Shown here: piece by piece, positions 1-38,682 of the stretch | Numbering within the stretch: position 1 is the first letter of the stretch | Layout: each line of letters begins with the position of its first letter | DNA from: Patescibacteria group bacterium | Lineage (GTDB): Bacteria > Patescibacteriota > Minisyncoccia > Phycocordibacterales > Phycocordibacteraceae | DNA length: 38,682 nt | Assembly: GCA_018971265.1 (NCBI GenBank) | Contig: JAGXBE010000003.1 | Location: 1 to 38,682, forward strand | Direction of reading: 5' to 3' | Notes under the pieces: model-generated | The model's input: the letters and a program-made list of their open reading frames with translations, nothing else | What the model was told of the DNA's origin: nothing | Databases searched by the model: none | Position numbers and translations under genes: made by a program

Positions 1-1010
1 CTCGTCATCGCCACCATGATGCCCGGTATCTCCGGATGTTTGCCGAGGGCGTTTGATATGGAAGAGCCGCCTTTGACGTCCACGGCAACCTCGCCAAGCA
101 CGCTCGCGTACACGGCATTGTCGACAACAGATGCGGAAATATCGAGTGCTTGGACGACCGAAACACCTGATATGAGCATGGTGGAAAAGTTGTCCGCGAT
201 GCGCGCGAGATATAGCTTTTTATAAAGGTCGCCGACGTACGGTACCGAGAGCTTCAAGTCGTCAAGGATGAGCTTGCCGCGGGCGGTCTTTCCAAGCTGC
301 CATACATAAAAGCCAAGGGCGATGAGTCCGATGAGCAGAAAGATTCCGTAGTTGACAAGAAAGTTTGAGAAACCGATCACTATGCTCGTATAGAGCGGTA
401 TTGCCTGACCGGAATCAAGCAAGATGGCGCTTATTTTCGGGATGACCAGCGTAAGCATGAGCGCCATCACTCCGAAAAAGATCCCGATGACGAAAATCGG
501 GTAGATGAGGGCGTTTTCCGCCTTACTGACTATGTCGTACGAGCGGTCGAGGTAGTCGGCAAGATACGTGAATGTTTCGGAAAGTTTTCCAGACTCCTCG
601 CCTGCGCTGACCATGTTCACATAGAATGCTGCGAAAACCTTCGGATGGCGGGCAAGCGCTTTACTTATGGGGTTCCCGCCTTGAATGTCGTCCCCTACCT
701 CGGAAAGAACCTTTGCAAGCGGCTTATTGTCGACCTCAGCCGCAAGGAGGCGAAATACGCGTAGCGCGGACACCTGCGCTTCAAACAGGGTCGCTATCTG
801 GCGCGAAAGGATGACGATATCTTTATTGGAGATTCTGTTGAAAAACGGAATCTCGATTTCGAGCGGCGAACGTTTTTCCGTTGAATCGATTACCGAGACG
901 ATGAGGTTGCGCCGCTGGAGCGCAGAAACCGCGACTTCCTGTGAAGGCGCTTCGATGGTTCCCTCTCGCTCATGCCCGTCTTGATCAATCGCGTGGTATT
1001 TGAAAAGCAT
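1..1010 (-). CDS. pilC: Type IV pilus inner-membrane platform protein (PilC/GspF family); 3' end runs off the window
   Basis: Not in the ORF track. My translation from ATG 1010 gives MLFKYHAIDQDGHEREGTIEA...SRQIATLFEAQVS...FYVNMVSAGEESGKLSETFTYLADYLDRSY...ALIYPIFV, the T2SS-F signature. It lies directly downstream of pilT. Confidence 0.93.
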   Translation of the reverse strand, partial: MLFKYHAIDQDGHEREGTIEAPSQEVAVSALQRRNLIVSVIDSTEKRSPLEIEIPFFNRISNKDIVILSRQIATLFEAQVSALRVFRLLAAEVDNKPLAKVLSEVGDDIQGGNPISKALARHPKVFAAFYVNMVSAGEESGKLSETFTYLADYLDRSYDIVSKAENALIYPIFVIGIFFGVMALMLTLVIPKISAILLDSGQAIPLYTSIVIGFSNFLVNYGIFLLIGLIALGFYVWQLGKTARGKLILDDLKLSVPYVGDLYKKLYLARIADNFSTMLISGVSVVQALDISASVVDNAVYASVLGEVAVDVKGGSSISNALGKHPEIPGIMVAMT

Positions 1011-1012
1011 GG

Positions 1013-2074
1013 TCAGAGATACCGCTCGAAAGTTTTTGGATCCATCGCGTGCTCGTAGGCGTGCTCGACGGTCACCTCCCCTCGATGCACGAGGTCCGCG
1101 AGCATGCGGTCCATGTCGATCATACCTTCTTGCGAAGAGGTTTGGATGACCGCGCTTATTTCGTGAGTCTGCGCTTCGCGAATAAGGTTTGCCACTGCGT
1201 TGTTGTTGATGAGAAGCTCATACGCCGGGATAAGCCCGCCTGAAACGCGCGGTATAAGCCGCTGGGAGAAAATGCCCGCGAGCGAACCGGCGAGTTGCAC
1301 GCGCACCTGCCCCTGCTGTTCTGCGGGGAACATATCGATAATGCGGTCAATGGTCTGCGCGGCGTTATTCGTGTGCAACGTCGATAAGACGAGATGGCCG
1401 GTCTCAGCCGCGGTTACGGCGGCGGAGATGGTCTCGTAATCGCGCATTTCACCGACCATGATGACATCCACGTCCTCGCGGAAAGCGCTTTGGAGCGCAG
1501 CGTGGAAGTCGGGCGCGTCGATGTAAACCTCACGCTGGTGGATGAGGGATTTATTCGGCGTAAAAAGATACTCCACCGGATCTTCGATAGTGAGGATGTG
1601 CTCCGCACGCGAGTCGTTGATACGGTTTATCATCGCGGCAAGCGTCGTTGACTTCCCCTGCCCTACCGGCCCGACTGTAAGGAAAAATCCCTGGGTACGC
1701 TGCGTGAAAACCTCGAGTACGGAGGGCAGATTCAGTTCGGTAAAGGTGCGGATTGCGTGCGGTATGAGTCGGAAGGCGATGGCAGTCCCCCCTTGCACGC
1801 GGTAACCGTTAACTCGGAAACGCATGTCCTTTCCGTACGCGTAAGAAAGGTCTATCGTCTGATTTTCTCGAAACGAATCCCAGCGATCCGGAGGTACGAT
1901 GCTTTTCAGCATCGCTTCGGTTTCCTCGGCAGTAAGCGCGGGATATTTTGAGAGTGGGATGAGCGCACCCGAGACGCGCAGCATCGGCGAGCCGCCGACG
2001 AAGATGTGTAGGTCGGAACCGCTCTCGGCAATGACAAGATCAAGGAGCTCCTCAAGTCGTTTTTCAGCAGCCAT
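1013..2074 (-). CDS. pilT: PilT/PilU family pilus retraction ATPase
   Basis: SDLHI, Walker A GPVGQGKSTT, TIEDPVE, REDVDVIMVGEMRD, AAETGHLVLSTLHTN. Start taken at MAAEKRL (2074). Confidence 0.93.
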   Translation of the reverse strand: MAAEKRLEELLDLVIAESGSDLHIFVGGSPMLRVSGALIPLSKYPALTAEETEAMLKSIVPPDRWDSFRENQTIDLSYAYGKDMRFRVNGYRVQGGTAIAFRLIPHAIRTFTELNLPSVLEVFTQRTQGFFLTVGPVGQGKSTTLAAMINRINDSRAEHILTIEDPVEYLFTPNKSLIHQREVYIDAPDFHAALQSAFREDVDVIMVGEMRDYETISAAVTAAETGHLVLSTLHTNNAAQTIDRIIDMFPAEQQGQVRVQLAGSLAGIFSQRLIPRVSGGLIPAYELLINNNAVANLIREAQTHEISAVIQTSSQEGMIDMDRMLADLVHRGEVTVEHAYEHAMDPKTFERYL

Positions 2075-2081
2075 ATTTTTG

Positions 2082-2489
2082 TTAGGAATTTCCTCCCATG
2101 CCGGGAGCGTCTTTTTCGATAATACGCACGGTCTCAATAAGAACCTCGGAAGGGATTGCGGATGCCTTTACGATGTAACCGTTGGCGGCGAGCTGCTTCG
2201 CCTTCTCAAAATCGGAATCCTGGCCCTGATTCGAGAGGATGATTACTTTTGATCCTTTCGCGAGGTTTTCTTTTCGTATCGTTTCGAGCGTTTCAAAACC
2301 GCTCATACCCGGCATAATGATGTCGAGAAGGATGGCGTCCGGCACAACAGCGCCTTCCTTGCGGAGTGCGGCAAGAAGGTCCTTGCCGTCGCCGAACACG
2401 GTCACTTCGTGCCCGGCGTTTTTAAACTTGATTGCATAGAGATCAAGTAAGAATCTGTCGTCGTCAACGAGATATACGTGGTAAGCCAT
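2082..2489 (-). CDS. Single-domain response regulator (CheY-like receiver only)
   Basis: YLVDDD acidic pocket, phosphoacceptor Asp in DAILLDIIMPGMSG, ILSN, conserved Lys in GYIVK; no output domain. Confidence 0.9.
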   Translation of the reverse strand: MAYHVYLVDDDRFLLDLYAIKFKNAGHEVTVFGDGKDLLAALRKEGAVVPDAILLDIIMPGMSGFETLETIRKENLAKGSKVIILSNQGQDSDFEKAKQLAANGYIVKASAIPSEVLIETVRIIEKDAPGMGGNS

Positions 2490-2515
2490 CGTCAGTCAGT
2501 ATAGTACATAAATAA

Positions 2516-4288
2516 TCAATCATTATCCCCCTCGGGGAAAAGCTCGCCGCCGAGCGTGTTGATTTCTTCAAAGGAAACCTCGCCGCCGAGGGCCTTCACG
2601 ATGGCATCCTCGCGCATGGTAAGCATGCCGCTCAAACGCGCCGCGCCGTAGATGCGCTCCTCAATCGGCTCCTTCAGCACGACCTGCTCAATCTTCTTAT
2701 CCATGCGCAATATTTCAAAGACGCCCATGCGGCCGTGCGTGCCGTTCGGGCATTCCGCTGTGGGGGCCGCATGATAGAACTCCTTGAAGGGCGGGAGTTT
2801 TTGGCGGTACTCTTCCGGCAAGTCGGCGAATTGCCGATCGAGGAAAAGTTTGATGCTGCCGGTAATCGGAAACGGTTTGCCGCCACCCTCGCAAAGCTTC
2901 TGGACAAGGCGCTGCCCGATAACGGCAATGAGTGTGGGGGCGATAAGAAACGGGTCGACACCCATGTCAATAAGTCGCGGGATCGCACCGGCGGCGGTGT
3001 TCGTGTGGATGGTCGAAAAGACGAGATGGCCCGTGAGGGCCGCTTGCACGGCAAGCGCCGCGGTTTCTTTGTCGCGGATTTCGCCAACCATGATGACATC
3101 GGGGTCTTGGCGCAAAATGGAACGGAGTCCGCTCGCAAAGGTGTACCCTATCTCGGGTCGTACCTGGCTTTGGGAAACGCCAGGAACCTCGTATTCAACG
3201 GGGTCCTCCAGCGATACAACGTTTGCCGTCTCCCTATCAAGTTCGGAAAGCATCGCGAAAAGCGTCGTTGACTTACCGGAACCGGTCGGTCCGGCGATGA
3301 GAATGATGCCGTATGGAACCTTCATCATGGCGCGAACCTTCACGAGCTGCTCTTCAGAAAGACCAACCGATTCCAGCGTTGCGGTAGCGGCTGATTGATC
3401 CAAGATACGCATCACGATCTTCTCACCGAACTCTGTCGGGAATGTGGATACGCGGAAATCGATGCGCCGCGTGTCCACGTTTGCCGAGAAACGTCCGTCC
3501 TGCGGTTTTCTCTTCTCATCAAGACGCAGTTTCGCGAGAATCTTAACGCGGGCAACTACCGCTTCGTGCATCTTCGCCGGAAGCTCGAGAGAGGTGTGTA
3601 GATCGCCGTCTTCGCGGAAACGGACTCGTGTCTTCCCCGGCGATGGTTCGATATGAATGTCGGACGCGCGGCCTTCAATGGCGTACCGCAGTATCGTGGA
3701 AACGATTTTCGTCACCGGGGCATCTTCTTTCAGCGCTTCGTGCGGGCCCGAAAGAGTAAGCGGTTTATCATCGAGCGCGGACTCCGCCACGGACGGGCTG
3801 TGCGGCGCGGATGGTTCCGGCTTGGCGGTTGTTTCGTATTCAGAAAGCGCTTTGCCGATCTCGCCTGAAAGGTTTTGGTATGCGTTTAGCACGCGGTCAA
3901 AGTCCTGTTTCGTAATGAGGAAGATCTTATAAGGAATTCCGGTTTGGCCCGAGATGAACTGCAGCGCATCAAGCGCCTCGATGTTGTCGGGATCGGTAAT
4001 CCCGACCTCAAGCGCACCATCCACCATCGTAAGCGGAACGAAACCGTAATGACGGGCGGAGTCAATGGGGATGTAGCCGAACACGTCTTCAGAAGCTGGA
4101 GGGTCGCCGAGTATGCGGGTGGGGAGTCCGTACTCTTTGCCTGCGACTTCGAGCGCGTCGCGAAGCGAAACGCCATGTTCGGTAAGCGCGTCCTCAAGGG
4201 GTCGGTTCTTGGCGATGTCCGCCTCAATCGCCACGCGGTCGCTTGGAGAAATGACGCCCTTGTCAAGAAGTAGTCCGAGAAGGTTCAT
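2516..4288 (-). CDS. pilB: PilB/GspE family pilus assembly ATPase
   Basis: ASDIHIEP, RKPQDGRF, GPTGSGKSTT, LRQDPDVIMVGEIRD, ALTGHLVFSTIHTN. Confidence 0.93.
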   Translation of the reverse strand: MNLLGLLLDKGVISPSDRVAIEADIAKNRPLEDALTEHGVSLRDALEVAGKEYGLPTRILGDPPASEDVFGYIPIDSARHYGFVPLTMVDGALEVGITDPDNIEALDALQFISGQTGIPYKIFLITKQDFDRVLNAYQNLSGEIGKALSEYETTAKPEPSAPHSPSVAESALDDKPLTLSGPHEALKEDAPVTKIVSTILRYAIEGRASDIHIEPSPGKTRVRFREDGDLHTSLELPAKMHEAVVARVKILAKLRLDEKRKPQDGRFSANVDTRRIDFRVSTFPTEFGEKIVMRILDQSAATATLESVGLSEEQLVKVRAMMKVPYGIILIAGPTGSGKSTTLFAMLSELDRETANVVSLEDPVEYEVPGVSQSQVRPEIGYTFASGLRSILRQDPDVIMVGEIRDKETAALAVQAALTGHLVFSTIHTNTAAGAIPRLIDMGVDPFLIAPTLIAVIGQRLVQKLCEGGGKPFPITGSIKLFLDRQFADLPEEYRQKLPPFKEFYHAAPTAECPNGTHGRMGVFEILRMDKKIEQVVLKEPIEERIYGAARLSGMLTMREDAIVKALGGEVSFEEINTLGGELFPEGDND

Positions 4289-4366
4289 CCCGTTAGAAAT
4301 TAGTACCGTTCATAAAATCAGCCCTTGGGATTATACAATTTATTCGTCTGTGATTTCTAACGGGAT
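4287..4366. repeat. Perfect 14-bp inverted repeat enclosing a 52-bp spacer with a -10 box
   Basis: ATCCCGTTAGAAAT at 4287-4300 and ATTTCTAACGGGAT at 4353-4366; TATAAT on the minus strand at 4335-4330. Confidence 0.9.
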
Positions 4367-4373
4367 TCATTAC

Positions 4374-4676
4374 TCATTTTGCGCTCATACCGGAGATTGG
4401 GGCGAACGGGTCGAGACGTCCGCTCGGTTCCGGAGAAACCTGCGTGGTGAGATCGACGAGCGCATTGAAACGCGCATCTGAAAAAATGCTGGTATCAAAT
4501 GAGATTGGCTGAAGCTCGTTAACCAGGGTCTGAAAATGCATCTGCGACTCGTTGGTCGTTGCGCTCGTGGTAAGCGGGGGTTGGTTTCCTGTTCCGGTAA
4601 AGAAATACCAGTAAGCGCCGCCTGCTATGACGAGAGTAGCGAGAATGGTGAGGATGGTGTTTGAATTAAATTTCAT
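4374..4676 (-). CDS. Small membrane-anchored pilus accessory protein (positional PilP analogue)
   Basis: N-terminal TM helix and a C-terminal GRLDPFAP motif resembling the PilP RDPF motif; follows pilO. Confidence 0.65.
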   Translation of the reverse strand: MKFNSNTILTILATLVIAGGAYWYFFTGTGNQPPLTTSATTNESQMHFQTLVNELQPISFDTSIFSDARFNALVDLTTQVSPEPSGRLDPFAPISGMSAK

Positions 4677-4680
4677 ATCG

Positions 4681-5235
4681 TTAACGCAGCCAATAGAGGC
4701 GTATCGTCATTTGGTAGCTGTAGATGCCGGTGTCAGAGCCCTTCACGACCAAATCCTGAATATCAAGGAGACGCTGACTTTTTTCTACTCCCTGAAGAAA
4801 TGCCTTGAATGATGCATAGGTGCCGGCTGCAGAAACCGAAAGGTCGACCGAATCAACCGGATTTGCGCCCGCAGCAAGCGTAGATTGCGGAACTCCCGAG
4901 GAACCGAGAGCGTCCTTAGAAACGTCTATATTGGAGAGCGCAAACCCCGAACGGGCGGCGAGCGCATTTAGATCAAGAATAATCCCTACGTTATCGACGG
5001 AGTCGGGGAGAAAGTTTGTGAGCCGGGCGAGATCCGTCGGGTTTATCGCATCACGAGCGGCGATGAGTTGGCTCTGCTGGGCGGCATATGCACTTGCGGC
5101 GGAGAGCGCCTGATCGTCGTTCGCAATGGCATCCTTCGTAAGAGCTATTTCACCGGTCCAGACCGGCCGTATATAGGCAAAAAAGATGCCGACAGAGATA
5201 AAAAGTGCGAGGAGCGATAGGGCGCGGCTATTCAT
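4681..5235 (-). CDS. pilO: PilO-like pilus alignment protein
   Basis: TM helix, coiled coil, LPDSVD, GTYASFKAFLQGVEKSQRLLDI; position in the pilMNO order. Confidence 0.8.
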   Translation of the reverse strand: MNSRALSLLALFISVGIFFAYIRPVWTGEIALTKDAIANDDQALSAASAYAAQQSQLIAARDAINPTDLARLTNFLPDSVDNVGIILDLNALAARSGFALSNIDVSKDALGSSGVPQSTLAAGANPVDSVDLSVSAAGTYASFKAFLQGVEKSQRLLDIQDLVVKGSDTGIYSYQMTIRLYWLR

Positions 5236-5858
5236 GGCGAAGAGGTTCCTGTTGTTGTCGAAGCGGCAGAAACGGACGCGGACGGAGAAAATGCGGTGAG
5301 CTTCGGGTCGAGCGTCGCAACAAACGCGAAGGAAACCGAGTTGTCTTTTCTCACGACGATATTCGAAAAAATGGCGTTCTTAATCCGGCCGTCCGCCGCG
5401 AAAACAGTGGAGGTGACCGCCAAGGCATTGAAACTTTTTGCTACTCCGGACCCCTCGACATTCATCTTCCCGGACGTGTCAAACGAGAGATGCAATGAAG
5501 TAAAACTGACGGTGGCGGGGATAATCGCCTCAATCAGATTGAAGAAGCCCGAAAGCGCGATATGGTTCGCGAGCAGGGTCTGCCCTGAACTAAGGCGATT
5601 GTGCAGTCGTACAAAGCCGTCAACAACCGCCGGATCCACGGCTGCTTCCGCTTTTGCCAGCTCTGCATCTTTCGCAGATCGAGTTGCGGCAAGAACTCTG
5701 CCGTAGAGGAAAACACCGATTGCAAGCGCGAAAACAAAAAAAAGAACTGCGTATCCGAAAAAACCGAACGCGCCGGCGTAGTCGCCGCGAAACCGACGTG
5801 CCGAAGCGGATGCCGAGTAAGGAACGAATGAAGTCGGTATCGTTGGAGGAAGAGCCAT
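5232..5858 (-). CDS. pilN: PilN-like pilus alignment protein
   Basis: TM helix, coiled coil and a ferredoxin-like C-terminus (VEGSGVAKSFNALA); lies between pilM and pilO. Start 5858, alternative 5879. Confidence 0.7.
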   Translation of the reverse strand: MALPPTIPTSFVPYSASASARRFRGDYAGAFGFFGYAVLFFVFALAIGVFLYGRVLAATRSAKDAELAKAEAAVDPAVVDGFVRLHNRLSSGQTLLANHIALSGFFNLIEAIIPATVSFTSLHLSFDTSGKMNVEGSGVAKSFNALAVTSTVFAADGRIKNAIFSNIVVRKDNSVSFAFVATLDPKLTAFSPSASVSAASTTTGTSSP

Positions 5859-5930
5859 TTCGTTTTCAGTATACGCCATTCCGGCAGAACATACGCCATC
5901 GGGTGTGCAAAACTTCTTCTTCTCGCAAAT

Positions 5931-7013
5931 CTATACGCCTTCGAGCTTGCGCAACGCGAGACCGACGGCGACCGCAAATTCTGGCCCTATGCTCTCGAGA
6001 ACCGAACGCATGAATGCCGGTGCTTCGGTCTTCGCAAAAGGGTCTGCAACATGCACGTCGATCGAAAAAACTTTCTTCGCGTATTCGTCGAGTTCTTTCG
6101 TGATTCCGCCGCCTCCCGTGAGCACGATGGAAGTAATCGATTTCTTGTGCGCCATTTCGTACTGTATAAGCACGCGCCGAGCTTCCGAAAAAATGCGCGA
6201 AAAAACAAGCTCGGGCGAACCAAAATCACCTTCCCCAAGTCCTTTTTCCTTCTTCAGGATTTCCGCTTGGGCGATGGATACGTTGCCGGAAATCGAGATG
6301 GCGCGCGTGATATCCTGGCTTCCAACGCTTATGGCGTGCGAAAGCGCAACTATTCCGCGCTCGACAACGTAGGTTTTTGTCGAAGCCGCACCGATATCGA
6401 GCACCATGACCGGCTTTACCGGCTCTTCAACCGCCGCGCGAATGGTACTGAAGATCTCGATTTCGTAAAAACTAGCGGTAAGACCTGCCCCGGCGATGAC
6501 GTTTTGGAGAAACTTCAATTCGTCATTGTGGACGGCAACGATAAGCACCTCCACCTTCCCGCGCAAAGCAATATCTTCTGAAGGAGTTTCCGCTGGCACG
6601 ATAAACCAATCAAGCTGCACTTCGGAAACCGGTACCGGTACATACTTCCGCGCTTCAAGCTGAATGACCGTCTTCTGTTCATCCGGATTCTTGCGGTATG
6701 GCAATTCAACGAGGGTAAGCAGCGAACGCGCAAACGGTATCGAGACGCCGCAACTCTTTGTCGTCACCTTCGCTTCGCGCAAAAGATCTTTCAGCGTTTC
6801 GATAATCTGCTCGGCAGAAAGATTCATTGACTGCCCGACCTCGGCGCCCCCGTAGGGCCCGAGTGCAAGTTCGCCGTAGGTTTCAAGCACCACACGACCC
6901 TGTTTCTTGCGCAACTGGACGACCTTCAAAGACGATGACCCTATATCAACGCCAAGAACGCTTTCTTCTTTGTTCTTTGCAAAAAAATTAGCGAGAGATT
7001 TCAAGCTAAACAT
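5931..7013 (-). CDS. pilM: PilM actin-like pilus assembly protein
   Basis: LGVDIGSSSLKVVQL, VLDIGAAST, VLTGGGG, FAVAVGLALR. Start taken at MFSLKS (7013). Confidence 0.92.
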   Translation of the reverse strand: MFSLKSLANFFAKNKEESVLGVDIGSSSLKVVQLRKKQGRVVLETYGELALGPYGGAEVGQSMNLSAEQIIETLKDLLREAKVTTKSCGVSIPFARSLLTLVELPYRKNPDEQKTVIQLEARKYVPVPVSEVQLDWFIVPAETPSEDIALRGKVEVLIVAVHNDELKFLQNVIAGAGLTASFYEIEIFSTIRAAVEEPVKPVMVLDIGAASTKTYVVERGIVALSHAISVGSQDITRAISISGNVSIAQAEILKKEKGLGEGDFGSPELVFSRIFSEARRVLIQYEMAHKKSITSIVLTGGGGITKELDEYAKKVFSIDVHVADPFAKTEAPAFMRSVLESIGPEFAVAVGLALRKLEGV

Positions 7014-7027
7014 GCGAGAATAATACC
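7014..7027. promoter_or_regulatory. Overlapping divergent -10 elements for pilM and comF
   Basis: Only 14 bp separate the two ATGs. Minus strand: TGG-TATTAT-6 nt-ATG. Plus strand: GAGAAT-6 nt-ATG. Confidence 0.55.
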
Positions 7028-7648
7028 ATGGGGCGCTGGCTCGACATCCTCTTTCCTCCGCGCGCGGACGAAGTCGCGTTACGCGGCGTCTCAAACGATG
7101 CTTTCATCGCGCTTATCGCTCCGCGCATGACGCTCAAAACGCATCCGGGCACGGTCACGCTCCTTCCCTTTTCTGTCGTTCCGGTACGCGCCGTGCTCCA
7201 TGAGGCAAAATATCACGGCAGTGAAAAGGCATTTGCCCTTCTTTCTGCCGTGCTCGCCGAATACTTGCGTGATGCCGACGAAGCGGGACGTACGACACCC
7301 TCCGTCTCTCTTGTACCAATGCCGCTCGGTACGCAGCGGCGTAAAGAACGCGGCTACAATCAGGTCGAAGAAATTGCGAATCGTACCCTACGAGAGCTCG
7401 ACGGCATCACGATTGACACGACGCTTCTCGCGCGCACGCGCGAGACCGCTTCGCAGGTCTCACTTCCCAGGAAGAAACGCGAGGAAAATATGCGGGGAGC
7501 ATTTGGGACGACACGCCTTGCAGATTCCGCTTCCACGTACATACTTCTTGACGACGTCCTTACTACCGGAGCGACGCTGCAAGCTGCAATTGATACGCTC
7601 GCGGCCGCCGGCGCTGTCCACATCATCCCGCTCGCCCTTGCTCATTGA
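7028..7648 (+). CDS. comF: ComF family competence protein (phosphoribosyltransferase fold)
   Basis: LHEAKY, LVPMPL, RRKERGYNQ, REENMRGAF, PRPP motif ILLDDVLTTGATL. Confidence 0.9.
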   Translation: MGRWLDILFPPRADEVALRGVSNDAFIALIAPRMTLKTHPGTVTLLPFSVVPVRAVLHEAKYHGSEKAFALLSAVLAEYLRDADEAGRTTPSVSLVPMPLGTQRRKERGYNQVEEIANRTLRELDGITIDTTLLARTRETASQVSLPRKKREENMRGAFGTTRLADSASTYILLDDVLTTGATLQAAIDTLAAAGAVHIIPLALAH

Positions 7649-7774
7649 GAACTCCTTGGTCGTAAGAGGGCCATCATTCATACGTCTTCAGGTGAGGCAT
7701 GTATGCGCTATACTTGACGACAGAAGCGTGGACTTGTACGCCATTATTCTTTTAAATCACAGCATTATTTCCCT

Positions 7775-8263
7775 ATGAAAAACTCATCTACTTGGACCTG
7801 GGTCGCGGTCGCGGCCATTGTTGTGTTCGGCGTATGGCTCCTCATGAGAGGTCCCGCAGCAACCACGCAAGCTCCCGGCACTTACAATGCTGCGGGTTCC
7901 GCTACCCCGGCTCCCGACTCGATGAGTGCCACAAACAGTGGCACCCATACCTCGACTACCGGCGCAAAGCCAGTCGTCACTACCGCGGGATTCGCTTCGG
8001 TCTCAAGCACCACAGCCGTCGTTGTCGGTACGGTTATTCCAAATGGTGCTCGCACGACCTACTGGTTTGAGTATGGTCCTACGATGTCCTACGGATCCTT
8101 TGCCGACACGATGTCGGCAAATGCCGGATATAAAGAAGTGGGCGCTGCTGCATACATCACTGGTCTTAAGCCGAATACAGAGTACTATTTCCGCATCGGC
8201 GCTGAAAATGCTTATGGGCGCACGTATGGCACACAGTATAAATTCATCACTGCGAGCAAGTAG
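7775..8263 (+). CDS. Membrane-anchored protein with a Thr/Ser-rich linker and a fibronectin type III domain
   Basis: N-terminal TM, low-complexity linker, YWFEYG...ITGLKPNTEYYFRIGAEN (Fn3 pattern). Confidence 0.8.
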   Translation: MKNSSTWTWVAVAAIVVFGVWLLMRGPAATTQAPGTYNAAGSATPAPDSMSATNSGTHTSTTGAKPVVTTAGFASVSSTTAVVVGTVIPNGARTTYWFEYGPTMSYGSFADTMSANAGYKEVGAAAYITGLKPNTEYYFRIGAENAYGRTYGTQYKFITASK

Positions 8264-8281
8264 ATGGATTGCTTGCCCGAG

Positions 8282-8312
8282 ACCGCTGCCTCCCGAGGGA
8301 GGCAGCGGTTTT
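8282..8312 (+). terminator. Intrinsic terminator
   Basis: ACCGCTGCCTCCC-GA-GGGAGGCAGCGGT followed by TTT. Confidence 0.8.
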
Positions 8313-8368
8313 CGTGTATAGAGAGCCGTCTAGTCCTTGGCGGATAAATTTGATATTCTGTTTCAAAC

Positions 8369-8455
8369 GGAGACGTGGCTGAGTGGTCGAAAGCACCTCG
8401 CTGCTAATGAGGCAGGGGAGAAATCCTCTCGTGGGTTCAAATCCCACCGTCTCCG
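8369..8455 (+). tRNA. tRNA-Ser (anticodon GCT); CCA not encoded
   Basis: Acceptor stem GGAGACG/CGTCTCC, anticodon arm CCTCG-CTGCTAA-TGAGG, long variable arm, GGTTCAAATCC T-loop, discriminator G. Confidence 0.96.
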
Positions 8456-8464
8456 CATATAGAA

Positions 8465-8601
8465 ACTTCAGGATTTTTCAGAGCCGCGCCGCTTCGCGGC
8501 GCAGCAATGTTTTGCCAGCAGGCAAAACCGCGAGCCAGGGTCGTAAAAATTCTTGAGCGACGGCGAGAGAATTATTCCTGATCAAGTCCGCCGTCTCCAC
8601 A
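8465..8601. repeat. Structured mini-element ending in a degenerate copy of the tRNA-Ser 3' end
   Basis: Three hairpins (8486-8502, 8509-8528, 8548-8573). TCAAGT-CCGCCGTCTCCACA at 8582-8601 matches the tRNA end TCAAATCCCACCGTCTCCGCA. Confidence 0.6.
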
Positions 8602-8616
8602 CTTAGGTGCTCGTGT

Positions 8617-8790
8617 TTAGAGCGCTCCCGTCGCCTTGGCGAGTTTGAAGCCGAGATAGATGCCAATGAAACCCCCGATGGTGCCCCAGAGCGTGTAGGC
8701 GAAAAAATCGCCGTTCCAAAGGTACGGCAACAGACTGCCGATGGTCGAACCGACGATCATGCCGCCCCAGATGAGTGATTTGCCGCTCAT
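8617..8790 (-). CDS. 57-aa two-helix Gly-rich membrane protein (not in the ORF track)
   Basis: My translation: MSGKSLIWGGMIVGSTIGSLLPYLWNGDFFAYTLWGTIGGFIGIYLGFKLAKATGAL*. It has GxxxG-rich hydrophobic helices. Confidence 0.75.
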   Translation of the reverse strand: MSGKSLIWGGMIVGSTIGSLLPYLWNGDFFAYTLWGTIGGFIGIYLGFKLAKATGAL

Positions 8791-8848
8791 GCGTTAAAAA
8801 ACAAGAGTCGCGTTCTGTTAATGCTAGCACATCGGCTATACTGGATGC

Positions 8849-9586
8849 ATGCTGTCGTCGTCAATTATTCTCACCGCACTCGACCCTTTTTTTATTCCGC
8901 TATTCCTGGGCGCCTTTGCCATTCCCGTTATGTTATCCATGCGGCCACGGCGCTTCTATTTCGTACGGCATGGTGAGACGATCCTGAATGCCAAGCACGT
9001 TCATCAAGACCAGAGCGGTGGACTCTCTGAAAACGGCGTGCGCCAGGCAGAACGGGTGGGGAAATATCTTACGCGTTTTCATATCAAACGAATAATAGCC
9101 AGTCCTTATGATCGGGCGAGAGAAACTGCGGACATTATCAACCGATATCTCGGGGTGCCAATGGCCTACTCAAAACTTCTTGCGGAGCGGAGGAATCCGA
9201 GCGAAATTGTCGGCAAAAGCGACGATGATCCGGTGGTCGCGCACATCGTCGACCAGATGGATCGGTCGTATCACGAGGACACCTATCGCTACTCGGATGA
9301 GGAAAATTTCGAAGACCTCAAGAAACGAGCGCGTCGAGCACTCAGGTTCCTTTCCCATCAAGGCACTCGCGAAACTTGCGTCGTGACCCACAGCATCTTT
9401 CTCAAGATGCTGGTTGCCTACCTCCTCTACCGGCGGCGCCTCCATGCCTCCGATTATGCGAAGCTCTCATTCTTCAATTACTCAGATAATGCAAACATAA
9501 CCGTTTGTGAATTTCATCCCTGGAAGGTGCTCTCGAAAACGCACGGTTGGGAGGTCGTAAGTTTTAACGAGACGCCTGAGGAATAG
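8849..9586 (+). CDS. Histidine phosphatase family protein with an N-terminal hydrophobic segment
   Basis: FVRHGET, ASPYDRARETA, VVTHS. Confidence 0.88.
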   Translation: MLSSSIILTALDPFFIPLFLGAFAIPVMLSMRPRRFYFVRHGETILNAKHVHQDQSGGLSENGVRQAERVGKYLTRFHIKRIIASPYDRARETADIINRYLGVPMAYSKLLAERRNPSEIVGKSDDDPVVAHIVDQMDRSYHEDTYRYSDEENFEDLKKRARRALRFLSHQGTRETCVVTHSIFLKMLVAYLLYRRRLHASDYAKLSFFNYSDNANITVCEFHPWKVLSKTHGWEVVSFNETPEE

Positions 9587-9589
9587 AAA

Positions 9590-9619
9590 TACCGCACCAC
9601 GCAAAGAGCGGGTGCGGTA
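9590..9619. terminator. Hairpin between convergent genes (probable terminator)
   Basis: TACCGCACC...GGTGCGGTA, with a TTT tail on the minus strand. Confidence 0.6.
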
Positions 9620-9636
9620 CGTTCTTCCGAGTTCCC

Positions 9637-11292
<1,656 letters not shown>

Positions 11293-11310
11293 TTAATAAC
11301 TAATAATCAG

Positions 11311-11625
11311 CTATTTTAGGATGCCCAAGACGCCGGATTCGGGCAGGATGTAGTATTCTTCGCCTTCAATTTTCACTTCATCGTAGCCGTATTTCGAGAA
11401 AATCACCACGTCACCCTCCTTTACCTGTACCGGTACGCGTTTGCCGTCTTCGTATTTACCCGGGCCGACGGCGACCACGACGCCCTTTGCAGGCTTCTCC
11501 TTGTCTACCGTCTCAGGAATGATGATGCCCGATGCGAGCACTTTCTCGCCTTCTTTTAGGGACGGCTTTACCACGATGCGCTCGCCGAGCGGCATGAATG
11601 GAAATTTCTTTGTTGTTTTTACCAT
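11311..11625 (-). CDS. groS: Co-chaperonin GroES
   Basis: PLGERIVVK, SGIIIP, VVAVGPG, VKEGDVVIFSKY. Start taken at MVKTTKK. Confidence 0.97.
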   Translation of the reverse strand: MVKTTKKFPFMPLGERIVVKPSLKEGEKVLASGIIIPETVDKEKPAKGVVVAVGPGKYEDGKRVPVQVKEGDVVIFSKYGYDEVKIEGEEYYILPESGVLGILK

Positions 11626-11666
11626 GTCCTTATAATGTAGATGAATAATCTTGCCCGTGCATTGCG

Positions 11667-11726
11667 AGTATAGAGAAACCGACGACCTCACGCAAGTTGC
11701 ATCTTTCCGGCCTGCCGTGCTATCCT
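11667..11726. promoter_or_regulatory. Back-to-back sigma70 promoters for groES (minus) and secG (plus)
   Basis: Minus strand: TTGCGT-17 nt-TATACT (11695-11667). Plus strand: TTGCAT-18 nt-TATCCT with extended TG (11697-11726). Confidence 0.65.
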
Positions 11727-11737
11727 TGCTCTCACAA

Positions 11738-11977
11738 ATGGAGGCATTCGTACCGGCATTGCCGTACGCAGAAATCATCCTCTCAATACTCCTCATTGTC
11801 GGCATTGTGCTGCAGCAACGCGGCGCGACCTTGGGAGGAGCATTCGGGGGCGACAATTTCGCGTCGACCTTTTACAAGCGCAGAGGCGCGGAGAAGTTCC
11901 TGTTCAATGCGACCATCGCCATCGCGGTTATTCTCGTACTCACAGCGATAGCGAACTTCCTTTTGTCAGGGTTATGA
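11738..11977 (+). CDS. secG: Preprotein translocase subunit SecG
   Basis: Two TM helices flanking VLQQRGATLGGAFGG...KRRGAEKFL. Confidence 0.9.
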   Translation: MEAFVPALPYAEIILSILLIVGIVLQQRGATLGGAFGGDNFASTFYKRRGAEKFLFNATIAIAVILVLTAIANFLLSGL

Positions 11978-13728
11978 CCCGCCCGGACGGTTTTCACCCC
12001 ATCGGATACGGAGCGCTTTGGCGGGAACGGTTTTTGCGAGTACGCAATATTCGCGCGCTTGAATATTTCAGGACGCGTATCAACGCCCTCTCTTCGGGCG
12101 ACCGCGCCTTGTTCTATCTGCTTATGGCCGTTGTCGGCATTGCCTCCGTCTCGAGCATTTACGGGCTCGAGCAGTCGCTCCTCATACAGGTACCGAGCTA
12201 TAGAGGGACTCTTGTCGAGGGCGGGGTCGGGAGTCCTCGGTTTATAAACCCGCTTCTCGGCATTACGGACGCGGATCGCGATCTTTCCGCGCTTACGTAT
12301 GCCGGGCTTATGGGGCTCTCGGGCACGGGAACGCTCGTACCCGTGCTCGCGGAAAGTTATACCGTCTCCCCCGACGGTAAAACCTACACCTTCGTCTTGC
12401 GTGAAGACGCGAAGTTCTCCGACGGTTCTCCCGTCACAGCGAGCGATGTCGTCTTCACGGTACAGAAGGCGCAGGACGCCGCACTGAAGAGCCCGGAGTA
12501 CGCGGACTGGGCGGGGGTAAACGCACTCGCGGTCGACCAACGCACCGTACGCTTCACCCTCTCGAAACCCTACGCACCCTTTCTCGGGTTGACGACCTTG
12601 GGCGTCCTTCCTTCGCGCCTCTGGCAGAACATATCGAATGAGGAATTTCCCTTTTCAACCCTCGAGACCGTTCCCGTAGGTGCAGGACCGTTCCGGGTTA
12701 CGAATGTTTCGCGCGATGCTTCCGGACTCATAGAGAGCGTGTCTCTCGCTGAGAATCCGTATTATGTGCTCGGCAGGCCCTATCTGAACGGCATTCGCTT
12801 CAACTTCTATGCCCGCAGCGAAGATGTCGCGAGCGCACTTGCAAGCGGAGCCATCGAGAGCGCGTATGGCGTGAGCACGGCGGGAGCGCTGACCGCCCCT
12901 TACGCCCGTATTTTCGGCGTGTTCTGGAATCCGAGCGAAAAGCCGGTCTACGCACGGGAAGAAGTACGAAAGGCGCTCTCGACGGCACTTGATCGGCAGA
13001 CTATTATCGATACGGTGCTCGGCGGTTACGCGACCGCGATTATGGGGCCGGTACCGCCGGGAGGATTGGTGAGACAAGTACCGGTTCCCCAATCGAAAAA
13101 CCCGACGGAGGACGCCGCGCAAATACTGCGGGCGGGGGGATGGGTATATGACGGTACTGCGCGCCTCTGGAAAAATGCGGCGGCGAAACAAACACTCGAT
13201 GCCATTACCATTCGCACGTCGAATGTGCCCGAGCTGAAAAATGTGGCGAGCGCGGTGAAAGCAGACTGGGAGAAACTCGGCATTCCCGTTACCATTGAAC
13301 TCTACGAGCCGGGCGATCTTTCTCAGAACGTCATACGCCCCCGCAAGTACGAGGCGCTCCTCTACGGCATGGTCGTCGGTCGTGAGCAGGACCTCTATGC
13401 TTTCTGGGACTCCCAGGAGCGCAACGATCCCGGTCTCAACATCGCACTGTACGCGAACAAGACGGTCGATGCACTGCTTGAGGAAGCGCGCGGTTCTCCG
13501 GATCAGGCGTTGCGAGCGGCCGATCTTCAGAAGATTGAGGATACTGTCGCCGCGGATTACCCTGCTGCTTTCATTTACGCGCCTGATTTCACCTACACGG
13601 TCCCGAACGATCTTAGGGGCGTCATGCTTCCGCAGATCATAACCCCCGCGGATCGTTTCGCGACTGTCGCTTCCTGGTATCGATCGGTTGACGCCGTGTG
13701 GCCTTTCTTTGTGCACCAGAATCGCTAG
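11974..13728 (+). CDS. Membrane-anchored ABC transporter substrate-binding protein, family 5 (OppA/DppA-like)
   Basis: LAESYTVSPDGKTYTFVLREDAKFSDGSPVTASDVVFT family 5 signature and GAGPF; N-terminal TM; overlaps the secG stop codon. Confidence 0.9.
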   Translation: MTRPDGFHPIGYGALWRERFLRVRNIRALEYFRTRINALSSGDRALFYLLMAVVGIASVSSIYGLEQSLLIQVPSYRGTLVEGGVGSPRFINPLLGITDADRDLSALTYAGLMGLSGTGTLVPVLAESYTVSPDGKTYTFVLREDAKFSDGSPVTASDVVFTVQKAQDAALKSPEYADWAGVNALAVDQRTVRFTLSKPYAPFLGLTTLGVLPSRLWQNISNEEFPFSTLETVPVGAGPFRVTNVSRDASGLIESVSLAENPYYVLGRPYLNGIRFNFYARSEDVASALASGAIESAYGVSTAGALTAPYARIFGVFWNPSEKPVYAREEVRKALSTALDRQTIIDTVLGGYATAIMGPVPPGGLVRQVPVPQSKNPTEDAAQILRAGGWVYDGTARLWKNAAAKQTLDAITIRTSNVPELKNVASAVKADWEKLGIPVTIELYEPGDLSQNVIRPRKYEALLYGMVVGREQDLYAFWDSQERNDPGLNIALYANKTVDALLEEARGSPDQALRAADLQKIEDTVAADYPAAFIYAPDFTYTVPNDLRGVMLPQIITPADRFATVASWYRSVDAVWPFFVHQNR

Positions 13729-13816
13729 ATATTTTCGTACGGGTTTTCTTTGCTATCAAAGGAGAAAACTTAGTCAGTAACGTTTATCAATTTCACAGTC
13801 AATAACTACCATCATT

Positions 13817-15712
13817 ATGAACCAAGCACCGGCACCGGCACCCGCGTCAAGTCCGGAACGTGAGACACGACCGAGCCGCGGTCCGCGACGTTTTGAACGC
13901 GGTAATCGTCCGCAAGGCCGCGCCACACCGCACCCCGGCGGTGCCGCGCGCCGCATTCAAAGAATCCTGAGACGCCCTTCGGCAACAAGCGTGCGCACGA
14001 ACCGCGCGGCCGATTATTTCCCGGAACCCGCAGGACCGTCTACCGTCCGCATCATTCCGCTCGGGGGCGTCGAGGAGGTCGGCCGCAACATGACCGCAGT
14101 GGAGGTGGGCGCAACGGGCGACATACTCGTCTTTGACGCCGGTTTCCAGTTCGTCTCCGAAGACGCTTCCCCGGGCGTTGACTACATTCTCCCCAACACC
14201 CGTTATCTGGAAAAGAACGCCTCTCGCGTAAAGGGCGTCATCATCACGCACGGCCATCTCGACCACATCGGCGGTATCCCGTTCATCCTCCCGCGTTTCG
14301 GGACGCCGCCAATCTACACCCAGAATCTGACTTCGATCATGATTCAGCGCCGACAGGAGGAGTATCCGGATGTGCCAAAATCAGAAATGGTTACCGTCGA
14401 GATCGGTCAGTCCATGGTCATCGGTTCGACCCGCGTAAAATTTTTTCCCGTTACGCACTCCATCCCCGATTCAATGGGCGTCTCCATCGAAACACCGCAC
14501 GGCAATGTCGTCATCACCGGCGACCTGAAACTTGACCACGAGGACGGGATTCCTTCCGAGCGCGAGGTGAAGACCTGGGGAGCTATCGGTAAAGATAGAA
14601 ATATCTTTTTCATTGCCGATTCAACCAACGCCGAAAAAGATGGTTTCTCCATTCCGGAATCAAAGGTGATTCAGACGCTTGAGGACATCATACGGACGGT
14701 CTCCGGCCGACTCATTATCGGCACCTTCGCTTCGCAATTCGAACGCATGATCCATATCATGGAGGCCGCGGAGAAACTCGGGAAAAAAATCGTTACCGAA
14801 GGCCGCTCTATCAAGAACAATCTCGAGATTGCGGAAAAGACAGGGCTCCTCAAGATCAGCAAAGGGGTTATCATCCCCGCGCAAGACATCGGCAACTATC
14901 CGCCCGACAAAATCGTCATCCTTTCGACGGGCGCACAGGGCGAGGAGTTTGCGGCCTTGATGCGTATCGCGACCAAGCAACACAAATACATTACGCTCTC
15001 CGAGCGCGATACGATCGTCCTCTCATCTTCGGTTATCCCCGGCAATGAAATTGCGGTCCAGAAGCTGAAAGACAACCTTTATCGCCACGGCGTCTCGCTC
15101 ATCCACTACCGATCAAGCGACGTCCACTCGACCGGCCACGGCAATACCGGCGAACTGGTCTGGATAAATAAACAGGTGCATCCGAAATTCTTCATGCCCG
15201 CGTATGGCTATCACTCGATGCTTCGCTGCCACGCGAAAGCGGTCGAGCAGTCGGGCTTCCCGAGGGAAAACATTGTCATTCCGGATAACGGTACGGTAAT
15301 TGACATCGAGGAGGGCGAGCGGATGAACGTGCACAAACAGAAAGTGCCCTCTTCACCGATGGTCGTTGACGGCTTCACCATCGGCGATATGCAAGAAGTG
15401 GTCATTCGCGACCGTCAGTCGCTCGCCAAGGACGGCATGTTCGTCATCATCGTGAACGTAAACCTTAAAACCGGCAAGCTGCGTAAATCTCCCGATATCA
15501 TCAGCCGTGGCTTCATCTATCTGCGCGAGTCCCAGAACCTTCTGAACGAGGCGCGTATACTCATCAAGAAAACCATCGAAGATTCCACGCGCAATATGAA
15601 CCCTATCGACCTCGACTACGTAAAAAATACTCTCACCGACGTTATGGCCGGATTCCTCTTTACCCGCACCAACAAGGCGCCGATGGTGATACCGGTGTTG
15701 ATCGGGATGTGA
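13817..15712 (+). CDS. rnj: Ribonuclease J
   Basis: PLGGVEEVGRNM, ITHGHLDHIGG, HSIPD, DSTNA, TGAQGE, HSTGH; disordered N-terminal extension. Confidence 0.95.
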   Translation: MNQAPAPAPASSPERETRPSRGPRRFERGNRPQGRATPHPGGAARRIQRILRRPSATSVRTNRAADYFPEPAGPSTVRIIPLGGVEEVGRNMTAVEVGATGDILVFDAGFQFVSEDASPGVDYILPNTRYLEKNASRVKGVIITHGHLDHIGGIPFILPRFGTPPIYTQNLTSIMIQRRQEEYPDVPKSEMVTVEIGQSMVIGSTRVKFFPVTHSIPDSMGVSIETPHGNVVITGDLKLDHEDGIPSEREVKTWGAIGKDRNIFFIADSTNAEKDGFSIPESKVIQTLEDIIRTVSGRLIIGTFASQFERMIHIMEAAEKLGKKIVTEGRSIKNNLEIAEKTGLLKISKGVIIPAQDIGNYPPDKIVILSTGAQGEEFAALMRIATKQHKYITLSERDTIVLSSSVIPGNEIAVQKLKDNLYRHGVSLIHYRSSDVHSTGHGNTGELVWINKQVHPKFFMPAYGYHSMLRCHAKAVEQSGFPRENIVIPDNGTVIDIEEGERMNVHKQKVPSSPMVVDGFTIGDMQEVVIRDRQSLAKDGMFVIIVNVNLKTGKLRKSPDIISRGFIYLRESQNLLNEARILIKKTIEDSTRNMNPIDLDYVKNTLTDVMAGFLFTRTNKAPMVIPVLIGM

Positions 15713-15737
15713 AAGAGGGAGTAGTTAAAAACAAATC

Positions 15738-15765
15738 CGCGGCTCGCCAGAAGCGAGCCGCGTTT
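15738..15765 (+). terminator. Intrinsic terminator after rnj
   Basis: CGCGGCTCGC-CAGAA-GCGAGCCGCG followed by TTT. Confidence 0.7.
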
Positions 15766-15787
15766 CCTGTATGTTATCCTCGAACCT

Positions 15788-16942
15788 ATGCACCCGCGCG
15801 TGGTCCTTTCGGTTGGAAATTTCTTTTTTTCACTGTTCGCAACCGTTACCGTCTACATACTTCTTCCCTATCTTTCTTCCTTCATGGGGGAAGCGTACAC
15901 CGGCCTGGTGGTCGCGGGGGGCGCTTTCGTCGCGGTCATTTTCTTCCCCTATCTTCCGCGGCTTGTTGCGCGGTACGGAGCGCAGCAACTCGCGCTCTTT
16001 TTTGCGCTTGCGGAGATGGTGGCGCTCTTCGCGCTAGCCGCCGTACCCGGGCCTATTGCGGGCGCCTTCCTTATAGCCGTTACGGTGGCGCTTCAGCCGT
16101 TCCTCTCCTACGAGCTCGATCTGCTCCTCGAAGCGACTGTCGCCGAGGAAGGCACGACCGGCCGTGTCCGTACGCTCTTTCTCACCGCGTGGAACGTCGC
16201 GGCGCTTGCGGCTCCGCTTCTCATGGGTGCGCTTTTGGCAAATTCCAATTCTTACGGCCGCGTCTTTCTCGCCGCCGCAGCCGCCCTCGTACCATTCGTC
16301 GTCCTCTTCGCTGCGCGTAAACTCCCCAAAGGCGAAACGCCCGAGCTTTCGCGCATGCGCGACACGTTCCTCTGCATCGTGCGTGACCGCGACCTCGCCG
16401 CAGTCACGTTCGCGCACTTTCTTCTCTATCTCTTCTATGTCTGGGTGGCGCTCTACGTACCGATTTACCTTCATGGCGTACTCGGCATACCATGGGCGGT
16501 TCTTGGCTGGGTGTTTTCGATAATGCTTGTGCCCTATTTGCTTATCGAGTATCCGGCGGGATGGATTGCCGACCGATTCATCGGCGATAAGGAGCTCATG
16601 CTCGCAGGATTTCTCATCGCCGGCGGCGCACTTATTTTTATCGGCATTCTCTCTGCGGCATCCTCGCTCATTTTAATCTTGAGTGTCCTCGTTGTTTCGC
16701 GCATCGGTGCGGCGCTCATCGAAAGCATGACCGAGGTTCATTTCTTCCGCCGCGTCTCCGAGCGGGACATAAACTCCGTGAGCGTGTTCCGCGGCATTTG
16801 GCCGCTCGCGGATCTCGTGGCGCCCGTCGCGGGCAGTTTGATCCTCTTCTTCGGCAGTTACGAAATGCTCTTCGTGCTCACGGGCGGATTCGTCACGCTC
16901 GCCGGCGTCGCGTCAACGCTGCTCATAAAAGATTTTCGTTAG
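15788..16942 (+). CDS. MFS transporter
   Basis: About 12 hydrophobic segments; motif-A-like GWIADRFIGDK. Confidence 0.85.
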   Translation: MHPRVVLSVGNFFFSLFATVTVYILLPYLSSFMGEAYTGLVVAGGAFVAVIFFPYLPRLVARYGAQQLALFFALAEMVALFALAAVPGPIAGAFLIAVTVALQPFLSYELDLLLEATVAEEGTTGRVRTLFLTAWNVAALAAPLLMGALLANSNSYGRVFLAAAAALVPFVVLFAARKLPKGETPELSRMRDTFLCIVRDRDLAAVTFAHFLLYLFYVWVALYVPIYLHGVLGIPWAVLGWVFSIMLVPYLLIEYPAGWIADRFIGDKELMLAGFLIAGGALIFIGILSAASSLILILSVLVVSRIGAALIESMTEVHFFRRVSERDINSVSVFRGIWPLADLVAPVAGSLILFFGSYEMLFVLTGGFVTLAGVASTLLIKDFR

Positions 16943-17736
16943 TCCGCGAGCGCGTAGCGACTGCGGCGTACCCGCACCAGCCCCTCCGCACAAAGGGCAT
17001 CCAGAGCAAGCGCGACCTGTTTGCGGCGCGTAGTGCCGAGCAGCATTACGAGGCACGCGCGCGACACGGTTCCTTGCGTGAGCTCGCGCACGATGGCACC
17101 GCGCGCCTCTCGCAGAGACCCGCTAAATTTCGACTGTCTCGCGTAATGCTCGCTCCGCGCGTTATGCGAAACGCCCGAACGCTTCAAATAGGCGCCGTAG
17201 TCCATGAGCGCGCTATACCATTCTCTCGCACGACCTCTGGGAAGCGTTTTTTCTAGGACGCGTTCTATTTCTGCATCTGAAACCTTCCTCCTTTTCGGGA
17301 AGAAATGGTGCACAATAGCCGTGCGAATGTTCGTCTCCACCACGATGGCGTCTTTATTGAACGCAAACGCCGCTATGGCGCGCGCGGTGTAGCGCCCCAC
17401 ACCGGGCAACTTCTCCAGCTCCGTTATCGAATCGAGTTTTGTAACGGCAAGTTTCTTCGCTGCTGCGTGAAGCATTTTGGCGCGCCGATTGTAACCGAGC
17501 CCCTGCCATACCTTGAGCACCTCCGATAGCGGCGCGAGAGAGAGCGTTTTTGCATGCGGGAAACGCTTCATAAACCTGGCATAAAACGGCAGCACACGCT
17601 CTACCTGAGTTTGCTGAAGCATTATTTCAGAAACAAGAATTCGGTACGGCTGTTCGGTTTTCCGCCAGGGCAGATCATGCCGTCCGTGAATTCGGTAATA
17701 CCGCCACACGAGCGCTCTAAATTTCGTAGATGACAT
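16939..17736 (-). CDS. mutY: A/G-specific adenine glycosylase (MutY-like), short, with no 4Fe-4S cysteines
   Basis: RHDLPWR, ILVSEIMLQQTQV, WQGLGYNRRA, HhH LPGVGRYTA, ALMDYGA. Confidence 0.9.
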   Translation of the reverse strand: MSSTKFRALVWRYYRIHGRHDLPWRKTEQPYRILVSEIMLQQTQVERVLPFYARFMKRFPHAKTLSLAPLSEVLKVWQGLGYNRRAKMLHAAAKKLAVTKLDSITELEKLPGVGRYTARAIAAFAFNKDAIVVETNIRTAIVHHFFPKRRKVSDAEIERVLEKTLPRGRAREWYSALMDYGAYLKRSGVSHNARSEHYARQSKFSGSLREARGAIVRELTQGTVSRACLVMLLGTTRRKQVALALDALCAEGLVRVRRSRYALAD

Positions 17737-18403
17737 CTTTGCGCTCGACGACTATCTTCCATCCGCGCCGTTTTGCGTGCGCATAGAGCGTGCTGTTTGG
17801 GTTAAAAGCGATGGCAGTCTCGACGGACTCAAGAAGCGGTATATCGCTTTCCGTATCTCCCACGCCGATCGAGCTCTCGAACGTGAGTCCTTCTTTGCGT
17901 ACCGCTCGCTGTAATATCGCTGATTTGTTTTTCATAATATCTTCGTCCTCGACTCCGCCGGTGAAGTTGCCGGAAGGGCCGGTCGCAAAGAAGAATCCGT
18001 ACACTTTATCAAATCCCGCCTCGTAACCGAACCCGTCAACGATGAATTTCGGCGAATGAGAGATTGCGAGAAGATAGTAATTCTTTTGTCGCAAGTTCTT
18101 GATGAGGTCGCGCGTATACCGATACACACGGTCTTTCTTTTCCTCGATGACTTCTCCGGCCGCGTCCGCCACCGCTGCAAACGACACTCCTTTTATCTGT
18201 TTCTGGAAAACCTCCACAACTTTGTCGACATATGCTTGGTAATCACCCTTGCGGTCAAGCCAGCGCGTGCGTTCGTTTTCGTAAAGCATGAGTGATTCCT
18301 GAGGAAATATGCCTTTTTCGATGAGGCGCTCCACGAGCTCGAGCGTCAAGGACGAACGGAAAACGGTCCCGTCAATGTCGAATGCGGCCACGGGGCGTTT
18401 CAT
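17717..18403 (-). CDS. HAD-IB family phosphatase (SerB-like)
   Basis: FDIDGT motif I, ISHSP, K, GDTESD. Confidence 0.88.
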   Translation of the reverse strand: MKRPVAAFDIDGTVFRSSLTLELVERLIEKGIFPQESLMLYENERTRWLDRKGDYQAYVDKVVEVFQKQIKGVSFAAVADAAGEVIEEKKDRVYRYTRDLIKNLRQKNYYLLAISHSPKFIVDGFGYEAGFDKVYGFFFATGPSGNFTGGVEDEDIMKNKSAILQRAVRKEGLTFESSIGVGDTESDIPLLESVETAIAFNPNSTLYAHAKRRGWKIVVERKDVIYEI

Positions 18404-18417
18404 TCTTCTATCCTACC

Positions 18418-19089
18418 TTATTTCGCCTTGGGCCAGCGTGCGGCAGCTGGTGGCCAGAGCACCGTTAAGGGATGTGTTGTGCAGTCATGCTGGCGCGCGG
18501 GACACACATACCTACCATAGAGGACAAGGCCATTATTTATATATTTCCAGTCCTTTTTCGGGATGAGTGCTTCGAGATCTTTTGAAATTTTCGTAAGATC
18601 GTCGGCATCCGTGAGGTCGAAACGCTTCGCGAAACGTCGCACATGCGTATCAGTCGCAATGCCTTCCCACGAGTCATACAGCTGGCCAAGTATGACGTGC
18701 GCCGTTTTATAGCCAACGCCGGGCAGCTCGATAAGCTCGGCGGCGGTCTGCGGGACGGTGTCGCCGTGTCGCTCGTGAACCATGTTCGCAGCGGAGATAA
18801 TCGCCTTGGTTTTATTTCGAAAGAACGGGACGGTGGAAATCTCTTTCGTAAACGTTGCGGTTTTCGCGCGTGCGAAATCGAGCGGTGTCCTGTATTTCTT
18901 GAAAAGCGTTTTCGTAAGTCTGTTGACCGCTTTGTCGGTGCACTGCGCGGAAAGGACGACCGCGACGAGGAACTGGAACGGCGTTTCGTACGAGAGCTCG
19001 CTTTTGGGCTCCGGGTATGTTCTCTTCAGATAGGCAACGATTTTCCCGGCGCGTTCCTTCCGTTCCGCAATCCTCGCCGAAGCGCTCAT
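18418..19089 (-). CDS. nth: Endonuclease III (Nth) with a degenerate Fe-S motif
   Basis: LSAQCTD, LPGVGYKTA (catalytic Lys), DTHV (catalytic Asp), GRYVCPARQHDC. Confidence 0.92.
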   Translation of the reverse strand: MSASARIAERKERAGKIVAYLKRTYPEPKSELSYETPFQFLVAVVLSAQCTDKAVNRLTKTLFKKYRTPLDFARAKTATFTKEISTVPFFRNKTKAIISAANMVHERHGDTVPQTAAELIELPGVGYKTAHVILGQLYDSWEGIATDTHVRRFAKRFDLTDADDLTKISKDLEALIPKKDWKYINNGLVLYGRYVCPARQHDCTTHPLTVLWPPAAARWPKAK

Positions 19090-19559
19090 GCCGCAAGCGC
19101 TTTCAGGTCCGCTATGGCCTCTCGAGCGTGGTGTTCGGGCTTCACCTTCTCGTATATTTTGGCGATCCTTCCGGAAGGATCTATGAGAAACGAGGTGCGG
19201 CTCGTGCCCATGTAGGTCTTTCCCATGAATTTCTTTTCCCCGAACACGCCGTATCTTCCCACGACCTCTTTATGCGCATCGGACAGAAGCGTAAAAGGAA
19301 GTTGGTACGTTGCGGCAAACTTTGAGTGACTCTCTACGCTGTCGGTTGAGACGCCGAGCACGACAGCTCCGATGTTTTGGAAATCTTTGAACTGGTCACG
19401 GATGCCGCATGCCTCGATGGTACAGCCCGGCGTATCATCTTTCGGATAAAAATACAGAAGTATCCACTGCCCCGCGTAGTCGGCAAGCGAGTGCTCCTTC
19501 CCTTTTTGGTCGGGAAGCGTGAAGTCCGGTGCCTGCGCGCTGATCCTTGGCATCTCCAT
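19086..19559 (-). CDS. bcp: Peroxiredoxin Bcp/PrxQ
   Basis: YFYPKDDTPGCTIEAC, RTSFLID. Confidence 0.93.
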   Translation of the reverse strand: MEMPRISAQAPDFTLPDQKGKEHSLADYAGQWILLYFYPKDDTPGCTIEACGIRDQFKDFQNIGAVVLGVSTDSVESHSKFAATYQLPFTLLSDAHKEVVGRYGVFGEKKFMGKTYMGTSRTSFLIDPSGRIAKIYEKVKPEHHAREAIADLKALAA

Positions 19560-19564
19560 CGGTC

Positions 19565-20743
19565 TTATTGTATCACTGTGGGTATTTCAGGCGGATGTCC
19601 TTCGCGTGAAGAAACGAATTGAAAGAAGATAAGGAGGAGTGCACCGGTGGCGAATGTCGCAAAAAAGAACACGATGACCAGCCCGAGAACTGGTACCAAA
19701 GCAATGAGCGAAAGTGCGAGCATGCCAAGCACGCCGTCTCGCCAAAATACCGTCTTGCGTCCCCAAAGACGGCGGGCAATCACGCTGCCGAGAAGGATGC
19801 CTGCGTACATAAGCGCTAGAAACACAAGGAGGGCGTAGGAGAAAAACAGCAGGAGGGCGAGGCCGAGGCCGACAAACGTGAGCGCGAGCATGAGAAAAAG
19901 AACCGGCGTGGCGACGATAGTTGCAAAACCAATCAGTATTGTAAGCAGGATGCTCCACGGGCGCTGCGTATAGCAACGCTCCGTAATCATCTCTGCGAGC
20001 TTCGGGAAAAAACCGGCTAAAAGGCCCGCGAGAATAAGCGCACCGAGGATGCGCACAAGGAGAAAGATGCCGATGCTCGCAAAAGCGAGCGCACGCGAGG
20101 TGTTCGCGTTTGGTAGGTAGGAAGCACTGGTATATTTCACGCCACCAACTATCGTCGCAGATGTGGGAATTGTCGCCGTTTCCGGCGCTTCGTACGAAAG
20201 AGTACCATGAATGATGGTGCCAGGTGCGAGTGTGAGGCGACCGCCGGCAACAACCGTAACGTTATTCGCAAATTCACCGGCGAGGGACACGTCATTCCCG
20301 TACACGGTGACCGGGCCCGAGGCGCCATTTCCGATGACGGCGTTTACGCTAACTATAAAAACGCTTCCCCCTGCGCGACCCTTGTCGTATACAGAGAAAC
20401 CGGACGCGATGAGATCGCCCGTTACCGGTTCCTCAACCGCGATGGTTCCGCCGACAGCCCGAAGATCGCCGGCGACCTCGGCACGCGAGCTTATCGAGCC
20501 GGCAAGAAGAAGAGCATCGCCTGCGATGGGCGCCGCGGTAATGAGCGATCCGCCGAAAGCCGAGAAGTCGCCCGCCACAGGTGCGGTGAGCACGACTGAG
20601 ACTCCTGCCGCATATGCGTTCCCCGGCGAAGAGCTCGCCGCGAGCAAGGAGCGCGCGGCGGAAAAAGATGCGGGTGCACCCGCGGCAAGAACGCTCGTCG
20701 GCAAGAGGAGCGAAACGAGGAGGGTGAGGAGAGCGCGTTGCAT
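19565..20743 (-). CDS. Signal peptide + bactofilin-like beta-helix repeats + multi-pass C-terminal membrane domain
   Basis: Repeating V-x-G-D-x-x-x-x-G-G units (VAGDFSAFGG, IAGDALLLAG, VAGDLRAVGG, VTGDLIASG) followed by about 5-6 TM helices. Confidence 0.7.
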   Translation of the reverse strand: MQRALLTLLVSLLLPTSVLAAGAPASFSAARSLLAASSSPGNAYAAGVSVVLTAPVAGDFSAFGGSLITAAPIAGDALLLAGSISSRAEVAGDLRAVGGTIAVEEPVTGDLIASGFSVYDKGRAGGSVFIVSVNAVIGNGASGPVTVYGNDVSLAGEFANNVTVVAGGRLTLAPGTIIHGTLSYEAPETATIPTSATIVGGVKYTSASYLPNANTSRALAFASIGIFLLVRILGALILAGLLAGFFPKLAEMITERCYTQRPWSILLTILIGFATIVATPVLFLMLALTFVGLGLALLLFFSYALLVFLALMYAGILLGSVIARRLWGRKTVFWRDGVLGMLALSLIALVPVLGLVIVFFFATFATGALLLIFFQFVSSREGHPPEIPTVIQ

Positions 20744-20754
20744 GTTGTCGCTCG

Positions 20755-21246
20755 CTAGGCCGTAGGCGGCATCGAAAAATGCGGCACTACAGGAGACGGA
20801 GGATCGGAAGGTGTCTGTTTTTTATTTGTGCGTACGGGCTCGATAAGACCGGCAAAAACAAGCATAAGAAATACAATGAGTGCGGAAAGGAGGCAGTAAA
20901 CGCAGAGCGCTCCTATTAAAAACACCTGGACGAGGGTGAAGTACAGCGAAGCTACGACACCGACAAGCGAGATCGATTGGAGCATGCGCCGCAAAAGCCG
21001 ATCAAAGACGACCAGTTCGAGAGCGGCAAGGACAAAGACAATCCCATAAAAAAGAATGCCGTACTCGGCGAGCGGTATGCCGAAGAGGTGCGAGTATGGG
21101 CTTGCCGCGACGACATTGCAGCCGGAGAGGTTGTTGATATTGCACAGAAGCGGCGCACCTGCCGCTTCGTGCTGGGCGAGATATGAGGAGTCCGCAAGTC
21201 CAATGAAAGCGAGAATTATGATGAGAACGACGCCGGTACGTTTCAT
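20755..21246 (-). CDS. Vitamin K epoxide reductase (VKOR) family disulfide-formation protein
   Basis: Loop cysteines (LLCNINNLSGCNVV), SPYSHLFGIP, CVYC active site, four TMs. Start taken at MKRTG. Confidence 0.92.
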   Translation of the reverse strand: MKRTGVVLIIILAFIGLADSSYLAQHEAAGAPLLCNINNLSGCNVVAASPYSHLFGIPLAEYGILFYGIVFVLAALELVVFDRLLRRMLQSISLVGVVASLYFTLVQVFLIGALCVYCLLSALIVFLMLVFAGLIEPVRTNKKQTPSDPPSPVVPHFSMPPTA

Positions 21247-21478
21247 ACCCTGGTACAATACGCCCCTTCCGGCGGGGGTGCAAATGCAAAACGCTAGGAT
21301 TACGGAGATGAAAAAATCATCGGCGGAAGTTTACCGAGTCGGTAAACATTATCGCATCAACTCAGTCTGTCTTGATTTTGAAAGGAAGGGTGGAGCGAGA
21401 TGCGGCAAACCGCTTGTCCAGGAAACACCGTGCGATGAGCGGCGCCTCCTCGGACTTTCTCATACCGGATACCCTACC

Positions 21479-21510
21479 AATAAAACGGCGCGCGCCAAAG
21501 GCGCGCGCCG
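21479..21510 (-). terminator. Intrinsic terminator for the sigma factor operon
   Basis: CGGCGCGCGCC-TTT-GGCGCGCGCCG followed by TTTTATT on the minus strand. Confidence 0.75.
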
Positions 21511-21576
21511 AATAGCAGCCCGCCAAAACACCTTTGAAAAACGGAGGCCACGCTCGCTAGTGGCATCCGCAGACGG

Positions 21577-22452
21577 CTATAAGCCGGTTTCATCGATGTG
21601 ACGGAGTTGCTGGTAGGGACGGATGCCCCTACACACTTCACTACGCGGCATCGCGGCACTTCTTTCACTTGTCGATGCCGTTATCACCTTGGCCGGTGGC
21701 ACCGCCGGCTCGCCAAAGAACCCGCCACGGGGCTCCCAGGAAAACACAAAGCAGGCGTGGAACGACGAGCTCGTCGCCGTCGTCGGCACGCCAATAACGC
21801 GCACGACACCGCCGCGCGCGACAGCCGCAAGGCTCGTGTTGTCCAGATCATTCTCCTCGACGCTCCAGATGTGGTCGTCGAAGTCGCGAAGCACAAAAGA
21901 GGCGGAGTCCGGCGCGGACGAAACCACCCGCCCACCGAGCAGCCCTTTTTCCGGCGCAAGCCACCACGAGCGCTCCTCGATAACAATCGGGCGGTAAAAG
22001 GGCGGGTGATCGCCAATCGACTCCTCTATCTCACGCCCCAAGCCGGTCGCATAGAGACCGGTCCCGAGAGCGAGAGAGATGCATATCGCACCGAGCGTTA
22101 TAGCCAGGAGCGGATAACGATAACCATGTTTCGTTCGGCGAATATTCACATACCCGACAACGATAAACAATGCGAGTGCGCCTACCCAAAGAAAGGGCAT
22201 GACTGCAAAAAAGAATGCCCAGAAGTCGGTATGCGTCACTGATGAAAAACGCCAGTCAACGCTCTGGACCTCAAAGAGAGCTGCGGAAAATGCGAGCGCG
22301 CCGAGCGCCGTTGCGAGCGCGCCGAGCGCCCAAAAGAAGTAATTTTTGAAAATGAACTTCCAGCGCGGTATGATGCGTTCGCCTCGAATGCGTTCAAGTA
22401 TTCTCCGCGCGAGATGGTCATCTTTCTTTTCGTAATCTGGTTCTATGTTCAT
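21577..22452 (-). CDS. Membrane protein co-transcribed with the ECF sigma factor (putative anti-sigma factor)
   Basis: Overlaps the sigma gene stop codon; short N-terminal soluble region, three TMs, C-terminal beta-rich domain. The function is inferred from position only. Confidence 0.6.
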   Translation of the reverse strand: MNIEPDYEKKDDHLARRILERIRGERIIPRWKFIFKNYFFWALGALATALGALAFSAALFEVQSVDWRFSSVTHTDFWAFFFAVMPFLWVGALALFIVVGYVNIRRTKHGYRYPLLAITLGAICISLALGTGLYATGLGREIEESIGDHPPFYRPIVIEERSWWLAPEKGLLGGRVVSSAPDSASFVLRDFDDHIWSVEENDLDNTSLAAVARGGVVRVIGVPTTATSSSFHACFVFSWEPRGGFFGEPAVPPAKVITASTSERSAAMPRSEVCRGIRPYQQLRHIDETGL

Positions 22453-23018
22453 GATGAGAATGATTCTGGCAGGGCCTCGCGAAGAGCGCGCTTCGCCCGA
22501 TGAAGGAGTGTTGAGACCGTTCCGGCGGGCACTTCGAGAATGTCGGACATTTCGGCATAGGAACGGTCTTCAAAAAAACGGAGCGCGAGCACGTCACGTT
22601 GTCGCGGCGCTAGCGCCGCGAACGCCTTCGCGATCTCCTCTCGCGAAAGCCGGAGTTCCGCGACGCGCGAGGTGTCCGAATTTTCATCCCGCAGTTCCGT
22701 AATAAGCATCTCACTCTCTCCTCCAAGCGTAATGTGCGGTCGGGCACGCCGAGATCGGAAGAAACTCATCGCCTCATTATGCGTAATGCGATACATCCAT
22801 GAGGAAAATGTGAGTGTCTGGTCGAAACTGTTGAGATTTTTGTATGCTTTGATAAACGCATTTTGCAGGATGTCCTCACGGTCTTCCCGTATGCCGACGC
22901 CGAGACGCTCGAGGTAGCGGGCGAGCTTCTGTTCGTACCGCTCGAGGAGAAGCGCAAACTTCTCTTTGTCGAGCAGCGTCCGACGGACTATGTCTTCATC
23001 GGTCACTTCGGACGGCAT
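22449..23018 (-). CDS. ECF-type RNA polymerase sigma-70 factor
   Basis: Region 2 EDILQNAFIKAY...FSSWMYRITHN; region 4 SYAEMSDILEVPAGTVSTLLHRAK. Confidence 0.93.
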   Translation of the reverse strand: MPSEVTDEDIVRRTLLDKEKFALLLERYEQKLARYLERLGVGIREDREDILQNAFIKAYKNLNSFDQTLTFSSWMYRITHNEAMSFFRSRRARPHITLGGESEMLITELRDENSDTSRVAELRLSREEIAKAFAALAPRQRDVLALRFFEDRSYAEMSDILEVPAGTVSTLLHRAKRALREALPESFSS

Positions 23019-23087
23019 GGCTCCTTATTCTAATACGCTTTCAGTCCTCCGACCATTCATCCTCTAACTCTAAAAACTGGTACACTG

Positions 23088-23714
23088 GTGGCAATTCTCA
23101 TGTTTTCTTTCACCTTTCTTTCGCATTTTATCGGCGGCGCGGCCGGCAGCACGATAACCTTATCGCTTGCGATTATCCTCGGCACCTTCATACTCGAAGA
23201 CCCCACGACTGTGCTTGTCGGCGTGCTCGCGGCCGACGGCATTATCAGCGTGCCAGTCGCGCTTTTTTCTCTTTATGCCGGCATCGTTCTTGGTGATACC
23301 GGCCTCTACTGCCTCGGTTGGCTCGCAAGTACTCACCCGCGATTGGCGCGGTATGTCGACCATGAATTCTTGGTGCCGTTTCGTACGTGGCTTGAGAGCA
23401 GGTACGTGCTCACTGTTTTCTCAGCCCGTTTCATTCCGGGTTCGCGGCTTCCCACCTATACTGCAAGCGGCTTCTTCCGTTCACCGCTCTCCACCTTCGT
23501 GCTCACGGCAATCGTCGCAACGTCGATTTGGACAACGCTTCTTTTTTACGCTTCGTACTGGTTCGGTAACTTTACCTCATCGTGGCTTGGCCCGATACGT
23601 TGGGGAGTCGCGATTCTGTTTCTCATCGTGCTTTTTCTTATCGGGCGACGAAACCTTCTTGCGTATCGCGCGAAAAAGAATGGAGATACCGTTGACGATA
23701 TTCGTGGAGGGTGA
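23088..23714 (+). CDS. DedA/VTT family membrane protein
   Basis: GTFILED, LGDTGLYCLG, ARFIPGSR. The start may instead be ATG 23100. Confidence 0.85.
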   Translation: MAILMFSFTFLSHFIGGAAGSTITLSLAIILGTFILEDPTTVLVGVLAADGIISVPVALFSLYAGIVLGDTGLYCLGWLASTHPRLARYVDHEFLVPFRTWLESRYVLTVFSARFIPGSRLPTYTASGFFRSPLSTFVLTAIVATSIWTTLLFYASYWFGNFTSSWLGPIRWGVAILFLIVLFLIGRRNLLAYRAKKNGDTVDDIRGG

Positions 23715-24165
23715 GCACCAAAAGCGAAAAATCAAACGCTGCGAGCAGCTGAAGAAGCAGCTCATGACGAGTGAGTCCGCGATACGCTTCATATGCCCCG
23801 AAAAGTGCTAGCGCGAGCATGAAGAGCGGGTATGCTATGCGCTTCTTGGCGAAAATGCCGATAACAAGCAGTATCTTTATCGCCCCGTGGAATACGATGT
23901 AGAGCGTGATGAGCAAATGATTGTTGACCGAAAACGCCTGCGCGGCGTCATGTATGGCGCTCGCCACGGGGTCATGCGGGTCCTGCGTGAGTTCACCCGC
24001 CATCACAAAATCAATAATCCTCACGAAAAGTGCCGGGGGTACGAAGAGCACCAGGAGCGCACCGAGCACTTCGACCGCTCCGCCAACGGCTTTCAAAACG
24101 AGCGCGAGGTCGAAAATCCAGAGAATGTCTCTTTCGCGTCCACTTTCGTTCGTTTGTCGCCACAT
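23638..24165 (-). CDS. DUF2127-like membrane protein
   Basis: LKAVGGAVEVLG, ELTQDPHD, HGAIKILLV, LTLHEYR; four TMs. Confidence 0.75.
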   Translation of the reverse strand: MWRQTNESGRERDILWIFDLALVLKAVGGAVEVLGALLVLFVPPALFVRIIDFVMAGELTQDPHDPVASAIHDAAQAFSVNNHLLITLYIVFHGAIKILLVIGIFAKKRIAYPLFMLALALFGAYEAYRGLTRHELLLQLLAAFDFSLLVLTLHEYRQRYLHSFSRDTQEGFVAR

Positions 24166-24189
24166 CAAAGCAGCGTACCATGCGCGGCG

Positions 24190-24723
24190 TTACGCTACAC
24201 GTGCGGCAAGCGCGCCAAGCCCTTTCGTAAGCAGCTCTTTCGTCGAGTCGTTTGTGAGGTTCCCCGTTGTATCAAAAAATTCTTTCGCGGGTCCGAGATA
24301 AATCTCGGGCTGGCCGATGATATCAGCATCAAGGTACAGCATAATTTGTCGCAGGTGGCTCTGTGCAACAGCGGTACCGATCTTTCCGCTTGAGACGCCC
24401 GCGACGAGGACCGGCTTGCCCGCAAACACGTTATCAGGATATGGCCGCGTGACCCAGTCGATGGCATTTTTGAGCACGCCGGGAATCGAGCGATTGTACT
24501 CCGGCGTCGCGATGATTATTCCGTCGGCGCTGTTCATGCTGTTTTTCAATATCTGTGCTGCTTCCGGATACGCCGCCTCCAGATCCCCATTATAGAGCGG
24601 CAGGCCGCCAATACCCGTCAGTTCAATTTCCATATCCGCTGGCGCAAGCGACTGCAGAGCGCGCACGAGCATCGTGTTATAAGAATCCTTCCTCAAACTT
24701 CCCGATAAAGCGACGATTTTCAT
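24190..24723 (-). CDS. NAD(P)H-dependent FMN reductase (ChrR/SsuE family)
   Basis: SGSLRKDSYN, ATPEYNRSIPGVLKNAIDW. The true start is MKIVAL (24723), not 25089. Confidence 0.92.
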   Translation of the reverse strand: MKIVALSGSLRKDSYNTMLVRALQSLAPADMEIELTGIGGLPLYNGDLEAAYPEAAQILKNSMNSADGIIIATPEYNRSIPGVLKNAIDWVTRPYPDNVFAGKPVLVAGVSSGKIGTAVAQSHLRQIMLYLDADIIGQPEIYLGPAKEFFDTTGNLTNDSTKELLTKGLGALAARVA

Positions 24724-24789
24724 AGAGGTATCCTGGTTATGGCTTGCAGAGCAAGCGTACCCTACTGCGCGACGGGCAGGGTGGGGATA

Positions 24790-25089
24790 ACCAACGAAAA
24801 GTCTCTCGCCAACGGTCGTAGAGCACCGCGGTAGCGCAAAGGTCGCCGGCATTGTAGCGCGCAATGTCGAGGTATTTCTTTTATTATAGAGTCGCCATAT
24901 CGTCGCCCGTGGTGCCACCCACTTTTGGGCTCTCGATACCGAACGCACGACAGAAAAGGTGCGGGCTCTTGCGAAACGCGCAGCGCTATAAAACGTAAGG
25001 TCCATGAGGTCAATATGGGCGGAGCCCCTTTGCATCGAAAAGTAACGATTGGGGAGTAGGTTTTTCGTCGGCTTCACGCAGTGCGCCAT
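24790..25089 (-). pseudogene. Decayed C-terminal half of a DnaQ-like/PolB-type 3'-5' exonuclease
   Basis: Reads VKPTKNLLPNRY...HIDLMDLTFY, then after a 1-nt frameshift near 24967 HLFCRAFGIESPKVGGTTGDDMATL**KKYLDIARYNAGDLCATAVLYDRW (Exo III YNxxD motif). TAA TAA at 24886-24881; no Exo I or Exo II region. Confidence 0.8.
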
Positions 25090-25110
25090 CGAGGGGAGTA
25101 TACTTGAGGC

Positions 25111-26034
25111 ATGAACCAGAGACTTATCCGTGCGGGGATGGCGCTGGTGCTTGCGCTCGCAACGGGCGGCGCCGGGTACTCAATAGGCATCGGAAATGCG
25201 ACAGGACAGACTGCGAGTGTGACTATTCCCGCGCAGATCGTGGCGGCGCCGCCCGCGGGCTCCGTTCGCGTCATCTATTCGCTCGACAAGAAACAGAACG
25301 ATAGAGAAATAATTGCGCTTATTGACGCGGCAAAGAGTCACGTCTTCTTCGCGATGTACGAGTTCACGCTCAAAGACATCGCCGATGCTCTCGTCGCGGC
25401 GTCGAGACGCGGCGTCGAGGTGCGGGGCCTCGTCGACGCCGGCGAGAGTGCCAACAGTTATGACCGGCCCATCATCAAAGAGCTCATGGATGCCGGCATC
25501 CCAATCGTGACCGAGAAACATGCAAGCGGCAACGACGGCATCATGCACATCAAGGCGATCGTCACCGACCAGGCGTACGCGCTCGGCAGCTACAACTGGA
25601 CAAACTCCGCGACAACGCTCAACGATGAAATCCTGGAGATTGGGACCGACGAAGCGCTACGACAGACGTATGAAAATATTTTGAAACGGCTACTCGATGC
25701 CTACCGGGGCAACAGCGCGGCCGCGGGAGCGGCCGCGCCTGTTTCTATTGGCACCATTGCCTACACCGATGCTTCCGCGCACGTCGGCTCGCTCGCCTCC
25801 GTACGCGGCACGCTCGTGAACACATATACTTCTAAGACCGGTACTACCTTCCTCGACTTCTGCGCAAACTACAAGAACTGCCCCTTCTCGGGTGTCATCT
25901 TCGCCGATGATGCGAAAAAATTTGGCGACTTCTCACGCTACACAGGGCGAGTCGTCTCCATCACCGGCAAAATTTCCTCCTACCAAGGCAAGGCCGAAAT
26001 CATTCTCTCCGACCCGAGTCAGATTTCAGAATAA
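25111..26034 (+). CDS. Exported PLD-family (Nuc-like) nuclease with a C-terminal OB-fold domain
   Basis: Signal/anchor sequence; single HxKxxxxD (MHIKAIVTD) followed by GSYNWT and N-x-E; C-terminal OB-like TFLDF...VSITGKISSYQGKAEII. Confidence 0.8.
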   Translation: MNQRLIRAGMALVLALATGGAGYSIGIGNATGQTASVTIPAQIVAAPPAGSVRVIYSLDKKQNDREIIALIDAAKSHVFFAMYEFTLKDIADALVAASRRGVEVRGLVDAGESANSYDRPIIKELMDAGIPIVTEKHASGNDGIMHIKAIVTDQAYALGSYNWTNSATTLNDEILEIGTDEALRQTYENILKRLLDAYRGNSAAAGAAAPVSIGTIAYTDASAHVGSLASVRGTLVNTYTSKTGTTFLDFCANYKNCPFSGVIFADDAKKFGDFSRYTGRVVSITGKISSYQGKAEIILSDPSQISE

Positions 26035-26078
26035 GTTGCGTATTCCGCGTTTTTCGTGCTATATTCTAGCTACTTCCA

Positions 26079-26639
26079 GTGGCTACCGACCGACTTCGCA
26101 TAAATAATGAGATCCGAGCGCGCGAACTGCGCGTCATTGGTGCTGGGGGAGAAAATCTTGGCGTTCTTGCGCTCGACGCTGCACTCGCAGCGGCAAAGCA
26201 AGCCGGCCTCGATTTGATAGAGATCTCTCCTTCGGCGGTCCCGCCCGTTGCGAAGATTACGGATTATGGTAAATTTGAGTACGAGCGCAGCAAAAAGGAG
26301 AAGGTTGCCAAGGCAAAAGTAAAGATATCGGAGACCAAAGAGGTCCAGATAAAAGTGGGCACCGGCGATAACGACATGCTCCTCAAGGCCAAAAAGGCCG
26401 CCGAATGGCTTTCCGAGGGACACCGCGTACGCGCCGAACTCTTCCTCAAAGGACGCTATAAAGGCATGGGCGAGGAATTCCTCAAAGACCGTCTCGAGAA
26501 ATTCCTCCTGCGCATTCCCTACGCGTATAAGCTCGCTGAGCCGATTACGAGAAGTCCTAAGGGTTTCGCCGGCGTCATTGAGAGGGACCTTCTAGCCCAA
26601 GCAAAACGCGAGAAAGAAAAGCAACAACTCACTCAATGA
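26079..26639 (+). CDS. infC: Translation initiation factor IF-3
   Basis: RINNEIRARELRVI, GLDLIEISP, PPVAKITDYGKFEYE; GTG start. Confidence 0.96.
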   Translation: MATDRLRINNEIRARELRVIGAGGENLGVLALDAALAAAKQAGLDLIEISPSAVPPVAKITDYGKFEYERSKKEKVAKAKVKISETKEVQIKVGTGDNDMLLKAKKAAEWLSEGHRVRAELFLKGRYKGMGEEFLKDRLEKFLLRIPYAYKLAEPITRSPKGFAGVIERDLLAQAKREKEKQQLTQ

Positions 26640-26827
26640 AAACCAACAAATCATATTCTAAGCGAATTCGCGTGACGCGCACGGGCAAGCTCATTGCACG
26701 TGCGAAAGGCCAAGACCATTTCAACGCAAAGCAAAGCGGCGGACAGCGCCGCGCCAAGCGCCGCACGGTCTCGCTCACCCTGACCGCAAAGGTTCGCCGA
26801 CGCTTCCTTCCGGGCACTTATAATTAG
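26636..26827 (+). CDS. rpmI: 50S ribosomal protein L35
   Basis: MKTNKSYSKRIRVTRTGK; lies between infC and rplT. Confidence 0.93.
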   Translation: MKTNKSYSKRIRVTRTGKLIARAKGQDHFNAKQSGGQRRAKRRTVSLTLTAKVRRRFLPGTYN

Positions 26828-26850
26828 TCTAATTTTGTAATTACTTTCGT

Positions 26851-27198
26851 ATGGCACGAGTCAAAGGAGGCATGTTGGCGCAAAAACGCCGTAAGAACGT
26901 TCTCGAGAGGGCCAAGGGCTATCGAGGCGTACGGTCAAAGAAGGAACGCTATGCGCACGAGGCGCTTCTCCACGCGGGTAAATATGCCTTTGCGCATCGA
27001 CGCGACAAGAAGACCGATTACCGGCAGCTTTGGATTGTCCGGCTCAACGCCGCTATTCGCGAAAGCGGCCATGCCTCCTACAGCACCTTTATCGCGAAGC
27101 TGAAAAAGCAGAACATAGCGCTCGACCGCAAGGTTCTCGCGACTTTCGCCACCGAGCACCCAGAAATCTTCACCCGTATCAGCAAGCAAGTCGTGTAA
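26851..27198 (+). CDS. rplT: 50S ribosomal protein L20
   Basis: MARVKGG, AKGYRG, RQLWIVRLNAA, LDRKVLA. Confidence 0.97.
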   Translation: MARVKGGMLAQKRRKNVLERAKGYRGVRSKKERYAHEALLHAGKYAFAHRRDKKTDYRQLWIVRLNAAIRESGHASYSTFIAKLKKQNIALDRKVLATFATEHPEIFTRISKQVV

Positions 27199-27231
27199 AC
27201 CGAACCATTGATGTGTGGTACTAAAGTGCTA

Positions 27232-27434
27232 TCAGGATCGTTGCTGTTCCCGGTCTGAATAGTCTGGTAAGACGCGGGCGGTCCAGTAGAGAACAGCAAC
27301 GGTCCTGAGAAGGATGTTCCTCGGTCACTCAGGAGCAGACAGGGGTCTCGGACACCGAACGATACTCCGGTTTAAGGGAACAAATGGATATCCCCCGAGC
27401 TAGCTCAAAAGCTGCTCGGGGCTTTTATCTTTTT
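27232..27434 (+). ncRNA. Candidate structured ncRNA with two stem-loop domains and a terminator; family unknown
   Basis: 18-bp stem 27232-27249/27291-27308; second stem 27315-27321/27376-27382; terminator 27393-27421 with a T tract; TAAAGT at 27222-27227. Confidence 0.5.
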
Positions 27435-28841
27435 CACCAAATCCTTGGTAATCTCCCAGGTCTGGCCCATCTCGGGGACGATGGCGCGGGCGTCGGCTCC
27501 CCTTCTGGAGTCCTGATGCAGGAGGTAATCGTGAATACGCTGCGCAAGGAAACGCTCGGCGGCGGGCTCGCCAATCGCGGTGAAAATGGCTTTCGTGCGC
27601 TTTCCGGAAAGCGCCGCCTCGGCAAATTCTAAAAGACCGTCGCGGTCGGCGTGCGCCGACCACCCTTCGAGGATTTCTACTTTCGCACGCAAGCGAACTT
27701 CAAGACCACCAAGGCGCACGGAGCGCGCGCCTTCTGCCATGCGCCGTCCCGGGCTTCCAGGCGCCTGGTAGCCGACAATAACGAGGGTCGTCGCGGGATC
27801 GGGAAGATACTTCTGCTCCCAGAGGCCGATGCGGCCGCCGTGACTCATCCCGGCGCCGGCGATGATGATTTTTGGATTCGGCGTTTTCTCTATCTCCTCT
27901 GACTCCCTGCGCGAAAGCGTCTTGTGCAGGAACGGGAATTCAAATATGCTCTTTTCCCGTCTCATCTCCTCTTCCGCCTCGTTCTTGAAGTAGGTCGACC
28001 CCCACTTCTCATACACTTCAGTCACGTGGATGGCGAGCGGCGAGTCAAGAAAAACCGGCACCCTTGGAAGCTCTCCTGCGGCGAAGAAATTCGAGAGTTC
28101 ATAAAGCATGAGCTGAGTGCGTTCGAGCGAAAAGGCGGGGATGAGCACCGCTCCGCCTTTTTTTATCGCCTTTGCTAGCGTGTCTCGAAGGAGCTCGACA
28201 CGGCGCCGCTGCGCCGGGTGGAGCCGGTCGCCGTAGACGCTCTCCATGACGAGGGCGTCCGCATCCGGTACCGGCTCCCAGTCGGGCAAGAGCGGCGAAG
28301 GCGAATTACCGATGTCGCCCGTAAGTGCCACAGCAACGCCGTCTTCGTCTTTTATCCGCACGCTCGCCGAGCCGAGGATATGGCCGGTGTTCCGCAGGTA
28401 AACGGAGAGACCGGGCGCAATTTCTTTTTCGGTGTGGTACGCAAGCGTCTCTATAAGCGAAAAGGTTGTGTCGACATCTTTTTCCTCGTAAAGAGGCGCT
28501 ACGCCGCGCCGCTCGGCGTCTTGATCGATGATGCCGACCGAGTCGCGCAGGATGAGTTCGGCGATATCTTTTGTGGGCGGCGTCATGAAAATTTTCCCGC
28601 GGAAACCACTTCGAACGAGTTTCGGGATGCGGCCGACATGATCAAGATGCGCATGCGTGAGGACGAGCGCGTCGACCGCTGTCACGTCGTAGGGAAATAG
28701 TCCATAGACGCACTCTTCGCAGAAATCGGCGCCCTGTTCGATGCCGCAGTCAACGAGGATTTTCCCGCGCGCACCTTCAATAAGGAAATTTGAGCCGGTT
28801 ACCTTCCCCGCTCCGCCATAAAAACTCACGCGTAATGCCAT
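27405..28841 (-). CDS. Metallo-beta-lactamase/beta-CASP RNA-processing nuclease (YSH1/TTHA0252-like)
   Basis: VTGS, DCG, THAHLDHVGR, GHILGS, MESVYGDR, PAFSLERTQ, GMSHGGR, WSAHAD. Confidence 0.92.
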   Translation of the reverse strand: MALRVSFYGGAGKVTGSNFLIEGARGKILVDCGIEQGADFCEECVYGLFPYDVTAVDALVLTHAHLDHVGRIPKLVRSGFRGKIFMTPPTKDIAELILRDSVGIIDQDAERRGVAPLYEEKDVDTTFSLIETLAYHTEKEIAPGLSVYLRNTGHILGSASVRIKDEDGVAVALTGDIGNSPSPLLPDWEPVPDADALVMESVYGDRLHPAQRRRVELLRDTLAKAIKKGGAVLIPAFSLERTQLMLYELSNFFAAGELPRVPVFLDSPLAIHVTEVYEKWGSTYFKNEAEEEMRREKSIFEFPFLHKTLSRRESEEIEKTPNPKIIIAGAGMSHGGRIGLWEQKYLPDPATTLVIVGYQAPGSPGRRMAEGARSVRLGGLEVRLRAKVEILEGWSAHADRDGLLEFAEAALSGKRTKAIFTAIGEPAAERFLAQRIHDYLLHQDSRRGADARAIVPEMGQTWEITKDLVKKIKAPSSF

Positions 28842-28868
28842 ACGCGCACTCTAGCATAACGCTTCCAC

Positions 28869-28900
28869 AAAATATCCCGTCTCATTGAGACGGGATTTTT
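28869..28900. terminator. Bidirectional intrinsic terminator
   Basis: ATCCCGTCTC-ATT-GAGACGGGAT flanked by A and T runs. Confidence 0.75.
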
Positions 28901-28902
28901 CG

Positions 28903-29043
28903 TGGAGCCATTCCCTGATGCAACTTCATTTTGCCAGGTGGGGTCCCCGCGCGGTAGCGCAGGAACGAGTTACGCTCGCATTGCTACCGACGACTTCGAA
29001 ACCCCGAGAATACGGCAAGTTGCGTTTAAAAAGAGTGGCTCCA
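28903..29043 (-). ncRNA. Probable 6S-like RNA (short rod with a central bubble)
   Basis: Nested stems TGGAGCCA/TGGCTCCA, GCAACTT/AAGTTGC, bubble, GGGGT/ACCCC, CGGTAGC/GCTACCG, CGAG/CTCG. Extended -10 TGG-TATACT lies 6 nt before the 5' end and a terminator follows the 3' end. Confidence 0.62.
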
Positions 29044-29115
29044 TCTGAAAGTATACCAGTGCTGTCAAGCGACGGTTGTGGAGAATTATGTGCACATCCT
29101 GTGCATTACGGTGTA

Positions 29116-29700
29116 TTACTCACCGTGCCGTTTGTAGGAATAGGTTTTCCCTATACCAAACCAGTGCTCAATTTCGTGTACGGCTTCTTCGGGCGTCTCG
29201 GACGCGTGGATGATGTTCGCCACCGCACGCTTCTCGGCGTTCGCGAGCGCAGGAGAATCGTTTGAAAAATCTCCGCGAATGGTACCCATGTCGGCCTGGT
29301 ACGGCATAGTCGGCCCGCAGATTTTACGCACCATGTCGACCGCGTGCGTACCTTCGATCACCATTTTCACAAGAGGAGCGGAGAGCATGTAGTCGACGAG
29401 CCATTTGCGAATTTCGGGACCTATTTCCTCCGGTGCGGTCGTACCGAAATCTTCCATCGCGTCGAACTGATATTTTTCATAAGTGGCGAGTGTCTTCTCG
29501 CCGAGTCGCTTCACCCATACGGCATCTTTCGGGTAGTGGGCGTCGATTTCTTCAAAGGTCGGCTGAAACATCTCGAGCGCGACGATTTTCAGGTCGCGCT
29601 GCTCGAAGCGTTTGATAATCTCGCCAACAAGGCCCTTTTTCACCCCGTCGGGCTTCACCATCACATACGTTCTCTCTTCTTTCGGATTCTTATTCGCCAT
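29116..29700 (-). CDS. ndk: Nucleoside diphosphate kinase (long-insert type)
   Basis: ERTYVMVKPDGV, GTIRGDFS, NIIHASE (catalytic His). Confidence 0.95.
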   Translation of the reverse strand: MANKNPKEERTYVMVKPDGVKKGLVGEIIKRFEQRDLKIVALEMFQPTFEEIDAHYPKDAVWVKRLGEKTLATYEKYQFDAMEDFGTTAPEEIGPEIRKWLVDYMLSAPLVKMVIEGTHAVDMVRKICGPTMPYQADMGTIRGDFSNDSPALANAEKRAVANIIHASETPEEAVHEIEHWFGIGKTYSYKRHGE

Positions 29701-29730
29701 AATTTCAGAAATAAAATAGCCGCAGGGCGG

Positions 29731-30495
29731 TCATCTGGTAATGATACGTGCTCCACCCCTTTCAATCAAGATCGTGTGTTCGAAGTGAGCGGAGCGGGAA
29801 CCGTCTTTAGTCCTGTACGTATAACCATCCGGCGCGAGGGCGACCGCCCCTTTGCCGGTGCTTGAAATCGGTTCGAGTGCAAGCACCATGCCCTCAGTGA
29901 GCGGCTGGCCGGCGCCCGAACGACCATAGTTCGGGATAAATGGCTCTTCGTGTACCCGGTCGCCAACGCCGTGTCCGCCGAGCGCTTTTACCACTGAAAA
30001 ACCGGCTTGGTCGATTTCTTCGCCAATAGCGTGCGAAATATCGCCGACGTGATTCCCGGGGATTGCCGCACTTATACCGGAGGCAAGCGCCCCTTCAGTC
30101 GCGGACAACAGTCTTTTCGAGAGTTCGTCTATCAGACCAACCGGCACCGTAATCGCAGCGTCAACGATGATTCCTTCGTGGATGAGGCCGAGATCAAGCC
30201 CGACGATATCCCCTTCTTTCAGGGTCTTTTTTGACTCATTCGGAATACCGTGTACGACCTCGTCGTTTATGGAAACACACAGCGTCGCCGGATACGGGCG
30301 CCGGGCGCCCTCGGGCGTATAGCCAAGAAATGCCGGAGTGTCGCCACGGGCGCGGATGAGTCCTTCCGCCATGTCATCGAGTTCTTCAGCCGTCACCCCG
30401 GGAACGACTTTTGCGCGAAGTGTCGCCAGTACGGATGCAAGACGTTTCCCCGCCTCGATTAAATTATCACGCTCCGTGTCGTTTTTAATCGTCAT
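29731..30495 (-). CDS. map: Methionine aminopeptidase type I
   Basis: CVSINDEVVHGIP, GHGVG, HEEP, ALEP, SAHFEHT. Confidence 0.96.
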   Translation of the reverse strand: MTIKNDTERDNLIEAGKRLASVLATLRAKVVPGVTAEELDDMAEGLIRARGDTPAFLGYTPEGARRPYPATLCVSINDEVVHGIPNESKKTLKEGDIVGLDLGLIHEGIIVDAAITVPVGLIDELSKRLLSATEGALASGISAAIPGNHVGDISHAIGEEIDQAGFSVVKALGGHGVGDRVHEEPFIPNYGRSGAGQPLTEGMVLALEPISSTGKGAVALAPDGYTYRTKDGSRSAHFEHTILIERGGARIITR

Positions 30496-31100
30496 GCGAT
30501 GGAAAGTACGGTGCGAATATGTTCGGCGATCTGCTCCGGCGGCTGTTCACCCTGTATCTCTAAGAGCACTCCCGCTTCGCGAAAAATTCGAATCGCCGGC
30601 TCAGTGTATGCGTAATATTCCTTCAAACGCTCGCTTACGGCCGTGTCGTCCCGCCGGCCCTCGGCCTCCCTTCGGCCAGAGAGACGCCGATGCACTTCTT
30701 CATCGGAAATGCTTATGTATAAAATTGAAAACGGGCGGGCGAGCCAGGTCAGGGAGTCGATGATAAGTTCCGCTTCAGCAACCTTTCGATTGAAGCCGTC
30801 GAATATGACGCTTGTGTCGTCGGGGAGCGAGAAAAGCGCTTTTTGGTAGAGGTACATCGCGAACCAGTGCGGCGCCAGAAACCCCATATCTATTTCTGAT
30901 TTTATTTTTCTGCCAACGGCGTTTTCGAGAGCGGCTATCGTCCGAAACTGCTGGCCTGCGGAAATGACCGGCCAGTCGGTTTTTTCGGAGAGGAGCTTCG
31001 CCTGTGTGCCCTTCCCGCACCCGGGCTTCCCGATGAAGAATATCGTATGCGCCCCTTCGCGGTCTTCCGCGTTGGAAGTACTTTTGGGGTGTGTATCCAT
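30492..31100 (-). CDS. adk: Adenylate kinase (short LID)
   Basis: GKPGCGKGTQA, FDGFNR, RRDD; position between secY and map. Confidence 0.88.
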   Translation of the reverse strand: MDTHPKSTSNAEDREGAHTIFFIGKPGCGKGTQAKLLSEKTDWPVISAGQQFRTIAALENAVGRKIKSEIDMGFLAPHWFAMYLYQKALFSLPDDTSVIFDGFNRKVAEAELIIDSLTWLARPFSILYISISDEEVHRRLSGRREAEGRRDDTAVSERLKEYYAYTEPAIRIFREAGVLLEIQGEQPPEQIAEHIRTVLSIA

Positions 31101-31122
31101 CATTTCACTCTAGCACTTTTAT

Positions 31123-32397
31123 TTAATATTCCCGAAGCGAAACTTGCGCGTCGATCTTATGCGCCAAATCAAGTGCCACTTGCACCGCGATAAGAAGCGC
31201 CGTTCCTCCCAAAACGAGCGTAGTGATTCCGGTGAGCCCCTGGATTATAGACGGCGCCACTGCAAGAAGACCGAGAAATGCGGCGCCCGGGAAGGTGACG
31301 CGGTGTACGACTCTGCCGATGTATTCTTCAGTCTCGCGGCCGGGGCGCACGCCCGGAACGAATGCGCCGGTTTTCTGGAGGTCTTCCGCAACACGGTGAG
31401 GTTCAAAGGTCACTGCGGTGTAGAAATAAGTGAAGAGAACGACGAACAGGAAGTACACGGCGCCATACTTCCATGGATTGGAAAGAAAGGCGGTATACCA
31501 GAGCGCTGCGGCGGCAGCGAAAGAAACGTGCGTTGCGGCAAGCATCGAGAGGACCATTTGCGGCAACAAGAGGAGTGAGAGGGCGAAAATAATCGGGATA
31601 ACGCCCGCCTGCAAAAGCCGTATCGGTAGATACGTCGCGGCCCCCTGCGAAAGCGCCGCTCCTCTCACTTGTCGCGCATATGCAATCGGTATCGAACGTT
31701 CTGCGTCGGAGACGACAACGACCGCGTAAATCATGATGAGCGCGAGTATGAAGAACGCAAGGTAACTGGGAATGTTTGCGGCAGAAGCCGCAAAAATTGT
31801 TTGTGAAATGCTTGAGGGAACGCGCGAGAGGATCCCGGCAAGGATGATAAGAGAAACTCCGTTGCCGATGCCAAACTCGGTCACAAGCTCGCCTATCCAA
31901 GTGAGGAGCAACGACCCCGCGGCAACGAGTGCAATATTCGCAATGAACGCTACGGGACCCAAGTGCGTTATGACGCCCTGGCTTTCAAGAAGAAAGAGGA
32001 ACCCGATTGCCTGTAGAGCGGCTATCGGTACTGTCAGAATACGGCTCCATTCGATGAATTTCGCGCGTCCTGCCTCGCCCTCTTCGAAGTACGCTCTCTT
32101 TACCTGCGGGAATATGATGGTTCCGAGCTGCATGATTATTGAGGCGGTAATGTAGGGACCGACGCCGAGCATCACAATTGAAAGCTGTGAAAGCCCGCCG
32201 CCTGAAAAGATATTCAGGAGGCCGAAGAATTGATTGTTCGCAAAGAAAGCGGCAAGTGCGGTTTTATCGACGCCGGGAATCGGGATGGAAGCAAGCAGAC
32301 GGAAAATGACGAGAGCGGCAGCAAGAAAGAGAACCCGGCGCCGTATTTCTAAATCGCCGAAAGCAAGTTTGAGTTTGTAAATGAAAGAATTAAACAT
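31123..32397 (-). CDS. secY: Preprotein translocase subunit SecY
   Basis: LGVGPYITASII, GIGNGVSLII, AGVIPIIFA, FVPGVRPG, GGTALLI. Confidence 0.97.
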   Translation of the reverse strand: MFNSFIYKLKLAFGDLEIRRRVLFLAAALVIFRLLASIPIPGVDKTALAAFFANNQFFGLLNIFSGGGLSQLSIVMLGVGPYITASIIMQLGTIIFPQVKRAYFEEGEAGRAKFIEWSRILTVPIAALQAIGFLFLLESQGVITHLGPVAFIANIALVAAGSLLLTWIGELVTEFGIGNGVSLIILAGILSRVPSSISQTIFAASAANIPSYLAFFILALIMIYAVVVVSDAERSIPIAYARQVRGAALSQGAATYLPIRLLQAGVIPIIFALSLLLLPQMVLSMLAATHVSFAAAAALWYTAFLSNPWKYGAVYFLFVVLFTYFYTAVTFEPHRVAEDLQKTGAFVPGVRPGRETEEYIGRVVHRVTFPGAAFLGLLAVAPSIIQGLTGITTLVLGGTALLIAVQVALDLAHKIDAQVSLREY

Positions 32398-32842
32398 TGA
32401 TAGTGCCGCCGTGCTGAAGTATAACGGCGCGGGCAGTGTCGGAGAGCGCACAGTTCTTTATGACGAACGCTTTCGTGAGCGAGCCCGCACCCAATATCTT
32501 CACCGCAGGCGCGCGCCCTTTTGTGCGCCGCACAAGACCTCTCGCAAGCAGTGAAGACGGTGAGACTGTCTCACCGGTAGTATACGCCGCTTCTAGTGCC
32601 GCGATATTTACCGCCGAGACGGCCGTACGGTTCGTTCGAACCGTACGCGAACGATTTTTACCGTGACCTCGACGCTTTGGGAGCTTTTTGATAAGGTCGC
32701 GGACTTCGGGACGGATCTTGTGCCCCGCGCGCGCCGTCTGCCCTTTGCCGCCCCGGCCGCTTGTTTTTCCACGCTTGCCGCCCCGACCGACCGGCTCGGG
32801 CGTGCGGCGTTTCGTACGAGGAATGAGAGAGTGGAGTTGCAT
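32390..32842 (-). CDS. rplO: 50S ribosomal protein L15
   Basis: VGRGGKRGKTSGRGGKGQTARAG, LPKRRG, VKILG. Confidence 0.96.
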   Translation of the reverse strand: MQLHSLIPRTKRRTPEPVGRGGKRGKTSGRGGKGQTARAGHKIRPEVRDLIKKLPKRRGHGKNRSRTVRTNRTAVSAVNIAALEAAYTTGETVSPSSLLARGLVRRTKGRAPAVKILGAGSLTKAFVIKNCALSDTARAVILQHGGTINV

Positions 32843-32852
32843 AAAAGAAAAG

Positions 32853-33473
32853 TTATTCGGCGCTGAGCATCCTGAGCGCCGCGACCGTCGCGCGTGCGAT
32901 GGTGAGTTTATTTTTCGAGCGCGTGTGGATTTTCGCCACGACGTCAGTGACGCCGCCGAGATCGAGTACGGTACGCATCGCCGAGCCCGCGACGAGCCCG
33001 CGCCCCTTCGACGGAATTACTTCGACAATTGAAGAGCCGTACTTTGCCCTTACTTGGTGCGGGACTGAGCCCGTCGCCGTGCGGACAATCGTAAGAAGAT
33101 TTTTCTTTGCGTCACGTGTCGCTTTATCTATGGCGAGCGCCGTGTCGACCCCCTTCCCGAGACCGACGCCGACGCGGCCTTTCTTGTCTCCGATAACAAC
33201 AACGAGACTAAAGCTGAAACGGCGGCCTCCTGCCATGACGCGGGCGACGCGACGCGCATCTATGGTGACCTGTTCGAACTCTCCTCGTTCGCGTGGCGGA
33301 CGTGCGCGGGCACCCCCGCGCGGCGTCCGTGCCCGACCCCGCAACGACCCGCGACCGTGCGCGGCCGCAGTCTGCTCGGCGGCGGCAGGTGCCGCTTCCT
33401 CCGGCGAAGCAGACACCGGTGCATCCGTTGCGGCTTCCTGCGTGTCTCTCGGTTCCAATATCGTAGTATCCAT
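32853..33473 (-). CDS. rpsE: 30S ribosomal protein S5 with a low-complexity N-terminal extension
   Basis: RVARVMAGGRRFSFS, VGVGLGKG, GLVAG. Confidence 0.96.
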   Translation of the reverse strand: MDTTILEPRDTQEAATDAPVSASPEEAAPAAAEQTAAAHGRGSLRGRARTPRGGARARPPRERGEFEQVTIDARRVARVMAGGRRFSFSLVVVIGDKKGRVGVGLGKGVDTALAIDKATRDAKKNLLTIVRTATGSVPHQVRAKYGSSIVEVIPSKGRGLVAGSAMRTVLDLGGVTDVVAKIHTRSKNKLTIARATVAALRMLSAE

Positions 33474-33487
33474 GAGAATTTCTAAAA

Positions 33488-33838
33488 TTAAAAAACGAGG
33501 CCCCCTTCGCGCGCCGCATCGGCGAGTGTTTTAACCTGTCCACCGTAACGATACCCGCCACGATCAAAAACAATCGCGGTGATCCCTGCCGCCTTGGCTT
33601 TTTTTGCGATTGTCTCGCCGACCGCCCTTGCTTGGACAGACTGCGCCCCCTTGAATTCGCGACCATGTGCGGCAGCTATCGTTTTCCCCGCGGTGTCGTC
33701 GATAAGCTGCGCCGAGACAAACCGGTTGCTTTTGTACACTGCAAGGCGCGGACGCTCCGGCGTGCCTTTGACGATTGAACGAACGCGCGCATGGCGGCGT
33801 TTGCGCAGTTCGCTGTTTGTTTTTGATGCGCTGTTCAT
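33488..33838 (-). CDS. rplR: 50S ribosomal protein L18
   Basis: [21 protein letters not shown]. Confidence 0.97.
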
Positions 33839-33844
33839 AAATTA

Positions 33845-34375
33845 TTATGCGGCCTTTTTCCCTTGCTTACGCAGGATTACCTCCCCTTCGTAGCGAATGC
33901 CTTTGCCAAGATACGGCTCTGGAGGTTTTATGCGCCTGATATTCGCCGCAAATTGTCCGACCGATTCCTTGTTCGCGCTTTCGATCTTAATCACGTTCTT
34001 CTCAACCGTCACCGAAACGTCTTCCGGTATCCTAAGCGCGACCGGGTGTGAGAAGCCGACGGCAAGAATAACATCCTTGCCTTTCACTTCAACACGATAG
34101 CCCACGCCCTCAAGAATGAGTTTCTTTACATACGTTGTTTCGACCCCGGCAACCATGTTCCTTACATGCGAGGCAAAGGTTCCCGTAAGCGCTTTGGCGA
34201 GACGCGAACTGTCTTTCGGGACAATAGTGACACCCTCTTCGCCAACTGTTATGGCGACGGAGGGGTGCACGCGCTTAGTAAGCACGCCCTTGGTGCCTTT
34301 CACGGAAAGAACCCCTCCCTCTACGGAGACAGCAGTCTTCCCTATTGCTATCGGTTTTTTTGCAAGGCGACTCAT
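33845..34375 (-). CDS. rplF: 50S ribosomal protein L6
   Basis: GVGYR, GFSHPV, PEPYLGKGIRY. Confidence 0.97.
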   Translation of the reverse strand: MSRLAKKPIAIGKTAVSVEGGVLSVKGTKGVLTKRVHPSVAITVGEEGVTIVPKDSSRLAKALTGTFASHVRNMVAGVETTYVKKLILEGVGYRVEVKGKDVILAVGFSHPVALRIPEDVSVTVEKNVIKIESANKESVGQFAANIRRIKPPEPYLGKGIRYEGEVILRKQGKKAA

Positions 34376-34381
34376 AGAAGA

Positions 34382-34786
34382 TTACCAGATCTCGAAAAGT
34401 TCTTCGCCGCCGACGCGGTTTTTACGCGCCTCTTTATCTGAAATGATGCCGGCTGAAGACGAGAGGATGCGCGCGCCAATACCGCCTTTCACCCTATGTG
34501 CGGCGGTATGCGGGGCGTAGAGTCTGCGACCGGGTTTGCTGACGCGTCGTACACCGCGCACTTTCGGAAGTCCGTGTTCATCGTATGCAAGCGTCGCCAC
34601 GATGGTTTTCTTTACGTTGCCATCATCCTTTGTATCTATCTTGACGGCGGTAACGAAACCCAGCTCTCTCAGTTTTTCCGCAATGGCGGCAAGATGCGCC
34701 GAGTATGGTGTCGCGACCTCGCGCTTGCCGATGCGCGCGGCATTTTGCAGACGAATAATGAAGTCGCCGACGCGGTCGCTTACCAT
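34382..34786 (-). CDS. rpsH: 30S ribosomal protein S8
   Basis: [28 protein letters not shown]. Confidence 0.97.
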
Positions 34787-35049
34787 GATGCTTTCTTAAC
34801 GCCCGGAATCTTCCCCTCGCGCGCAAGCTGGCGGAACTGAATGCGCGAAAGGCCGAAGGCGCGCATATATCCGCGCGAACGACCCGTAACTGCACAACGG
34901 TTTTTGAGCCGCACCGGTGAAGAATTTCTCGGGAGCTTTTGGAGACCCTCGGAGTCGCCAGCCAATTTTAAAGCTGCACGCTTCATAGCGTACTTCTTCA
35001 CTAGTCTTTCCTTCTTGGCATACCGTGCCAGCTGGGACTTTTTGGCCAT
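34780..35049 (-). CDS. rpsN: 30S ribosomal protein S14, 89-aa zinc-independent (C-) type
   Basis: [35 protein letters not shown]; only one Cys. Confidence 0.95.
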
Positions 35050-35158
35050 AAATAAGGGTTTACTAGCTGCGCTCGCTCAAAAAAAGTAAGTTGCTTTCCT
35101 TTTTCATTGCTCGCTTGCTAGTAAAAAATAAAGCTCCGAGGAGCGTATCTCCACACTA

Positions 35159-35710
35159 TCAGCGTTTTATGCCCGAGTCAACGATAAGCGGGACACCAAC
35201 GTGACGGAAGAAGCTCTCTGCCTCGGCCTTAGTCGAAGCTGTGGTAACAATAGTGACCGCAAAACCAAAGACGTCCTTAAGATCCTCGTCCGGAGTTTCT
35301 GGGAAAATGGTGTGTTCCTTGATGCCGATAGTGAGGTTGCCCATGTCATCAACCGCTGAAGCGGCAATGCCGTGGAAATCTCGAGTGCGCGGCAAGGCAA
35401 TGTGAATCAGCTTATCAAGGAAATCATACATTCGTGAGCCGCGCAGCGTTATTTGAAGACCGACCGTGTCGCCTTCCCGTACTTTAAAAGAAGCGATGGA
35501 GAGACGCGCCGCACGCAATGCGGGCTTTTGGCCTGTAATTTTCGCGAGCCGATCCTCGATAAGTTCGATTTGTTTTTTGTCGCGTTTCTTGCCCACGCCG
35601 GAAGAAACAACGACTTTGCTTATGCGCGGGCTCTGCATCGCGCTCGTATAGCCGAAGGTTTCCGCGAGTGCGGAATATGCGGTCTGCTGCTTTTGTTTTG
35701 TGATAGACAT
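35159..35710 (-). CDS. rplE: 50S ribosomal protein L5
   Basis: ITGQKP, SIASFKVREG, LPRTRDF, IFPE. Confidence 0.97.
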   Translation of the reverse strand: MSITKQKQQTAYSALAETFGYTSAMQSPRISKVVVSSGVGKKRDKKQIELIEDRLAKITGQKPALRAARLSIASFKVREGDTVGLQITLRGSRMYDFLDKLIHIALPRTRDFHGIAASAVDDMGNLTIGIKEHTIFPETPDEDLKDVFGFAVTIVTTASTKAEAESFFRHVGVPLIVDSGIKR

Positions 35711-35712
35711 AA

Positions 35713-35931
35713 TTATTCTTCGACGCGCGCCACGTTTGAAACGTGGATGGGGCGGGGCCGCTCGGAAATACGGCCGACCTCTCCCGTGCGGCCCTTATGA
35801 TGTCTTTTCGCGATGGCAACACCCTCGACGACGACTTTATCCAGGCGGGGCAGGGCGCGCAGAACGACACCGGCCGTACCCCTGTCTTTGCCTGAAATGA
35901 TTCTTACTTTGTCTCCTTTTTTGACGTGCAT
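35713..35931 (-). CDS. rplX: 50S ribosomal protein L24 (short, 72 aa)
   Basis: [15 protein letters not shown] (KOW motif), PIHVSNV. Confidence 0.94.
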
Positions 35932-35941
35932 ACTGAAAAAA

Positions 35942-36319
35942 TTAAACGACCTCGGGCGCGAGCGATACGATGGAATGCCACCCCCGCTCGGAGAGCTCGC
36001 GCGGGACAGGACCGAAAATGCGGTTCCCTTTCGGCGCTATTTCCTTGCCCTGTTTTTCGACAATCACGACCGCGTTTTCGTCAAACCGTATATAAGAACC
36101 GTCTTTTCTGGCGAAAGAATTTTTCTGTCGTACGATGACCGCACGGCAAACGTCCTTCTTCTTTACCGCCTTGCGCGGCTCAGCGGTCTGTATGGAAATA
36201 ACCACCGTATCACCGATGCGCGCATAGCGGCGCTTAGAACCTCCGAGTACTTTGAATATCCGGGCGACCTTGCCTCCGGAATTGTCTGCAACCATAACGA
36301 TGGATTGGGGTTGTAACAT
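35942..36319 (-). CDS. rplN: 50S ribosomal protein L14
   Basis: [31 protein letters not shown]. Confidence 0.98.
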
Positions 36320-36320
36320 A

Positions 36321-36599
36321 TCAGTTCTTCTCGCCGGAAGTCGGTGTCGCGTTTTCAGCTGAAGCTATGGCGAAATGCTTCCGTCGAGAAATCGGTCGCG
36401 TTGCCACAATGGTGACCTTGTCGCCAACTTGCACCGTGTTGCCCGGATTGTGCACGAGGTATTTCTTCGATCGTACGAAATATTTTTTATACTTCGTATT
36501 CTTCACGAAACGATCGACGCGGACCGTCGCGGTATCTTTCATCGCCGTCTTGACGACGACACCAGAGAACGATTGGGGGCGAAAGATGTGCTGCTCCAT
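36321..36599 (-). CDS. rpsQ: 30S ribosomal protein S17
   Basis: GVVVKTAMKDT, GDKVTIVATRPISRRK. Confidence 0.95.
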   Translation of the reverse strand: MEQHIFRPQSFSGVVVKTAMKDTATVRVDRFVKNTKYKKYFVRSKKYLVHNPGNTVQVGDKVTIVATRPISRRKHFAIASAENATPTSGEKN

Positions 36600-36602
36600 A
36601 GT

Positions 36603-36803
36603 TTAACGTGCACGAAGTGCGCGTGCATGCTGCTCCGTGAGAACGCGCGCAATGCTTGTACGAAGCTTCCGAGGAGCGCTCGAGTCCTTTGGGCGGGAGC
36701 CCGCGGCCGCAAAACGCTCGCTGCGCAGCTGCGCGCGCGTATCAACAAGAATCTTCATAAGTTCCTGGTCTGTCACGGTCGTCATAGTATTCTTTTTTGT
36801 CAT
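36603..36803 (-). CDS. rpmC: 50S ribosomal protein L29
   Basis: RKLRTSIARVLT; lies between rplP and rpsQ. The start may be 36785. Confidence 0.88.
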   Translation of the reverse strand: MTKKNTMTTVTDQELMKILVDTRAQLRSERFAAAGSRPKDSSAPRKLRTSIARVLTEQHARALRAR

Positions 36804-36825
36804 ACAAATAAGGAAAAAGCAATGA

Positions 36826-37248
36826 TTAGTGGCGTGTGACGATCGAGGTCTTGACGGGCAATTTCATGCCGGCCTGTCGCAAATGCGCACGCGCGACATC
36901 CTCGGCGACACCGTCAATCTCGAAAAGCACCCGCCCCGGACGCACTTCAAAAACGTAGTGTTTCGGATCGCCTTTTCCGCTACCCATCCCTACTTCCGCA
37001 GGCTTGGCAGTTACCGGCCTATCAGGAAAGATGCGGATCCAGAGTTTGCCTGTTTTTGCAGTCGCACGCGTGAGCACCTTGCGTGCCGCCTCTATCTGGT
37101 TGCTCGTCATGCGGGCGTGCGAAAGCGCTTTAAGGCCCATGAGGCCGAAGGCGACCGTCGTGCCGCGCGTGTCGGGACGCGCGAGGCGCCTTTCGCTCAT
37201 GCGCTGCGTCTGCCACTTACGGTGTTTTACTTTCTTGGGAAACAACAT
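36826..37248 (-). CDS. rplP: 50S ribosomal protein L16
   Basis: QIEAAR, WIRIFPD, MGSGKG. Confidence 0.98.
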
Positions 37249-37257
37249 ATGGAAATA

Positions 37258-37962
37258 TTAGCCGCGAACCGGTTCTGCGCTCGGCTGGCGTACCAGGGCT
37301 TTCTTGTCCTGGTACACGTTGCCCCGATAAATCCAGACCTTGATGCCGATAACGCCGTAAGGCAGATGCGCCTCCTCGTGCGCAAAGTCTATGTCCGCAC
37401 GGAACGTCTGGAGCGGGATACGACCCTTTTTCAACTCTTCCTTGCGGCTCATTTCTGCACCACCAAGTCTTCCCGAAACTGTAATGCGCACGCCTTCGAC
37501 TTCGCGCGCTGCAATTACTTTCTCGATCGTCTGCTTCAGCACGCGGCGGAAAGGCATCCTTTTTTCAAGCCCTTCAGCGACCATGTACGCGACAACGGCG
37601 GCGTCCGTCTCCGGTTGGCGCACCTCGACGATATCGAATTTGAGTGTCCGCCGATCGGCAGGCGCCACCCGTCGTATCGCCTCGGACAATTCCTTGCGCA
37701 ACTTGGTCGCGTTCTCGCCGGAGCGGCCGATGACGAGTCCGGGACGCGCGGTCGCGAGTATAACGCGCAATTCGCTTTCGGAGCGCTCAATCTCGATACC
37801 GCTCGTATAAGTACCGCGCAGCCGCTTTGTAAGGAAACGACGAATCGTTTCATCGACGTTTATGTTCTCGCGGTAGCTTTTCTTGTCGCCCGCGAACCAT
37901 CGGCTTTTCCAGTCTCGGATAATACCGAGGCGGTGCGCGTAGGGATGTACGGTATGTGTCAT
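37258..37962 (-). CDS. rpsC: 30S ribosomal protein S3
   Basis: RLGIIRDWKSRWF, RPGLVIG, SGRLGGAEM, PLQTFRADID. Confidence 0.98.
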   Translation of the reverse strand: MTHTVHPYAHRLGIIRDWKSRWFAGDKKSYRENINVDETIRRFLTKRLRGTYTSGIEIERSESELRVILATARPGLVIGRSGENATKLRKELSEAIRRVAPADRRTLKFDIVEVRQPETDAAVVAYMVAEGLEKRMPFRRVLKQTIEKVIAAREVEGVRITVSGRLGGAEMSRKEELKKGRIPLQTFRADIDFAHEEAHLPYGVIGIKVWIYRGNVYQDKKALVRQPSAEPVRG

Positions 37963-37974
37963 AAAGATTTACGT

Positions 37975-38295
37975 CTATGCGAGGGTCACTCTTACGCGGC
38001 TTTTCCGATGACGGATGAGCGACGCTCGGCCAAAAGCGCGCGGCATATAGCGCTTCAGTATCCCGGCATTCTCGACCGTTATAGATTGTACGGTCAGTTC
38101 CCCGGCGTTCTCGCCGAGATTCTTTGCATTGGCCGCGGCGCTCTTGATGAGTTTTGCAATCGGTTCCGCAGCGCGCTTAGGAAGAAACTGCAGCGCGACG
38201 AGCGCCACTGAGACTTTCTTCCCCTTCACCAGATCGGCGACGAGGCGCATTTTGCGCGGCGATTGATTGTGATTCTCGAGGATTGCGTGTGCCAT
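37975..38295 (-). CDS. rplV: 50S ribosomal protein L22
   Basis: SPRKMRLVADLV, KSAAANA, PRAFGRA. Confidence 0.96.
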   Translation of the reverse strand: MAHAILENHNQSPRKMRLVADLVKGKKVSVALVALQFLPKRAAEPIAKLIKSAAANAKNLGENAGELTVQSITVENAGILKRYMPRAFGRASLIRHRKSRVRVTLA

Positions 38296-38298
38296 AGA

Positions 38299-38637
38299 TT
38301 ATTTACCTGCTGTACTCTCCTTTGATGCCTTGGCGGTAGCAATCTCGGCCTGCTGTTTCTTCTGCTCCATTTCCTTCTGCATCTTACCGCCGTGCCGGAC
38401 GAACTTCTTCGTGGGAGAGAATTCGCCGAGACGGTGCCCGACCATCTCCTCCGAGACGATGACTTCCACATGTTGCTTGCCATTGTGCACGCCGAACGTA
38501 AAGCCGATCATTTCAGGACTTATTTGGCTACGGCGCGCCCATGTCTTTACAACCCCGGCTGATGCCGGTTTTGTACCGATGACCTTCTTCAGGAGCTTGG
38601 CGTCCACGAAGGGTCCTTTCTTAAGTGACCGTGACAT
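38299..38637 (-). CDS. rpsS: 30S ribosomal protein S19 with a C-terminal extension
   Basis: [33 protein letters not shown]. Confidence 0.98.
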
Positions 38638-38682
38638 GTGAGCAATGAAAAGCCCGCGCGGCGTCTCTACAGACGTCCCGAT

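Follow-up and report, generated by a model that had tools for sequence, protein, structure and literature searches.

A 78-nt mobile-element copy, rather than a promoter switch, probably occupies the pilB start codon of a Patescibacteria genome

The inverted repeat in front of pilB, together with its spacer, is most probably a 78-nt copy of a non-autonomous mobile element that belongs to a Patescibacteria/CPR family, and not a switch; we give this reading a probability of roughly 0.85. The copy lies in a stretch of 38,682 nt that was analysed as a whole and is referred to here as the window. An inverted repeat with a TATAAT beside a pilus gene has the look of phase variation, which is tempting yet, on the evidence below, wrong.

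The inverted repeat in front of pilB

The pilus genes and the features of the gap before pilB are as follows, in gene order.

7094-5931, - strand: pilM
5879-5232, - strand: PilN-like ORF (weak match)
5235-4681, - strand: pilO
4374..4676, - strand: 100-aa ORF 5′ of pilB, at the PilP position
4293..4370, - strand: leader mini-ORF, 25 codons plus stop, from the old start to a TAA in the 3′ arm; it reads MNPVRNHRRINCIIPRADFMNGTNF and then stops
4366..4369, - strand: upstream 4-nt target duplication, TGAA, which forms the original pilB ATG (4370-4368) with A4370
4353..4366: distal arm as first drawn, ATTTCTAACGGGAT on the + strand, the 5′ arm in gene orientation
4330..4359, - strand: promoter-like match, TAGAAA (4359-4354, in the arm), 18 nt, TATAAT (4335-4330), 10/12
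4288..4365, - strand: element proper, 78 nt with a 52-nt interior, ends complementary as in 66/66 family copies
4287..4300: proximal arm as first drawn, ATCCCGTTAGAAAT on the + strand, the 3′ arm in gene orientation
4284..4287, - strand: downstream 4-nt target duplication, TGAA, which makes up the present pilB start together with A4288, the last base of the element
2516..4288, - strand: pilB, type IV pilus assembly ATPase, 590 aa (Pfam T2SSE 390.7 bits, MshEN 54.7 bits)
3′ of pilB, - strand: receiver-domain gene, pilT and pilC, in that order

The 100-aa ORF (4676-4374) had been called pilP-like in a sequence-only reading of this DNA. Its position 5′ of pilB agrees with that name, but it matched no Pfam family above the cut-off. 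Its C-terminal region is kept in the DNA 5′ of pilB among relatives. The PilB N-terminus, MN(L/F)LGLL, is likewise kept in relatives and reads from the ATG at 4288, and between the stop codon at 4374 and this ATG there is a gap of 85 nt.

As described in the sequence-only reading, this gap is almost filled by a perfect 14-nt inverted repeat. The arms at 4287-4300 and 4353-4366 are complementary at 14/14 positions and stand 52 nt apart, so that 80 of the 85 nt are taken by arms and spacer. The proximal arm ends with A4288 and T4287 of the pilB ATG, and the spacer is indeed AT-rich, with a G+C content of 19/52 (37%) against 55% genome-wide. By arithmetic, about 0.01 perfect 14-mers inverted within 100 nt are expected per 38.7 kb. 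This pair is the sole perfect repeat of at least 14 nt with separated arms in the window, and its arm recurs paired elsewhere in the genome. The inverted repeat at pilB therefore exceeds chance. Terminal inverted repeats of 13 bp, (T)CCCGTTAGAAAT ... ATTTCTAACGGG(A), bound the element proper, 4288..4365, whose final base, A4288, opens the pilB start codon.

A terminator was considered for the repeat and set aside: no T run lies 3′ of it, and the only terminator-like match of the scan (4564-4578) is on the other strand. Rfam models matched nothing in the surrounding 1.1 kb except for wcaG on the other strand, which stayed below its threshold (18.7 vs 42 bits), and no Rfam family was found at any element in the window and in 12 loci around other copies.

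Copies of the element adjoin unrelated genes

The sequence-only reading had proposed a search for further arm copies in the genome and its relatives. This search recovered 14 paired copies in the 556-kb genome, adjoining unrelated genes; two arm pairs, on C11 and C27, were left out as chance (two mismatches, unrelated arm sequences). When 61 related genomes were searched, 19 contained the exact 12-mer arm in pairs, and a control with the reversed pattern gave 4 single matches. Five relatives hold 45 complete copies. In a scan of a wider collection, the matches listed included 80 named loci, 55 of them CPR-labelled. Among these listed matches, a partner arm was present within 250 nt at 42/55 CPR-labelled loci vs 3/17 from other named taxa; the exact arm thus recurs across many Patescibacteria. 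The best DNA matches between named loci and this genome, from Saccharibacteria and Kaiserbacteria MAGs, reach only 71-74% identity. At 13 further sites of the genome, and at hundreds elsewhere, these arms enclose unrelated interiors. We found no description of the element family in a literature search.

The 66 family copies that were analysed were found by patterns consisting of the arms only. The family ends in 13-bp inverted repeats, (T/C)CCCGTTAGAnnn ... nnnTCTAACGGG(A/G), and the outermost pair is complementary in all 66 copies (T/A 55, C/G 11). An identical 4-nt direct repeat flanks 59/66 copies. The number adjoining an ATG or GTG with 38 or more open codons after it is also 59/66, and five copies are listed as ATGNNC...GTGNN, with C..G ends and a GTG start. 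The duplicated TG together with the terminal A (or G) of the element rebuilds an ATG (or GTG) for the host gene. The seven copies away from start codons have target duplications that include CAAA, CCCG, AAAA, TTTA and TTCG. The association with start codons could stem from selection against other insertions and not from targeting.

The stem is constant across the family, whose interiors measure anything between 3 and about 250 nt; some copies are bare hairpins of 27 nt (e.g. G000 C15:13875-13901). The interiors are very diverse though their lengths are near-constant. Copies with other arm variants were found within ligA, 15 nt 5′ of the RNase R gene, near rRNA and in a tRNA-like gene. The ligA copy (C7) inserts 20 residues (PVRD...VSNG) into the LigA adenylation domain, and the C5 copy is positioned at the murD start.

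The C5, C7 and C8 copies contain two GC hairpins, with compensatory differences between copies. A structured RNA or small intron was considered for these hairpins and for the copy in the tRNA-like gene; when the C18 copy was excised at 121 offset combinations, no convincing tRNA resulted.

The pilB site is empty in most relatives

We compared the pilB junction in 18 informative relatives of the same genus. In 12 of them, the upstream ORF and pilB are separated by at most 8 nt. The empty site in G023 and G009, AAATGAGTA directly followed by ATGAAC, is an exact match to the predicted pre-insertion junction. Three relatives have other armed members at this junction: the one in G029 is 119 nt long, and those of G014 and G005 measure about 110 nt and have AAGC-type arms. 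Another three carry extra sequence without recognisable arms. These junctions contradict the notion that all copies are orthologous and that empty sites are lacking. Among the genomes compared, the orthologous pilB site is polymorphic for the presence and absence of the element. The junctions show that the element landed on the pilB start codon, at a former TGA-GTA-ATG junction.

Judged by its sequences, the family is MITE-like in its terminal inverted repeats, target-site duplication and insertion polymorphism, and the comparison of genomes suggests that it is mobile. A domesticated miniature repeat had been one of the earlier readings; the miniature repeat is borne out by terminal repeats, target duplications and empty sites, its domestication is not. 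An operator for a regulator was rejected too, since the copies have target duplications and their host genes are unrelated.

An invertible promoter is very improbable

Short inverted repeats that bracket a promoter segment are known from fimS, with FimB/FimE, and from hin. In a switch of this type, inversion of the 52-nt spacer by a recombinase acting at the 14-bp repeats would toggle pilB-REC-pilT-pilC; phase variation of these genes had been one of the earlier readings. The likeness is that the perfect repeat at pilB brackets a promoter-like match that points toward the pilus gene just 3′ of it, and that the genome encodes one serine and one tyrosine recombinase. Both are on other contigs: the single PF00239 and the single PF00589 match of the genome are on C27 and C34, which agrees with the earlier statement that the window holds no recombinase. 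The serine recombinase match lies within a 588-aa open frame, unlike invertases, which are usually short-form serine recombinases, and the sole tyrosine recombinase match lies within a 346-aa open frame; neither is near the window.

Further observations speak against inversion. The repeat has no cognate recombinase, and its arms are not locus-specific, as the 14 copies with unrelated interiors show; it is flanked by target duplications, and orthologous sites are empty in relatives. Bridging contigs from 4/4 runs, two strain variants included, have one orientation and no strand-change joint, with the limit that contigs drop rare variants. In the 113-119-nt class, 28 copies could be scored for the direction of their asymmetric interior, and in 26 of them it has one and the same orientation relative to the host gene. 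Moreover, a near-identical strain has lost the TATAAT, since its changes at 4331 and 4332 fall within the box. Taken with the one orientation, these data make an invertible promoter for pilB-REC-pilT-pilC very improbable.

Another recombination site, the integron attC, was also considered for the arms. It was rejected by eye, as the GTT and AAC cores of the element are in the reverse of the attC order.

Promoter-like boxes, RNA stem and leader

The two boxes reported earlier are present, TATAAT toward pilB (4335-4330) and TACAAT on the other strand (4334-4339). No good -35 had been noted with them, but a consensus scan does pair TAGAAA in the distal arm with the TATAAT at 18-nt spacing (10/12). 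Shuffles of the same 900 nt contain 0.8 promoter-like sites on average, so this match is no evidence of function.

An outward promoter of this kind (TAGAAA-18-TATAAT) would uncouple pilB-REC-pilT-pilC from the transcription of pilMNO. Besides the 10/12 match, this is in line with -10-like boxes toward the host gene in 28/54 copies against 19/54 for boxes that point away, and with their clustering 13-16 nt into the interior in the 113-119-nt class. The difference between 28/54 and 19/54 is modest, however, and in AT-rich interiors hexamers of this kind arise by chance. On its other strand the pilB copy has a TAAAAT in addition to its TACAAT, the interior of the near-identical strain is without a TATAAT, and the shuffled region yields promoter-like sites as well. 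We therefore regard an outward promoter as quite unlikely.

The arms could also act in the mRNA. In a model where the element regulates pilB translation, the 14-bp stem would sequester the AUG in read-through mRNA, and output would need unwinding or processing, e.g. by RNase III. The centroid fold retains the 14-bp stem and little more, the A and U of the AUG are inside the stem, and the closing pair is kept in 66/66 copies, as T/A with ATG and as C/G with GTG. Against this, the overall fold is unexceptional (z = -1.86; 9/200 shuffles fold as well), and terminal repeats that are recognised by a nuclease would explain the complementarity equally well. Because the same stem precedes many unrelated genes, it is not specific to the pilus. 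Start hiding by the stem thus seems unlikely.

The leader mini-ORF reads through the stem, and its TAA stop is 4 nt 5′ of the pilB ATG. The corresponding frame is open in 31/54 short copies vs 8/54 when the interior is reverse-complemented. In shuffles, 13.3 +/- 3.0 frames were open, and 0/1000 shuffles reached 31. These counts are from related genomes and are not independent samples, and 23/54 short copies carry interior stops. In the strain variant at pilB, the leader stop is earlier, 13 nt before the ATG. The excess of open leader frames points to translation through the stem, not to plain start hiding.

For the pilB copy this suggests the following route. Ribosomes finishing the upstream ORF would reinitiate at the old ATG and read the 25 leader codons, passing through the 14-bp stem. 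Having terminated at the TAA of the 3′ arm, they would reinitiate once more at the pilB ATG, 4 nt downstream. That pilB is made by such coupled translation has, in our estimate, a chance just below even. The insertion would alter the coupling of pilB to the upstream genes here and not in most relatives, which offers a natural comparison of expression.

Larger copies encode a GIY-YIG nuclease

Two larger copies, one of 275 nt (G054, with identical arms) and one of 278 nt (C41), each contain a sole gene, which encodes a 95-aa GIY-YIG nuclease (PF01541, 60.9 and 52.7 bits, cut-off 22.6). The nearest solved structure to these proteins is UPF0213 protein BH0048 (1zg2, E = 1.3e-10), and EF2693, another UPF0213 protein, is likewise among the nearest. 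In full-length members (about 275-280 nt), the nuclease gene runs from the original start codon of the host gene to the rebuilt one, and the arms form its first and last codons. Copies of 183-201 nt retain, by eye, remnants of the 3′ part of the nuclease gene. The interior of the pilB copy showed no similarity to the gene when the two were compared by eye, unaligned. From the shared ends and the copies of intermediate size elsewhere, we infer that the pilB copy descends from an element with the nuclease gene.

A GIY-YIG homing endonuclease of the I-TevI/Seg type was considered and rejected, as the TIGR01453 scores were 20.2 and 24.9 bits with a cut-off of 56.05. These matches span model positions 4-36 and 4-81 of 215; they are partial, which indicates that the protein is the nuclease domain alone, without a joined DNA-binding domain. 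We know of no GIY-YIG protein that acts as a transposase.

The copy on C41 is the only one that bears an ORF in the roughly 97%-complete genome, and its arms are a different variant, with one mismatch. The genome therefore holds no obvious mobiliser for the pilB copy. By analogy with the Ssn hairpin nucleases, a nuclease of the family that recognises the arm hairpin may have mobilised the pilB copy in trans, and no flipping would be involved.

A wider reading, which we hold only tentatively and at less than even odds, is that the full-length form is a self-mobilising micro-transposon of about 280 bp, with a lone Ssn-like nuclease gene on a captured start. Its short derivatives would persist in gene-dense CPR genomes because the start is rebuilt and a translated leader hands ribosomes on. 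Elements would have landed on the pilB start repeatedly, and in one genus at least three times independently. If true, the family would represent a new enzymatic class of DNA transposon, with a place among the smallest that are autonomous. Insertion at start codons would keep host genes translatable, which is relevant to how mobile DNA can last in genomes that have hardly any intergenic DNA. In the annotation of CPR genomes, start codons, small leader ORFs, in-frame insertions of 20 residues as in LigA, and hairpins taken as 'intergenic' may in many cases be traces left by the family.

Comparison with known systems

To our knowledge, IS200/IS605 and REP/RAYT elements make no target duplication. 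In these systems, mobility or amplification depends on a small HUH/Y1 nuclease that recognises DNA hairpins, and non-autonomous hairpin repeats are abundant (PMC11893778). The pilB family shares the abundance of such repeats and differs in its GIY-YIG enzyme and in having a 4-nt duplication as the rule.

The family connects to the recently described Ssn proteins, single-domain GIY-YIG nucleases with NTS/SRM hairpin repeats (Chenal et al., Nat Commun 2025, PMC11893778). Their authors point out that the layout of repeat, gene and repeat resembles an insertion sequence, and leave possible mobility open (PMC11893778). The hairpin loop can be replaced or extended with cleavage retained, and the main text of the paper has no occurrence of Patescibacteria (PMC11893778). 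As far as Ssn is portrayed there, both systems combine a single-domain GIY-YIG protein of about 100 aa, 95 aa in the pilB family, with a short multi-copy hairpin repeat around genes. The replaceable loop fits the constant stem and the interior of 3 to about 250 nt, and the bare 27-nt hairpins are close in size to the NTS (28 nt). In contrast to Ssn, whose gene in that portrayal lies between separate hairpins, the nuclease gene of the pilB family is inside one split hairpin, and its copies have target duplications and occupy start codons.

The Correia elements of Neisseria are MITEs that are co-transcribed with genes and have terminal inverted repeats, a target duplication, RNA stems and promoter-like boxes. 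The pilB family is also short, non-coding and multi-copy beside genes, with terminal repeats, a target duplication, a predicted RNA stem and promoter-like boxes. Its presumed parent differs, being an element of about 280 bp with only the 95-aa GIY-YIG gene and not an IS that encodes a transposase. Furthermore, the pilB family inserts at the start codon itself and rebuilds it, and it combines diverse interiors with a near-constant length.

Rickettsia palindromic elements are mobile palindromes that are inserted in frame into coding genes and translated. The C7 copy, an in-frame insertion of 20 residues in LigA, resembles them. The pilB family differs in sequence family and host clade; its copies are mostly at start codons, and a coding parent is identifiable.

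The inverted repeat at the pilB start codon

The sequence-only reading had described a perfect 14-nt inverted repeat before pilB, with a 52-nt AT-rich spacer carrying a TATAAT box that faces the gene, and this description was confirmed throughout. The arms (4287-4300 and 4353-4366) are complementary at 14 of 14 positions, the spacer has 37% G+C compared with 55% for the genome, and the box lies at 4335-4330. Among perfect repeats of at least 14 nt with separated arms, it is the only one in the window.

Features around the repeat, in the order of the genes
7094-5931, minus strand: pilM
minus strand, listed between pilM and pilO: PilN-like ORF (weak match)
minus strand, listed after the PilN-like ORF: pilO
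4676-4374, minus strand: 100-aa ORF, no family assigned
4369-4366 and 4287-4284: target duplication of the pilB copy, TGAA
4365-4288, minus-strand reading: element proper
4353-4366: distal arm, ATTTCTAACGGGAT on the plus strand
4287-4300: arm proximal to pilB, ATCCCGTTAGAAAT on the plus strand
4288-2516, minus strand: pilB (T2SSE, 390.7 bits, and MshEN)
minus strand, listed after pilB: receiver-domain gene, pilT and pilC

In gene orientation the junction reads TGA (4376-4374), GTA, ATGAAT (4370-4365), CCCGTTAGAAAT, 52 nt, ATTTCTAACGGG and the pilB ATG (4288-4286). A consensus scan paired the TATAAT box with a TAGAAA inside the arm (18-nt spacing, 10 of 12 matches). Since shuffling of the region yielded 0.8 promoter-like sites of that kind, we regard this pair as a match and not as evidence. 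The window also has two strong inverted repeats that are unrelated to the family described below, one at 28864-28906 (21-nt arms, 1-nt loop, 90% complementary) and one at 27232-27308 (18-nt arms, 41-nt spacer, 94% complementary).

A family of copies with shared ends

As the sequence-only reading had proposed, we searched the genome and its relatives for further copies of the arms. The source genome (556 kb in 43 contigs, of which the window is one entire contig) contains 14 paired copies, on contigs C2, C3, C4, C5, C7, C8, C9, C15 (two), C17 (two), C18, C33 and C41, with interiors of 3 to 254 nt. Two further arm pairs, with two mismatches and unrelated sequence, were discarded as chance. The arms occur as variants (...AGAAAT, ...AGAGAC, ...AGACAA, ...AGATAA, ...AGAGGC and ...ACAAAT), and within each copy they match one another even where copies diverge. 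The exact 12-mer arm was found in 19 of 61 related genomes (12 of 36 others of the genus and six of 24 from other families of the order). Its occurrences are almost all inverted pairs separated by 15-275 nt, and a control with the reversed pattern gave four single hits. In five relatives 45 complete copies were counted, with sizes clustering near 27-31, 75-79 and 112-119 nt.

A scan for the 3' arm followed by ATG, in a collection with one genome per prokaryotic species, returned at least 123 loci. By an arithmetic estimate about 1000 chance occurrences of the bare 15-mer are expected there, so that what counts is the presence of the partner arm. Among the 80 matches listed, 55 are CPR-labelled (Saccharibacteria, Kaiserbacteria, Paceibacterota, Nomurabacteria, Doudnabacteria and others); a partner arm lies within 250 nt in 42 of these 55, in three of 17 from other named taxa and in six of eight unclassified MAGs.

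The anatomy of the family was studied in 66 copies collected with arm-only patterns (six from the source genome, 45 from the five relatives and 15 from other relatives). The base outside each arm is complementary to its partner in all 66 (T/A in 55, C/G in 11), so that the terminal repeat is 13 bp long. The next four bases form identical direct repeats in 59 copies. In 59 of the 66, the copy adjoins an ATG or GTG after which 38 or more codons stay open, and in 57 an ATG lies six bases ahead of it. The start codon is rebuilt from the last base of the element and the duplicated TG; in five copies of the form ATGNNC...GTGNN, which have C..G ends, the rebuilt codon is GTG. The seven exceptions to this position are three bare 27-nt hairpins, one 31-nt hairpin and three longer copies. 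Five of them have clean duplications other than TG (CAAA, CCCG, AAAA, TTTA and TTCG), and TG is therefore unnecessary for insertion. The start-codon bias could result from targeting or from selection; we infer targeting.

Occupied and empty pilB sites in relatives

PilB orthologues are present in 40 of 40 genomes of the genus. The DNA upstream was compared in 19, of which 18 were informative, one ending at a contig end. The upstream ORF lies within 8 nt of pilB in 12 of the 18. Two relatives (G023 and G009) read AAATGAGTA|ATGAAC, which is exactly the window sequence minus the element and one duplication. Three of the 18 have other family members on the pilB start codon. The one in G029 is 119 nt long and shares the arms of the window copy; those in G014 and G005 measure about 110 nt, have AAGC-type arms and look orthologous to each other. 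The pilB start codon was therefore hit at least three times within one genus. Another three of the 18 carry 46 to about 120 extra nt with no recognisable arm pairs; in one of them (G064), a stretch of the G014/G005 interior was seen by eye. The window copy is young, with perfect arms and an intact duplication.

Tests for a switch

An invertible promoter giving phase variation of pilB had been one of the suggested readings. No Resolvase or Phage_integrase match was found within the window, in agreement with the earlier remark that it holds no recombinase; the source genome has one of each on other contigs (open frames of 588 and 346 aa, respectively). Contigs of four out of four metagenome runs, from two studies, bridged the element in the window orientation, although contigs may miss rare forms, and no strand-change joint was reported in them. 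At one listed joint the spacer is replaced by 100 other letters, which fits a relative with a longer copy at the pilB site. Contigs of two runs (X1 and X2) represent a near-identical strain with one difference in about 850 nt of flanks. Within its spacer there are nine substitutions plus an insertion of 4 nt; TATGCT stands in place of the TATAAT box, and the leader ORF, which opens at the old pilB start codon, ends 13 nt before the ATG. This burst of change, concentrated in the interior (4301-4352), is hard to explain by neutral drift; it could stem from re-insertion, from conversion by another copy or from error-prone repair at the hairpin. In the 113-119-nt class, an asymmetric interior motif has the same facing toward the host gene in 26 copies, the opposite in two, and is undetectable in seven. 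Taken together, the lack of a recombinase match in the window, the single orientation in contigs of all four runs, the loss of TATAAT in X1/X2 and the interior facing (26 versus 2) do not support an invertible promoter.

The miniature-element reading, on the other hand, is supported by the multi-copy family, shared ends, duplications and empty sites. We therefore take the pilB repeat to be a non-autonomous copy of a mobile element and not a switch, with a probability of roughly 85%.

Coding copies and a GIY-YIG nuclease

Two long copies each encode a 95-aa protein: a 275-nt copy in the relative G054, with exactly the pilB-type arms, and a 278-nt copy on the pheT start codon (L012, C41:7666-7953), the only ORF-bearing copy in the source genome. 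Both proteins are read from the upstream ATG, begin with M-x-(x)-PVR(N/D) and end with ...FL(F/S)LT(G/V)*, where the TGA and the rebuilt ATG overlap. Each is a GIY-YIG domain (PF01541, 60.9 and 52.7 bits, respectively). Among solved structures, BH0048 and EF2693, both UPF0213 proteins, come closest to them, followed by SLX1, and an intron-endonuclease model scored far under its cut-off on them. Copies of 183-201 nt hold remnants of the 3' part of the nuclease gene, recognisable by eye. The other small GIY-YIG gene of the source genome (C3:4024-4242) lacks such arms. A locus in a Saccharibacteria-labelled MAG (L064) matches L012 over the 3' part and the pheT start with 72% identity; the pheT insertion may be old or recurrent. 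The pilB repeat is a non-autonomous copy in this start-codon-associated GIY-YIG element family.

The closest published system is that of the Ssn nucleases (Chenal et al. 2025, PMC11893778). These proteins consist of a single GIY-YIG domain (cd10448) and cleave single-stranded DNA, their target being a hairpin repeat of 28 nt called NTS/SRM. The authors remarked on an insertion-sequence-like layout and showed that the loop of the hairpin tolerates replacement or extension; the main text of their paper mentions neither Patescibacteria nor start codons. The bare 27-nt hairpins of our family are similar in size to the NTS hairpins. By analogy, the element would be moved by the GIY-YIG nuclease of the family. 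Some rRNA insertions in CPR bacteria encode GIY-YIG proteins and are not intron-like (survey, PMC11270868), and these may belong to the same family. No description of the element appeared among the titles and abstracts found, outside subscription journals, on GIY-YIG proteins, Ssn nucleases and MITEs of Patescibacteria.

Leader ORF and expression of pilB

The leader ORF comprises 25 codons (MNPVRNHRRINCIIPRADFMNGTNF*), passes through both arms and ends 4 nt ahead of the pilB ATG, at a TAA that lies within the 3' arm. This frame is open through the interior in 31 of 54 short oriented copies, compared with eight of 54 for reverse-complemented interiors. In 1000 shuffles 31 was never reached (mean 13.3 +/- 3.0, maximum 23), although the test overstates independence because the sampled genomes are kin. 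Copy lengths of 1 modulo 3, with which the leader stops at the 3'-arm TAA, form the commonest class, and 24 of these 30 copies are open. Where the length is 0 modulo 3, the leader is joined in frame to the host protein, and six of 14 copies are open; for lengths of 2 modulo 3 the count is one of 10. Translation of pilB might thus pass through the leader by termination-reinitiation coupling, which would keep the original TGA-GTA-ATG coupling to the upstream ORF; we propose this tentatively, at slightly less than even odds.

The predicted RNA fold retains the 14-bp stem, including the A and U of the AUG (centroid -19.7 kcal/mol), and the overall fold of the region is unexceptional (z = -1.86). 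Boxes resembling a -10 element point toward the host gene in 28 of 54 copies versus away from it in 19, and a promoter contribution to pilB is possible but weakly supported.

Unusual copies

In the source genome, the gene for NAD-dependent DNA ligase contains an in-frame 60-nt copy (L004, C7:5364-5423), which adds PVRDKEPEAPDRSSTGVSNG in the adenylation domain; this copy has arms of the GAGAC type, GCGCGC flanks and, internally, two GC hairpins. A similar copy occupies an open frame at C8:259-318 (L005). Together with L003 (C5:1395-1457), these 60-63-nt copies have a common three-way-junction layout of arm stem and two hairpins, whose sequences differ while pairing is kept (by eye); a structural constraint on DNA or RNA may lie behind it. 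The interior of L010 (C18:16943-17049) is a complete tRNA-Val(CAC) (ARAGORN; Rfam 69.5 bits). This copy sits in the anticodon-loop region (TTCAC|) of a second tRNA-like gene, which no tool called intact, and shows no clear target duplication. By eye, a 75-78-nt subfamily (L160, L186, L195 and L213 in relatives, and C33:5825-5901 in the source genome) shows a Shine-Dalgarno motif resembling GGGAGGA 10-20 nt inside the interior. An ATG follows it in some copies; that of L160 is in frame with the host gene and would add a 14-residue N-terminal extension. The bare 27-nt hairpins, two arms with a 3-nt loop (C15:13875-13901; in relatives, G010 C58:6937-6963 and G036 C1:102502-102528), are flanked by 6-nt direct repeats in two of three cases, and none of the three is at a start codon. 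The one on C15 has a 600-aa ORF on one side and the tmRNA gene on the other.
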